From: Spirochaetota bacterium
GTDB lineage: Bacteria > Spirochaetota > UBA4802 > UBA5550
NCBI GenBank assembly: GCA_022709405.1
Contig: JAKLIV010000005.1
Location: 1-58,132 of the forward strand
DNA length: 58,132 nt
Reading direction: 5' to 3'
Positions 1 to 58,132 of this stretch are shown here, one piece after another (position 1 is the first letter of the stretch; the number at the start of each line of letters is the position of its first letter). The notes below the pieces were generated by a model. It worked only from the letters and a program-made list of their open reading frames with translations, was not told the DNA's origin and ran no database searches. The translations under genes were made by a program, and so were the position numbers.

Positions 1-2164
1 GCGCGATCGCATGATGGATGGTCTTCCTGCGTGATTCATCGACCGTTGAATAAAGCGCCTCCCGAATCCGGTCGTGTGAGAACATCAGCATCCTCTCCCC
101 GAAAACGTCCTGCTCGAGGACCTGCAGGCCGATCGCCCGGTCGATGGTCGCTATGATTCTTTTTTCCCACAGGGAGATGATCTGGGTCCCGCCGGCCGGG
201 TCAGCCGGTGATTCTTCTGCGTCGAGCTCTGACCGGATTTCGAAGAGATACTGCATATCAATCTTTCGTCCGAAGACAGAAGCCAGAGAGAGGATGTATT
301 TCTCTTCCTCGCTGAAGAGAGACATCCTCTTAATGATGATGTCGATCAGCCTTGAAGGGATGCCGGTTTTTTCGGCAAGGGCCCGGTCGAAAAACCACCT
401 GTTGTCCTCATAATAGAGGCTCTTTTCATCGATCATCTGCCGGATGATCTCGATCGTCATCATCGGGTTCCCGGCGCTTTTTCTGTAGATGAATGTCGTG
501 ATGTCTCCGATCAGATCTTCGTTATCGTAGCGGTACATGATGCCGGTGACCATTTCCCTGGTCCCAGCCTCGTTTAGAGGCTCGCACGAAATCTCCTCGA
601 TGGAGCGAAGCTCTTCCTTCGAACTCAAGATCAGGCGGGAGAGACTGTGGTCCGGGCCCACCTCGTCACTCCGGTAGGTGCATATAAGGAGAAGAGGAGC
701 TTCGCTGACAACCGCAGCCATGTCTCTCAGCAGCAACACGCTGCCTTCATCCGCCCACTGGAGATCATCGACCTGGATAACAACCTTCCTTTCCATTTTG
801 ACCAGCAGCATGACGAATCTGACAAAGGTCGCGAGGAAACGCCGGGTCTCCCTGTCGTCATCGAGCGGCACGATCGCCGGGCACTCCCCGAACAGCTCCT
901 TCATGAGCGGGTTGAATTGCGTGATTATGCCGCCGAGTTCGCCAAGTTCACCGGTCAGCATCGAAATGATATTCCTGCGCTCAGATTCAGACCTTTTCCT
1001 GAAAATCATCAGGTAGGTGTTCAGCAGATCGCTGACTACGCTGTACGGCGCGCCGGTCATGGCAGGGTAGCATTTGGCCGAAAGATACAGTCCCTGGCCG
1101 GTATTAACCGCTTCGCGCAGCTCCTCGCCGAGCCTGGTCTTGCCGGACCCGGCGACCCCCGAGATCAGGCATATGCTTCCGCCGCCTTTCGCGGCGCGGT
1201 TGTACAGGCCGTAAAGCTTTTCCATTTCGGCCCGGCGCGCCGCAAGACGGGGACGGTAATAGAGGCGCAGCACCTTCTCGTTTTCTCCGGGAGCGTAATC
1301 CCTGTAGCCCAGCATATACAGGTCAAGGTCCCTTACTATGGCGGCGGCGCTCTGATACCTCTTTTCGGGATCCTTTTCCATCATTTTAAAAACGATTTTT
1401 TCCAGGACTTCCGGCGTCCCCGGGGCTGCACGGTGAAAGGATTCCGGCCTGCTTGCGATGTGCATGTGAAGAAGCGAATTTATACTTTCGCCCTTGAAAG
1501 GCAGCTCTCCGGAGATAAGCTGATAGAAGAGGACGCCCAGGGAATACAGGTCGCTCCTTTCATCGATGTTTCTTTTAATGAGGCCGCTCTGTTCAGGGGA
1601 AATATATGCGAAGGTTCCGGTTATCGCCTCAAGCTCCCCGATGTTCCCGTACTCCATTATAAATGAGAGCCCGAAGTCGATGAGTTTGAGCTTTTCAAAT
1701 CGGCCCGAGCCCTCTCTACGGGGGATAAGGATATTGCTCGGCTTGAGATCCCTGTGGATTATGCCCCGGGAATGAATATAGTCAAGCGCCACGCATATCT
1801 GCCTGACGATGAGGACCGCCTCCTCGGTGCTGAAGGCGACGATCGTTTTCATATAATCATCAAGCGAAACGCCTTCGACATATTCCATTATGAAGTAATG
1901 GTTGCCCTGGAACCTTCCGAAATCAAAAATCCTGATTATATTCTGGTGATCGAGATGGGCCGCAACGGCTATTTCCGAATTGAACCTTATGATGTTTTCG
2001 GTCCGGGAGCTTATACTGTTTTCTTTCAGTATCTTGACCGCATATTTATTGTTTTCACTCTGCAGGTCCCTGGCGAGATAAACGACGCTGAACGACCCTT
2101 CCCCGATTTTTTGTTCAATTATATATTTTCCGGATATCTTCTGATTTATCAAATTAATACTCAT
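1..2164 (-). CDS. Ser/Thr protein kinase fused to an AAA/STAND-type (AAA_16-like) ATPase; the C-terminus runs off the left window edge
   Basis: Absent from the ORF track because it is open at the window edge. My own reverse-strand translation from the ATG at 2164-2162 gives MSINLINQKISGKYIIEQKIGEGSFSVVYLA. Kinase motifs HRDLKPSNIL, DFGLS and GTFAYISPEQ follow, then P-loop GVAGSGKT and Walker-B-like VVIQVDDLQWAD. The + strand ORFs 647-1666, 678-1016 and 1754-2236 are antisense shadows. Confidence 0.85.
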   Translation of the reverse strand, partial: MSINLINQKISGKYIIEQKIGEGSFSVVYLARDLQSENNKYAVKILKENSISSRTENIIRFNSEIAVAAHLDHQNIIRIFDFGRFQGNHYFIMEYVEGVSLDDYMKTIVAFSTEEAVLIVRQICVALDYIHSRGIIHRDLKPSNILIPRREGSGRFEKLKLIDFGLSFIMEYGNIGELEAITGTFAYISPEQSGLIKRNIDERSDLYSLGVLFYQLISGELPFKGESINSLLHMHIASRPESFHRAAPGTPEVLEKIVFKMMEKDPEKRYQSAAAIVRDLDLYMLGYRDYAPGENEKVLRLYYRPRLAARRAEMEKLYGLYNRAAKGGGSICLISGVAGSGKTRLGEELREAVNTGQGLYLSAKCYPAMTGAPYSVVSDLLNTYLMIFRKRSESERRNIISMLTGELGELGGIITQFNPLMKELFGECPAIVPLDDDRETRRFLATFVRFVMLLVKMERKVVIQVDDLQWADEGSVLLLRDMAAVVSEAPLLLICTYRSDEVGPDHSLSRLILSSKEELRSIEEISCEPLNEAGTREMVTGIMYRYDNEDLIGDITTFIYRKSAGNPMMTIEIIRQMIDEKSLYYEDNRWFFDRALAEKTGIPSRLIDIIIKRMSLFSEEEKYILSLASVFGRKIDMQYLFEIRSELDAEESPADPAGGTQIISLWEKRIIATIDRAIGLQVLEQDVFGERMLMFSHDRIREALYSTVDESRRKTIHHAIA

Positions 2165-2412
2165 ATTGAAAAAACCGGGAACATCGACCGATATCAGCAC
2201 CCGTTCCCGGGACGGTCTTGTTATAATATCGGGTAAATTTCAGCCGTTAAAGACAAGATATAGAGATTTTCTGCGAGGCAATAAACACGCCCACAGATTA
2301 ATAATACCGTTTTGACTTAAAAAAATGATACTATTATTTTAGTTGACGCAATAAATTATATATAAAATTAATAGCTTCGGTTTAGAATCAGGGGCCCCGG
2401 AGGGTAAACACG

Positions 2413-2589
2413 ATGATTGACACCAAATTACTGGAAGTCCTGGCCTGTCCGGCATGCAGAGGGGACGTCGAATACGACATGAGAAACGAAAAAATCGTCT
2501 GCACAGGATGCGGCAGGAGATATCCCGTAAAAGACGGAATCCCGGTCATGCTCATCGATGAAGCTGAAATGCCCGAAAAATCGGGCTGA
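2413..2589 (+). CDS. Trm112/YcaR-family small zinc-ribbon protein (58 aa)
   Basis: Below the ORF-track size cutoff, so read directly: MIDTKLLEVLACPACRGDVEYDMRNEKIVCTGCGRRYPVKDGIPVMLIDEAEMPEKSG. It has two CxxC pairs and the DGIPVML family signature. A GGAGGG Shine-Dalgarno sits at 2399-2404. The - strand ORF 2388-2675 is an antisense shadow. Confidence 0.8.
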   Translation: MIDTKLLEVLACPACRGDVEYDMRNEKIVCTGCGRRYPVKDGIPVMLIDEAEMPEKSG

Positions 2590-2661
2590 AAAAATTCCCT
2601 TTTTCGCGCATTTCCGGCATCCTGGCCGCGCAATTTTGATAATTCATACAGAGGAAAGACA

Positions 2662-3798
2662 ATGTTCGACAGCAAATCTCCGGTAATGAAGGCAGTTGGC
2701 TATACCATCATTGGGTTTTTCGCGCTCATAATCATCATATCCTTCGGCATGCCCGACTTCATGTCCCGTATCGGAATGGACAATTCGATCATAGCCCTGG
2801 TTAACGGCCAGAAGGTTCACCGCCTGGACTACCTGAGGTACCGCGACAACCGTTTCGGCCACATCAAGAACGAGAACATGGAAGACCTCATCCTGAATTA
2901 CTACCTCGGCGACATCATGGTGCTGCAGGAGGCCGCAAAAGCCGGTTTGAGCGTGAGCGACGACAGGATCGCCGACATGATCAGAAACGATATACAGGCC
3001 TTCAAGGATCCTGAAACCGGAAAATTCGATCCTGACAGATACCAGCGCATCAGGGAAGTCAACCATCTGAACAACAAGGGCTTCTATGAAATGCTCAGGA
3101 AAGACATCCTCAAAGACGATTACATCTCCCTCATCAGAACCGGTATAGCGGTTTCGGCAGATGACGTCAGCACAGAATACATCGCCGACAATTCGTCGAT
3201 ACGGATACAGTACGCGTACGTATCGGACATCGACCTGAAGAAAAGATGGAAAAACGAGCTTGCGGTCACCGAAGACGAGATCAACGCCGAAATGGCGAAA
3301 AACAAGAAAGAGATAAAAGACCCCAAATCCGACCGCCCGCGGATCAGCAAAAAAATCGAAAACGACAAATTCAACCGCCTCAAGAAGGGGCTTGTCGATT
3401 CATTGAACGCCATCGCCCTGAAAAAAGGCGGCTTCACCGAAGCGGCGGCGATGCTCGGCGGCGCTCCGGTTCTTTCCGATGTGTTCAAACCCGGCGGTGA
3501 AGTGAATGAAAAAGGAAGCAAAGACAGAAACCTGTCCGCGATCGCAGCTTCTTCGATATTCATCGAGGAATGCGCCTCGATCGAAAAGGGAAAGGCATCC
3601 AGGGCCATCGAGTCATCGGCGGGATTATACGTCTTTTCTCCGGTGAGGTTCGATACCCCGAAGACCGCACCGTCCCCCGAGGAAAAACAGAAAATCCAGG
3701 AAAGGATTTCGGGCGAGACATACAACATGGTCACTTCCAATCTCATGAAGGACCTTCATGAAAAATCCAAAATAGTAAAAAATCTAAAAACTGATTGA
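2662..3798 (+). CDS. SurA-N/PpiD-like periplasmic chaperone, membrane anchored, with no obvious PPIase domain
   Basis: N-terminal TM helix AVGYTIIGFFALIIIISFG, followed by the PpiD/SurA_N-like pattern IALVNGQKV...DYLRY...VLQEAAKAGLSVSDDRIADMI. Shine-Dalgarno GAGGAAAG lies upstream. Confidence 0.7.
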   Translation: MFDSKSPVMKAVGYTIIGFFALIIIISFGMPDFMSRIGMDNSIIALVNGQKVHRLDYLRYRDNRFGHIKNENMEDLILNYYLGDIMVLQEAAKAGLSVSDDRIADMIRNDIQAFKDPETGKFDPDRYQRIREVNHLNNKGFYEMLRKDILKDDYISLIRTGIAVSADDVSTEYIADNSSIRIQYAYVSDIDLKKRWKNELAVTEDEINAEMAKNKKEIKDPKSDRPRISKKIENDKFNRLKKGLVDSLNAIALKKGGFTEAAAMLGGAPVLSDVFKPGGEVNEKGSKDRNLSAIAASSIFIEECASIEKGKASRAIESSAGLYVFSPVRFDTPKTAPSPEEKQKIQERISGETYNMVTSNLMKDLHEKSKIVKNLKTD

Positions 3799-3918
3799 TA
3801 ATTATTGCGATTTATTATAGAGTAATCACGGGTCAGGCGGTTCGATCGAAATCGAAAAAGACCCCGCCCCGGTTGTATAACCGATACACGAATATACCAT
3901 AAAGGCTGGTCGTGCGTA

Positions 3919-4383
3919 ATGAACATCAATGCAGAATTCGTCAATCCATTCCTCGAGGCCGCGAGCGCGGTATTCAAATCGATCCTCAATGTCGACCTCA
4001 GAAGAGGCAAGCTCATCATTAAAGAGAGCCCGATCCCTTCGATGGACGTCTCGATAATAATCGGCATTACCGGGGCGGTGACCGGCGAGGTGGTCTACAG
4101 CCTCGGATTCAACATGGTGACGAAAATCGCCGAAATCCTGGCGCCGGGACTTTCGCCCGAACAGATCAAAGGCGAATACAAGGACATTATCGGCGAGCTT
4201 GCGAACATGATAACCGGAAACGCGATGAACCTCTTCGCGACGAAGGGCAAGACGATCGAGATCACGACCCCGACCGTGGTCGAGGGCAAGGACTTCACCA
4301 TCACGATGATCAAACAGACCACGCTCGGAATCAATCTCTACAGCCCTATGGGGCAGCTCGAGATGAACATCGCGCTTAAATAA
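3919..4383 (+). CDS. cheX: Chemotaxis CheY-P phosphatase CheX (CheC/CheX/FliY family)
   Basis: 154 aa. MNINAEFVNPFLEAASAVFKSIL...IIGITGAVTGEVVYSL...IGELANMITGNA is the typical CheX pattern (ELxNxxxGN). Confidence 0.85.
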   Translation: MNINAEFVNPFLEAASAVFKSILNVDLRRGKLIIKESPIPSMDVSIIIGITGAVTGEVVYSLGFNMVTKIAEILAPGLSPEQIKGEYKDIIGELANMITGNAMNLFATKGKTIEITTPTVVEGKDFTITMIKQTTLGINLYSPMGQLEMNIALK

Positions 4384-4409
4384 CATCCGTGGCGGGCCGC
4401 AGGCGCAGG

Positions 4410-5048
4410 TCAGGCGAATTCGGATCTGGCGGTCACTGAATCCTCGTCGACGATGAAATCCCCGAAAACCGAAGGCGCTTCCTTTTGCATTATCTTCAGC
4501 ATTTTCATGCACACGCGCCTGATTTCCCACTGCGCAGCCCGGTCAAGCCTGAGCGAGAACACAGTACGCAGCTCCCTGAAGTTCGCCGAAAAGACGATCT
4601 CGCTTTCAAGCGCGTTGGGCAGCACGAAACGCGCATCCTCCTTCTTCATCCCCGCCTTCCGGAGGTCGTTGTAGGCCTTTTCCGCCTGCTTCATGCATTC
4701 CCTGAAAATCGCCGAGGACGCCGGGTCTTTCTCGATATCGGGCGGGATGATATAGTTGAACCCGGTCTCGTCGACATACCGCTGGGACTGCTGGGAATAG
4801 CTCGCGATGCGGTGGCGCACCAGCTGATGGGTGAAGGAGCGGGACGCGCCCCTGATGCGGAAGCTCGCCGATGCGTGCTCCAGGATCGACAGGTGGCCGT
4901 TCTTGATGCTCTTGCGGATGAAGTTCTTTTCGCTGTCGTCGGTGATCCTGTCGAGCGAGAGATAGCAGGTGCGACCGGCCTCCTCGATGAGCTTTTCGGC
5001 CCTGGGAGTCGCCGCAAGGAGGGTTACGTCGGGTTTCGTTATTTCCAT
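4410..5048 (-). CDS. thyX: FAD-dependent thymidylate synthase ThyX
   Basis: ThyX signature RHRIASYSQQSQRY (RHRxxSxxxxSxR), plus HLSILEHASASF. The start lies 18 nt downstream of the rnfA stop. Confidence 0.95.
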   Translation of the reverse strand: MEITKPDVTLLAATPRAEKLIEEAGRTCYLSLDRITDDSEKNFIRKSIKNGHLSILEHASASFRIRGASRSFTHQLVRHRIASYSQQSQRYVDETGFNYIIPPDIEKDPASSAIFRECMKQAEKAYNDLRKAGMKKEDARFVLPNALESEIVFSANFRELRTVFSLRLDRAAQWEIRRVCMKMLKIMQKEAPSVFGDFIVDEDSVTARSEFA

Positions 5049-5066
5049 CGCTCTATCAGGATACGG

Positions 5067-5666
5067 TCAGATTTTCATTCCGGAAAACCCGAGAAAAGCA
5101 AGGGCCATGATCCCTGCTATGATGAACGTTATCGGGAGTCCCTTGAGGTTCTCGGGAATTTCGGCGAGCTCGAGGCGCTCCCTGATGCCGGCCATGAGGA
5201 GCAGCGCGAGGGTGAATCCGACGCCGCCGCCGAACCCCTGGATGACCGACTTGAGCAGGCCCATTTCCGCGTCGATGAACCCCGAATTGATGTTCAACAC
5301 CGCCACGCCGAGGACCGCGCAGTTTGTCGTGATGAGGGGAAGGAATATTCCGAGCGCCTGGTAGAGGCCCGGCGAGGTCTTCTCGATGATCATCTCGACC
5401 AGCTGGACCAGCGCGGCGATGACAAGGATGAAAAAAATCGTGCGGAGATAGGTAATATCATAGGGAACCAGTATGTACTTGTATACGAGGTACGTTATGA
5501 ACGAGGCCAGCGTCATGACGAATATGACGGCAAGCCCCATGCCGAGGGCCGAATCGAGTTTTTTGGATACGCCGAGGAACGGGCAGAGGCCGAGGATCTG
5601 GTACAGCACGTAGTTGTTGATGAATATCGTGCTTATGAGAATGGTAAAGAGCACCTTTATTTCCAT
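5067..5666 (-). CDS. rnfA: Rnf electron-transport complex subunit A
   Basis: 199-aa polytopic membrane protein. NNYVLYQILGLCPFLGVS and LGIFLPLITTNCAVLG are characteristic of RnfA/NqrE. Confidence 0.93.
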   Translation of the reverse strand: MEIKVLFTILISTIFINNYVLYQILGLCPFLGVSKKLDSALGMGLAVIFVMTLASFITYLVYKYILVPYDITYLRTIFFILVIAALVQLVEMIIEKTSPGLYQALGIFLPLITTNCAVLGVAVLNINSGFIDAEMGLLKSVIQGFGGGVGFTLALLLMAGIRERLELAEIPENLKGLPITFIIAGIMALAFLGFSGMKI

Positions 5667-5680
5667 GGAGTCCCCCGGTC

Positions 5681-6277
5681 CTATTCCTTTTTGCGGGAAT
5701 TGATGTAGTTCATTCCGCAGAGCATGAAAGCAAGCGTAAAGAAGGCGCCCGGGGCGATGATCATGGCGGATGAAGGCTCCATTCCCGGGATGAGCGTCAG
5801 CCCGAACAGCTTGTTGGCGCCGAGAATCTCCCTGATCATGGCCAGGACCGTCAGCGTGAGGCCGAAACCGAGTCCCATGCCGATTCCATCGAGCGCGGAG
5901 AATATTATACCGTTCTTGTTAGCGAATTCTTCGGCCCTTCCCAGGATGATGCAGTTCACCACGATCAGAGGGATGAATATCCCGAGCGCCTGATACACTG
6001 CCGGCTGGAAGGCGTTGAGCGTCAGCTCGACGATGGTCACGAAGGCCGCGATGATGGTAATGAATATGGGGATACGTATATGCCCGGGCACGATACTCTT
6101 GACCATCGAAACCAGTATATTGGAACAGACAAGCACGATCGTGGCCGCGAGCGTCATCCACAGCGCGTTCGAGATAGAGGTCGAAACCGCGAGCGTGGGG
6201 CACATGCCGATGCCGATGATGAGGATGGGGTTCTTCTTCCAGATACCCTTGGTCAGCTCTTCCCAGTACTGTTTCAT
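5681..6277 (-). CDS. rnfE: Rnf electron-transport complex subunit E
   Basis: KNPILIIGIGMCPTLAVST and LGIFIPLIVVNCIILGRAEEFA are RnfE/NqrD-like. The start overlaps the rnfG stop by 4 nt. Confidence 0.93.
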   Translation of the reverse strand: MKQYWEELTKGIWKKNPILIIGIGMCPTLAVSTSISNALWMTLAATIVLVCSNILVSMVKSIVPGHIRIPIFITIIAAFVTIVELTLNAFQPAVYQALGIFIPLIVVNCIILGRAEEFANKNGIIFSALDGIGMGLGFGLTLTVLAMIREILGANKLFGLTLIPGMEPSSAMIIAPGAFFTLAFMLCGMNYINSRKKE

Positions 6278-6984
6278 CGGGCACCTCCCGTAATGCTTTG
6301 CGCGCCAGCCGGAGCGGCCTGCGACGCGGCCTCCAGGGCTTTTGCCAGGGAATCCATCCCTTTTTCAACGCCCTTGATCGTTGCGCGCGAGGTTATGGTC
6401 GCGCCGGTTATGGCGGTTATCGCGTTCCGGGACAGGAGCTCGTCTTTGATAGAAGGGTCCCAGTCGCCTTTTTTGATTATAGTAATTTTATTTTTCCCGT
6501 TGAGCCCGGTGAACTGCTGCTGAAACCAGGGCGACATTTCCCCTTCTTCCTTCGCGTTTCCGGTTATGGTCTGCCAGAAGGTGTTTTTGCTCGCCACCTC
6601 GACCGAGCGGGCCCCGAGACCAGGGGTTTCGCCCTGCTGCAAAATCGACAGCCCCAGGATGGTCCCGGCCTCGTCCACGCCGACCATGGAAACGACGTCG
6701 CCGCTGTAACCGGTGCTCGACGTGATGAACGCATATGCTTTTTTTACCGCACCGGATTCATCCTTGTGCGCGGGCCAGTAAGAAAAATCGCCGCCGTCGA
6801 CCTTCACCGTCACCTTATCGCCGACTGCATAACCGGGAAGCACCATTGCAAGGGCGCGCTCCTGCTTCTCTTTTTCCTGTTTGAGGATGTTTGGATAGGT
6901 GATCTTTTTGATGTGGGACAACGCCATGGATGCGACCAGGGCGATCAGTCCCAGAACGAGTGTGGGTTTTACGATGTTGTTCAT
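6274..6984 (-). CDS. rnfG: Rnf electron-transport complex subunit G (FMN-binding)
   Basis: N-terminal anchor, then an FMN_bind domain with the covalent-flavinylation motif ITGATITSRAT. Confidence 0.9.
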   Translation of the reverse strand: MNNIVKPTLVLGLIALVASMALSHIKKITYPNILKQEKEKQERALAMVLPGYAVGDKVTVKVDGGDFSYWPAHKDESGAVKKAYAFITSSTGYSGDVVSMVGVDEAGTILGLSILQQGETPGLGARSVEVASKNTFWQTITGNAKEEGEMSPWFQQQFTGLNGKNKITIIKKGDWDPSIKDELLSRNAITAITGATITSRATIKGVEKGMDSLAKALEAASQAAPAGAQSITGGAR

Positions 6985-7012
6985 GAATCACTCCATCCGG
7001 TCCGGGAAAAAT

Positions 7013-8083
7013 TTATTTCACGCCAAACACCCGAGGTTTGGTGAACCTGTCTATGAGGGGCGTGGCCGCGTTCATGAGAAGGATCGAATACGATACTCCT
7101 TCCGGATAGCCGCCCCATATGCGTATGATAAACGTAATGGCTCCGCATCCGACGCCGAAGATTACCATCCCGGCGGCCGAAACCGGCGAAGTAACCATGT
7201 CGGTGGCCATGAAAAAGGCGCCGAGCATCAGACCGCCCGACAGCAGGTGAAACAGGACAGCCATCCACGGGCATGATAGGCCTGCGGCGGAGTAGTACGC
7301 GAAAGCGAGAATCCCCACTGTTCCGATGAAGGACACCGGGATGTGCCACGTTATTATGCGACGCGCAAGAAGAAAAATCCCCCCGATGAGCAGAAACAGG
7401 GCCGAGGTCTCGCCGATCACCCCGCCGATATTGCCGATGAACAGCGATTTGATCATCGATGACGAGAACAGAAAGTCATGGAGCTGCCCGATTCCGATAT
7501 TCATCTCCTGGAGGATTTTGGGCCCTTCCTTGAGCGCGCCGAGGGGCGTGGCCTGGGTTATGGCGTCAAAGGCCTGCTGCGGAAGACCGGCCGCGTTCTG
7601 GACTCCCCCGGCGAGAACATTCGATCCGGAAAACGGGACCCATCCGGTCGTCATATACACGGGCCATGAAGCCATCATGAATGCGCGCGCTCCCAGAGCC
7701 GGGTTGAAGATATTGAATCCCAACCCCCCGAAAACCTGCTTGACGATGATTATACCGAAAAACGAGCCGATCACAACCATCCAGGCCGGGGCGGTCGGGG
7801 GAACGTTCATTCCGATGAGAAGCCCGGTGATCACTGCCGACCCGTCGATCACGCTTATTTTCTTTTTCAGCAGGGCCTGATAGAGCGCCTCTGCCGCGAC
7901 AGCAGAAATTATGGAGGCCGCGATCAGAACCAGGGCGTGCAGCCCGAACGTGTAAACGCCGAAAGCGGCCGCCGGAACGAGAGAGGCCACCACAAGCCAC
8001 ATGATTTTTTGGACCGAATCGCCGGTCTTGATATGCGGCGCATTTGACAGGATCAGACCCTGGGTTTCTTTAATGTCAGTCAT
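7013..8083 (-). CDS. rnfD: Rnf electron-transport complex subunit D
   Basis: Polytopic protein. GGLGFNIFNPALGARAF and the flavinylation motif FMATDMVTSP match RnfD/NqrB. Confidence 0.93.
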   Translation of the reverse strand: MTDIKETQGLILSNAPHIKTGDSVQKIMWLVVASLVPAAAFGVYTFGLHALVLIAASIISAVAAEALYQALLKKKISVIDGSAVITGLLIGMNVPPTAPAWMVVIGSFFGIIIVKQVFGGLGFNIFNPALGARAFMMASWPVYMTTGWVPFSGSNVLAGGVQNAAGLPQQAFDAITQATPLGALKEGPKILQEMNIGIGQLHDFLFSSSMIKSLFIGNIGGVIGETSALFLLIGGIFLLARRIITWHIPVSFIGTVGILAFAYYSAAGLSCPWMAVLFHLLSGGLMLGAFFMATDMVTSPVSAAGMVIFGVGCGAITFIIRIWGGYPEGVSYSILLMNAATPLIDRFTKPRVFGVK

Positions 8084-8096
8084 ACGGGGCCACCGG

Positions 8097-9422
8097 TTAT
8101 TTTTTTTGTTTTCTGACCCAGGCCTGGGCGAGCTTGATGAAATGGCTCAGAGGCCGGTTTGACGGGCAGCTGTATGAGCATGACCCGCACATTATACAGT
8201 CAAGCGGACGAAGCTCCTCGACCAGGTCGTACCTGTTCTTTTCAACCGCGTTCCCGAGATCGCAGGGCACGAGGTTTATGGGACAGGCGGCGACGCATCT
8301 CCCGCATCGGATGCACTGTGAGAAATCGCCCGTCTTGACCTCGTCTTTGGAAAGGAACAGAATGCCCGACGTTCCCTTTACCACAGGTATGTCGAGCGAA
8401 TGAATGGAGAGGCCGCACATGGGGCCGCCGATCACAATTTTGGCAGGCTCGCCTTTCAGGCCGCCGCACTCCTCGACGATGTCGGATATCCTGGTTCCCA
8501 GGCGGACTTTGTAATTGCCCGGCTTGTTGATCATCTTGCCGGAAACGGTGATGTAGCGCTCGAACAGCGGCTTCGAAAAAACCACCGCTTCCCTTGCCGC
8601 AAAAATGGTGCCCACGTTCTGCACGACCACGCCCACTTCCATGGGAAGGCCGCCTGACGGGACCTGTTTCCCGGTAAGGCTGTATATCAGCTGTTTCTCC
8701 GCACCCTGCGGATATTTGGTGCGAAGGGCCTTGACTGCGATATCTTCTTTGATGCTCATCGAGGCCAGGGTTTTCTTCAAAGCCTGGACCGCCTTTTTTT
8801 TGTTGTTCTCGATACCGATAATAGCGCGGGTCACACCGAGGACTTTCATCAGCATTCTCGTGCCGTCGATTATTTCTTTGGGGAAAGTCTGCATGAGCAT
8901 GTCATCGACAGTGAGATACGGCTCGCACTCGGACCCGTTCACGATCAGGATGTCTATCTTTTTGTCTTTCGGGGGCGAAAGCTTGACCGCAGCAGGGAAC
9001 GCGGCCCCGCCGAGACCGACGATTCCGGCCTCGCGTATCCTTCTGAGTATTTCCTCCGGAGCAAGCTTTTCCCAGTCATCTGTCTGCCTCGGCTGGGCCG
9101 ATGACGAAAATGCGCCTTCGGCCTCGATGACCACCGCCATCTGCCTGTTATTCACCGTGTTGATCTCTTTAATTTCAACGACCTTGCCCGGCACAGGGGA
9201 ATGAACATTGGCGCTGACGAACCCGCCGGCTTCAGCGATGAGCTGGCCCTCGGTCACGGTCTGACCGACCTCGACCACCGGCTTGGCCGGGGCGCCGAGA
9301 TGCTGGCTCAGCGGGATGTAACACATCTGCGGGACAGGCAGGTTGGTGAAAGCTTTATCTTCGGCGACATGCTTATTTTCAGGGGGGTGGATACCGCCTT
9401 TGAACCCGGAAAACATGATCAT
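8097..9422 (-). CDS. rnfC: Rnf electron-transport complex subunit C (NADH-binding, 2x[4Fe-4S])
   Basis: GLGGAAFPAAVKL, plus two ferredoxin motifs CIRCGRCVAACP and CIMCGSCSYSCP. Confidence 0.93.
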   Translation of the reverse strand: MIMFSGFKGGIHPPENKHVAEDKAFTNLPVPQMCYIPLSQHLGAPAKPVVEVGQTVTEGQLIAEAGGFVSANVHSPVPGKVVEIKEINTVNNRQMAVVIEAEGAFSSSAQPRQTDDWEKLAPEEILRRIREAGIVGLGGAAFPAAVKLSPPKDKKIDILIVNGSECEPYLTVDDMLMQTFPKEIIDGTRMLMKVLGVTRAIIGIENNKKKAVQALKKTLASMSIKEDIAVKALRTKYPQGAEKQLIYSLTGKQVPSGGLPMEVGVVVQNVGTIFAAREAVVFSKPLFERYITVSGKMINKPGNYKVRLGTRISDIVEECGGLKGEPAKIVIGGPMCGLSIHSLDIPVVKGTSGILFLSKDEVKTGDFSQCIRCGRCVAACPINLVPCDLGNAVEKNRYDLVEELRPLDCIMCGSCSYSCPSNRPLSHFIKLAQAWVRKQKK

Positions 9423-9700
9423 ACATCCTTGGTTGAATAAATTTCATCCTTGATGGGGAGTTCTTTTCTGAGATTTTTTATGTAGGGAAAAAGCTCGCCG
9501 GATTCGATATAGTATTCACAGTCATCCATGATTCGGCGCGCGACGGTGAAATACTTGTAAAGTTTTTCCTCTCCCGATCTTTTGACCCACTTCTTCTTCA
9601 GGCATTTGACTCTCAGAACATACCTGTCCGGCTCGGATTCATACTGGCGTATGACAATACAGCTCTGGCAGTTAGCGCAGAATATTTTTTCTTTCGACAT
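9419..9700 (-). CDS. Small Cys-rich hypothetical protein, translationally coupled to rnfC
   Basis: 93 aa. Strong Shine-Dalgarno (AAGGAG, 7 nt before the ATG). The stop overlaps the rnfC start (ATGA, 9419-9422). Contains CANCQSC plus two further Cys. No family recognised, and it is not RnfB-like (no N-terminal TM helix, no CxxCxxCxxxCP). Confidence 0.65.
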   Translation of the reverse strand: MSKEKIFCANCQSCIVIRQYESEPDRYVLRVKCLKKKWVKRSGEEKLYKYFTVARRIMDDCEYYIESGELFPYIKNLRKELPIKDEIYSTKDV

Positions 9701-9914
9701 CGAAGATCTCCTTACTTAGTGGGATAAATCGCGTTGAAACAGGAAAATAAAGTCAAGACAAATTTTAACGAACCATCTATTCATGAAAGCTGGCCCAGTC
9801 AACAAGAAAATTAATGTTTTTTTTGCTAAATTTCATGCACTCCCACCAGCCGGATATTTTTATTGACAATTTCCATTGAATTAATCATCCTATAAATAAG
9901 GACATTCAAGAAGA

Positions 9915-10475
9915 ATGAATGATATCAAGCAACAGAACAACCTCAAAAATCTTCTTTTCAAAGAAGGCCTCCCCAACCCGGAAACGCTGTCCGAGCTAAG
10001 AAACAACCCGATTCTTCTTATCGACATCGGGTATGAGTATGTCGAGCAGGGGGAATACGAGCAGGCGTACGAGCTTTTCCGCATGGGAATGTCCATCGAT
10101 AACACGGATCTCGACATCGTCAACGGCCTCGGCATAACCCTGTGTGAAATGGGCAAATTCGAGGAGTCCAAGCAGGTTCTCGAACAGGCTCTTAAAAACA
10201 ATCCCAATGACGCAATCACGCTGGCGAACATCGCCGGGGTGTGCTGGGAGATAGAGGACTATGACCGGGCCATATACTACTACCACCAGGCGCTCCAGAA
10301 CGATTCGGAGATAGAGGAAATCTATTACAATCTGATCAATCTCTACATGGACAATGACATGCTTCACATCGCCTATATAACCGCGCTGGAATTCGTCAAA
10401 GCTTTTCCCGATAGCCAGGACGCAAAGGACCTCCTCAACGACATACTCATCAACATGGCCCTGTGCAATATCTGA
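9915..10475 (+). CDS. Tetratricopeptide-repeat (TPR) protein
   Basis: Repeated TPR-like 34-mers (EQGEYEQAYELFRMGMSID, EMGKFEESKQVLEQALKNNPND, EIEDYDRAIYYYHQALQND). Confidence 0.8.
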   Translation: MNDIKQQNNLKNLLFKEGLPNPETLSELRNNPILLIDIGYEYVEQGEYEQAYELFRMGMSIDNTDLDIVNGLGITLCEMGKFEESKQVLEQALKNNPNDAITLANIAGVCWEIEDYDRAIYYYHQALQNDSEIEEIYYNLINLYMDNDMLHIAYITALEFVKAFPDSQDAKDLLNDILINMALCNI

Positions 10476-10494
10476 ATCCCCGATCTGTAGTTAT

Positions 10495-11694
10495 TCAATC
10501 AAAAAGACTTCTCTTATATGACAGGCTCTCTTTCAACGTGAACAGATCGCTGCCCCGCGGTACGTCCCTGAGTTTCGTCATGAGGGTCTTGCTGTCGATC
10601 AGCTCGGAAAACGGCACAGCCTTGATGTCAAAATTATCGGTCACTGAAACCATCACGCCGAAATTTCTCTCCATATAGAACTTCGCAGCGCCGTAACCGA
10701 GCATGCTTCCGAGCACCACGTCGAATCCGGTGGGATGCCCGGACCTGATTTCATAACCGATCTGCTTGGCCGTGATCTTTACATCTATCCCCGTTTTTTC
10801 CCTGTACTTCGCTTTGGCTATCTCGGCAAGATGGGAGGCGACGTGGGCTTCGCTGAAGAGCAGGTTCCCGTGCCTGTCGGTCGCCTTGGGTTTCATTCCC
10901 TCAGGGAGCTTGTCGGCGAGCCCCTCGGATACGGCTATCACCCCGTAGGGCTTCCTGTCGTTTTCCCTGCTCAGGATAACATCCGCGATCTTCTCACCCA
11001 GCTCGTCGAGGTCCAGCGTGTCTCCCTCGATGTCCTCGGAAGAGATCATGAGGATGGATTCGGCCGCGACACCGGCCGCGTAGGTTATCCATCCGGCCTT
11101 GCGGCCCATGAGCTCCACGATGAAATAGCTGTCGGTCGACTGTGCGTCGGCCTTCAGGTTGAGCAGGATCTTCTGCGCAACGTCCACCGCGGTCCAGTAG
11201 CCGAATGTCCAGGCAATGCCGTAATAATCGTTGTCGATCGTCTTCGGGATATGGATCACGGGAAATCCCATGAGCCAGAGGTAATTTGCGGTTTTGAGGG
11301 TATCGTCGCCTCCGATCGAGATGAGGGCCCCGATCTGCAGATAATCGAACGCGTCGAGGATGTTTCTGAGTCTCACGTTTTTTTCCGGATCGTTCAGATC
11401 CTCCATAGTCTTGATGTCTTTCCCGGGATTGGCGCGGGAGGTCCTCAAGAAAACGCCGCTCCTGTTTCTGGCCTTGGTTATTTCGCGCGTGACATACCCG
11501 TAGTGCAGGTCCTTGCGGAGCTTCGGATAGCTTTTATTGAAATCCTGAAGGAATTCGTATCCCCGCATTATACCGATCACGGGAACATGGTTGTCCAGAA
11601 GGTTGAGCCCTATGGATGAAATCACCGCGTTCGCGCTTGGCGCGGGTCCTCCTGAAAAAAGAATACCCACTTTGTCAAACTTCGGTGTGGTCAT
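10495..11694 (-). CDS. pfp: Phosphofructokinase, PPi-dependent type by signature residues
   Basis: PFK family (GILFSGGPAPSANA, MGRKAGW). It carries GGDDT and PKTIDND, i.e. Asp and Lys where ATP-dependent enzymes have GGDGS and PGTIDND. Confidence 0.85.
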   Translation of the reverse strand: MTTPKFDKVGILFSGGPAPSANAVISSIGLNLLDNHVPVIGIMRGYEFLQDFNKSYPKLRKDLHYGYVTREITKARNRSGVFLRTSRANPGKDIKTMEDLNDPEKNVRLRNILDAFDYLQIGALISIGGDDTLKTANYLWLMGFPVIHIPKTIDNDYYGIAWTFGYWTAVDVAQKILLNLKADAQSTDSYFIVELMGRKAGWITYAAGVAAESILMISSEDIEGDTLDLDELGEKIADVILSRENDRKPYGVIAVSEGLADKLPEGMKPKATDRHGNLLFSEAHVASHLAEIAKAKYREKTGIDVKITAKQIGYEIRSGHPTGFDVVLGSMLGYGAAKFYMERNFGVMVSVTDNFDIKAVPFSELIDSKTLMTKLRDVPRGSDLFTLKESLSYKRSLFD

Positions 11695-11859
11695 ATTTTC
11701 AAGCTCCGAACTTCAAGTGAAAAAATGAGTTTCGGGATAAGTGTGACGATGAATAATAATAACCATTTTTTTAAGGCCATTCAAGGAAAATGAAAGCCAG
11801 GCTAGTTCATATTCTATAACAGCATAGCATAATATTACAAGAATAAAAAAGAAACAATG

Positions 11860-12213
11860 TCAGGACAGTTCGCCCAGGATATTGTCCGCGGTAAACTGCA
11901 TATGTAGATATGTGGCGATGATGTCCTGGGCCAGGATATTCAGGTCTCCCCAGATTATTTTCCCCGACGATGCTTCGACATACACAAGGTCCTGCTCGGT
12001 ATCGAAAAAAATTCTGGTGAGATGTATAATCGCGTATGAGTCGCCTTCCAGGTGCGGTACGGAGAGATCGAGCGGCAATTGGCGATCCTCGTGCAGGCCA
12101 AGCAGCTCAAAGACAAAATCCGACAGGGCCATCTGAAGGGAGAACATGCCCGTGCCGATATCCACGGAGAGCCTGTCGAAATGCTGTTTCAGTTTCAATT
12201 TATCCTGGGACAT
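11860..12213 (-). CDS. Hypothetical protein (117 aa)
   Basis: ORF with a G-rich Shine-Dalgarno-like sequence upstream. No recognisable motifs. Confidence 0.5.
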   Translation of the reverse strand: MSQDKLKLKQHFDRLSVDIGTGMFSLQMALSDFVFELLGLHEDRQLPLDLSVPHLEGDSYAIIHLTRIFFDTEQDLVYVEASSGKIIWGDLNILAQDIIATYLHMQFTADNILGELS

Positions 12214-12306
12214 GAAATCCCCCGCCGCGACACGGGCTTGAGCGCCGATTTTGCTGTATTCAGGAAGAGAGACCGAATTCTACCGATAACAAGCAGGAGA
12301 AATATG

Positions 12307-12390
12307 TGCCGCGAGAGGGATTTGAACCCTCACAGGCGTCCGCCTACTAGACCCTGAACCTAGCGCGTCTACCAATTCCGCCATCGCGGC
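12307..12390 (-). tRNA. tRNA-Leu (anticodon CAG), long variable arm, CCA not encoded
   Basis: The reverse complement reads GCCGCGATGGCGGAATTGGTAGACGCGCTAGGTTCAGGGTCTAGTAGGCGGACGCCTGTGAGGGTTCAAATCCCTCTCGCGGCA. It has a 7-bp acceptor stem, anticodon stem CTAGG/TCTAG with loop TTCAGGG, a long extra arm and a GGTTCAAATCC T-loop. Confidence 0.9.
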
Positions 12391-12501
12391 ATTCATAATT
12401 TCCAATGTACTATCAATATCAGCGTGATTTTTTGTCAAATACATTTTCTGACCCGCACCGGACACGCTGCAGCCGGATAAACAGGCCTGTCCGTACGCCG
12501 G

Positions 12502-15201
12502 CTAATTTTTATATTTGTTGATTTCTTTTATCCTGAACTTGTTTCCTTCATCGCCAAGATTCAAAACCACCATATCGTCGACCTTCTTTCCAAGAACAGC
12601 CTTTGCAATCGGAGAACGGTAAGACAGCACCTTCTTCTCGAAATCCGCGTCCCAGGGGCCGAGCACGGTATATTCGGTCGCTTCACCGCTCTCGACGTCC
12701 TCCAGGGTAATCCTGGTACCGATGTTCACCGCATCGATGCTGATCGAGTCGTTCTGGAGAACCGATGCGATTTTCATTTCCTCGTCGAGCTTTTTAATGG
12801 CCAACTCCAGGGTGGCCTGCTTTTCCATAAGCGCGTTATACTCGACATTCTCCCGCATGTCCCCGGTCGCCTCCGAAACTTCGGCGAGTTCCCGGGACAG
12901 GGCCGGCATTTCGACATTGACGAGTCTTTCCAGCTCGCCTTTCATTTTGTTGTAACCCTCCTGCGATACGATAAGGCGCTCCGTATCGTATTCCCAATCG
13001 CCGCCCGGGGTTTCGGCCGCCTGAAAATCAGGGTTGAGATCTTTTATGATCGAATAGAACTTGCTTCCCCTGCTTTCTTCAATATAGGAAATATTTCTGA
13101 AAAGATCGTAGAGTTTCGCAAGAAAAGGCTTGGACGATCTTTCGATAATGTCCTTGATGACCGTTGCTTCGTTTTCGAACAGGGTTTCCACCATGATGTT
13201 CTTGAGCCTGTTGCCCTCGATCTCGATTTTCTTCAACTCATTCATAAGACGAAAATAGGCCACCGTGAGGGCCTCCCATGAGAAGTCAAGCCACTGGTAA
13301 TCCCATGCTTTTGTAAACAGGTTCTTCGAGACCCAGATGAAAATCTCGGGGTACTGCTTCGCGCCGGTTATCACCCGGTCGATAAACATATTGATGACCG
13401 TATACGAATGCGCCCTGATAAGATTGTTGAGAATATATTTGTGAATCCTGACCGGGGTCTCATACAGAAGCTCATGAAAAACCTGCGGCCAGTCTTCCCT
13501 CGACTCCTCGATAAGATTCACGAAATCCTTTTTATAGTCATAAGAGCTTATCTTCATCGAAATCAGGGGCAGGTCGTGGCTCTGCTTTATGTATTCGATG
13601 ATCCTCTCCTTGATGGGTTCAAGTTTCAGTTTGGATGAATCGGTATACCTGGCGAGGTCGTTTAAAATGAAAAACGAGAGGATCTGTCTGGTCGCCGAGG
13701 CGCCCCGCACCTCATCCATGAAATAGTCAATGAGATATGGGGCGACAGACGCACCTTCTTCAACCTCGATGTTGTTGATGAATTCCATGGCAGCGTCCAG
13801 TTTCTGGCTGAATGACGCATTTTTGGTGAAACTGTTGAGCAGCTCCTCTGCGAACGTGACGGGCTTGTCCCTGAGGAATATGAGATCTTTCTTCTTGTCC
13901 GATACTCCGAAGAGCGGGTCCTTTTTGATCGCAGTCCTCGCCCTGGTCCACCACTTGCTCCAGGATTTCGCGTCAATATATTTCGGAATGAGCTCCCTCT
14001 TGATGTCTTCGAGCATGATTTCGCCGTTGTACGACTTGATCAGGATTTTGAAAAATTCGATAAAATCGTCCTCGAACATGGCCTTCAGGGTCTCGGGATC
14101 TTCGAATTGCATGGCATAAAGGTGGTCCTTGCTGATCGGGGTCAGGGACTGAAGCGCCATCTTGATGGACATCTTGTGCTCGGGCTTGTCCGTAAAATTT
14201 ATCACTATGCTTTCGCTGTCGATATCCGCTATTTTGCCGAGCCCCCACGAATTGTGGAAAGCGTAGTTCCCCTTGTCGAAGTAGATGTTTTTTTCAAAGT
14301 CCTGTATGGCGTACTTGACCGGGTTCTTGAAGCTGTTGAGCCGGGAAAGCTTCATGAACTGCTCGAACTGTGAATGCGTACCGTACTTGACCCGGTAAAA
14401 ATCGATAAGCTCCTTCCGGGCGTGGGTGTCGTCGGACCGGTACTCGAGAATCTTCTTTAAAAGCTCGATGCTCTGGTCGGGATTCTCCTTGTCCTTGTAT
14501 TTTGCAAGGAGCTGTTTCAAGAGATTCGCCGCAAGCTCGAATTCCTTGGCCTCCACGAGCAGACGCTCGATTCTCTCAAAAAAAGCGATGTCCTCCCAGG
14601 ACACGCTTATCAGCTTGTTCCAGAGGCTCGTAACCTCGTCATACTTGCCGTTTTTGATGAAGCCTTCGATCGAGAGCTTCATGTACTGTATGCTCTTTTC
14701 CTCGTCGTCTTCGATGATCGCGAACGCCAGTTTTTTGGCCAGGTCGGCGTCGAACCTGTCAATTTTCAGAATGTTTTCAAGTACTGGAATCGCCTCCCTG
14801 CTCCTCCCTTGTCTTTCGAGGCTCAAAGCCAGTGAGCGCAGGGCGTTGCTGGTTTCCCCATACTCGAGTATTTTTTCAGAAATCTTTTCAAGCACGGCCC
14901 ACTTATGGCTCTGCGTGAATATGTCGATAAGCCTCCTGAACTGGACCTGGTCCTCGATACTTTCGGTCTGATATCCGCACAGGCCGACAAGATAGATTGC
15001 GGTGATGGAACTGGTATGTTCCTCCAGGTGTTTTTTACACGCAGAGACCGCGTCGCTGATCAGCCCTTCGGAGACGATGGTGTTAAAAAGATCATCAAGG
15101 ATTTTAAATTTTGAGATGCCGATATCCTTTGGCTCGATCCTCCCCCATACTTCTTCTTTAAATAGCGAGTTCAGCCTTTCAAGCGCCTTTTCTTTTGACA
15201 T
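12502..15201 (-). CDS. greA: Transcript-cleavage factor GreA with a roughly 750-aa spirochaete-type N-terminal extension
   Basis: The C-terminal ~150 aa are a GreA coiled-coil plus FKBP-like domain (VSQEGYNKMKGELERL...ENVEYNALMEKQ...YTVLGPWDAD...SYRSPIAKAVLGKKVDD). I place the start at MSKEKALERL (ATG 15201) rather than the ORF-track start 15276. Confidence 0.85.
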   Translation of the reverse strand: MSKEKALERLNSLFKEEVWGRIEPKDIGISKFKILDDLFNTIVSEGLISDAVSACKKHLEEHTSSITAIYLVGLCGYQTESIEDQVQFRRLIDIFTQSHKWAVLEKISEKILEYGETSNALRSLALSLERQGRSREAIPVLENILKIDRFDADLAKKLAFAIIEDDEEKSIQYMKLSIEGFIKNGKYDEVTSLWNKLISVSWEDIAFFERIERLLVEAKEFELAANLLKQLLAKYKDKENPDQSIELLKKILEYRSDDTHARKELIDFYRVKYGTHSQFEQFMKLSRLNSFKNPVKYAIQDFEKNIYFDKGNYAFHNSWGLGKIADIDSESIVINFTDKPEHKMSIKMALQSLTPISKDHLYAMQFEDPETLKAMFEDDFIEFFKILIKSYNGEIMLEDIKRELIPKYIDAKSWSKWWTRARTAIKKDPLFGVSDKKKDLIFLRDKPVTFAEELLNSFTKNASFSQKLDAAMEFINNIEVEEGASVAPYLIDYFMDEVRGASATRQILSFFILNDLARYTDSSKLKLEPIKERIIEYIKQSHDLPLISMKISSYDYKKDFVNLIEESREDWPQVFHELLYETPVRIHKYILNNLIRAHSYTVINMFIDRVITGAKQYPEIFIWVSKNLFTKAWDYQWLDFSWEALTVAYFRLMNELKKIEIEGNRLKNIMVETLFENEATVIKDIIERSSKPFLAKLYDLFRNISYIEESRGSKFYSIIKDLNPDFQAAETPGGDWEYDTERLIVSQEGYNKMKGELERLVNVEMPALSRELAEVSEATGDMRENVEYNALMEKQATLELAIKKLDEEMKIASVLQNDSISIDAVNIGTRITLEDVESGEATEYTVLGPWDADFEKKVLSYRSPIAKAVLGKKVDDMVVLNLGDEGNKFRIKEINKYKN

Positions 15202-15317
15202 AACACCATCCCGAAAAATGTGATTTTTAAAATAGAAAAATACCCATCTTTGTGCTCTGATGGGTATTTTCCTCAAAATATAAGAGCGGTTAGCTCAGAA
15301 TTTGATACGAAACAGGG

Positions 15318-16214
15318 TTACTTTGCGTTTTCGCCGCCCGCTTCTTTCTTTTGCTCTCCCTTGAAAGCCTTGTGGAGATCTCGCCCGTCGAAATTCACTT
15401 CGAACACGTCAGTCAGAACCTTAAGCTGGTCTAAGGAAAAGAACGTCTCGGCGGTCATTTCCTGATGACTGGCGCTTTCTTCAGCGCGGAGAACGAAGCG
15501 GGTAATTTTAGTCACCCTTGTCTGAGGATATGATTCATAAGATTGCGGTACTGCAATGGGAATATCTGCTTTCAACGGCTTCCAGCCGACAAAGTTTACC
15601 GAGCCGAATTTGAGGATGTGGGTATTCCCCAGGTAATCCTTCAGCCAGGCTTCCAGATAATATGGATTTCCCCGCCCATGCACCCAGACCGAAATGGCCT
15701 TGGCCCTGCCGGGCAGCTGAATTCCTCTTTCCTGCTCGTCCTTCCTGGTGCTCGGATTATAGGTCAGAACCGGCGTCCTGTCTTTCCACTCGAGTTCGGG
15801 AGGCGCCAGAATATGGACCGAATTCGTCCCCGGATATCTGAACTGAAAGAACACGCCGAGGCATTTTTCTTTCTTTTTACCCTGGCCGGTGAGCGACCAT
15901 TCTTCGACAGCCATGTCATTGGGATAGCCGTCGATTATTTTCATATCGAGAACGGGAACCGGATCCTTCATTTTAAGCTTCTTCTCGGTTTCCTGGCTCT
16001 CAAACTTGCGGGGTTCTGATTTGATCGTCCAGCCCTGTTCGCCGACCTGCGCACTTTCAAAATCGTCGATGACAAGAGCCTTCAGCTCTTCATCGCTGAT
16101 ATCGGCCGGGACATTGGTGATGATCTTCGAATCCGCCTGATACGGATTGACAATTCCCAGTATGAAAGCCGCAACCAGTATAAATATGAACGATAATGCT
16201 TTTTTATGGACCAT
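15318..16214 (-). CDS. flaA: Flagellar filament outer-layer (sheath) protein FlaA, paralog 2
   Basis: Signal peptide plus FlaA-family C-terminal region (WVHGRGNPYYLEAWLKDYLGNTHILKFGSVNFVGWKPL...FFSLDQLKVLTDVFE). Shine-Dalgarno GGGAGG. It lies 36 nt downstream of the other flaA. Confidence 0.85.
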   Translation of the reverse strand: MVHKKALSFIFILVAAFILGIVNPYQADSKIITNVPADISDEELKALVIDDFESAQVGEQGWTIKSEPRKFESQETEKKLKMKDPVPVLDMKIIDGYPNDMAVEEWSLTGQGKKKEKCLGVFFQFRYPGTNSVHILAPPELEWKDRTPVLTYNPSTRKDEQERGIQLPGRAKAISVWVHGRGNPYYLEAWLKDYLGNTHILKFGSVNFVGWKPLKADIPIAVPQSYESYPQTRVTKITRFVLRAEESASHQEMTAETFFSLDQLKVLTDVFEVNFDGRDLHKAFKGEQKKEAGGENAK

Positions 16215-16250
16215 AATTATTTTAGCCTCCCTTCCGTGCGTTAACCAATT

Positions 16251-17036
16251 TTACCAGGTATCCTTGATGGACTCGTCGCCGGTAAATTCACTGAGATCGG
16301 TGATGACCCTGAACTGATCCAGATAGAAATAGAAAGTACCGGGAACCTCATATCTGTCGCTTTCAACGAAAAAGGATACAAAGTGAAGGTTCTTATCAAG
16401 AACCGCATAACTAGCCGACTGAGGAAGCCAGCCGGGGATGATAACGGATAACTCTTTCCAGCCCCAGAAGTCCAGAGGCCCGATTTTTAACTTGTGAAGA
16501 TGTCCGCGAAAATCCCTGAGTTTCACATACAGGGTGTGGCGGAATTTTCTGCCGAGCACCCATACTTTTATTTCCCTTGCCTTTCCCCTCACGATATATT
16601 CGTTCGGAGGGAAAACTTCGACTCTGTCGTATCCCCTTTCGAGGAAGTAGGATTTTACGCCTATGACATATTCGTTTTTATGTGAAATACCGTTTTCATC
16701 GGTAAGCTCGTTTGCAAACTCGCCGGGTTCCCCGTTTTCATTGACGAACTGACCCCTGTCGTTGACGGGACGGGGTTTCCCGGGTATTTTTCTAATTTTT
16801 GTTTCTCCCAAGGGGCAGGTCGAATCAGCCCTCCAATCCTCGCACGATTCGAAGTCGTTCAACCAGTCAATGACCAGTCCATCGACTTTTTTCTTCGGGG
16901 TTTCGGCCGTCTGCGCGGCCTTTTCCATGTCCCCGCCCTGCTGCTGGGCGTTAAGATCTATGCTTCCATTGCCGACGAAGAATATTAATAATCCAATCCA
17001 TATCGACAATACAGAAAATTTGAATCTCATTTTCAT
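16251..17036 (-). CDS. flaA: Flagellar filament outer-layer (sheath) protein FlaA, paralog 1
   Basis: Signal peptide plus the FlaA pattern (VWVLGRKFRHTLYVKLRDFRGHLHKLKIGPLDFWGWKEL...FYLDQFRVITDL). The start is moved to ATG 17036, which is preceded by AGAGGAG. The ORF-track start 17051 is a GTG lying inside that Shine-Dalgarno. Confidence 0.85.
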   Translation of the reverse strand: MKMRFKFSVLSIWIGLLIFFVGNGSIDLNAQQQGGDMEKAAQTAETPKKKVDGLVIDWLNDFESCEDWRADSTCPLGETKIRKIPGKPRPVNDRGQFVNENGEPGEFANELTDENGISHKNEYVIGVKSYFLERGYDRVEVFPPNEYIVRGKAREIKVWVLGRKFRHTLYVKLRDFRGHLHKLKIGPLDFWGWKELSVIIPGWLPQSASYAVLDKNLHFVSFFVESDRYEVPGTFYFYLDQFRVITDLSEFTGDESIKDTW

Positions 17037-17112
17037 AGTTCTCCTCTTCACTATTTATTCAAATGCTATATTTCATCCATGAAATCTAGGAAGATTCTTC
17101 TTTACTTTATAT

Positions 17113-17139
17113 GTATCGGAAAGTTATCAACACAATTTA
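17113..17139 (-). promoter_or_regulatory. Candidate sigma-28 (FliA)-type promoter for the flaA-flaA operon
   Basis: The reverse strand reads TAAA-ttgtgttgataactt-TCCGATAC, i.e. TAAA-N15-CCGATA against the consensus TAAA-N15-GCCGATAA, about 75 nt upstream of the flaA ATG. A weaker sigma-70-like TTGACA (17190-17185) / TATAAT (17170-17165) pair with only a 14-nt spacer lies further upstream. Confidence 0.45.
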
Positions 17140-17392
17140 GAATAAATTAGTATTGTTATTAAGTATTATATTTATTTGGTTAATTGTCAAGAAATTAATA
17201 GTCTATTTTCATATTCAAAAAAAGCTACAAAACAATTAATGAAAGTCAGGCGAATGGGGGGACGATTTTGAAACCTCATAAAAGAAAAATCTATTGCATT
17301 TTATCACTCGATATTGGTACCCTGATCATTCCATCAAATAAATAGCAAATAATACGAATTTTCAACCGTTTTACAAGGATTACGCATCAGCC

Positions 17393-18244
17393 ATGAGACT
17401 AATCGACCGGTACAAGAAGGGTTTTACCATATCGTTCGAGATATTCCCCCCGAAAACACCCCAGGGAGAAATAAACCTCTGGAAGGAGCTCGTAGAATTG
17501 TCCGCTCTAAAACCAGGCTATATTTCCGTGACCTACGGCGCCGGCGGCTCAACCAGGGAAAAGACGCTCGATATTGCATTGAAGGTCAGGGACAGCCACG
17601 AAATCGAACCACTTGTTCATTTCACATGCGTCGGAGCCGACAGGGAAGAGATAGCCGCCTATCTTAAAATCGTCAAAGAAAAAAATCTTGAGAACATACT
17701 GGCCCTCAGGGGAGACCCTCCGCAGGGGCAAAAGTCGTTCACCCCGCCGTCCGGGGGCTTTTCCCATGCGAACGAGCTTGTTGGCTTCGTCAGAAAAACC
17801 GGGGATTTCTGCATAGCTGTCGCCGGGTATCCAGAAGGGCACATCGAGGCCGAAAGCCTCGAGGCCGATATCGACAATCTCAGGAAAAAAATCGACGCCG
17901 GGGCGGACTTTATCATTACGCAGCTTTTCTATGACAACGCCGATTACTATAACTTCATGAATTTGACGGCGCGCAGGGGCATATCAGTGCCGGTGATCCC
18001 GGGAATCATGCCGGTAACGAGCCTCTCCCAGATCACCAGGATAACCGGGATGTGCGGCGCGAAGATTCCGGAAAAGCTCATGGACGATTTACACGGATGC
18101 GAATCAGAGGAGTCCATATGCAGAGCGGGAACCGATTATTCGATCCGCCAGTGCGCCGAACTGAAATCCTGGGGAGTTCCGGGTTTTCATTTTTACACAC
18201 TGAACAAGTCGGACACGGTTAAACGAATAATTCAATCAATTTAA
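17393..18244 (+). CDS. metF: 5,10-methylenetetrahydrofolate reductase
   Basis: FSFEIFPPKT...ISVTYGAGGSTREKT...HFTCVG...ALRGDPP is the typical MetF pattern. Confidence 0.92.
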   Translation: MRLIDRYKKGFTISFEIFPPKTPQGEINLWKELVELSALKPGYISVTYGAGGSTREKTLDIALKVRDSHEIEPLVHFTCVGADREEIAAYLKIVKEKNLENILALRGDPPQGQKSFTPPSGGFSHANELVGFVRKTGDFCIAVAGYPEGHIEAESLEADIDNLRKKIDAGADFIITQLFYDNADYYNFMNLTARRGISVPVIPGIMPVTSLSQITRITGMCGAKIPEKLMDDLHGCESEESICRAGTDYSIRQCAELKSWGVPGFHFYTLNKSDTVKRIIQSI

Positions 18245-18272
18245 AACGCTCCATGACAAGCGGGGATCAGCA

Positions 18273-18797
18273 ATGTATACTTATGAAGAAAAACCCGATC
18301 CGAAACTGAGAATATTGAAGGCCGTGATCTTTCTGTCGGCCGGAATCATCGCAGGAATGATCGCCGCGAGGATCTTCGTGCTGCCGTATAACGCGTCAGA
18401 CGATTCCATGAAACCCAACATATCCCCCGGAGACAGGGCGATCATCTGCAGGTTCAAGGACCCGTCGCCCGGAGACATCGTGCTGGTGAAAAGCCCCGTG
18501 GAACCTGACAGGGCGCTCCTGAAAAGGATAATGGCCGCCGAAGGGGACACCGTGGAAGTCAGGAACAAAATCATCTACGTCAACGACAGCGTGTACCGTT
18601 TCAAGTGGAAAACGAATTCCTCCGACACCAGGGTCTTTCCGATGCATTTCACCGGCAGGGACACCATGCCCGCCGTAAAACTGGAACGCCGCCAGTTTTT
18701 TCTGCTTAATGACAACCTGGACAATTCCTTCGACAGCCGCAACTTCGGCCCGGTAGACGACGAGGCCGTTATCGGCGTGATGATCTATAAAATGTGA
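18273..18797 (+). CDS. lepB: Signal peptidase I (S26 family)
   Basis: TM anchor, catalytic Ser box SDDSMKP, LLKRIMAAEGD, and the NDNLDNSFDSRNFG box. Confidence 0.88.
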   Translation: MYTYEEKPDPKLRILKAVIFLSAGIIAGMIAARIFVLPYNASDDSMKPNISPGDRAIICRFKDPSPGDIVLVKSPVEPDRALLKRIMAAEGDTVEVRNKIIYVNDSVYRFKWKTNSSDTRVFPMHFTGRDTMPAVKLERRQFFLLNDNLDNSFDSRNFGPVDDEAVIGVMIYKM

Positions 18798-18811
18798 TCA
18801 ACAGGGGAGGG

Positions 18812-21307
18812 ATGATGATAAAAGCGGTTATTATGGCCGGCGGCGAAGGGACAAGACTGCGGCCCCTGACCTGCAACCGGGCCAAGCCCATGATCCCGGT
18901 GGTCAACAGGCCTGTCATCGAGCACTCCATACAGCTGCTCAAAAGGCACGGGATACGCGATATAATCATCAGCCTTTTTTACCTGCCGGAGAACGTCCAG
19001 AACTATTTCGGCGACGGCTCGGACTGGGACGTTAACATCAGCTATTCGGTCGAAGAGACTCCTCTGGGCACGGCCGGCGGGGTAAAAAAAGCCATCGGCG
19101 ATTTCGACAGCACCTTCATCGTCATGAGCGGCGACGGGATCATTGACTTCAACATTTCAGCCATTCTCGACTTTCATAAAAACAAGAAATCCCCTTTTAC
19201 CATCGTTCTGGCAAGGGTCAACAAGCCGACCGAATACGGCATCGTAATTACCAGAAAAGATGGAAAGATCGAGAAATTTCTCGAGAAGCCGTCATGGAGC
19301 GAGGTGTTCAGCGACACCGCGAATACCGGGATGTACGTCATCGAACCGAAAATAATCAAGAAACACATTCCTGACGACGCCAAGTTCGATTTCTCGATAG
19401 ACCTTTTCCCTCTGTTGCAGGAAAAAAACATATCACTGTACGGCTACATCGCGGACGGATACTGGTGCGATGTGGGAAACCTTTCGACATACAGCGACGT
19501 CCACCGTGACATACTCAACGGCGTGGTGACCATTGACATCCCGGGCAAAAAAATCGATAAGGATATATGGGTCGGCAGGGACGTGGATATCCACCCCGAG
19601 GCGGAAATAAAGGGACCGGTGATCATCGGGAATTTCGTGAAAATCAAAAAAGGGGCCTCGATATCGGAATTTTCATCCATCGGCGACAACTGCATCGTCG
19701 AGGAAAAGGCCTCGATAAAAAAAAGCGTCATCCTGCACAACACCATTATCGGCCCCAACTGCGAGATCAGGGGAGCGATCATCGGCAAACGCTGCGTTTT
19801 CCAGGAAAACGTTTCGATGTACGAAGGGGCGGTGGTGAGCGATGACTGCGTGATAGGCATGGATGTGAGCATACCCGGAGGGATCAGGGTATGGCCCGAG
19901 AAGACGATCGAGCAGGGCACCCGGCTCACAGCAGACCTGATCTGGGGTAAAACCGAGAAGAAGACCCTTTTCAGCATGGACGGAGTCATCGGATCGTTCA
20001 ACATCACGGTCACGCCTGAATTCGCCTCCAAGCTCGGGTCGGCGATCGGGGCCTTTCTCGGAAAGGACGCGAAAGTCACCGTGAGCCGTGACACGACCGC
20101 CGCTTCCCGCCTGATCAAGCGTGCGTTCACCGCCGGGCTCATGTCCATGGGAGTCGACGTCTACGACATGGAGATAGAATCCATCCCCGTCAACCGCTAT
20201 TCAATAAGCTACACCAAGGCGGACATGGGATTCTACATCCAGATATCGCCGCTTACGGGGCTGCAGTTCATTCTTATTCGAATGTTCAATCGTCAGGGCT
20301 TCCAGATATCCATCGAGGAAGAAAAAAAGATCGAGAACATCTTTTTCAGGGGCGACTATCCGCGCAAGGAAGCTTATGAAACAGGCGCCCTCGTATACCC
20401 GGCCCATCACATTGAATCGTATATCGTCAACATCGAAAACTACATTGAGCCGCGGACGATAAGGGAAAAACAATGGAAGGTGATAGTGGACTGCTTCAAC
20501 GGCGCGGCATCCCACGTCTTCCCCGAAATCCTCAACAACTACGGCTGCGAGACGACCGTTCTCCGCGGTCAGATCAAGGAATTCTCGAGCGACGAGGACC
20601 TGAAATCCGAAGCGAGAAAATCGCTGAACAACATCGTTCAGATGGCGAAGACCAACAAGGAGATCGGCGTCATAATCGGCCCTCATGCATCGGTCATCAC
20701 CATTGTCGACGAGACGGGCAATATACTGACCGAGAACGACATCCTCGTAATCCTGTCGCTTTTTTATCTCAAATACGGGAAAGCGAAGACCATAAACATC
20801 CCGGTCACCAGTTCGATGACCCTCGAAGAGCTCATCATGAAAAACGGAGGAAGGGCCGTAAGAAGAAGCTCGAAGCTGCGTTCAATAGAAAACATACATG
20901 ATCTTTTCGACGGCAGCCATGGGGACAAGTACCCTTACCTTGAGATGGTCTTCGATCCGATGATCACGTTCATCAGGATACTCGAATTTCTTTCACTGGA
21001 AAACAGGCCCCTGTCAGAAATAAAGGACACCATACCGAAAAACAACATGATCAGCACCGCTCTGCACTGCAGCACCGAAGAAAAGGCGGCAATCATGCGC
21101 AATCTCACATCGACGCTCCAGCAGAAAAAAATTGAATTGATTGACGGAATCAGGATCATCGAAGAAAATGCGTGGATACTGATACTGCCCGACGCGATCA
21201 ATCCCACGATACATCTTTTCGCTGAAGGGAAAACGGCCGACGCCAGGGACAGGATCCTCGAGGAATATTCGATGAAAATCAAAAAGCAGACGAGCGGGCT
21301 TATCTGA
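18812..21307 (+). CDS. Sugar-1-phosphate nucleotidyltransferase (GMP/ManC-like) with a left-handed beta-helix and a degenerate PGM/PMM-like C-terminal domain
   Basis: N-terminus AVIMAGGEGTRLRPLT...KPMIP (NTP_transferase), followed by hexapeptide repeats and then a phosphohexomutase-like region. The start is placed at the ATGATG after GGGGAGGG; the ORF-track start 18794 is a GTG overlapping the lepB stop. Confidence 0.85.
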   Translation: MMIKAVIMAGGEGTRLRPLTCNRAKPMIPVVNRPVIEHSIQLLKRHGIRDIIISLFYLPENVQNYFGDGSDWDVNISYSVEETPLGTAGGVKKAIGDFDSTFIVMSGDGIIDFNISAILDFHKNKKSPFTIVLARVNKPTEYGIVITRKDGKIEKFLEKPSWSEVFSDTANTGMYVIEPKIIKKHIPDDAKFDFSIDLFPLLQEKNISLYGYIADGYWCDVGNLSTYSDVHRDILNGVVTIDIPGKKIDKDIWVGRDVDIHPEAEIKGPVIIGNFVKIKKGASISEFSSIGDNCIVEEKASIKKSVILHNTIIGPNCEIRGAIIGKRCVFQENVSMYEGAVVSDDCVIGMDVSIPGGIRVWPEKTIEQGTRLTADLIWGKTEKKTLFSMDGVIGSFNITVTPEFASKLGSAIGAFLGKDAKVTVSRDTTAASRLIKRAFTAGLMSMGVDVYDMEIESIPVNRYSISYTKADMGFYIQISPLTGLQFILIRMFNRQGFQISIEEEKKIENIFFRGDYPRKEAYETGALVYPAHHIESYIVNIENYIEPRTIREKQWKVIVDCFNGAASHVFPEILNNYGCETTVLRGQIKEFSSDEDLKSEARKSLNNIVQMAKTNKEIGVIIGPHASVITIVDETGNILTENDILVILSLFYLKYGKAKTINIPVTSSMTLEELIMKNGGRAVRRSSKLRSIENIHDLFDGSHGDKYPYLEMVFDPMITFIRILEFLSLENRPLSEIKDTIPKNNMISTALHCSTEEKAAIMRNLTSTLQQKKIELIDGIRIIEENAWILILPDAINPTIHLFAEGKTADARDRILEEYSMKIKKQTSGLI

Positions 21308-21319
21308 GAAAGGAACGCC

Positions 21320-22435
21320 ATGAGCAGCATCAACCGGGAAAGGCTTATATCGACTTTTATGGAACTTGCAAGGATATCATCTCCCTCCTGGGAAGAGGGA
21401 AAGGTGATAGATTTCATCGTCGCATACGCCGGGAACATCGGCGTCCGCTCAAAAAAAATCCCCTGCGGAAAATCGTACAATCTCCTGTTATCGCTGAAGG
21501 GCGAAGCGGGAATCGACCCGGTTCTTTTTTCGGGGCATACCGATACGGTGACCCCATGCATGAACGTGAAACCTGTCCGTGTGGGCAACAGGATCACCTC
21601 CGACGGCACGACCATTCTCGGAAGCGACGACAAATCGGCGATCGCGATGTTCCTCGAAGCCCTGCACGTCATCCATGAGGACCGCCTTCCTCACGGCCCG
21701 GTGGAGGTGCTTCTTTCCTGCGCTGAAGAAATCGGCCTGAACGGAATCAAGCAGTTCGACATGAAGCATATCAGCTCGAAGCTCGCCTTCGTTTTCGACT
21801 GCTCGGGTCCGATCGGGAAAATCATCGTGAAGGCACCCTATCACCTGAACATGACCCTGACCGTCAGGGGGAAGGCGGCCCATGCGGGCATCGAACCCGA
21901 GAAGGGGGTCAACGCAATCAATGTCCTGTCCGAAATCATAACAAAAATCCCGTCAGGAAGGATAGACGAGGAGACGACGCTCAATATCGGCATGATAAGC
22001 GGCGGACGGGCGACGAACATCGTCGCAGAAGAATCGAAATGCGTTCTTGAAATCCGCTCGATTTCAAACAAAAAGCTGAAACAGTACGAGAAAATCGTGC
22101 GGGACACGGCGAAAAACACGGCCAGGACAAACAAGGCGAAGGTCTCCATTGTTTCCGCGCTGGATTATTCGGGATTCACAATCAGGGAAACAGAGCCGAT
22201 AACGCTGATACTGAGCAGCTCCATGAGAAAAATCGGCGTGAAGCCCGAATACTGCATATCCGGAGGCGGAAGCGACACGAACGTTTTCAACAAATCGGGC
22301 GTCCGGGCCGTGAATCTTTCATGCGGCATGCAGAATGTTCATACCACCAGCGAGTATATTTCAATCCAGGATCTCGTCAGGGGCGGCGAGCTGGTACTTG
22401 CGATAATCGATACCGTATATAAAGGCCTCAGATGA
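21320..22435 (+). CDS. M20/M25/M40-family metallopeptidase (PepT-like)
   Basis: FSGHTDTV...LGSDDKSAIA...EEIGLNG...GGRATNIV...GGGSD are M20 metal-ligand and dimerisation-domain patterns. Confidence 0.85.
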   Translation: MSSINRERLISTFMELARISSPSWEEGKVIDFIVAYAGNIGVRSKKIPCGKSYNLLLSLKGEAGIDPVLFSGHTDTVTPCMNVKPVRVGNRITSDGTTILGSDDKSAIAMFLEALHVIHEDRLPHGPVEVLLSCAEEIGLNGIKQFDMKHISSKLAFVFDCSGPIGKIIVKAPYHLNMTLTVRGKAAHAGIEPEKGVNAINVLSEIITKIPSGRIDEETTLNIGMISGGRATNIVAEESKCVLEIRSISNKKLKQYEKIVRDTAKNTARTNKAKVSIVSALDYSGFTIRETEPITLILSSSMRKIGVKPEYCISGGGSDTNVFNKSGVRAVNLSCGMQNVHTTSEYISIQDLVRGGELVLAIIDTVYKGLR

Positions 22436-22441
22436 TCAGGC

Positions 22442-23182
22442 TCAGAAAGGGCTGATCCTGTTGGTCTCTTCAATCAGCTTCTTCACGGTTTCCAACGCCA
22501 CCTTGTCCTTGCTCTTTTTGCAATAGACGCTCTGGTTGATTACCGGGCTTACCCTGTTGGTGCCTCTGGGATAATAGAATATTTCAAAGGCCAGGTCGGC
22601 GCCGTCGGCGCTCAGGGAATAGGAATACCGGCTTATCTCGCGAGCTGGATTGTCGGGATCATGCCTGGTCACCAGGTAGCCGGTCCTCCATTTTTGCACA
22701 TTATCGGAGTTCTGGTAAAGCATCCGGATGACTTCTACGCCGTCAGGATTCGGGAAAACCGTTCCCCTGGTCCCGCTGATGATATCCTCTTTCATCTTGG
22801 CGAAAGCCGCGGAAGAATATGAGGTCGAGGGGCTCGCGTCAAACTTGAACTTCTCGCCGTCGACAAACCAGTGGGCGACGAGATCAACCTCACCGTCACC
22901 GTTCTTGTCTTTGATCAGGATTATCTCGCGCTCGCCCGAAGCGAAATTGCCTATAATGATATTGGTCACCGTGTCAATGGATTGCAATATGGCGTAATTC
23001 TCATTTGCCAGCGGGACAGGAAGGCTTCTCAGATCTTTAATGGTCACGTCTATGTCAGGTATATACTGGCCTTTTGCCACGCTCTTCTGAATGGGAATGT
23101 TCATGTCAACAGCCGTCAATTGCGGCGAAACGGCACAAAAAAAAGCTACTGCACAAATGAGAGAGAAAATTTTATATTTCAT
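22442..23182 (-). CDS. Hypothetical secreted protein with a DxNGDGxxD calcium-loop-like motif
   Basis: Signal peptide MKYKIFSLICAVAFFCAV. Motif KDKNGDGEVD. Shine-Dalgarno AAAGGA. No family recognised. Confidence 0.6.
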   Translation of the reverse strand: MKYKIFSLICAVAFFCAVSPQLTAVDMNIPIQKSVAKGQYIPDIDVTIKDLRSLPVPLANENYAILQSIDTVTNIIIGNFASGEREIILIKDKNGDGEVDLVAHWFVDGEKFKFDASPSTSYSSAAFAKMKEDIISGTRGTVFPNPDGVEVIRMLYQNSDNVQKWRTGYLVTRHDPDNPAREISRYSYSLSADGADLAFEIFYYPRGTNRVSPVINQSVYCKKSKDKVALETVKKLIEETNRISPF

Positions 23183-23280
23183 ACAGGCATCCTTTGTTGA
23201 ATAGAGGTGTTAATAAATAAAAGATACCCAAATCACCTGTCAATAAAATTAATCAATATTTATCCTGCATGTCTTGACGA

Positions 23281-23315
23281 AACCATATTTTAGAATTATA
23301 TTCTAAAATATGGTT
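23281..23315. promoter_or_regulatory. Perfect 16-nt inverted repeat (3-nt spacer): candidate TetR operator overlapping the tetR promoter
   Basis: AACCATATTTTAGAAT-tat-ATTCTAAAATATGGTT. It lies immediately downstream of a TTGACG -35-like hexamer (23274-23279) and ends 8 nt before the tetR ATG. Confidence 0.7.
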
Positions 23316-23322
23316 TTAGATT

Positions 23323-23928
23323 ATGAAAAAGCTCAATTCAACACATAAAAAGACCCCGGCAAAAATTGAAGTGATAATCATGGCCGCCCTTGAATGTTTC
23401 AACGAATTAGGCTTCAACGGTACCGGAATGAACGATATATGCGCCCGGGGCGGTACGAGCGTAGGAAGCGTCTACCATCATTTCAAAAGCAAGGATCAAC
23501 TCGCCGCCCGGGTCTATATCGAAGGCATAAAAAACTACCAATCAGGCTACATCGAAGAGCTGTTGAAACACAACAGGCCAAGGGACGGCATCTTCGCGAT
23601 TGTCCGCTATCATATCAACTGGGTATACTCCAACCGGGATTGGGCGCGATTTCTGTTCCGGATGCGTCATGAGGATTTTATGTGGGCCGTGGAGGAAGAG
23701 TTCGCGCAGCTCAACAAAAAATTCTTCGATACGGTCGGCACCTGGTTCAGAAAGGGAATCCAGGCGGGAGAAATCAGAAAAATGTCTCCGGACATGTATC
23801 CGCCGGTGCTCATGGGGCCCTGTCAGGAATTCACGAGAATGCTGCTCGAAGGTAAAACATTTGCGAAGCAGGAGACGGCTGCTTCTGAACTGGCCGAGTC
23901 GGCATGGAGAGCCGTCAAGGCTGTCTGA
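23323..23928 (+). CDS. TetR/AcrR-family transcriptional regulator
   Basis: N-terminal HTH FNELGFNGTGMNDICARGGTSVGSVYHHFKSKDQL. Confidence 0.9.
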   Translation: MKKLNSTHKKTPAKIEVIIMAALECFNELGFNGTGMNDICARGGTSVGSVYHHFKSKDQLAARVYIEGIKNYQSGYIEELLKHNRPRDGIFAIVRYHINWVYSNRDWARFLFRMRHEDFMWAVEEEFAQLNKKFFDTVGTWFRKGIQAGEIRKMSPDMYPPVLMGPCQEFTRMLLEGKTFAKQETAASELAESAWRAVKAV

Positions 23929-23950
23929 TATCATAATAAAGGCGGTGCCT

Positions 23951-24823
23951 GTGAATACCATTAATATATGCTTCGATCAAGAGCCGTCGGCAATTTATAC
24001 GCTGTGGAAAGCATTCATATCCAGAAACAGCAGATATGTTCCGTCAAAAGAATACCTGATCATCCATGCTTCGCGAAGAGAGTTTCCAATTGACATGAAA
24101 CACCTGAATGATTTTCATTCCATTTGTGGTGTGGTCCGACTCGCGCAACTGCATATGCTCTATCCGTTCACCCTGGTCTATCCATACATCATGCGTGTGC
24201 TGTGCAACGAGGAGATTCCTGTTTCAATGTTCAAGACTTTGAACACACGCAACAGCATCATAATGCACCGCCCGATAATGCCCGACGAGCGTCTTGAAAT
24301 TGACTGCCGCAACTCGCAGCCCCGGATCACAGCAAAGGGCATCGAGATCGATGTGCATTCATTTGTACAGAGCCGGGACGAAAAAGTCTGGGAAAACACG
24401 ACGACATATTTTTATCCTGGTAAATTCGGACCTTCAGGAGAATCTTCCTGCACGCATAAAATCGAACCATTAAAAGACGGGGCGGCGATCGATCAATGGC
24501 ATCTTCAGGCAAAAGACAGGTTCCGTTTTGCACGCATATCGGGAGACACCAATGGAATCCACTACTGGTATTACTATGCGCGCATGATGGGATTTGAAAG
24601 GGATTTCGCGCAGCCGATACGCATCGTTACAAGATGCGTATCATCCATTCCTGATATAGAATGGACCCGGCCGGTAAGACTCGATTTTTATCTCAAAGGA
24701 CCGGTATATTACGACAGCACGCTTACCCTGAAAAATGCGGTTGCAAACTGCAAAAACAGGTTTGATCTTTTCTGCAGCGGAAACGACAAGCCGGTCATCA
24801 GCGGCATTCTGTATAATGTCTGA
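23951..24823 (+). CDS. MaoC-like (double hot-dog) acyl dehydratase
   Basis: ISGDTNGIHYW resembles the MaoC motif (SGDxNPIH), and the ~290-aa length fits a double hot-dog fold. The ORF-track start 23600 overlaps tetR out of frame. The likely real start is GTG at 23951 (or 23945), after AAAGG. No in-frame ATG occurs near the 5' end. Confidence 0.6.
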   Translation: MNTINICFDQEPSAIYTLWKAFISRNSRYVPSKEYLIIHASRREFPIDMKHLNDFHSICGVVRLAQLHMLYPFTLVYPYIMRVLCNEEIPVSMFKTLNTRNSIIMHRPIMPDERLEIDCRNSQPRITAKGIEIDVHSFVQSRDEKVWENTTTYFYPGKFGPSGESSCTHKIEPLKDGAAIDQWHLQAKDRFRFARISGDTNGIHYWYYYARMMGFERDFAQPIRIVTRCVSSIPDIEWTRPVRLDFYLKGPVYYDSTLTLKNAVANCKNRFDLFCSGNDKPVISGILYNV

Positions 24824-24882
24824 CATCGCATGATCGAGCGGTCCGTCAATTCAGGCCGCAGATATTTCCGTGCTCAGACAAT

Positions 24883-24909
24883 AAAAAAGCGGAAGGCGTC
24901 CCCCTCCGC
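24883..24909 (-). terminator. Intrinsic terminator downstream of the FecR-like lipoprotein gene
   Basis: The reverse strand reads GCGGAGGG-GGACG-CCTTCCGC followed by TTTTTT. It sits in the convergent gap between 24823 and 24937. Confidence 0.6.
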
Positions 24910-24936
24910 TTTCCATGCATTGCCTGCAAACAATCT

Positions 24937-26025
24937 TTACAGCTTCTGGCCTGTTTCAGGATCCAGAACGATCTCCTGTCCCTGTGAAACAACAATCAAT
25001 TTGTCGTCGCGCAGCTGGAATTTTCCGTCGTTGTCTATGCTCATTCTCCAGAGGACCGGGCCCTCATTCGTGGCGCAGAAAACATATTTTCCTGAAGCGA
25101 TATACACCCTTTCATCCTTGCGGATCGGACTGTCGACAACCTTGCCTTCCCACAGGACGGTTCCATTCTTGATGAAATAAATCTCATAGCGGGTTATAAG
25201 CAGCCTGCCGTCGGGCTTGGGCTCCTGCTTCTCTTCCTTGATGGCTTTCGCAATCTTTACTATTACTTCTTTGGGCTTTTCAGCAACCTCGATCAACTCC
25301 TTGTTTTCCTGGGCAAAATCGCCTGCCGCAAAAGCCTCAATGCTTTTTTCTGATACGACGATTGCGTTCTTGCTCTGTTCGATTATGGCCGATATCTCGA
25401 CCACGCCTCCCTTTTTGGCCTCGATATCGAGGATTTTTTCAACCGCCTTTTCAGCCTTTTTCACTTCATCGCTGGTGATTATTACTTTTTCTTTTTCTTC
25501 AAGAACAGGAGCCACTTCCAGCACCTGATCAACATTGTTATCGAACTTCATGATTCTTTTGGCGACCTGTATCTTCCCGTCGTAAACCTTGATCCTGGTC
25601 GTTTTGGCCTTGTCGGCTTCGACGATGAATTGCGTGCCTCGCACGCCGGCAACCGCAGTCGGCGTCTTTATAATAAACTTTTCGGATTTCAGAAGTTTCT
25701 TGGGCTTGCAGAGCATTTTACCGACATCCAGCCCGAGTTGTGTGCTTTCAATTTCATTCTTATGAACGAGATTCGATATGATCACTTTTGACTTCTCCTT
25801 GATCCGTATGATTGACTCTCCAATCTTTACATCACAGAAAGAATCACCGGCTGTCTGGAGTATATCATTATTGCCGATCAGCTCGCCAATCTGTATCGAT
25901 ACATTGTTTTTTGTGACATCACCGATCATAAAGGTCACCATTGCATATTCCTCGACATCCTGTCTGGAACACGCAAATGCGATAGCGGTAAGCATCGTTA
26001 AAAAAAACACGCCAGTCCGTTTCAT
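24937..26025 (-). CDS. FecR-domain lipoprotein (LipL45-like)
   Basis: Signal/lipobox-like LTAIAFAC, and the FecR-domain pattern TPTAVAGVRGTQFIV. The start is moved to the second ATG (26025) to give proper spacing from GGGGAGGGG. Confidence 0.75.
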   Translation of the reverse strand: MKRTGVFFLTMLTAIAFACSRQDVEEYAMVTFMIGDVTKNNVSIQIGELIGNNDILQTAGDSFCDVKIGESIIRIKEKSKVIISNLVHKNEIESTQLGLDVGKMLCKPKKLLKSEKFIIKTPTAVAGVRGTQFIVEADKAKTTRIKVYDGKIQVAKRIMKFDNNVDQVLEVAPVLEEKEKVIITSDEVKKAEKAVEKILDIEAKKGGVVEISAIIEQSKNAIVVSEKSIEAFAAGDFAQENKELIEVAEKPKEVIVKIAKAIKEEKQEPKPDGRLLITRYEIYFIKNGTVLWEGKVVDSPIRKDERVYIASGKYVFCATNEGPVLWRMSIDNDGKFQLRDDKLIVVSQGQEIVLDPETGQKL

Positions 26026-26243
26026 TAGCATCCCCTCCCCTTCATCGTAAAAAAGATGATGTATCTATTCCGTCGAGTGGAAGAAACCACATTTATAGAT
26101 CATCCATTATATGAAAGTAGATACGTATCAATAGAATATACACTATATCATGTAATTAAAGGCAAATATATAATAAAATAAAGCATTTTTTCACTTTTTT
26201 ATATCGACAAAAGAAACTTCGTGCTTAAATTCTTCAGATTGCC

Positions 26244-27509
26244 ATGGAAGAAGCGCTTAAAAAGGTATTAATTTCAGCCGTCATCGGAGACGCTCTCGGA
26301 AGACCATGTGAAGGGCTTACAAAGGGCCATTTGAAAGAGCACGGAAACCTATCCGATGATTTCATTGACCCCCATCCGTTACTCAAGGGGAAAATGGAGC
26401 GATGGACCATGCCCGGACTCTATTCATCCCAGGCGCAGCTGATGTTCATCACTGCATTTTCAAGCTTGAAGGCCTTTTTTGATCCCGACGTTTTTTTCGG
26501 CCTATCCCTGATGGGGATTGAAAAAGGTCCCGGCGAATATGGAATATTCAGAAATCCGCCATTTTTTGTCAGATCCTTTCTTAAACGGCTGTCCGATCAG
26601 GAACAGATCAAAACCGGCAACAGGATTAATTCGGCCGGATTCCTGCCGGTGCTGTTTCCTGTTGCGTTATATGCCAGATCGAGAAAAAAATTGATGCTTG
26701 ACGTGATATCATTCGCGTCGATCGTGCAAGCCGACCACTCTTTGACCGCGGCGGCCCTTTCATTATCGTGCTTTCTCCACGGCCTGCTCTGCGGCGAACG
26801 CCCTGCCGACGGCGAGGTGATGTCGGCGGCGGTCCAAAACAACAGCATTGTCTGCTCGGAAATGGACGGGATCGCGCCTGAAATATTCAAAATGGGAATG
26901 AACCCCGCGAGCCTGACTGATCAATTGCTGAGGCTTGGCCGTATTCTGGAATCCCTTTCAGGCTGCACCGATCTGGACCGTGGAGAAAAAATAATCTGTG
27001 ACAAAGTAAACGAAAGCCTGAAAACTCCGGTCACGAGGGCGACAGTCGACCACCCCTTCACCATATATCCGTTCGTCCAGTTGATCGTCGGTTCAGGGCA
27101 ATGCCAACCGGACGGGCTTCTTCATTTCTGCGCCCGCCTTGGCGGCTCGTCATCCACACTTACCAGCATTGCCGGAATCATATCCGCGGCCCTTTTCGAT
27201 GAAAATCCATACCCACCGTCCCTTACAAACGGTCTTGTAAACCGAAAACTGATTTTTTCGCTCGCCGAATCGCTCTCCCGAGGTGCAGTTGCCGTGAATC
27301 TTGCCGATGAATTTATCACAGCCGAGGCCGGGCTTACGAAAACAGAAATCGATCAGCGCAACGCAAAACTGAAACATACCAGGTCCAGGAGCACAAAGAC
27401 AAGCGATTCATATGCAGACAGACACGAACGTCTATCGAAACATGTCGTCGAGAGCTGGACCAAGATCGATAAGGCGCGCTGGAAAAAGGAACGAAAAAAA
27501 CTCGAATAA
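26244..27509 (+). CDS. ADP-ribosylglycohydrolase-fold protein, probably catalytically degenerate, with a basic C-terminal tail
   Basis: The N-terminal ARH signature GDALGRPCEG is present. The two Asp-rich metal motifs read LYSSQ and GGSSST instead of the TDDT-like and GGDTDT-like patterns. The last ~60 aa are Lys/Arg-rich. Confidence 0.7.
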   Translation: MEEALKKVLISAVIGDALGRPCEGLTKGHLKEHGNLSDDFIDPHPLLKGKMERWTMPGLYSSQAQLMFITAFSSLKAFFDPDVFFGLSLMGIEKGPGEYGIFRNPPFFVRSFLKRLSDQEQIKTGNRINSAGFLPVLFPVALYARSRKKLMLDVISFASIVQADHSLTAAALSLSCFLHGLLCGERPADGEVMSAAVQNNSIVCSEMDGIAPEIFKMGMNPASLTDQLLRLGRILESLSGCTDLDRGEKIICDKVNESLKTPVTRATVDHPFTIYPFVQLIVGSGQCQPDGLLHFCARLGGSSSTLTSIAGIISAALFDENPYPPSLTNGLVNRKLIFSLAESLSRGAVAVNLADEFITAEAGLTKTEIDQRNAKLKHTRSRSTKTSDSYADRHERLSKHVVESWTKIDKARWKKERKKLE

Positions 27510-27612
27510 TATTTGACAAAATGCCTTAAATTGAGGAAAATACGGTATAACATCTGTGCGCCATAACGCGAAAGGACCGCGCTTGATTTATTTATTCAGG
27601 GAGGACTCATCA

Positions 27613-28494
27613 ATGCTTAAAAAGATCGGCAAAGCCAGTATTCTGTGCCTCATATTCATCCTGCTCGTTCAAATAAGCAACGGCAACGCCAAAACGCATC
27701 CTTTCGTGATCGTTGACATCGAAAACATTTCGAGATACAATGAAGACCGTATCTTTTTTCAGCATATTGAAATGGTCACCGATGAAAAAATCGACAATTC
27801 CATAGCAAGCCTCCTTATCATCAAGGACAGCAAGGTTTATCTCTTCAGGGACGGATATGACGCCCCAGAAAACGTCGCCACCCACAGGCTTACCCTTGAA
27901 ATGGAGAACAGGCTGATCCCCGACCTGTGGGAAAACAAGGCCGACGGCAACCCTGACTATATCCAGGTGACGGACCGAAGAACCGAACTGCTCAAAAACG
28001 TGACACAGGACTTCGTGACGAAAAATTTCGGGGAATTCTACAAAAACGCCCGCGACAGTTTCCTGAAAAAACACGTGGCCATATTCACCGACCTGATGGT
28101 CAACAGGAAAAACACCGGTCTCTTTGTGCGCAGGGAGCCGCTGGCGAAAAGGGTCTATGACACCGGCCCGGTAAAGTATTTCATATCGGCGACGGCGAAA
28201 ACCATGGCTGAATACATTTATTACGCTGAAGATGCCGACGGCGACGGCATAACCGAAACATTCATGGTCTCCATTCCGGACGGTTTTCACTGGGGATATC
28301 AATCAGGAGCCAATGTAATCTTCATATACAACAACCAGCAGGAAGACATCAAAAACGTCATCGGGAAGCTCGCCCACAACGCATATTACGGAACCCCCGA
28401 AGAGGAGCAGGTCATCAAGGAGACCTTCCCGAAAAGCGAAGACATCACCAACATGATCGAGGATGTTTACCGGACCGTAAAAACGCAGAACTGA
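27613..28494 (+). CDS. Hypothetical secreted protein with a DADGDG loop
   Basis: The start is placed at MLKKIGKASILCLIFILLVQISNG (GGAGGA Shine-Dalgarno 7 nt upstream). Motif EDADGDGITE. No family recognised. Confidence 0.6.
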   Translation: MLKKIGKASILCLIFILLVQISNGNAKTHPFVIVDIENISRYNEDRIFFQHIEMVTDEKIDNSIASLLIIKDSKVYLFRDGYDAPENVATHRLTLEMENRLIPDLWENKADGNPDYIQVTDRRTELLKNVTQDFVTKNFGEFYKNARDSFLKKHVAIFTDLMVNRKNTGLFVRREPLAKRVYDTGPVKYFISATAKTMAEYIYYAEDADGDGITETFMVSIPDGFHWGYQSGANVIFIYNNQQEDIKNVIGKLAHNAYYGTPEEEQVIKETFPKSEDITNMIEDVYRTVKTQN

Positions 28495-28521
28495 AACGAT
28501 CACAAACCGTCACAAATACTG

Positions 28522-28551
28522 AAAAACCCGCCTTCAAGAGCGGGTTTTTTT
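28522..28551. terminator. Bidirectional intrinsic terminator between convergent genes
   Basis: AAAAACCCGC-cttcaaga-GCGGGTTTTTTT: a GC stem flanked by an A-run and a T-run. It abuts the stop codon of the M23 peptidase gene. Confidence 0.85.
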
Positions 28552-29281
28552 ATCTTTTCCAGTTTCTGTTAATACCGTGCGGCTGGGGCAGGTTATTGTT
28601 CTCGGGAAGAAAATCCATCGGATTCAGGGGTATGTCTTTAAAGCGTATCTCAAAATGTAAGTGGTTGCCGGTTGAATGGCCCGTGCTTCCAACATAGCCG
28701 ATTATCTGGCCTCTTCTGACGCAATCGCCCTTTTTTACGAATACCTCCGAATTGTGGGAATACTTGGTATAATAGTTGTCCCGGTGTTCGAGCACGATGA
28801 CTTTACCGTAACTGCGGTCATACTGGGCGTAAAGAACCCTCCCGTCCATGGCCGCAAGTATCGGGGTGCCTTTGGTTGATGGAAGGTCGATAGCGCCATG
28901 GAGCTGGCCGTTGCGCATTCCGAAAGCCGATGAAATTCTGTCAACGGTTTGTATCGGCCATATAAATCCGGACTCGCTGCTTATGGATTCGGTTTTTGCG
29001 CCGGGGGCCTGTTCCAGGCTCGCGATCTTTTCGGAAGAAAAGGGAATGAAGATATACCGGTTCAGGCTGTAAGGATTGTTGGCCTTTTTGACCAGCTCGA
29101 TTGTCGAACCGAAGCGCTCAAGCTGGATTTTCAGGTCTTTCATTGAACTGACGCGGACCCATCTTCCGGTCATGCCGGCATATTCCTGGATCGCAAGATT
29201 GTCGGTCTTGACCGATTCGGCAAAAATCGGGCATACCGCAAATACAATGATAATAACACAGGATAACAGTTTGTTTTTCAT
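28550..29281 (-). CDS. M23-family (LytM-type) peptidoglycan metalloendopeptidase
   Basis: HGAIDL...GTPILAAMDGRV...YGKVIVLEH...YSHNSE...GYVGSTGHSTGNHLHFEI. The start is taken at MKNKLLSCVIIIVFAV (29281). Confidence 0.88.
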   Translation of the reverse strand: MKNKLLSCVIIIVFAVCPIFAESVKTDNLAIQEYAGMTGRWVRVSSMKDLKIQLERFGSTIELVKKANNPYSLNRYIFIPFSSEKIASLEQAPGAKTESISSESGFIWPIQTVDRISSAFGMRNGQLHGAIDLPSTKGTPILAAMDGRVLYAQYDRSYGKVIVLEHRDNYYTKYSHNSEVFVKKGDCVRRGQIIGYVGSTGHSTGNHLHFEIRFKDIPLNPMDFLPENNNLPQPHGINRNWKR

Positions 29282-29510
29282 CCGCCCAGTCCCGAAAAAC
29301 CGATAACAACCGCTTGTAAACACAATTACGATGAGAGGAAACGATCAGAGAGGCACGATCTATATCTCTGCGTCAGGCTGCGCAACGAGCCGCAATCGAA
29401 TGGCCCTGTACAGCGCAAACCCGAATCCGCATATAACCAGGAAAACTCTTTATAATCAAAACCCGGATGTCAAGAAAAAAATAATCCGGTCCGCCGGTCC
29501 TGCAAATTTT

Positions 29511-30323
29511 TTACTTGAGAAAACGCTCGATAAACTGCAGCGTAAATCCCCTCTTTATATGCTGTCTGCTCAGGCTGTAATTATCCCTGGTGATGATGTT
29601 CGAGCCGTAATCAGTAGAAAAAACCCTGCGGTAGCCGGCAAGCATGCACAGATCGATGAGTTTCAGGTTGTAGCGGCCGTAGGGGAAAGCGAAAAAATCC
29701 ACCTTTTTCCCAAGCTGGATTTCGATGATCCTTTTTGAAAGATACAGTTCATCATACAGCTTTTTCCTGGATTCCGGATCGTCGTTCTGCGAAAGTTCTG
29801 CGAGGTCGATGTGCGATATGCTGTGGCACTGGACATCTATCCCGTTTTTATCAAGCTCCCGCAGCATGTCCCAGGTCATGACCGATTTTCCATTTCGATA
29901 GATGAAATCGGTGTAGGCGAAAAGGGTCACGGGATAGCCGTAATCCCGGGCCAGGGGAAAAAGTTTTGAATGCATCGAGTAGAATCCGTCGTCAAAGGTG
30001 ATCACAGCCGACTTTCCATCGAACGCGCGCGGGTTTTCGAGCCGTGCGACCAGTTCGGAAAGGGGAATCACCCGCACACCGGCGTCCCTGAACAGGTTGA
30101 AATGAGAAGCAAGAACATCGCTGTCTATGGAAAAAACGCCTTTTCCGTCAATATTGTGGTACAGCAGGATCGGAATTGATAGCAGCCGGGAACGAACTTC
30201 TTTCCGCTTTTCCTGCCATGCCGGCCGGCCGCTGAAAATGATCTCGGGCGTCCAGAAATAAATCGCTGCGGACGCCGCGAGAGCGGCTGCAAGGATGATC
30301 AGTATTCTTACCGTGCTTTTCAT
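29511..30323 (-). CDS. Polysaccharide deacetylase (NodB-homology) family protein, membrane anchored
   Basis: TM anchor. ILLYHNI...VITFDDGFYS...ATLF-like VTLFAYTDFI...QCHSISH. Confidence 0.8.
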   Translation of the reverse strand: MKSTVRILIILAAALAASAAIYFWTPEIIFSGRPAWQEKRKEVRSRLLSIPILLYHNIDGKGVFSIDSDVLASHFNLFRDAGVRVIPLSELVARLENPRAFDGKSAVITFDDGFYSMHSKLFPLARDYGYPVTLFAYTDFIYRNGKSVMTWDMLRELDKNGIDVQCHSISHIDLAELSQNDDPESRKKLYDELYLSKRIIEIQLGKKVDFFAFPYGRYNLKLIDLCMLAGYRRVFSTDYGSNIITRDNYSLSRQHIKRGFTLQFIERFLK

Positions 30324-30459
30324 GACTCGATCCGGCAGGCGGGCTTATGCCCGCCTTACGCCCTGATATATTTATCGATTGCGGCTTGACGATCCAGCAT
30401 AATTTAATTTCAGACCGACTTTTTCCTTTTACCGCCGCATATGCAAATTAAATTTAGAC

Positions 30460-30487
30460 TTTACAATTATTGCCTCGACAGTATAGT
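30460..30487 (+). promoter_or_regulatory. Candidate sigma-70 promoter of dapF
   Basis: TTTACA-N16-TATAGT, ending about 35 nt before the dapF ATG. Confidence 0.4.
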
Positions 30488-30521
30488 ATAGCGTATATGT
30501 TCAGGAGCAGAAGGCAACGAC

Positions 30522-31361
30522 ATGATCAACTTCACTAAAATGCACGGAACAGGCAACGATTACATCTACATCCATGACGGCAAATCGGCGATCAAGAATC
30601 CCGGAAAGCTGTCCAGGGCCATCAGCGACAGGCATTTCGGCGTCGGCTCGGACGGTCTTATCGTGATTTATCCTTCAACAAAGGCCGATTTCAAGATGCG
30701 AATGTTCAATCCGGACGGAAGCGAAGCCGAAATGTGCGGCAACGGAATCCGCTGCTTTGCGAAATACGTGTTTGACCGCGGCATGACATCCGCCAGACAG
30801 ATCACGGTCGAGACCCTCGCCGGCATCAAACACCTCACCCTGCACGCGAAAAACGGCAAGGTCATTTCGGTCCAGGTGGACATGGGCGAACCGATTTTAC
30901 GGCGCGACAAGATTCCCATGATCGGCGAGCAGGGAATGGTCATCAATGAATCGCTGCACCTGGACGACGGCACGCGTTTTTACATCACCGCCCTTTCGGT
31001 CGGGAATCCCCATACGGTGATTTTCGTCGAAGACGTGGAGAATTTTCCGGTAAGTAAATACGGCCCGATCATCGAGAACCATCAGCTTTTCCCCCAGCGC
31101 ACGAACGTCGAATTCGTCCAGCTCGTCAACCAGGACGAGGTCAGACAGAGAACGTGGGAGAGGGGAACCGGAGAGACTTTTTCATGCGGTACGGGGGCTT
31201 CGGCCGTAGCGGCCGCATGCGTTCTGAACAATGCGTGCAACAGGAACATCACGGTGCATCTGAAGGGCGGCGACCTGAAGCTGGAATGGCGTGAAAAGGA
31301 CAACCATATCTATCTCACCGGACCGGCCGTTGAAGTGTTCCAGGGAACCTGGGATTATTGA
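30522..31361 (+). CDS. dapF: Diaminopimelate epimerase
   Basis: FTKMHGTGNDYIYI, with catalytic Cys motifs MCGNGIRCF and FSCGTGASA. Confidence 0.95.
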   Translation: MINFTKMHGTGNDYIYIHDGKSAIKNPGKLSRAISDRHFGVGSDGLIVIYPSTKADFKMRMFNPDGSEAEMCGNGIRCFAKYVFDRGMTSARQITVETLAGIKHLTLHAKNGKVISVQVDMGEPILRRDKIPMIGEQGMVINESLHLDDGTRFYITALSVGNPHTVIFVEDVENFPVSKYGPIIENHQLFPQRTNVEFVQLVNQDEVRQRTWERGTGETFSCGTGASAVAAACVLNNACNRNITVHLKGGDLKLEWREKDNHIYLTGPAVEVFQGTWDY

Positions 31362-32014
31362 TTTTCTGCTCCGCCTGAGTCATAGTCCCATATCCGGGTA
31401 TCCGGTATCCCCCGCTCTAGAATCGTCACTTTCACGACCTTCGGGATGTTTTCCTTCAGGGTCTTCTCCACGGCTTTCCTGAAAAGCTCTTCGGAGCCCG
31501 GGATCGCGGACGCCTTCCCGTCGTAGAACCCGGGATCGACGTCGATGATGCAATGGTCCCCCTTGTCGGATCCGATTTTTTCATGAAGAAACCAGATCTC
31601 CCTCACGCGGATTTCGACGGGCACGAAAAGCGAGGTGTTCTCAAATTTCGATCCCCTGACGACCTCGCAAAAAAGATGCATCGTTTCCCTTTTCCTGTCC
31701 TCGAAAACCGGTATCTTTCTGATCTCCTTTTCGATGGACATGTCGTTGAAAGTGGGCAGATAGATATTGACCTTTTGCGACTCTTCAAGCGACGGTATCG
31801 ACGGAAATATGGCGAGAATGCCGTTATCGGAGTGATGGCAGAACATGATGTAGTCCAGGAAAAACAGCGATGAAAATCCCAGGACCAGAAGCCTTCGCCT
31901 TTCGGGCTCTTCGAAGCTGTTGTACTTGCGGATGATTTGTCGGACAATTCTGCTTAATGTTTCCTTCAGGCGCACTTCGTTTCTCTCCTGTTGACGCGGC
32001 GGTTCATTCTTCAA
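31355..32014 (-). CDS. Hypothetical membrane-anchored protein (possibly GerMN-like), downstream of the amidase gene
   Basis: One TM helix (LLVLGFSSLFFLDYIMF). The C-terminal part (CIIDVDPGFY...EELFRKAVEKTLKENIPKVVKVTILERG) loosely resembles GerMN domains. The start is an uncertain TTG. The 3' end overlaps the dapF 3' end by 7 nt. Confidence 0.5.
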   Translation of the reverse strand: MKNEPPRQQERNEVRLKETLSRIVRQIIRKYNSFEEPERRRLLVLGFSSLFFLDYIMFCHHSDNGILAIFPSIPSLEESQKVNIYLPTFNDMSIEKEIRKIPVFEDRKRETMHLFCEVVRGSKFENTSLFVPVEIRVREIWFLHEKIGSDKGDHCIIDVDPGFYDGKASAIPGSEELFRKAVEKTLKENIPKVVKVTILERGIPDTRIWDYDSGGAENQ

Positions 32015-32127
32015 TTTTCGGCAATATTAATCAATAAAAATTTTGAACAGGCGGCCCGGGATATCTATCAGGCCGCTTCAGGGCGTTTCCGGATCGCCGC
32101 ATCATTCAGGCCCCATGAAGCGAAAAT

Positions 32128-33294
32128 TCACTGCGGCAAGCTGTTGTACTTCCTGATAAAATCCGCAATCCCCTGGGCAAGACCCGAAGCTATACTGTTC
32201 TGGTGAGAGGCATTGCCGAGGATTTTGGATTCTTTTTTATGGGTGATGAATCCAATCTCGACCAGCGCCGCGGGCATCAGGACGCCTCTGAGCACGAAAA
32301 AATCAGCCCGCTTGACCCCCCTCGATTTGCTGCTTTTCACCCTCCCGGAGAGTCCGCCCTGCAGCGACTCGGCGAGCATCATGCTTTCTTTTTGTATCTG
32401 GGTGGTGAGCATCATCGCTTCGATATAATCGATGTCGTCGTACAGCTTTTTCCCCTTGCTCTCGTCCTCGAGAACGACAACGTTGTTCTCCAGGGCGGCG
32501 GTGCTTCTCGCGTCGTCATTGCTCGGGTTCTGCGAAAGATAATAGGTCTCATAACCGGATATTATGGGGGACAGGGTCGCGTTCACATGGATACTGATAA
32601 AAAGCCCGTTTCCGTTCCCGGCGATCATCTCGTTGGCCAGATCGGTCCTGCGGGAAAGCTCAATAAAGACGTCTTTTTTGCGGGTCATCACGATCCTGAG
32701 GGATGGAAAACGGGCGGCCAGTTCCTTCTCAAGACGCCTCGCGACCGACAGGGTTATCTCTTTTTCATGGACTCCGCCGATCCCCACCGCGCCCGGGTCC
32801 TTTCCCCCGTGACCGGCATCGATAACGATAAAACGGATCCGATCCTTGCCGCGCTGAATCACCGCAGGCGTTTTGCCGGTCTTTGCGGGCTCTTTCACCT
32901 CGGGCTTTTTATCAACCTGAACAAGGGAACCGGAGCATCGGGCCGAAACATCAGGGTAAAAGGCTTCGATAATGGCGGATGCGGCGCGGCATGGAATCAT
33001 AATCCCGCCCTGCCGGCGCACCACGGGTGTCTCTGACCGGTAAAGCAACCCGTCGATCACGAAAAGGGAGAATGATACGGTATATACGGCATAGTGGCTT
33101 TTATGGAAGAGTTTGCCTTTCTGGGTTATGATATCGAAAGAACTTTCGATCCTGTATGACCGTATAAGCTCTTCAAGGGAAACATAGCCATTCCCGTCGA
33201 TCGTTTGTATTTTAAGCTGAGCGTCCCGGCCCCCGACCGGGCAGATGCTGATAAACAATGATACGATAAATATGCCGATTCGCGCTTTTGTCAA
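32128..33294 (-). CDS. N-acetylmuramoyl-L-alanine amidase (Amidase_3, AmiC-like)
   Basis: VIDAGHGGKDPGAVG...HEKEITL...FISIHVNA...RADFFVLRGVLMPAALVEIGFITH. The only available start appears to be a TTG. Confidence 0.88.
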   Translation of the reverse strand: MTKARIGIFIVSLFISICPVGGRDAQLKIQTIDGNGYVSLEELIRSYRIESSFDIITQKGKLFHKSHYAVYTVSFSLFVIDGLLYRSETPVVRRQGGIMIPCRAASAIIEAFYPDVSARCSGSLVQVDKKPEVKEPAKTGKTPAVIQRGKDRIRFIVIDAGHGGKDPGAVGIGGVHEKEITLSVARRLEKELAARFPSLRIVMTRKKDVFIELSRRTDLANEMIAGNGNGLFISIHVNATLSPIISGYETYYLSQNPSNDDARSTAALENNVVVLEDESKGKKLYDDIDYIEAMMLTTQIQKESMMLAESLQGGLSGRVKSSKSRGVKRADFFVLRGVLMPAALVEIGFITHKKESKILGNASHQNSIASGLAQGIADFIRKYNSLPQ

Positions 33295-33491
33295 AATTGA
33301 AACCGTGTAGAAACTGATTTTTTATTTTTTTATTCATCCCGGAGAAAAAGGTCAAGATAATTTCAATGGCTGCCCTGTCCCGGCAGGGACCGGGAATAAA
33401 AAAGCTTGCAAAAACGCGATTTCGGATTTACAAGAGAAGGGCGCCGGGGAAAGAGAAGCCGAACCCGAAAATTCATCCAGGAGAGCATAAT

Positions 33492-33884
33492 ATGATTTAC
33501 AAAAAATTGATCATCCTGTTTTTCATGGCTCAGATCGCGGTTTTTTGTACTGCATGCTCGAAAAAAAGCGAAATCAACGGAATATATGTGCATCAAAGCG
33601 GCGAACAGCGCTACTATACGCTCACGGTCGCGAGCATGGAAGGAAACAAGCACTCGGCCGTACTTGAGGGCGTGCCTCTCGAACGCATGAGGAACACCCC
33701 GTGGTCCCTCCCGTGCGAGCAGGAGATTGAAGACTCCACGATGAAATGCGGGTCATTCACCCTGGTGTTCAACCAGGACCTTGAAACTGCAACAGCGACC
33801 TACCCGGACAACGAGCGGCAGGTCTTTGTTTCAGATAAAAAAAGCATTACTGAAGATATAAGGATATATGAAAAAAAACAATAA
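33492..33884 (+). CDS. Small hypothetical lipoprotein
   Basis: The start is placed at MIYKKLIILFFMAQIAVFCTAC (AGGAGAG Shine-Dalgarno) with a lipobox-like TAC. The ORF-track start 33366 is upstream of any signal. Confidence 0.55.
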   Translation: MIYKKLIILFFMAQIAVFCTACSKKSEINGIYVHQSGEQRYYTLTVASMEGNKHSAVLEGVPLERMRNTPWSLPCEQEIEDSTMKCGSFTLVFNQDLETATATYPDNERQVFVSDKKSITEDIRIYEKKQ

Positions 33885-34545
33885 ACTCCCCGCAATCATG
33901 TTTCTGTGCATTACCCTGTGCATCTGGGCCTGCAAGGATAAGGGCATCAACAAGAACAAATCGCATGGCAAGAGATACGCCGCTGTAATCCTTAAAGACA
34001 ATACGGCCCTCAGGGTCGACCCGTTTATTTTTTCATCCAAGATAGACATGCTCAACAAGGGCGAAATGGTTGAAATTTCGGAAAAGTCAGAAGTGAAATC
34101 ATGGATAGGATCGACCAATGATTACTGGTACATGGTAAAATTGAAAAACGGCGTCACCGGCTGGATTTACGGACAGAACCTGAAGATGATGGAATCGAAG
34201 CAGCTGACCTCCGACAATTATCTGACTGAATTCTGGGAGAACGAGGCTGAGACGATGCGAAAGGAAATTTCCGGGAAGTGGTGGAGCCAGAATGAGGCGG
34301 GCGATTTTACCGATCACTGCATCGAGTTCACCGATAAGGGGTCATACAGGTCCTATTCGAAAAAAAATCTTTCATCGGTGACAGAAGGGGAATACAACTT
34401 TGATTTCAACAAAAACGAGATAGTTTTTTTAAACGGGACCTCGTTTAACGGGAATGTCGTTTTCGTCAAAAGAGGGGGATCATATTTCTTCAGAGCGAAA
34501 ATAGACTCCGCAATGTCTTCATTTAAAAAAATCCAGGCCCAATAA
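33868..34545 (+). CDS. SH3b-domain lipoprotein
   Basis: Lipobox-like ITLCIWAC. Bacterial SH3 pattern AVILKDNTALRVDP...KGEMVEI...DYWYMVKLKNGVTGWIYGQNL. It overlaps the previous gene by 17 nt. Confidence 0.7.
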   Translation: MKKNNKLPAIMFLCITLCIWACKDKGINKNKSHGKRYAAVILKDNTALRVDPFIFSSKIDMLNKGEMVEISEKSEVKSWIGSTNDYWYMVKLKNGVTGWIYGQNLKMMESKQLTSDNYLTEFWENEAETMRKEISGKWWSQNEAGDFTDHCIEFTDKGSYRSYSKKNLSSVTEGEYNFDFNKNEIVFLNGTSFNGNVVFVKRGGSYFFRAKIDSAMSSFKKIQAQ

Positions 34546-34558
34546 ACGGAATAAAGCC

Positions 34559-35287
34559 ATGGTGCGATTGAATAAATATCTCTCCCTTTGCGGTCTGGGA
34601 TCAAGAAGAAAAGTCGAGGAGCTCATTACCTCCGGGAGGGTTTGCGTAAACGGCGTACCGGTCAAAAGCCTTGCCAGAACCATCGATCCGGACAATGACG
34701 CCGTTTCATGCGACTCGGTCCTGATAGCGCCCAGGGACCGCAATTATTATATAATGCTGAACAAACCCAAAGGCTACATAACCACCCTTTCTGACGAAAG
34801 GGGAAGGCCCACAGTGATGGAAATGATCCCCGGGAAATATGTTAAAGCGGGCGTTTTCCCCATCGGGAGGCTTGACAAGGACACTGAAGGGCTGCTTCTC
34901 CTCACCAACGACGGAGAAATGGCCAACAGGTTGAGCAGGCCGGAGAACAAAATCATCAAAGGATATCATGTCGAACTGGACAGGCCGCTCGCCGGTGAAG
35001 ATAAAAAAAAGATAGAGAAAGGGATCTTTCTGCATCAGATAAACCTCAAAACGAGGCCGGCAAAAATCAATTTGATCGGCCCTACCGGGAAAAGCCTCAT
35101 GATGTATATCAGCGAAGGGAAAAAGAGACAGATTCGTTATACTTTCAAAATTTTTCACTACACCGTTACCTACCTTCGAAGGGACAAATACGGCCCCCTC
35201 GAGCTTTCAGGCCTGAAAAAGGGAGAAATCAGGCTTCTCAAAAAAAATGAAATAAAAATGCTGAAATCGCTGCTCGGCGACGAGTGA
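34559..35287 (+). CDS. RsuA/RluB-family pseudouridine synthase
   Basis: S4 domain (RLNKYLSLCGLGSRRKVEELI), plus the catalytic motif GRLDKDTEGLLLLTNDG. Confidence 0.9.
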   Translation: MVRLNKYLSLCGLGSRRKVEELITSGRVCVNGVPVKSLARTIDPDNDAVSCDSVLIAPRDRNYYIMLNKPKGYITTLSDERGRPTVMEMIPGKYVKAGVFPIGRLDKDTEGLLLLTNDGEMANRLSRPENKIIKGYHVELDRPLAGEDKKKIEKGIFLHQINLKTRPAKINLIGPTGKSLMMYISEGKKRQIRYTFKIFHYTVTYLRRDKYGPLELSGLKKGEIRLLKKNEIKMLKSLLGDE

Positions 35288-35400
35288 TTTATCACTCATC
35301 CGGGTTTTTCAACACAATCCTGACACTATTTTTGTTCTTGCTTTTTTTCCGATATAGGACATATATAAGCCCATAAAAACATGTCATCATAGGGGTTATT

Positions 35401-36498
35401 ATGAGTTCACACAATCTCACGGATCTCGAAAAATTCAAATCATCGCTGCTCAAAAGGATTGAACCGTTACTCGAAACTGTTAAAAACGAAAACAACAGAA
35501 AAGCAATAAAAAAATTCTGGGAAGAGGATGTCGTGAGCTATCTGCTCAAGGTTGCATCAATCGACAACGCCATCAAAAAAGGGGAAATCGACGCCCCGAC
35601 CGCGAGCAAGGACGTGCTCATTGAAACAAACAAGGTATTGAAGCAGGGGGACAAGCTTGAAGATATCCTCAACGATTCCGAGTACCTGAAAAAAATCAAA
35701 GGATTATTCAGGATTTCAGGAGCCCCTTACGCACTCCAGTCCCAGTCAGTCAAGCACGCACTTGAAAAGCCGGGAGGATACGCGGGCGACTACGAAATGC
35801 TGGAATTCATCTACAACAACAAGCCATTGTCCGAGGGTCTCGGATACTGCGCCGACGAGACGTTTCTGGCCGACGACTACGCCAAGGCCGTCAGGAACAG
35901 AAAAGACACCATGAAAAGAAAGCTTAAAGCATTTCTGGAATCCGACCCGAAGGACTTCAAGATCCTCAACATCGCTTGCGGCGCTTCACGGGATCTTCGC
36001 GAGCTTTTTGCCGAAAATACTTTTCAACTCACCGGAAAAACGACATTCACCCTCATCGACAAATCAAAGGAAGCGCTCGATTTTTCGAAAGAACAGTTGA
36101 AGAACCATCCTTCCGGGACCGAATTTCTTTTTTACAATCACAGCGTATATGATTACCTCAAGGAACCCGACAAGTATCACAAACTGCTCGCAGGCCAGGA
36201 TGTCGTTTATTCAATAGGTCTCGCCGATTATATACCGGAAGACGCGTTCATGAAGCAGATCGGTTTTTTTTATGACCTGTTAAAGCCGGGCGGAAAATTA
36301 ATAATTGCGCATAAAGACTCAAAAAATTATCATCCCCTGCTGCCGGACTGGTGGGCGGATTGGACCTTCTATCTGAGAAACATCGACGATGTCGTTAATT
36401 TAGCCAAGAGCAGTCCTATAAAGAATTACAAGCTGAACGTCGAACAGGAAGACAACACTAAGATCATATTCTTCATCACGATTGAAAAAAACTTGTAA
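35401..36498 (+). CDS. Class I SAM-dependent methyltransferase with a ~190-aa helical N-terminal domain
   Basis: Motif I ILNIACGASRDL. Post-I/II region VVYSIGLADYIPED...LLKPGGKLIIAHKD. Confidence 0.8.
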   Translation: MSSHNLTDLEKFKSSLLKRIEPLLETVKNENNRKAIKKFWEEDVVSYLLKVASIDNAIKKGEIDAPTASKDVLIETNKVLKQGDKLEDILNDSEYLKKIKGLFRISGAPYALQSQSVKHALEKPGGYAGDYEMLEFIYNNKPLSEGLGYCADETFLADDYAKAVRNRKDTMKRKLKAFLESDPKDFKILNIACGASRDLRELFAENTFQLTGKTTFTLIDKSKEALDFSKEQLKNHPSGTEFLFYNHSVYDYLKEPDKYHKLLAGQDVVYSIGLADYIPEDAFMKQIGFFYDLLKPGGKLIIAHKDSKNYHPLLPDWWADWTFYLRNIDDVVNLAKSSPIKNYKLNVEQEDNTKIIFFITIEKNL

Positions 36499-36572
36499 GT
36501 CATAAATGCAGTAAGGAACAAGGGGGCTGACCGATATATGCCAGCCCCTCAAACCACAAATAAAGAGACGCT

Positions 36573-38741
36573 ATGTCATTCCTAGCCTTAACAGGACTGG
36601 TCAATTTTCTTACATCCTTCTTTTTCGGTTTCTTCTCATTAATCAAAAATCCCGGCGGAAAGCTGAATAAAATCTCCTTTTTCGCAAACTTCAGTATCGC
36701 CATTTACAGTTTCGGATACTTTTTCTGGCAGTTCTCAGATACCCCCGAGCAGGCCGGGCGGTGGTTCAGGGTTCTTTTTTGCGGAGTCATTCTGATTAAC
36801 GGCGCCTTTCTCCATTTCGTTTTTGTTTTTACTGAAAAAATCAAAGAAAAAAAAATGGAGATTATACTCTATCATTCTCTGAATATTTTTTTTATCGTCA
36901 TATGCCTGACCGACCAGATATATGGCGACTTGACTCCGAGATTTGACCAGGGATACTGGCCCACGCCGAAACGAGTATTTCACATATACCTCGTGTTCTG
37001 GTCGTGGCAGTTATTATACGGATTATACTATCTGCTTGTGAACCTCAAAAAAACCTCGGGCATAAAGAAAGAGCAGACAAAATACCTGACCCTCGGATCG
37101 ATCATGGGATTCATCGGAGGCGCCTCAAACTGGCCGATGTGGTATGGCGTCCCCCTGCCTCCCTACCCGAACATCCTTATATCCATCTATATCGTGATCA
37201 TTGCTTACGCAATAATCAGATACCGGTTCCTCGACATCAAGGTCATGCTGTCCAGGGCAGGTATTTTAATCCTCGTCTATTCAGTGGTGCTCGGCATTCC
37301 TTTCTGGGCCGGCTATAAAACCGATTTCGGATTGATATCTTTTCTACTGCTTTTTGCCTTATCAACCGCAGGCCCGATATTATCACGATATCTGATAAAC
37401 AAAGCGGAAAACATCCTGATGTACCGCGAAAAATATTATCAGCAGTTTCTCAGGGATTCGACACGAAACGTTCTCAGAGAAAAAAATCTGGAAAAACTCC
37501 TCGAATTCATCGTCGCGATCCTGAGGTCGTCCGTTAATATCGATTTCACCGCACTATATCTGTATGACAAGGATAAAAACAGGTATGTCCTCGCCGCCTC
37601 CGAAGGCCTTGACGCAGAGCCGGTTCAGTCTTATGACCCGCAAGAATCTTTTGTAAAACTGATGTTTGACAAAAAAGGCCCCGTGGTCATGGAAATCTTC
37701 AGCGACCTTTACATCAGCAAAAACAAAAAATCTCAGCTTTTGATACCCGCCTTTTCAGACAACACCATACTCTGCTTCATAGTGCTCGGTGAAAAAATCG
37801 ACAGGTCTTTCTATAACAACCACGACATGCAGGCCTTTGAAATATTTTCAAACCAGATATCCCTCGCCATAGACAACTGCATGTTCCTTGAAAGCAACAA
37901 GATCAACCGCGAACGCGAGTTCCAGGCCGAAAAGCTCGCATTCATAGGAGGCATGGCCGAGGGTGTGGCGCACAGGATCAAAAACAGACTGAACCATTTT
38001 TCGCTGGCCACTGCGGGAATCAAAATCGAGCTGGACAACTTCACAAAGGAAAACAGTGAAGCGGTTCAAAACAGCGAAAATCTCGCGAAAATGATCAAAG
38101 CGATACGGGAAATCGGCGACTCTTTGATCGATAATGTCATCCGGACCGATCAGGTCATTCAGGGCATCATCAATTACGCCCAGGCCGAGGAGACCGGCAA
38201 CTTCTTTTCGAAAATATTTTTCGATGAAATCGTCAAGGGTGCGAAGGATCTGGCCCGCATCAAGCACGAAATAGACAAGTTTCCGCTCGAGATAACGATT
38301 GACTCGTCTAATATAATAACCGGCATCAAACCGCAGCTTATTGAATGCCTCTACAACCTTCTCGACAACAGCCTTGATGCAATCGATGAAATGATCCGCT
38401 ACCGCCAGAAAGAAAAAATCGAAGGCGTCTTTGTCCCAAGCATTAAAATCAAACTGGCCCACACGGACACCTCCCATCTAATTGAAGTAACGGATAACGG
38501 GATCGGGATCAGGGACGAAGAAAAAAACAAGATATTCGCCCCCTATTTCACCACCAAGACATCTTTCAAGTCAAAAGCATTTTCCGGATTTGGCCTGTTC
38601 ATCGTGAAGCGGATGATAGAGGAGAACCACAAAGGCCGTCTCTGGTTCAATTCGGAACACCTCAAATTTTCTTCTTTTTTCATTGAGCTCCCCATGGATG
38701 CAGGCGATATCAAGCAACCCGCGGGAAACCCGGGCAAGTGA
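36573..38741 (+). CDS. Sensor histidine kinase: N-terminal 7TM module, GAF, HisKA, HATPase_c
   Basis: About 280 aa with seven predicted TM helices. GAF-like region (LYLYDKDKNRYVLAASEG). H-box GMAEGVAHRIKNRLN. N-box YNLLDNSLDAI. G-boxes TDNGIGI and GFGLFIVKRM. Confidence 0.88.
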   Translation: MSFLALTGLVNFLTSFFFGFFSLIKNPGGKLNKISFFANFSIAIYSFGYFFWQFSDTPEQAGRWFRVLFCGVILINGAFLHFVFVFTEKIKEKKMEIILYHSLNIFFIVICLTDQIYGDLTPRFDQGYWPTPKRVFHIYLVFWSWQLLYGLYYLLVNLKKTSGIKKEQTKYLTLGSIMGFIGGASNWPMWYGVPLPPYPNILISIYIVIIAYAIIRYRFLDIKVMLSRAGILILVYSVVLGIPFWAGYKTDFGLISFLLLFALSTAGPILSRYLINKAENILMYREKYYQQFLRDSTRNVLREKNLEKLLEFIVAILRSSVNIDFTALYLYDKDKNRYVLAASEGLDAEPVQSYDPQESFVKLMFDKKGPVVMEIFSDLYISKNKKSQLLIPAFSDNTILCFIVLGEKIDRSFYNNHDMQAFEIFSNQISLAIDNCMFLESNKINREREFQAEKLAFIGGMAEGVAHRIKNRLNHFSLATAGIKIELDNFTKENSEAVQNSENLAKMIKAIREIGDSLIDNVIRTDQVIQGIINYAQAEETGNFFSKIFFDEIVKGAKDLARIKHEIDKFPLEITIDSSNIITGIKPQLIECLYNLLDNSLDAIDEMIRYRQKEKIEGVFVPSIKIKLAHTDTSHLIEVTDNGIGIRDEEKNKIFAPYFTTKTSFKSKAFSGFGLFIVKRMIEENHKGRLWFNSEHLKFSSFFIELPMDAGDIKQPAGNPGK

Positions 38742-38762
38742 AGCCTGCGTCTCTTTTTCTTC

Positions 38763-39437
38763 ATGTTTTCTCAAACCCTGCCGAAAATAATAAGGGCGCC
38801 TGATTCGGCTGGAGACAGTCCGGAGCGGGGATATCATATTTCACGGGTTAAGTCAATCATGCAAAATATCGACTTTTATGAAGGAAACGTTTCGAGGCCT
38901 CTTTCACCGCAATTCGACCGCCAGGACATGGAATATTTTTCCCGCATGTCAAAGACCTATGTAAAGGATGAGGAGCGGATACGCAACAGGGCCAGCAGAA
39001 TGATGTTTATCATCGGGGCGCTTTGCATTATTTCGTTCACCACCGGCATGGTGGTCGGACTGAAATTCGCCGGAGGAGCGAAAAAGGAAATCGTCGATGA
39101 CAGGACATATAACGCCGTAAGGGGACTTGGAGTAAAAATGACCGACCTTCTGGGTGAGAAAAAAAGCATGGCCCCTTCCTCGGTGGCGTACCCGAAACAG
39201 GACTACCCGTATGTGATCAGGGTTCAGGAAAAAATCCCGGAAAGCCAGGCCAGAAACTCGGCCTCTTTTCTTAGCTCCGAAGGCCATACCGTGATCCTGA
39301 CCCGTAATATGGACAAAATCGATTTATACACCGGGCCATATAAAAACGTCGACGAAGCAAAAAAATCATTGAAAATAATCGAAGGATATTCAGCGTATGC
39401 AGATACTCAAAGTCTGAAAATACTTAAACGTAAGTAG
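38763..39437 (+). CDS. SPOR-domain membrane protein
   Basis: TM helix MMFIIGALCIISFTTGMVVGL. C-terminal SPOR-like region YVIRVQEKIPESQARNSASFLSSEGHTVILTR...LYTGPYKNVDEAKKSLKII. The start could instead be ATG 38859. Confidence 0.7.
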   Translation: MFSQTLPKIIRAPDSAGDSPERGYHISRVKSIMQNIDFYEGNVSRPLSPQFDRQDMEYFSRMSKTYVKDEERIRNRASRMMFIIGALCIISFTTGMVVGLKFAGGAKKEIVDDRTYNAVRGLGVKMTDLLGEKKSMAPSSVAYPKQDYPYVIRVQEKIPESQARNSASFLSSEGHTVILTRNMDKIDLYTGPYKNVDEAKKSLKIIEGYSAYADTQSLKILKRK

Positions 39438-39444
39438 TATTTGC

Positions 39445-39903
39445 ATGAAACCGGTTTTTTCAAAGGCGTCGCCTGATGATATCGAAATGATATATCAGAT
39501 GATAGAGCATTTCGCCTCGAAGGGTCTGATCCTTCGAAGAAGCAGGGAAGAAATCGCCTCCAATCTCGGCGATTTTTTTGTATGCACCCTGGGGAAAAAG
39601 ATTGCAGGTATAGTTTCTTATCACAATTACGGCCAATCCCTCAAGGAAATCCGCTCCCTTGCCGTGGCGGAGAAGCATCAAAAAAAACACATCGGGTCAT
39701 TCATCCTGAAAAATATCATAAGCCTGCTTCTGGAACAGGATTCGCCAAAAATATTCACACTCACCTATTCTCCGGACTTTTTCATTAAAAACGGGTTTTA
39801 CGAAGTTCACAAAGAAACTCTGCCTGAAAAAATCTGGAAAGACTGCTCGAAATGCGAATCCCGGGATTCTTGCGGCGAAACGGCGCTCGTGTACCGCGGA
39901 TGA
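39445..39903 (+). CDS. GNAT-family N-acetyltransferase (short ArgA-like form)
   Basis: Acetyl-CoA motif RSLAVAEKHQKKHIGSFIL. C-terminal LPEKIWKDCSKCESRDSCGETALV, typical of short N-acetylglutamate-synthase-like GNATs. Confidence 0.75.
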   Translation: MKPVFSKASPDDIEMIYQMIEHFASKGLILRRSREEIASNLGDFFVCTLGKKIAGIVSYHNYGQSLKEIRSLAVAEKHQKKHIGSFILKNIISLLLEQDSPKIFTLTYSPDFFIKNGFYEVHKETLPEKIWKDCSKCESRDSCGETALVYRG

Positions 39904-39942
39904 TCGAACAGGTATGCCGGTTGCGCTTTGATGACAGGCACT

Positions 39943-42900
39943 TTATGCGAAGGTAATTTCGATTTCTGTTCCACCCTCGCTTCTCATCACGATCTCTCCT
40001 TCAAGCTGAATGACAAGGGCATGAATGAGCTGCAGACCGAGTGATTCTGCGGTGTTGAAGTCGATCCCTGCCGGGAATCCGGCTCCATTGTCCCTGATTA
40101 CCAGCGAATATAGATTCCGCTTTTTGACGAAAACGACCTCTATCCTGCCCGTCATGTCACCCGGAAAAGCGTGCTTCAATGCATTGGATATCACTTCGTT
40201 GATTATCTGCGCGAGAGGGATTGCTTTGTCGATGCTGAAAAAAACATTTTCGACCGTGATGTCAAACCCTATTTTTTCGGGATTGATGTTGTACGAATAA
40301 AAAAGGTACGAGCAAAACTCCTTGATATATAAAGAAAAATCTATGTTCGCAAGGTCGCTCGACTGGTACAGTTTTTCATGCACAAGGGCCATGGCGCGAA
40401 CCCTGTTCTGACTGTCCCTGAAAAGATCAAGATCCCTGATGTCAGTCACGTACTTCGCCTGGAGATTCAGCATGCTCGATATTATCTGCATATTGTTCTT
40501 TACACGATGATGTATCTCTTTCAATAAAAACTCTTTTTCATCAAGGGAAGCCCTGATCTTTTCCTCTGCGTTTTTCTTGTCTGTAATATCCCTCAGATGC
40601 TGCACAACCATTGACACCACTCCCGAATCGTCCATGATCGGGAACATCCTGACGTCATATATCTTCCCTCCAAGAAAATTTACCCTCTCAAACGCCTTAT
40701 ACTTGCCGGTCCTGAAAACTTCGACCGCCTGACAATCCTCGCAGGGTTCAGCCCTGTTCATGAGGCATCGGTAGCAGAAAGAGTTATCACCCTGGCTTGT
40801 AACCCGTGAAGATAAATCGTTCCTCAAATTGCTCATGATAACCTTGAAGCTCTGATCGATGACAATCACCTGATCCTGGATTGATTTAAAAACGCTGGCA
40901 AGCAACTTCCCCGAACGCTTGAGCTGCTCATCGACTTTTTTGTGCTCGGTTATGTCCATGACGCTTATGATTGCGCCCATATATTTGCCGTCGCTGTCTT
41001 TAAGCGGTGAAAAATCCATCCTCGCATAGACGAGCGACCCGTCCTTGCGTATAAACTCGAAATCCCCCTGTTCTTTCGAGCCCATTTCCAGCCTGCGGAA
41101 ATAAATCCGGCAAATCGGAACATAGTGCTCGCTCATGAAATCATCGAGCGGCCTTCCCTGCATTTCTTCAATGGCATATCCGAGTATCCCGGACAAGCTC
41201 GGGCTCGCAAACTTGGTGAGAGAATTGTCATCAATAACGCATATACCCTCGCTGATATTCTCGACCAGGTCTTTGTATTTTTTTTCCTGCTTCTTCACTT
41301 CTTCTTCGGCGAATTTTTTCTCGGACAGGTCCTCGTTGATAAGCACGAGCTCCCCGGACGGCAGTTTGTGGATGTAACTCGAACGCCAGCAGCTGATCCT
41401 GCCGTCGCTGTAGTAATATGAGGATTTTTCCTCAGGCAACCCCGACGTGAAAACGCGCTCGAACAGGCTGCGAAGCCCGCATTCGTCCGCAGACCCGTAT
41501 ATTTCAGAAAGCTCTTTCCCGATCACCTCCTCCTTCTTTACCCTGTCCATGATTTCACCGGCCCTGTTGAAGTCTTTCAGTATGAATGACTTGCCCCAGT
41601 CATGGCTGTCATAAATGCTGACTCCGCTGCGCATGTTGTTGAAAAGGTTCCAGTATCTGTCCTCGTTTTCCTGGAGGCGCGCCTCGATTTTTTTTCTTTG
41701 GGTAATATCAAGGATGGTTCCTGCCGCGCGCCTGGGCGATCCTGTTGAATCATACTCGACGATCTTGCCCTTCATGTGAACCCACATCCACCTGCCTTCG
41801 GTGATGAACATTCTGTGCTCCGATTCGTAAAACTGATCCCGGCCGTTCACGTGCCTTTTTTGGGCCGCGAAAATTTCAGTCTTGTCGTCTGGATGTATCA
41901 GTTTTACCAGCGTCCTGACAGGGACAGACGGCAGTGAGGGATCACATCCGAAAACCCTCATCCATTTGTCGCTCAAAACCATGTTCTTGTTTAAGATATC
42001 AAAATCCCAGAATCCGAGGTCGCCGCCTTCGAGCGCGAGCTCAAGCCTCTGTCTGCTCTCTTTAAGTTCGTGTTTGAGCTTTTTATGCAGATGTATTTCG
42101 CGGTGGAGCCTTTTATTCGAATCGAGCAGCTCGTCGGTCCTTTCCCTGACGAGTTCCTCGAGATGATCCCGGTAGTCCCGCAATTCTTTTTCAGCGGTTT
42201 TTATCGAGCTGATGTCCTGTGTCGTGCCGATTATTTTTACCGGCTTTCCCGAATCGCTGCGCTCGATTATTTTCCCCGAGCTCAGCATCCACGCATGTCC
42301 GCCGTCATGGTGTATGACGCGGTGTTCTACGCTGAATTTGTCAGTCAGGCCCTTATCGTGCAGGGACAGCTCCCTGCTGAAGGTCTCAATGTCCTCGGAT
42401 GGTATAATTCCCATTACTTTATCCACATTGTTCAGATCGGTCCACACATATCCGAGAAAATTTTTCAGGGAAGGATTAATATTGAGAGCCCCGTCGGAAA
42501 GATCGCATTCCCACATGCCGATATTGACGGCCTCGAAAATATTCCTGAATGTCTCCTCCTTTTTTCTGAGCTCAAGAGCACGCTCTCTTATCGCAAGCCC
42601 GTCTGCCGCAGGCCTGTCCTTATCGCTCACCTGAATGGGAATTTCTGTCATGAGCATAACCAAATGGCCCGTTTTCCTTTTATTGTGCACTATGCTCTTG
42701 ATATTGACCCCGCAGCAGCGCTTTTCGCCGCCAGCGTCAACGATCACCAGTTCTTTAACTGCCAGATCAAGGTCCTTTCTCACCGATCTTGACAGACGAT
42801 CGAGTACCGCCGCTCTGTTGTCCGAAGCCGGAGCAAGTCGTGTGAGCCATTCTGAAAAAAATCGCGCGTTATTTTTCCTGTATCCGGTCAGCCGGTGCAG

Positions 42901-43077
42901 CAAATGGTTGTAGCTTACGATTCTACCGGAACCAGCGGCGATAAGAGCGGCTGGAACCGGGCACCCGGCAAACAGCGACCAAACTGTCTTTACAAGATTA
43001 TCAGTCTCGCTTATTGCGGGATTTCTGCTTGTCTGATAAGGAACGATGTTGTGGCCAAGTCGGTTTCGCCTGCTCAT
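39943..43077 (-). CDS. Multi-PAS sensor histidine kinase of the HisKA_2/HWE type (cytoplasmic)
   Basis: Several PAS/PAC modules separated by coiled coils. H-box [20 protein letters not shown]. HATPase_c motifs [11 protein letters not shown] and IRDNGAGFP. No TM helix seen. Confidence 0.9.
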
Positions 43078-43295
43078 ATTTTACTCACGCTGCAACGGCT
43101 GTTGATCGGAAACAATATGAAATCCGGAACTGACTCGTGATGGCACTGGAAAAAGCGGATCTAATGAACAGAGTGATACGTCTAACATATGCATGGCGAC
43201 ATGTCAAATAAATTACGCTGGATATAACTGTTTCCGTGAATACCGATCGTCTGCGGAGGGAAATGCACCTCATCCGGTCAAACGGTTTTTCCGCC

Positions 43296-43646
43296 TCAAC
43301 CGATGACGTACAGTATTTTATCGAAATCCTCGGATTTGTCAAAAAAGTAATCAGCGCCGAGATCCATGCATTTTTTCATGTACTGCGGCTCCGGATAATT
43401 TGTCAGAACGATAACTTTGGTGTCAGGCTGTTCTTCCTTGATTTTTTGCAAAACGTCAATCCCGCTTCCCCCATACAGTTTCAGATCAAGAATAACCGAA
43501 TCGGGTTTGCTTTCCCTGATGCCGTTTATTGCTTCCTTCGGCTCACCGGCGACTCCGCATATTTCAACCCCTTTTATGGTCGAAATCATTGAAATAATCC
43601 TTCCCCGAATGATAACAGAATCCTCAACTATGAATACCTTTTCCAT
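43296..43646 (-). CDS. Single-domain response regulator (CheY-like receiver)
   Basis: MEKVFIVEDS...DSVILDLKLYGGSGIDVL...KVIVLTNY...GADYFFDK. The start is taken at ATG 43646 rather than the ORF-track 43694. Confidence 0.85.
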   Translation of the reverse strand: MEKVFIVEDSVIIRGRIISMISTIKGVEICGVAGEPKEAINGIRESKPDSVILDLKLYGGSGIDVLQKIKEEQPDTKVIVLTNYPEPQYMKKCMDLGADYFFDKSEDFDKILYVIG

Positions 43647-43776
43647 ATTTTTGTCCAGAGTGTGCATATATCTTATGTCATCGTAAAACAGCATACAATG
43701 ATATGCAATCGGACATCATGCCCTTTATGACATTCATGGATGTCTTTTTTTTAATTAAGACATGCATGCATAATGA

Positions 43777-43817
43777 TGTAGGATTTTTCGAAAATTATTG
43801 TAGGACAATTACCTACA
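43777..43817. promoter_or_regulatory. Direct and inverted TGTAGG(A) repeats: candidate response-regulator binding site
   Basis: TGTAGGA (43777-43783), then 15 nt, then TGTAGGA (43799-43805). The second copy forms the palindrome TGTAGG-acaatta-CCTACA (43799-43817). The site lies in the gap between the NarL-type RR gene and the downstream receiver gene. Confidence 0.4.
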
Positions 43818-43829
43818 AGCTGTGTCAAG

Positions 43830-44462
43830 CTATTCGATCAGGTGGTTGTTGATCACATAGTGGGTCAGCTCGGCATTATTCTTCATATTCATCTTTTCAA
43901 GAATCCTCTGCCGGTAAGTGCTTATGGTTTTCACGCTCAGAAAGAGATCCTGTGCGATTTCAGTCACCGTTTTCCCCGATGCGATCATGCAGACGACCTG
44001 ATATTCCCGGTCGGTGAGATATTCATGCAGTGGTTTCTCTCTGTCGTTTGCGATGCTGTCCGCGAGTTTTTCTGCCAGGGTCGGGCTGATGTACTTCCCC
44101 CCCCTGTATACTTTCTTGATCGCTTCGATCAGCTTTTCCCCGGCGGTTTCCTTGGTAAGATAACCCGATGCCCCGCCCTTGATGGTGCGCACAGCGTACT
44201 GGTCTTCCGGATGCATTGAAAGAACGATAACCGGAATATCCGCGTATTCCACCTTGAGCTGTTTCAGGATTTCGAGGCCGCTTCTGCCGGGCATTTTAAT
44301 ATCGAGCAGAATGACGTCGTAATCGCCCTCCCTGACTTTCTCGAGCAGCTCCTGTCCGTCCCTGGCTTCGCCTTTAACCAGCATGTCCTTGCTGTCCGAG
44401 ATTATTTGCTTCAATCCGGCTCGAACGATTTCATGATCATCAGCAATGATAATATTAATCAT
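43830..44462 (-). CDS. NarL/FixJ (LuxR-type HTH) response regulator
   Basis: Receiver IIIADDHEIVRAGL...VILLDIKMPGRSG, plus HTH LTDREYQVVCMIASGKTVTEIAQDLFLSVKTISTYRQRI. The AGGAG Shine-Dalgarno lies inside the end of the upstream kinase gene. Confidence 0.92.
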   Translation of the reverse strand: MINIIIADDHEIVRAGLKQIISDSKDMLVKGEARDGQELLEKVREGDYDVILLDIKMPGRSGLEILKQLKVEYADIPVIVLSMHPEDQYAVRTIKGGASGYLTKETAGEKLIEAIKKVYRGGKYISPTLAEKLADSIANDREKPLHEYLTDREYQVVCMIASGKTVTEIAQDLFLSVKTISTYRQRILEKMNMKNNAELTHYVINNHLIE

Positions 44463-44463
44463 T

Positions 44464-45888
44464 TTAATTCTCCTGCCTGACAGGGACTTTCACTTGCACC
44501 GTTGTGCCTGAATCCGAATTGGGGGATATGACCGCCTCCCCTCCGCATGAAAAAGCCCGCTCCCGTATCCCTATCAGCCCGAAGGACCTCGAATTTTTGA
44601 TAGCGTCTTTGTTGATTCCGATACCGTTATCTTCGACTTTAAGCTCGATCTGGCCATTTTCATATCTCACAATAATATTCACCTTTGTGGCCTGAGCATG
44701 TCTCATTATATTTGTCAGCGATTCCTGAAAAATTCTGAAAAGCGCCACGGATATTTTTTCATCCAGGTTCAAGCCGTTGACCATGCAATCGACGTCGCAC
44801 TCGATGCCGGTCCTTTTACTGAACTCCTCGGCCTGCCACTCGATCGCGGGCGACAGTCCCAGATCGTCGAGAATTCCCGGCCTTAAATCCGACGAGATCC
44901 TGCGCACAGTTTCAATGATGCTGTTGATGAGCTCCGACATCGAATTCGTTTTGTCGTGAAGCTCCTTCTGCTCCCTTCCGATGCGTTTCATCAGCCAGAA
45001 CAGATCCATCTTGAGTGCGGTGAGGGACTGGCCCAGCACATCATGTATTTCCCTGGCAATGTTCGTCCTCTCGGTCTCCCTCACCGTGACCAGATATTCG
45101 GAAAGGCTCCTGAATTCGTCCTGGGATTTGATCAACTCATTCAGGGCGTTTATCCTTTCACTATCATCCCTGATAATACCCTGAATGCCGTTTAAATTAT
45201 AATCTGAATGGATCACCGTCGAAGTTATCAATACCTGAATCTGCGTACCGTCCTCCTTTGCCAGGACAGCATTATGATCCACTACATACCCTCTTGAGAG
45301 GAGATCGGTCCAGAACCTGGACCATTCTTCAGGATTTAAGAAAAAGTCGGATATTTTTTTCTTTGCGATGACATCCTCATCGATCCCGAAAAGATTCAAA
45401 AGCGACTGGTTCACATTGGCGATGTTCCCGTCAATATCGCTCAGGAAGATCGCGTCCCTCGATTGTTCGAAAAGGGTGCGGTACTTGATTTCGCTCTCCT
45501 TCAGTTTCTTGTCGATCGTGTGCCGGTATATCGACGTTTCAATGGTCGTATAGAGCTCCCTCTCGCTGACCGGTTTGACGATATAGCCGTAGGGCTCGGT
45601 GACCTTTGCCCTCTGAAGAGAGGATTTGTCGGAATGGGCGGTAATAAATACTACCGGTATGCCGAATTCTTTGAGGACGATATTTGCGGTCTCGATCCCG
45701 TCCATCGAGCCCTTGAGCTTGATGTCCATGAGAATGAGGTCAGGCCTGTTTTTGGATATTTCCCTGAGGCATTCCTGGCCGGTTATGACAATTCCGGTGA
45801 CTGCATAACCAAGCCTTGTCAAGATGCTCTTGATATCGAGGGCGATTATCGATTCATCTTCAACTATTAGTATTTTTGTCGTATTCAT
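44464..45888 (-). CDS. Hybrid sensor kinase: N-terminal receiver, PAS, HisKA_3, HATPase_c
   Basis: Receiver KILIVEDE...LILMDIKLKG. PAS region. HisKA_3 H-box IAREIHDVLGQSLTALKM. HATPase motifs ESLTNIMRHA and EDNGIGI. The start is taken at MNTTKIL (45888). Confidence 0.88.
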   Translation of the reverse strand: MNTTKILIVEDESIIALDIKSILTRLGYAVTGIVITGQECLREISKNRPDLILMDIKLKGSMDGIETANIVLKEFGIPVVFITAHSDKSSLQRAKVTEPYGYIVKPVSERELYTTIETSIYRHTIDKKLKESEIKYRTLFEQSRDAIFLSDIDGNIANVNQSLLNLFGIDEDVIAKKKISDFFLNPEEWSRFWTDLLSRGYVVDHNAVLAKEDGTQIQVLITSTVIHSDYNLNGIQGIIRDDSERINALNELIKSQDEFRSLSEYLVTVRETERTNIAREIHDVLGQSLTALKMDLFWLMKRIGREQKELHDKTNSMSELINSIIETVRRISSDLRPGILDDLGLSPAIEWQAEEFSKRTGIECDVDCMVNGLNLDEKISVALFRIFQESLTNIMRHAQATKVNIIVRYENGQIELKVEDNGIGINKDAIKNSRSFGLIGIRERAFSCGGEAVISPNSDSGTTVQVKVPVRQEN

Positions 45889-46042
45889 TGGCCCGCTTAT
45901 GCCGGTGGATTTGCATTTCTGGTTATTGAGGAACACAATTCGACCCAGAAGCGTTGTTTAGAGTCCAGATAAAACCACAGCCATGATGATTTGTCAAGAA
46001 TTTCACGCCTCCAAACATATGAAAATAGTACAAGGCTCATTC

Positions 46043-46939
46043 TCAGCGCCTTACGGTTTTGAATGAATCCAATATTTTCTTTATATCATCTTTTTTACCC
46101 ACATAAAAATCATGCTCGCAGACAATCCTGACCATATATCCGATGCTGCCGTTAACGCAAAAGGCCTCATAGCCGGCAATTGACGGCTGCTGTTGATGGG
46201 AAATTTCATAAATTATCCGATTCTTATCCGCCGAGATCTTCCGCCTGAAAAAACTATCCGGGCCGATATTGTTCCGCCAGTTCTCCTCCAGCTGATCAAT
46301 ATCGTTCAGAGGAATCGGGAATGATTCTGCGTCGATGAAAATGAAAATATCGAACCTGCCTATCGAGCGCGGTATTTCTTTCGGCTCCTTCTCGATATCG
46401 ATCCCCACGGTCAAGCCTGAATACTTATAATGGAGATTCTGCCGTTCGCGATTCTTCAAAACCGTTACCTGGTTTGGCGCTTCTAATGAAAACCGGAGCT
46501 CGTCATCATGCAGGTGCGTCATCCCGTCAAAAACGGCCACTAAAACCGATGCTTCACTATTCCATTGTTCGAATCTGTTCCCATGCCTTTTTTTGTATTC
46601 ATTGATAAAAGATCCCGCATCCGCACGGCACTTGCGAATAATCATGTTTTTTTCAGGCAGAATCAGAATCGATTTCAGTATGCGAAGTCCTTCGACAGGA
46701 TGCAGCCTGATGATCTGTTTCCCGTGATTCAAATGGTATTCGACGCTTTCGGAAGATACGGGGGGGATTATCTCAGACGGCCGGTCAGGCGTGTAGACCT
46801 TGCCGTTTTTATCTATGAAGTATGAATTTCCGGCCCTGTCGCGAAAATACTTCCAGTCCGGCATCTGAGCATGCGGCATTTCAACTGCGGATGCAATGAC
46901 GCAGGACACAATAAAGCAGCGGATGCAGGTTTTCATCAT
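46043..46939 (-). CDS. Hypothetical exported protein (298 aa), last gene of the five-gene operon
   Basis: N-terminal hydrophobic signal MMKTCIRCFIVSCVIASAV. One cell-wall-binding-repeat-like stretch WKYFRDRAGNSYFIDKNGKVY. The start overlaps the upstream stop (TAATG). Confidence 0.65.
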   Translation of the reverse strand: MMKTCIRCFIVSCVIASAVEMPHAQMPDWKYFRDRAGNSYFIDKNGKVYTPDRPSEIIPPVSSESVEYHLNHGKQIIRLHPVEGLRILKSILILPEKNMIIRKCRADAGSFINEYKKRHGNRFEQWNSEASVLVAVFDGMTHLHDDELRFSLEAPNQVTVLKNRERQNLHYKYSGLTVGIDIEKEPKEIPRSIGRFDIFIFIDAESFPIPLNDIDQLEENWRNNIGPDSFFRRKISADKNRIIYEISHQQQPSIAGYEAFCVNGSIGYMVRIVCEHDFYVGKKDDIKKILDSFKTVRR

Positions 46940-47973
46940 TAAATAAGATTGAACAATATTATTCCGGCGACAATGATTAAAACGACAATGCCCAGCATGA
47001 GATAAATTATTTTCGAGTCATCGTTTTCCTTTTTTTCCGGTTCGTCATCAGGGAGATCCATCTGGACCTTGACGTTTTCCTCTTCGACGATTTTAGCGAG
47101 CACGCCCTTTGCGACGAGGGCGTAAATGATGTATCCGCCTTTTTCCATAGGTATCTTCGCCTTGATTCTTCCTTTGATCGGAGAAATATTTCCATCCTGA
47201 TCAATAGCGTTGAGGACGGTCAATATCTTGTTGGAAATTCCGTCGCGGCTGGCGAGCATCACCTTGATTTTTTCTCCTGCTGCGATGTCATTGATGTATT
47301 TCCCCTTGATCGGAGACACTATCAATTCACCGCTGATAACGTATTTCGCCTCGCTTTCGATGCTTTTCAATTTCTCTTCAAAGGGCGAAAGCTGCTCTGA
47401 CTGGATAGCTTCATCCCCGGGCCTGGCTCCTCCCGGAACCTCGATCGGTATTCCGCTCATATCAACGGCCAGGGAACTCGTCACACCGAGTTCGAGCTGG
47501 CACTGCACATCAGGCGAATTGAACGATTTTGTCAGCACCTCGAAGATTGTCTTCGTTAAACCGTCCAAATTCCCGTCGCTGACGTCAGGAAAGACATCAA
47601 AACCGATGAGCGAATCAAGAATATAATTCGTAAAATTGCCCGTATCTATTGTCTGGCCGTGCTGACCGTATGCCGTCATGTCATTGTAAAGCGTCTTCCA
47701 GTTGTCGAAAATCCTCACTTTCTCAAATATATCTACGTTAGTCGAAATTAATGCGGAAACGTTGGAGATGTATTCATCAATCGTGTTGATGAACGCCAGA
47801 AAAACGCCGGCCTGGCCGAGACTTTGCACGGCAAATTTGCATTTAATGACAATTATGTCCTGATACTGGCCGGAAACCATGGCCTTGGCCTTATCCATGT
47901 TTCCGGAAGTGAATTTCAGAGCATGCTCGATCAGTTTCGTTTTTTCATTTAATGAGCTATACTGTTCGGTCAT
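46939..47973 (-). CDS. Hypothetical tail-anchored membrane protein (344 aa)
   Basis: A single C-terminal TM helix IIYLMLGIVVLIIVAGIILFNLI is preceded by the acidic linker DLPDDEPEKKENDD. SPIKGK and SPIKGR motifs lie 47 aa apart. No family recognised. Confidence 0.65.
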   Translation of the reverse strand: MTEQYSSLNEKTKLIEHALKFTSGNMDKAKAMVSGQYQDIIVIKCKFAVQSLGQAGVFLAFINTIDEYISNVSALISTNVDIFEKVRIFDNWKTLYNDMTAYGQHGQTIDTGNFTNYILDSLIGFDVFPDVSDGNLDGLTKTIFEVLTKSFNSPDVQCQLELGVTSSLAVDMSGIPIEVPGGARPGDEAIQSEQLSPFEEKLKSIESEAKYVISGELIVSPIKGKYINDIAAGEKIKVMLASRDGISNKILTVLNAIDQDGNISPIKGRIKAKIPMEKGGYIIYALVAKGVLAKIVEEENVKVQMDLPDDEPEKKENDDSKIIYLMLGIVVLIIVAGIILFNLI

Positions 47974-48445
47974 CGCTTTTATCCTGATCCATCACAATGC
48001 TTTTTTCCAGCAGTTCGTATTTCTTATGCGGTTTGAGGTTTATCAATTTTCTGACACCCTGCAAAACCCTGAATTTATATTTGAGATCCGAAGTTATACA
48101 GTATATCCCCGTCTCATGGAGCTGGTCCGCCACAGCGGCGCTGTCAGCCGGAAGTTTAAATCCGAAAAACGGCCCCATGCTTTTAAGCAGGTGTTCAGGG
48201 GCGATGTACTTAATTGAAAGACTGTTAACCCCTATTTCCAGTCTCCTCAGGACGCGGTGCTTTTTATCCTTAGAATCCCATTCGTTCTTCCAGTTTTTCG
48301 GATTATCCGTGATCTGAACCTCTATCCTCTGCTCATCCTCATGCACTATGACCCGGACATACGTACTGTTTGCCTTGTATGAGGCCAGAAGCCCGAAAAG
48401 GCTGTCATCCCGGTTAGCGCTTATTATTCCCGAGCTTTTCATCAT
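47957..48445 (-). CDS. Hypothetical cytosolic protein (162 aa)
   Basis: ORF in operon context, overlapping the next gene by 17 nt. No family recognised. Confidence 0.55.
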   Translation of the reverse strand: MMKSSGIISANRDDSLFGLLASYKANSTYVRVIVHEDEQRIEVQITDNPKNWKNEWDSKDKKHRVLRRLEIGVNSLSIKYIAPEHLLKSMGPFFGFKLPADSAAVADQLHETGIYCITSDLKYKFRVLQGVRKLINLKPHKKYELLEKSIVMDQDKSDDRTV

Positions 48446-48462
48446 AACCTTTAGTCTCGTTC

Positions 48463-49011
48463 TTATACTGACGATATATGGTCATTGTAAATCCTGAGAA
48501 GCCTCCTCCGAAATAATGTATCGCTTAAAAACGAAACTTCCTCATCGTTCATTCCTATAAATACGCCGATATCATGAACCGATGTATTCCTGTTGATCCT
48601 CAGATACTCGATGACTTCCCTTTCGACCTTCGACAATGCGCCAATGTAAAAACTGTTGTTCTGGCGAATCCCATCCGTAATTACCGCTATTTCATTTTTA
48701 TTATATTGTGAGAACGATTTGAAGACTGAGTCAATATTAATTTCAGCAATTATGGATATATTTTTCAGTTTAACGTAAAATATCGGGTCGCTCTTCCAGG
48801 AATCGATGATCAGCCGCACAATCAATTCATCGATAAACGAAGAGTCGATCACGCGGATTCCTTCAAAGTCCAGCAGCAATACCTCGTGCGCCGAGATGTT
48901 CTTCATTTTATCCCGGATTTTTGCATACATCCGCCTTCCGACCGGCCTGGTGATGAGATCCGGCCCCCGGTGCTTGATTTCCTTTGTCAGTTTGCTTATC
49001 TCGGCAACCAT
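48463..49011 (-). CDS. STAS-like (DUF4325-type) domain fused to a C-terminal winged-helix-like domain
   Basis: VLLLDFEGIRVIDSSFIDELIV matches the STAS/DUF4325 core (compare SpoIIAA DLSGVxFMDSSG). The C-terminal EREVIEYLRINRNTSVHDIGVFIGMNDEEVSFLSDTLFRRRLL looks like a wHTH. The start lies 1 nt after the upstream stop. Confidence 0.7.
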   Translation of the reverse strand: MVAEISKLTKEIKHRGPDLITRPVGRRMYAKIRDKMKNISAHEVLLLDFEGIRVIDSSFIDELIVRLIIDSWKSDPIFYVKLKNISIIAEINIDSVFKSFSQYNKNEIAVITDGIRQNNSFYIGALSKVEREVIEYLRINRNTSVHDIGVFIGMNDEEVSFLSDTLFRRRLLRIYNDHISSV

Positions 49012-49012
49012 A

Positions 49013-49903
49013 TCATGCAGTCAGTGAAATCGAAATCTGTGTGCCGCTGAACGGCGATAAACTATTTTTGTAAAATATATACGACCCTGAACGTGTTTTA
49101 TTATACAGGGTCGAAAGCGATGCATTGTCTGATCGTATGTATATCATCCCGTTCAGTCGTTCGATGATGGAATTCACCTGACATAACCCATAACCGTATT
49201 CCCTCTTGCTTGATATCGGGGTGGTCAACGCCATTTCGATGAGTTTCGCTGGAGAATCGAATTGAATTTCCTTGTTCAACTCAAAGCTTTTTACAATCCC
49301 TATTCCCGAATCCGAAATTACGAGTCTGAATATCTTCTCGTTATTCAGGCTATAGGTCTGCATCGATAGATACCCGGACTCAAGACTGTGCTCGAAAATG
49401 TTCTGGCACAGCTCGGAAATCACTGTAACGAAATAATCGACCAGATTGTCTGAAAACCAGTGTTTAAGGATGAACGAAGCCCTTTTCCTGAACAATTCGA
49501 TCACGCCGGTTATTACTTTCACGCTTTCTCTTTCTTTGTTTGGTATCTCGACAATTTCTATTATTGTTTTGCTCACGGAACTCCTTTTAAGCATCATTTT
49601 CTCATTAAGCGAATCGGCCGTCTCAAATATTTCGGTTTTGAAAAAATCCATCCGCGAGAGGTACTGGTGAATGGCAAGCGGGATGCGAATCAGCTTCAGC
49701 TTAATTCCCCGCTTGAGGAGATACATTTTCCCGAGCAATAAAAATGAAAGCATCGAATACGGCTCTATGAAGCTTATTCTTGACAGGTCCAGGCAATCGG
49801 CGTCGCGGACAATTGTATCAGCCAGATTTATAACATCCTCAAAAGTATAGGGGTCCCTGAATTTATTTGGAAGCAACACTGTCTTTTTATCGGTCATTGT
49901 CAT
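49013..49903 (-). CDS. GHKL-superfamily ATPase / SpoIIAB-RsbW-like putative Ser kinase with a STAS-like N-terminal domain
   Basis: N-box ELCQNIFEHS, G1 SDSGIGI, G2 GYGLCQV. There is no HisKA/H-box. The N-terminal ~90 aa (CLDLSRISFIEPYSMLSFLLL...IPLAIHQYLSRMDFF) resemble a STAS-like module. Confidence 0.7.
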   Translation of the reverse strand: MTMTDKKTVLLPNKFRDPYTFEDVINLADTIVRDADCLDLSRISFIEPYSMLSFLLLGKMYLLKRGIKLKLIRIPLAIHQYLSRMDFFKTEIFETADSLNEKMMLKRSSVSKTIIEIVEIPNKERESVKVITGVIELFRKRASFILKHWFSDNLVDYFVTVISELCQNIFEHSLESGYLSMQTYSLNNEKIFRLVISDSGIGIVKSFELNKEIQFDSPAKLIEMALTTPISSKREYGYGLCQVNSIIERLNGMIYIRSDNASLSTLYNKTRSGSYIFYKNSLSPFSGTQISISLTA

Positions 49904-50011
49904 GTCAATTATTCAGTTGATTGGATCCAATTCCAGCCGATTGTCTTATCGCCCTTATTATTCTCGGTTTTTCTTTCCTTTATCTAAATTTATCTTTTCA
50001 ATGAGGATAAA

Positions 50012-50043
50012 TAAAAAGGGCTGTCCTTGCGGCACAGCCCTTT
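50012..50043 (-). terminator. Intrinsic terminator of groES-groEL
   Basis: The reverse strand reads AGGGCTGT-gccgcaagg-ACAGCCCT followed by TTTTT, about 35 nt after the groEL stop. Confidence 0.8.
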
Positions 50044-50076
50044 GCGCTAATTTGATGTGAGCAACTACGGCATATC

Positions 50077-51747
<1,671 letters not shown>

Positions 51748-52032
51748 CTATTCAACGATAGCGAGCACGTCGTTCTCACTGATTATCAGATAATCTTTTC
51801 CGTCGTGCTTCACTTCAGCTCCTGAATATTTTCCGAAAAGAACAATATCCCCGGCCTTGACAGTCATGGGAATAATGTCTTTACCGTCCCTTTTCCCGGA
51901 ACCCACTGCAATTACCTTTCCCTGCTGTGGTTTTTCTTTAGCTGTATCAGGAACATAGATCGAGCCGACCCTCTCTTCCTCAGGTTCAACGATCTGTACA
52001 ATAATCCTATCAGCAATTGGTTTTAGTGCCAC
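51748..52032 (-). CDS. groS: Co-chaperonin GroES (Hsp10)
   Basis: 94 aa: LKPIADRIIV...GKVIAVGSG...KAGDIVLFGKYSG. GTG start preceded by AAAGGAGGG. Confidence 0.95.
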   Translation of the reverse strand: MALKPIADRIIVQIVEPEEERVGSIYVPDTAKEKPQQGKVIAVGSGKRDGKDIIPMTVKAGDIVLFGKYSGAEVKHDGKDYLIISENDVLAIVE

Positions 52033-52200
52033 GTAAGCCCTCCTTTATAAATAAAACTAATTTTTTTACTACTGGATGTTAGTTCAACAGTTACCGTGAA
52101 AACCATGAAATGATAAAAATAAATCATATGGAAATAAACAGGCATTATTCATCATACCTGAATATGTCAATTATTTTAATAATTTTAGATTTGTTGTTAT

Positions 52201-52238
52201 TGATTATTAGCACTCATTAAATCGAGTGCTAATAATCA
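52201..52238. promoter_or_regulatory. CIRCE (HrcA operator) upstream of groES, with extended arms
   Basis: TTAGCACTC-attaaatc-GAGTGCTAA (52207-52232). The perfect inverted repeat extends to 15 nt per arm (TGATTATTAGCACTC / GAGTGCTAATAATCA). I count an 8-nt spacer, against the canonical 9. Confidence 0.85.
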
Positions 52239-52357
52239 ATTAATATAAACTATAATTGACATTCATCAAGCACAATTATTAGCGTTTAAACCCGATTATT
52301 CTTGATTATTAGAAAATAAGATTAAAAAACAAAATATTTCAGAGAAATTTAAAAACT

Positions 52358-52831
52358 TTATTTCACAATATAGTCCGATTTACCTCCTTTTTTTTCTTCA
52401 AGCCTGATTCCCTCAATCACCATATTCTTATCAACAGCCTTGCACATGTCATAAACAGTCAGTGCAGCCACAGCCACGGCTGTAAGCGCTTCCATTTCTG
52501 CACCGGTTTTTCCATCCAGACGGACCCGGGATGATATGCGAATACCCGTAGCTTCATGATCAATTTCCAGAGTAATGTCTATATAATTTATAAATAAAGG
52601 ATGGCAAAGAGGTATCAAATCATGACATCTTTTCGCACCCTGAATACCGGCTACCTTCGCAATTTCGAAAAGATTGCCTTTGGGCAGAATTTTTTTTTCA
52701 ATGGCTTCAATGGTTTCAGGACTCATTCTGACAAAACCCGAAGCCCGGGCGCTGCGCGAGGTAACCATCTTTTCAGTGACATCAACCATTGTCGGCGAGC
52801 CATCGGGGGAATAATGTGAAAAGTCCTGCAT
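52358..52831 (-). CDS. moaC: Cyclic pyranopterin monophosphate synthase MoaC
   Basis: MVDVTEK..T.R.A...IAKVAGIQGAKRCHDLIPLCHPL...GKTGAEMEALTAVAVAALTVYDMCKAVDK. Confidence 0.93.
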   Translation of the reverse strand: MQDFSHYSPDGSPTMVDVTEKMVTSRSARASGFVRMSPETIEAIEKKILPKGNLFEIAKVAGIQGAKRCHDLIPLCHPLFINYIDITLEIDHEATGIRISSRVRLDGKTGAEMEALTAVAVAALTVYDMCKAVDKNMVIEGIRLEEKKGGKSDYIVK

Positions 52832-52912
52832 ATATATTAATCTCCGGAAAAGAATTGTGTTCCTTGATCAGGTAAAAAAGCGGCGTATGAATGTCAATAA
52901 ATCATGGGGACT

Positions 52913-54106
52913 TTATTTTATTATGACATTAACAACGTCATTATATCTTTTTTTCTCTTTAACAGCGAGCGTTAATTTCTGGGACGGACTGTTATCATTT
53001 ATGAGAATAAAACCCTTTAAAATCTCATTTTTAAAGAACAGCTTTCGGAAAATATTTTTCTCGACTTCAATTGACTTATAGGTTTTTTCATCTGAATTTT
53101 TTTCATCGCAGGAAACATCGCCGTACGAGAATAGTCTCGTATCAAAAGAGTTCAACACGGCAGGATAGATTTCATCCGTGTACAACATCTCCTTGCCGGC
53201 CGCGTTTGAACCTGCGATCTTTCCTTTTTTCACCGCAGGCATCCATAGCGCGATGCATCTGCCGTTAAACTGTGAGACATCTCCGCAGGCATATACATGG
53301 GGAACTGATGTCTCCATTTTTTCATTCACTATTACAGCCCGGTCCACCTTTATCCCGCTGCTCATTGGCAGATCGAGATTCGATCGTACACCGATAGAAA
53401 AAATTATCATTTCCGTATCAAGCGTCCGGCCCGAAGAAAGTTTGACGCCGGTTGCAATGCTGTTTCCGATGATCTCATCGACGCTTTCACCCAGAAGGAT
53501 ATTCACGCCCGCCTTTTTAATTATTGCATGAAAAAAGTCAGATCCTTCCGGATCAAGCTGAAGCGCCAGGAGCCTTTTACTCAGCTCGACAACGCTAACG
53601 CTCATTCCTTTTTTATGAAGAGAATATGCCGCCTCAAGTCCCAGCGGCCCCCCGCCGATTATTATGGCGTTTTTCACGCTGTTCGAGAAGCCAAAGACCT
53701 TCTTTGCGTCCGAAAAGCTCCTCACCGTGAATACATTCTCAAAATCTAAAGCTCCATTGATCGGAACAAAAGGACTGCTGCCTGTTGCGATGATCAGTTT
53801 ATCATATCCATAGCTTCTGCCCGACGAGGAGACGACTCTTTTCTCTTCATGCCTGATTTCAGTGATCCGTTCATTTAATACCAGTTCAATATTATTCTGG
53901 GCGTACCATGAAGCGCTGTTTAGAAAAAAATTGGACTTGCTCTGAACATCGCTGTTTCCGATAAATTCGGTCAGAAATGGACGATAATACGGATAATCCG
54001 AGTCTTCGGAAATTATAGTCACCTTCAATTTCGGATCTATTGATCGTATTTCCCTGGCCGCCGAAACACCGGCTGCAGATGATCCAATGATTACAATACC
54101 ATCCAT
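52913..54106 (-). CDS. FAD/NAD(P)-dependent pyridine-nucleotide-disulfide-family oxidoreductase
   Basis: Dinucleotide folds IVIIGSSAAGVSAA and AIIIGGGPLGLEAA, plus YACGDV. It resembles NirB-N-terminal / rubredoxin-reductase-like proteins. The substrate cannot be inferred. Confidence 0.8.
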   Translation of the reverse strand: MDGIVIIGSSAAGVSAAREIRSIDPKLKVTIISEDSDYPYYRPFLTEFIGNSDVQSKSNFFLNSASWYAQNNIELVLNERITEIRHEEKRVVSSSGRSYGYDKLIIATGSSPFVPINGALDFENVFTVRSFSDAKKVFGFSNSVKNAIIIGGGPLGLEAAYSLHKKGMSVSVVELSKRLLALQLDPEGSDFFHAIIKKAGVNILLGESVDEIIGNSIATGVKLSSGRTLDTEMIIFSIGVRSNLDLPMSSGIKVDRAVIVNEKMETSVPHVYACGDVSQFNGRCIALWMPAVKKGKIAGSNAAGKEMLYTDEIYPAVLNSFDTRLFSYGDVSCDEKNSDEKTYKSIEVEKNIFRKLFFKNEILKGFILINDNSPSQKLTLAVKEKKRYNDVVNVIIK

Positions 54107-54118
54107 GAGAGGGCCTTC

Positions 54119-54844
54119 TTATTTATTAAACCTGACAATATATTTGACGATGCCGCATGATATGTAGATCGCCGTCGCGGTAAAAACCGACCACATCCTG
54201 AAAAAATACAGAAGCAGCGCAATCAGGATCACGGCTACAACCACCGTTATTTTTCCCTTCTTCGCGATATCCGAAAACAGCTTGTTGTAATCCACACGCG
54301 AAACCATCAATATTGCGGTTACGACATACATCGGGATATAATATTCCACCGGCATCGTGAATCCGGCATCGCCCAGTATCGGCAGTTCAGCGGTGGCAAG
54401 GCATGGAACCGAGGAAATCATAATTCCTGCAGCTGGAGACGGCAGACCGCTGAATCCGTTTTGCTTGTCAGCGACATTGAACCGTGCCAGCCGGTAAACG
54501 GCGCATATCGGGAAAAGGAGGGCGATGATCATGCCCAGATTAACGCTGCAACAGATTTCAGGAAGTTTATACAGATAAAAATTGTATGCAATGATACCCG
54601 GCGCAATTCCATATGTCACCGCATCCGCAAGTGAATCAAGCTCAACACCGATAGGGCTTTCAACATCGAGAGCCCTTGCAAGAGCCCCATCAGCCAGATC
54701 AAAAAATGATCCCGCAAAGACCAGGATGCCTGCAATGGCGAGAGAATTCATGTCGCCCCGATTCGCAAAGATAATCGCCAGAAAGCCCATGATCATATTG
54801 CTCATGGTGATGAAATTCGGGAAAATCGAGCGTTTTTTTGTCAT
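54119..54844 (-). CDS. pssA: CDP-diacylglycerol--serine O-phosphatidyltransferase (CDP-alcohol phosphatidyltransferase family)
   Basis: Motif DLADGALARALDVESPIGVELDSLADAV (DGxxARx8Gx3Dx3D). Polytopic, 241 aa. Confidence 0.85.
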   Translation of the reverse strand: MTKKRSIFPNFITMSNMIMGFLAIIFANRGDMNSLAIAGILVFAGSFFDLADGALARALDVESPIGVELDSLADAVTYGIAPGIIAYNFYLYKLPEICCSVNLGMIIALLFPICAVYRLARFNVADKQNGFSGLPSPAAGIMISSVPCLATAELPILGDAGFTMPVEYYIPMYVVTAILMVSRVDYNKLFSDIAKKGKITVVVAVILIALLLYFFRMWSVFTATAIYISCGIVKYIVRFNK

Positions 54845-55010
54845 AATTATTCTCTGATTTAATTTTTAAGCTCATGAACGCGATGCCGGCAGTGAATACC
54901 GAATCCGGCGAACCGACACGAAATATTCCTTCTCGCCTGAAAATATGCAATAAACCGATTCATACTCTAGAAGAATAGGTTATTTTTCAACTGTCAAGAA
55001 AAAAGCGATT

Positions 55011-55697
55011 TTATTTCAAACCCGCCAGTTGTGGAATCCGCCTGATGAAAAAATCCATCAATTCGACGTGATCATTCACAATCGCATCTGATTTTGACAG
55101 GAAATCCTGGCCCAGCGTGGTTTTAATCGCGATGCAACGCGCACCCGCGCTTTTTGCAGCTGCAATGCCCATTGGCGCATTTTCAACGACCAGCGTATTC
55201 ACCGGCAGGCATCCGCATTTCTGCATCGCCCTGATATACGGCTCCGGATCCGGCTTTCCCCGCGTTACGTCCTCAGCAGTTACCGTAACGTCGAAAAGGG
55301 TAAGGATTTCAGGAGGGATTGAGTGATAAACCGATCGCCTGAAAGACCCGGTAACAAGGCCGAGCTTGTAGCCCGAGCTGCTCAGCCGGGTTATAATATC
55401 CCGGATGCCGGGATAGAGGGATATTTGCGCTTCCTCGAAAATTTTATCTTTTAAATTCTGCAGATTGGTCAGCTCATCGTTATCAGGCGGATTGATCCCC
55501 TTCTCGCGAAAAATATCGATGACCGAACTGGAGCCGGTCATCCCTTCCCGCCTGAAGATATCTTCATCTTGAAGCGTCAGGCCGTGTTTGCCAAGAACGG
55601 TTCTCCATGCGCGCGCGTGGTGGGGCATCGAATCAACGATCACACCGTCCATATCAAAAAGAATCGCGGAGATGCCAGCTAACAGAGGATCATGCAC
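55011..55697 (-). CDS. HAD-superfamily hydrolase (beta-phosphoglucomutase-like subfamily IA)
   Basis: Motif I ILFDMDGVIVDS, motif II LVTGS, motif III/IV KPDPEPY...VVENAPMGIAAAKSAG. Confidence 0.85.
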   Translation of the reverse strand: MHDPLLAGISAILFDMDGVIVDSMPHHARAWRTVLGKHGLTLQDEDIFRREGMTGSSSVIDIFREKGINPPDNDELTNLQNLKDKIFEEAQISLYPGIRDIITRLSSSGYKLGLVTGSFRRSVYHSIPPEILTLFDVTVTAEDVTRGKPDPEPYIRAMQKCGCLPVNTLVVENAPMGIAAAKSAGARCIAIKTTLGQDFLSKSDAIVNDHVELMDFFIRRIPQLAGLK

Positions 55698-55758
55698 TTT
55701 TTCTGATGTTTTTTGCTGCCTTTAGCGGTAGGCCCGCGCGGGTGCAAATTCTCCCACA

Positions 55759-56859
55759 CTATTTATCTCTCTTAAGCTTCATCCTTTTTCTGTGCCTGTC
55801 AAGTGCAAGGCCGATCAGCCTGTCGATGAGCTGTGAGTATTCAATCCCGGATTCCTTCCACAGTTTGGGATACATGCTTATTCGGGTAAACCCGGGAAGA
55901 GTGTTTATTTCATTGAGAAAGAATGATCCGCTTCCCTTTTCAAGAAAAAAATCGACGCGGGCCATGCCGCTGCAGTTCAATAACCGGTATGCGCTCACTG
56001 CCGCGGCCCGAATCGCGGAGGCGAGGCGGTTTTCTATTTTTGCCGGAATGTCGAGCCTTGCCCCTTCAGGATCGATATATTTCGCCTCATAGGAATAAAA
56101 TTCATGGCTGGGAATGACCTCGCCGAGAGCCGAAGCCTCGGGCCTCTCGTTTCCAAGCACGGCGCATTCAATTTCCCTGGCATTAATCGATTTCTCGATA
56201 AGAACCTTGCTGTCGTATTGAAGCGCATATTCAATGTCATGCGCAAGATCGCCGGGGTCCTTGCATTTTCTTACGCCAACCGAGGACCCTGCGTTTGCAG
56301 GTTTGACAAAAAGCGGAAATCCGATATTCCCGGCGATGGACACACATGCCGACTTGTCATCGACCCACTGATCGGCCGTTATCGTGACCCACGGGACGAC
56401 CGGTATTCCGCCGTCCCGCAGAAGTCGTTTGGACACATCCTTGTCCATCCCGACAGCCGAGCCGAGAACGTCAGCGCCGACATACGGGACCATAGCCAGT
56501 TCCAGGAGCCCCTGAAGGGTTCCGTCCTCGCAGAATGTCCCGTGCAATGCCGGAAAAATCACGTCGACGTAGACCTTCCTGCCCGATTCGGCTTCGGAAA
56601 GATAAAGGCGGCCGCCGTCCTCATAGTGATTGATCGTCCAGACTCCTGTTTTTTTGAGCTCAAGAATCCTGCCGAAATCCCTGTCATCGACGATAGCGGG
56701 ATTGTCCTGTACGTGCCACTTTCCGTCGCGATCGATGCCTATGGCCACGACTCGATATTTCGACGGGTCCAGGGCAGTGACCACGGAAGCGGCCGAGCAC
56801 AGAGAGACATCATGCTCGCCCGACCTGCCGCCGTAAAGCACTCCGACAGTAAGCATCAT
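55759..56859 (-). CDS. ddl: D-alanine--D-alanine ligase
   Basis: VGVLYGGRSGEHDVSL...FPALHGTFCEDGTLQGLLE...FVKPANAGSSVG...NEINTLPGFT. The real start is the ATG at 56859, overlapping the lysC stop (ATGA). The ORF-track 5' extension to 57117 lies inside lysC. Confidence 0.93.
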   Translation of the reverse strand: MMLTVGVLYGGRSGEHDVSLCSAASVVTALDPSKYRVVAIGIDRDGKWHVQDNPAIVDDRDFGRILELKKTGVWTINHYEDGGRLYLSEAESGRKVYVDVIFPALHGTFCEDGTLQGLLELAMVPYVGADVLGSAVGMDKDVSKRLLRDGGIPVVPWVTITADQWVDDKSACVSIAGNIGFPLFVKPANAGSSVGVRKCKDPGDLAHDIEYALQYDSKVLIEKSINAREIECAVLGNERPEASALGEVIPSHEFYSYEAKYIDPEGARLDIPAKIENRLASAIRAAAVSAYRLLNCSGMARVDFFLEKGSGSFFLNEINTLPGFTRISMYPKLWKESGIEYSQLIDRLIGLALDRHRKRMKLKRDK

Positions 56860-58085
56860 TTCTGCTCCGGGCCTATAAACTCCTTGTGAAGGGCTTTCAC
56901 CGCGAGCTCGGCGTACATGCTGTCTATGACGCATGAAATGCCGATTTCGGAAGTGGATATCATCTCGATATTGATGCCATGCTCCGACATGATACTGAAA
57001 ATCTTTCCAGCCACGCCATAGGCGGACAACATGCCGACGCCTACAGCTGAAACGATCGCGATGTCCTCTTTGGACTGAACTCCCCCTGCTTTGAAGTCCT
57101 TGTTGATGGATTCGCACAGGTCCATGGCTTTCTTGAAGTCGCTCTTTCTGACTGTGATTGAAATTGAAGCGAGTTTGTCCTTCCCGGTTGACTGCACGAT
57201 CATGTTGACGTATATCTTGTTCTGGCCGAAAATATCGAATATCTTCGCGGCAATACCCGGTCGATCGGGGATGTCTCTTATCGTGATCATCGATTCATCC
57301 ATCTTGGATGTTATGCCGCTAATTACGAATTTTTCCATCATTTCCTCCCTGGGCATTACTATTGTCCCTTCTTCATAGTTGAAACTCGACCTCACGTGAA
57401 GCCGAATGTTGTATTTCTTCGAAAACTCCACTGATCGGGAATGGAGCACTCCGGCCCCGAGCCTCGCCAGTTCGAGCATTTCATCGTAGCTTATCTCTTT
57501 CAGCTTCCTGGTGTTCGGCACCACCCGCGGGTCAGCGGTGAACACGCCGTCAACATCGGTGTATATCTCGCAGTCCCTCGTTTTCAGCACCGCAGCGAGC
57601 GCGGCGGCTGAAGTGTCCGATCCGCCCCTGCCCAGCGTGGTTATGTTTTCATCGCTGTCTATCCCCTGGAATCCCGCAACGATCACGACCTTGTTGTTCT
57701 TCAACGAATTCATGATCTTTTCGGTGGAGATGCTTTCAATCTTCGCATTGCTGAAATTGCCGTCGGTGATGAGCTTTATCTGCGAGCCGGTATACGAGAT
57801 CGCGTCGATTCCGATCTCATGCAGCGCCATGGCAAGGAGCGCTATGGTCACCTGCTCTCCCGTCGAGAGAAGCATGTCCAGCTCCCGCTTGTCAGGCTGC
57901 AGGGATATTTCATTTGCCAGGGCAATCAGGGTGTCGGTCGTTTTTCCCATGGCCGAAACCACGACCACCACCGAATACCCCTTATCAATATATTTCTTGA
58001 TCCTCTGGGCCACAGACTTGATCCTTTCAGAGGTTCCAACCGAGGTACCGCCATATTTCTGCACAATTATCTTCATTTCTGCCAT
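56856..58085 (-). CDS. lysC: Aspartate kinase (two C-terminal ACT domains)
   Basis: IVQKYGGTSVGTSERI...VVVVSAMGKTTD...TTLGRGGSDTSA, plus a C-terminal ACT pair. Confidence 0.95.
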   Translation of the reverse strand: MAEMKIIVQKYGGTSVGTSERIKSVAQRIKKYIDKGYSVVVVVSAMGKTTDTLIALANEISLQPDKRELDMLLSTGEQVTIALLAMALHEIGIDAISYTGSQIKLITDGNFSNAKIESISTEKIMNSLKNNKVVIVAGFQGIDSDENITTLGRGGSDTSAAALAAVLKTRDCEIYTDVDGVFTADPRVVPNTRKLKEISYDEMLELARLGAGVLHSRSVEFSKKYNIRLHVRSSFNYEEGTIVMPREEMMEKFVISGITSKMDESMITIRDIPDRPGIAAKIFDIFGQNKIYVNMIVQSTGKDKLASISITVRKSDFKKAMDLCESINKDFKAGGVQSKEDIAIVSAVGVGMLSAYGVAGKIFSIMSEHGINIEMISTSEIGISCVIDSMYAELAVKALHKEFIGPEQK

Positions 58086-58132
58086 ATTCTGAAACCCTTG
58101 CTTATTTAATTCCTGCCAGGAACATTTCCTGG

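Follow-up and report, generated by a model that had tools for sequence, protein, structure and literature searches.

The window, a stretch of 58,132 nucleotides of a Spirochaetota bacterium (contig JAKLIV010000005.1 of assembly GCA_022709405.1), carries five minus-strand open reading frames, here termed g1 to g5, that are packed with almost no intervening sequence (Table 1). A single nucleotide separates g1 from g2 (TGAtATG), the spacing between g2 and g3 is 17 nt with AAAGG ahead of the g3 ATG, g3 overlaps g4 by 17 nt, and the sequence TAATG is common to g4 and g5. The base composition of the block is ordinary. A sequence-only reading of this DNA had described the same arrangement, and the five frames, all of their junctions and the groEL terminator were recovered at matching positions.

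Table 1. Genes, protein parts and RNA or promoter features of the five-gene block.
Feature	Position	Strand	Size or basis
groESL intrinsic terminator (hairpin, then U-run)	50015-50043	minus	RNA fold
Leader/promoter region	49904-50014	minus	Promoter scan and palindrome search
g1	49013-49903	minus	296 aa; ORF
g1 STAS-like part	~49604-49867	minus	
g1 GHKL part	~49025-49456	minus	
g1 predicted catalytic Asn168 codon	49400-49402	minus	
g2	48463-49011	minus	182 aa; ORF
g2 STAS part (STAS-like, DUF4325)	~48697-48960	minus	
g2 Ser58 codon	48838-48840	minus	
g2 C-terminal winged helix	~48478-48642	minus	
g3	47957-48445	minus	162 aa; ORF
g4	46939-47973	minus	344 aa; ORF
g4 N-terminal alpha/beta domain	residues 1-175	minus	AF2 model
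g4 small SH3/Tudor-like barrel	~residues 210-300; 47074-47346	minus	AF2 model
g4 C-terminal transmembrane helix	residues 319-343; 46945-47019	minus	AF2 model
g5	46043-46939	minus	298 aa; ORF
g5 predicted signal peptide	residues 1-24; 46868-46939	minus	
g5 invariant QMPDW motif, mature N-terminus	46853-46867	minus	

The 5ʹ boundary of the unit is the groESL terminator, whose hairpin (-19 kcal/mol, z = -4.0) was equalled by none of 200 shuffled sequences and has similar counterparts upstream of g1 in many orthologous loci. The leader that follows holds a weak sigma-70-like site (a -35/-10-like pair at 49957-49986, found by promoter scan) and a perfect 12-bp palindrome, ATTGGATCCAAT, at 49920-49931, 17-28 nt ahead of the start codon of g1. 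The window contains a single copy of this palindrome, and at least one match appeared in 25 of 100 shuffles. It is a weak operator candidate only, because it is not kept in the closest relative (locus L006, 73% identical). Comparison of the loci revealed no conserved operator ahead of g1, where palindromes are about as numerous as expected by chance. RNA folding found no terminator at the 3ʹ end of the block (z = +1.6), and the earlier statement that the block ends before a two-component operon thus lacks terminator support; transcription may read through into the downstream two-component genes.

Conservation of the gene order

The arrangement g1-g2-g3-g4 recurs in the same order and orientation at about 48 loci, each in a different species-level genome of uncultured Leptospirales-like spirochaetes, and g5 follows g4 in about 42 of these. 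Gene order is kept down to roughly 40% identity, g3 and g4 strictly co-occur with g1 and g2, and spacers within the orthologous blocks are mostly short or overlapping. The best conserved gene is g1 (51-73% identity). The five-gene block is therefore not a chance arrangement, and the initial description of a tightly coupled, conserved unit that starts after a terminator holds. In 13 loci the g2-g3 spacer is longer, at 53-216 nt. A terminator lies in two of these spacers (L003 and L023), and sequences resembling TTGATA-N17-TATAAT are present in three (L027, L029 and L049).

A STAS-GHKL kinase and its candidate substrate

Two signalling systems reported in 2026, the stress switch CapK/CapS (‘controller of adjacent pathways’) and VapKSC, rest on datasets in which spirochaetes are absent (Chambers et al., EMBO J; PMC13373217). 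CapK phosphorylates CapS by an experimentally demonstrated mechanism, whereas phosphorylation of VapS by VapK releases an effector protein (PMC13373217). Residues 13-293 of g1 align to residues 66-362 of Enterobacter roggenkampii CapK (hhalign 96.6%, E 5.4e-10, 263 columns), a stretch that spans the STAS and GHKL domains of CapK, and g1 also aligns to VapK (hhalign 80%, E 1.4e-5). Other matches are to Pfam HATPase_c (E 6e-7) and, over the full length, to phrog_3364 (E 3e-23). E164, N168, H172, D198-G200-G202 and G237-G239-L240 are invariant among 24 orthologues, as are the N, G1 and G2 boxes. Judged from these alignments, g1 is a serine-kinase-type homologue of CapK/VapK whose kinase active site is intact. 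By contrast, the single-stranded-DNA contacts of CapK have not been retained: W68 aligns to g1 position 15, where orthologues have F, L, C or M, and K237 and K239 align to non-basic residues.

The STAS-like part of g2 matches DUF4325 (E 1.7e-5; 23 of 24 orthologues), and a few orthologues match MarR_2, TrmB, HTH_24, STAS or STAS_2. When the g2 family profile was compared with the PDB, VapS (9z7o, E 0.002) and CapS (9z72/9z71) were matched. Alignment of g2 to CapS (hhalign E 2.9e-4) extends colinearly over 146 columns and both domains, placing ‘TDSS54F’ of CapS opposite ‘IDSS58F’ of g2, so that the phosphorylated Ser54 of CapS corresponds to Ser58, which is invariant among g2 orthologues. By these comparisons, g2 is a CapS/VapS homologue with a conserved acceptor serine. 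The sequence-only reading had rightly recognized a GHKL protein followed by a STAS-like and winged-helix protein. It had also counted the pair as part of an undescribed system, but the pair belongs to the CapK/CapS-VapK/VapS family, formed by a STAS-GHKL kinase and a STAS substrate (PMC13373217). Phosphorylation of g2 by g1 is likely.

With a mean pI of 5.3 and a net charge of -2.2, the winged helix of g2 is acidic, in contrast to that of CapS (pI 9.7), and the recognition-helix residues Q144, N145, S147, T148, R149, K151 and K152 of CapS correspond to E156, E157, S159, F160, L161, D163 and T164 of g2. The wing keeps basic residues, with R170 nearly invariant. Because these residues and the full CapS architecture are kept, g2 could still bind DNA.

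In the SpoIIAB-SpoIIAA and RsbW-RsbV pairs, the target of the GHKL serine kinase is a serine that opens helix alpha-2 of the STAS domain. A classical anti-sigma partner switch, with g1 in the place of RsbW or SpoIIAB, g2 as the antagonist, a sigma factor encoded elsewhere and g3-g5 merely co-transcribed, would be consistent with the weak HATPase_c_2 match of g1 (E 0.003), with the STAS or STAS_2 matches of some g2 orthologues and with the structural resemblance of CapK and CapS to SpoIIAB and SpoIIAA (PMC13373217). However, we regard this arrangement as highly improbable. No sigma factor or PP2C phosphatase gene lies in or beside the block in the window and the related loci inspected, and g1, which contains a STAS domain itself, resembles CapK more closely than it does any anti-sigma kinase of solved structure (best PDB sequence match, E 0.06). 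The strict co-occurrence of g3 and g4 with the pair also argues against this reading.

The cargo proteins and their genomic setting

The g3 protein is a strict orphan, predicted to be cytosolic. Its family comprises 36 clusters by a word-based search, and its profile found only 38 matches among 1.84 billion representatives. Neither a sequence search of Pfam and the PDB nor a fold search of the PDB with its AF2 model (pLDDT 83.6, pTM 0.74) returned a match, the latter at E < 0.03. In almost every locus the distance from g3 to g4 falls between -35 and +15 nt, and the two genes are almost always translationally coupled.

For g4, the AF2 model (pLDDT 82) has no whole-chain fold match in the PDB or BFVD, with only barrel-sized Tudor/chromo matches. 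Its family exceeds 142 clusters, and all matches with a source name are from Spirochaetota. A full-length alignment links it to NCBIfam LIC10486_fam (NF047678; E 1e-17) with 64 bits, where the cut-off is 500, and it scores 19.8 bits against Pfam DUF4899 (cut-off 25), which is matched by 14 of 23 orthologues. Because these scores are far below the curated cut-offs, g4 is a remote relative of DUF4899/LIC10486 rather than a member. It shares similar length and spirochaetal origin with those proteins; LIC10486 of Leptospira is known only as a seroreactive hypothetical protein.

A g4 paralogue, homologous over its full length and with the same architecture and tail anchor, was found at 15 further loci (L051-L065), and 25 positions reach 90% conservation or more when both groups are taken together. 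Directly upstream of this paralogue in 14 of the 15 loci is a single-domain CheY-like receiver, which stands in place of g1-g2-g3; g5 was not detected at these loci. Thus, the paralogue, like g4, is directly behind a phospho-signalling protein. Single-domain CheY-like receivers act through protein binding. Some genomes carry both systems (L022 with L055, and L029 with L061).

The exported protein g5 evolves fast (24-45% identity) and is absent or undetected in about six loci. Residues Q25, W29, D34, G37 and N38, immediately after the hydrophobic segment, are invariant among 25 orthologues. No Pfam family was matched except by one member, which matches a choline-binding repeat (E 0.0015). Since g4 lacks a periplasmic segment, nothing evident would connect it physically to g5. 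The predicted locations given earlier (g3 cytosolic, g4 tail-anchored and g5 exported) agree with the AF2 models and the g5 alignment. Of the three proteins called orphans, none matches a housekeeping family, but g4 is not fully orphan in view of its sub-threshold matches.

Single-transmembrane-helix effectors are common in defence systems. On such a reading the cargo would serve in immunity, as most CapKS-associated operons do, perhaps through a membrane-disrupting tail-anchored protein unleashed when g1 senses infection. Relatives of g1 do occur in phages and prophages, namely phrog_3364, gp32 of Gordonia phage Phishy (near an integrase) and a 293-aa Francisella prophage protein paired with a DUF4325 protein. 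Moreover, immune operons, either known or predicted, follow the pair in 348 of the 443 capKS loci, and VapKSC gives protection against a phage (PMC13373217). However, none of the five proteins matched a PADLOC model, no integrase or mobile element adjoins the block in the window, and base composition is unremarkable. The locus is also syntenic, with groESL upstream in 18 of 48 loci and a convergent GNAT gene and a SPOR gene downstream in 38 and 37, respectively. The cluster is confined to a single spirochaete clade, in which the sequences appear to have diverged vertically. Stable chromosomal synteny without defence matches argues against a mobile defence island. The conflict or defence role once listed for this block is therefore unsupported, and an anti-phage or abortive-infection function is improbable.

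Proposed output of the switch and relation to known systems

We propose that the block is a chromosomal, lineage-restricted operon in which a CapK/CapS-type phospho-switch (g1 and g2) is joined to membrane-associated cargo (g3-g5) and acts at the protein level, a composite reading with about an even chance of being correct. A cytoplasmic cue would act on g1, an anti-sigma-factor-type STAS-GHKL kinase, which would phosphorylate g2 at the invariant Ser58 of its STAS domain and thereby change the binding partner of g2. As long as it is unphosphorylated, g2 would use the STAS domain and the acidic winged helix to retain g3, either by itself or in complex with g4. Once phosphorylated, it would free g3/g4, the presumed target of the switch, and alter the activity of tail-anchored g4 at the inner membrane face. 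Any role of g5 would be that of a co-expressed component in the periplasm or envelope.

Output at the protein level is favoured over transcriptional derepression because the g2 winged helix is acidic and lacks the DNA-contact residues of CapS, although we hold this preference tentatively and with low certainty. The close g2-g3 spacing in the window, the coupling of g3 to g4, the lack of a conserved operator upstream of g1 and the receiver preceding the g4 paralogue point in the same direction. In the transcriptional alternative, which follows CapKS, a g2 dimer would repress the promoter in front of g1 and, in some lineages, another one located between g2 and g3. Once g1 has phosphorylated Ser58, the dimer would fall apart and repression of g3-g5, as stress-response cargo, would be lifted. 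The 13 loci with long g2-g3 spacers count against our preferred reading, as they match the CapKS arrangement, in which a regulator precedes cargo with a promoter of its own, and contain promoter-like sequences or a terminator. The loss of the CapK single-stranded-DNA contacts from g1 likewise counts against it, as do the missing periplasmic segment of g4 and the CapS architecture and basic wing residues of g2. Transcriptional control would also agree with the colinearity of g2 with CapS, its kept acceptor serine, the MarR_2, TrmB or HTH_24 matches of some orthologues, the palindrome ahead of g1 and the experimentally established CapKS mechanism (PMC13373217). Nevertheless, we consider it rather unlikely: CapS DNA-contact positions are now acidic or hydrophobic, the palindrome is lost even in the nearest relative, and in most loci, the window among them, g2 and g3 are too close together to accommodate a promoter.

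The block parallels CapK-CapS in that a STAS-GHKL kinase gene is directly followed by one for a STAS and winged-helix protein of about 182 aa, the kinase Asn and ATP-binding boxes are kept, the acceptor serine is in a ‘DSSF’ context, and the pair heads an operon of other genes. It departs from CapKS in that g1 has no N-terminal HTH, there is usually no intergenic promoter region ahead of the cargo, and the cargo does not correspond to a known immune operon. In the first of these respects g1 instead resembles VapK, which also consists of STAS and GHKL parts and whose F54 aligns to the invariant F45 of g1. VapK-VapS-VapC, a toxin-antitoxin/defence system identical to the group that PMC5499597 lists as ‘PIN.4 coupled to DUF4325’, operates by a protein-level logic in which the STAS protein holds an effector until phosphorylated, and by analogy we suggest the same for g2. 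However, g2 has a full winged-helix domain where VapS has a short C-terminal helix, and three unrelated cargo genes take the place of a PIN/VapC gene. Unlike SpoIIAB/RsbW modules, the block has no sigma factor or PP2C partner nearby, its kinase carries its own STAS domain, and its substrate carries a winged helix. Thus, the type of kinase-STAS switch is already known, whereas the cargo g3-g5 and this particular architecture are new.

Organization and conservation of the five-gene operon

A five-gene sensing and effector operon had been proposed downstream of groES and groEL (together groESL) from the sequence alone. Its five minus-strand ORFs, here called g1 to g5 in the order of their transcription, and all of the junctions between them were recovered exactly in the ORF list and in the sequence. 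A single nucleotide separates g1 from g2, and a 17-nt gap containing an AAAGG ribosome-binding site separates g2 from g3, whereas g3 and g4 overlap by 17 nt and g4 and g5 are joined by the arrangement TAATG. Base composition is ordinary throughout the block. On the 5ʹ side, the groES/groEL transcript ends in a strong terminator hairpin with a U-run behind it (50015-50043; -19 kcal/mol, z = -4.0), and a weak sigma-70-like site lies upstream of g1 at 49957-49986. A search for a terminator 3ʹ of g5 found none, and therefore the 3ʹ boundary of the unit is provisional.

Coordinates of the operon genes and of associated features in the window and in related loci
Feature	Sequence	Position	Strand	Product	Remark
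g1	window	49013-49903	minus	296 aa	
g2	window	48463-49011	minus	182 aa	
g3	window	47957-48445	minus	162 aa	
g4	window	46939-47973	minus	344 aa	
g5	window	46043-46939	minus	298 aa	
groES	window	51748-52032	minus		CIRCE-like repeat upstream
Hybrid histidine kinase/receiver and LuxR-type response-regulator genes	window	43830-45936			Replace GNAT/SPOR genes
Convergent GNAT and SPOR-domain genes	L001, related locus	9996-11091			3ʹ of g5
Convergent GNAT and SPOR-domain genes	L005, related locus	10040-11084			3ʹ of g5
CheY-like receiver and g4-paralogue genes	L060, g4-paralogue locus	6506-6946 and 6980-8056			Example of the pair

The leader of g1 was also searched for a conserved operator. A perfect 12-bp palindrome, ATTGGATCCAAT, is located 17-28 nt 5ʹ of the g1 start codon (49920-49931) and occurs once in the window. 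The idea of a conserved operator was rejected because the palindrome is absent from the closest relative (locus L006), because perfect-arm palindromes 5ʹ of g1 occur at about the chance rate with no operator-like palindrome conserved across loci, and because the g1 leader and the g2-g3 spacers share no convincing k-mers.

The AT-rich leader of groES carries a CIRCE-like inverted repeat on the minus strand, TTAGCACTC-N8-GAGTGCTAA (52207-52232). By this repeat, groESL, the operon ahead of the five genes, may be under heat-shock control of the HrcA type. A standard pattern search for canonical CIRCE with its 9-nt spacer returned no match, since the spacer of this repeat is 8 nt.

Relatives of g4 form more than 142 clusters at 90 % identity, and every match whose source is named derives from an uncultured Spirochaetota metagenome-assembled genome. 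A single scan of species-representative genomes yielded 64 loci, all of them labelled Spirochaetota or Leptospirales. As judged by tblastn and ORF clustering, about 48 loci keep the order and orientation of g1 to g4, and about 42 have g5. Identity to the window proteins ranges over 51-73 % for g1, 31-66 % for g2, 37-69 % for g3, 34-72 % for g4 and 24-45 % for g5. The spacers between operon genes are short or the genes overlap, as is nearly always true of g3 and g4, and g2 directly follows g1 in 47 of 48 loci.

The flanks are stable as well. The groES-groEL pair lies immediately 5ʹ of the block in 18 of 48 loci, and in most genomes g5 is followed by a convergent GNAT acetyltransferase gene (38/48) and a SPOR-domain gene (37/48). 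In the window and in L006, these two genes are replaced by a two-component pair. Ahead of groES, a MoaC-like gene is found in the window (52358-52831) and likewise in loci L001 and L002; its recurrence in 16 of 48 loci indicates that the synteny of this clade reaches past the five-gene block. The block is a vertically inherited chromosomal locus rather than a variable island.

Two details of the two-component region were recorded. The ORF call for the hybrid kinase (44464-45936) begins at a GTG, 16 codons ahead of an MNTTKILIVEDE receiver sequence at which the protein probably begins in truth. A further receiver-like stretch just downstream (43275-43646) exhibits 32 % identity to the LuxR-type regulator.

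In most loci the gap between g2 and g3 is too small to hold a promoter. However, 13 loci have a g2-g3 spacer of 53-216 nt that contains a terminator or promoter-like hexamers. Widened junctions of 71-216 nt are found in a subset of lineages, for example in L003/L023 (7424-7512) and in L027, L029 and L049 (about 6430-6521). These wide junctions carry either a GC-rich hairpin and T-run right after g2 or a TTGATA-N17-TATAAT-like promoter, and in the genomes concerned g3 and g4 may be transcribed apart from the first two genes.

The probable g1/g2 kinase-substrate pair

The first two proteins can be compared with a recently described signalling family (Chambers et al., EMBO J 2026; PMC13373217). 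In that work CapK, the kinase of the 'controller of adjacent pathways', consists of HTH, STAS and GHKL kinase domains, and CapS is a repressor with STAS and winged-helix (wHTH) domains. Single-stranded DNA activates CapK, CapS becomes phosphorylated at Ser54, and the CapS dimer dissociates, which derepresses the neighbouring genes, for example a CBASS, Bub or Thoeris operon. The HTH domain of CapK is dispensable in a reporter. In the related VapKSC system, VapK (STAS-GHKL, with no HTH) phosphorylates VapS and thereby releases the PIN toxin VapC.

The Pfam match of g1 is to HATPase_c, and phrog_3364 matches the protein over its full length. Alignments were made with the CapK and CapS sequences taken from the reporter GenBank file, and with the VapK sequence taken from the AF3 model file, of PMC13373217. 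Using hhalign, the g1 family matches E. roggenkampii CapK with a probability of 96.6 % (E 5.4e-10, 263 columns), such that g1 residues 13-293 align with CapK 66-362, the entire STAS and GHKL part without the HTH. Only about 12 residues precede the start of this alignment, and orthologues are 291-312 aa long; g1 therefore has no N-terminal HTH. The match to VapK (80 %, E 1.4e-5, 231 columns) begins near both N-termini, and VapK F54, a residue linked to the sensing of single-stranded DNA, aligns with an invariant phenylalanine of g1, F45. The catalytic residue N218 of CapK aligns with g1 N168, and E164, N168, H172, the DxGxG motif (D198, G200, G202) and the GxGL motif (G237, G239, L240) are invariant in 24 g1 orthologues; the GHKL active site is intact. 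The residues by which CapK contacts single-stranded DNA are not conserved: opposite W68, g1 has F, L, C or M (position 15), and opposite K237 and K239 it has S185 and N187, neither of which is basic.

For g2, the Pfam match is to the STAS-like DUF4325, found in 23 of 24 orthologues. A profile of the 24 g2 orthologues searched against PDB sequences matches Escherichia VapS (9z7o, E 0.002) and also the 184-185-aa CapS entries 9z72 and 9z71, in which the two domains align colinearly with those of g2. Direct comparison with CapS by hhalign gives an E value of 2.9e-4 over 146 colinear columns. The segment TDSS54F of CapS aligns with IDSS58F of g2, which places the phospho-acceptor S54, on STAS helix alpha-2, at g2 S58. 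Neither S58 nor D56 varies among the 24 sequences. Within the 182 aa of g2, the winged-helix domain occupies about 55 residues. It is acidic in nearly all orthologues (mean pI 5.3, net charge -2.2), as is its putative recognition helix (net charge -1.7), whereas the winged helix of CapS has a pI of 9.7 and a charge of +3. In the hhalign pairing, the CapS recognition-helix residues Q144, N145, S147, T148, R149, K151 and K152 correspond to E156, E157, S159, F160, L161, D163 and T164 of g2, which appears from these alignments to have lost the DNA-reading residues of CapS.

The matches of g1 to CapK and VapK and of g2 to CapS and VapS, together with the active site and the acceptor serine, identify g1 and g2 as a kinase-substrate pair of the CapK/CapS-VapK/VapS family. 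We infer with good support that g1 probably phosphorylates g2 on Ser58.

Relatives of g1 were noted in temperate phages. A tblastn search for phage homologues of g1 returned only one weak match, in the temperate Gordonia phage Phishy (MW862986.1, 28280-29131). This gene, annotated 'histidine kinase', shares 25 % identity with g1 over the GHKL half and lies between tail genes and an integrase/immunity cassette. In a Francisella prophage, genes for a 293-aa protein and for a protein with DUF4325 form a pair beside the CI repressor (PMC7924643). The Phishy and Francisella genes look like VapK/VapS-type modules borne as prophage cargo.

The three cargo proteins

No Pfam, PDB-sequence or fold match was obtained for g3, despite an AF2 model of good quality (pLDDT 83.6, pTM 0.74). 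An exhaustive search of 1.84 billion representative proteins with the g3 profile returned 38 matches, all of which belong to the same short family or are fragments of it.

In the AF2 model of g4 (pLDDT 82), an N-terminal alpha/beta domain is followed by a disordered linker and a small SH3/Tudor-like barrel, and the chain ends with a transmembrane helix. When the g3 and g4 models were compared with PDB folds, no match fell below E 0.03, and the only matches were SH3/Tudor-sized, to the g4 barrel. PDB profile searches with g3 and g4 were empty, and g4 had no match in BFVD. A UBA-like N-terminus and a PilZ-like barrel were each considered for g4 and dropped, with no Pfam support among 23 members. 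Profile scores for g4 are 64.1 bits against NF047678, the LIC10486 family (cut-off 500), and 19.8 bits against PF16240, DUF4899 (cut-off 25). By these sub-threshold scores, g4 is a remote relative of both families; DUF4899 is the one Pfam family that it matches. LIC10486 is a seroreactive hypothetical protein of Leptospira interrogans that is otherwise uncharacterised, and no gene-neighbourhood context for it was found in the literature.

A paralogous group resembles g4 over its full length (26-32 % identity) and has the same tail-anchored architecture, but occurs without g1 to g3. Across the two groups, 25 positions are at least 90 % conserved. The paralogue scores 52 bits against NF047678 and is thus as distant from that family as g4. 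In 14 of 15 such loci (L051-L065) it directly follows a single-domain CheY-like receiver, and some genomes carry both the g1-g5 operon and this pair. A DUF362/4Fe-4S gene is often located upstream of the pair. Since g4 shares an operon with a kinase/STAS pair and its paralogue follows a receiver, the g4 superfamily is wired repeatedly to phospho-signalling proteins. The protein g3, which shares the receiver's place, was also considered as a degenerate CheY-like receiver. This candidate was rejected because its order of secondary-structure elements is not (beta-alpha)5 and no receiver is among its fold matches.

In g5, which evolves fast, the signal peptide precedes a motif that does not vary, QMPDWxF(F/Y)xDxxGN. 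No Pfam family matches it, with the sole exception of one orthologue that weakly matches a choline-binding cell-wall repeat. A word-based search recovered only 10 g5 homologues, the remaining orthologues being taken from the loci. In about six loci g5 is absent or escaped detection.

Proposed output and comparison with known systems

We tentatively favour, at slightly less than even confidence, an output in which g2 would act as a protein-level partner switch on g3 and g4, following the logic of VapKSC. This preference is based on the acidic recognition helix that does not resemble that of CapS, the lack of operators, the tight translational coupling of the genes and the CheY-like receiver that accompanies the paralogue of g4. 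A serious rival, itself unlikely in our estimate, is CapKS-type transcriptional control by g2, which retains the CapS architecture in full, its wing being basic, and in some lineages is followed by separately promoted cargo.

A role in defence is quite improbable. Most published CapKS cargos are immune operons, and temperate phages carry relatives of g1. However, PADLOC returned no match to g1-g5, the locus is syntenic, and its distribution is limited to a single clade. Classical sigma-factor control is more improbable still: as distinct from SpoIIAB/RsbW systems, the window flanks and loci L001-L005 contain neither a sigma factor nor a PP2C phosphatase.

Extending the protein-level switch to the whole locus, g3 to g5 could constitute a spirochaete-specific envelope pathway whose hub would be the tail-anchored g4 superfamily (including DUF4899/LIC10486), a new class of membrane-tethered signalling output. 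In the g1-g5 operon this output would be driven by a serine-phosphorylated CapK/CapS-type STAS switch, and at the locus of the paralogue by a CheY-like receiver phosphorylated on aspartate. A CapK/CapS module would then have been recruited for protein-level control of a core process, and not for transcriptional control of an immune operon. We regard this complete scheme as possible but doubtful.

The sequence-only reading holds in describing a dedicated sensing and effector module, but not in treating its signalling pair as undescribed, because the CapK/CapS family has been known since 2026 (PMC13373217). What is new in the pair is its architecture, an HTH-less kinase with a winged helix predicted to differ from the DNA-binding type; also new are the phylum, the chromosomal context and a three-gene cargo that resembles no known immune system. 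The kinase-STAS pair here belongs to one chromosomal operon, inherited vertically, in a phylum other than that of published CapK/CapS, and the receiver pairing of its paralogue makes g4 a testable candidate for a membrane signalling output. If the protein-level reading is true, the operon would bridge the use of the module in transcription (CapKS) and in toxin release (VapKSC). It would also offer a first lead to the function of three orphan families, among them the wider DUF4899/LIC10486 family of pathogenic Leptospira.

CapK/CapS has been presented as a module that senses DNA damage and controls mobile immune operons, for the most part those of proteobacteria, with a known or predicted immune operon following 348 of 443 cases (PMC13373217). 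The datasets of that study contain no spirochaete entries, and a literature search for further work on a cluster of this kind found none. As in CapK/CapS, a STAS-GHKL kinase directly precedes a STAS and wHTH partner in which the acceptor serine is kept. However, g1 lacks the HTH and does not keep W68, K237 and K239 of CapK, the winged helix of g2 is acidic with the CapS contact residues replaced, and the g3-g5 cargo is not a recognised immune operon. Like VapK, g1 has STAS and GHKL domains and no HTH. In contrast to VapKSC, no PIN match is present in g3, g4, g5 or their families, and the 182-aa g2 has a winged helix where VapS (about 116 aa) has a short C-terminal inhibitory helix. By sequence comparison, the g1/g2 combination is therefore intermediate between the published systems, pairing a VapK-like HTH-less kinase with a CapS-like winged-helix substrate.
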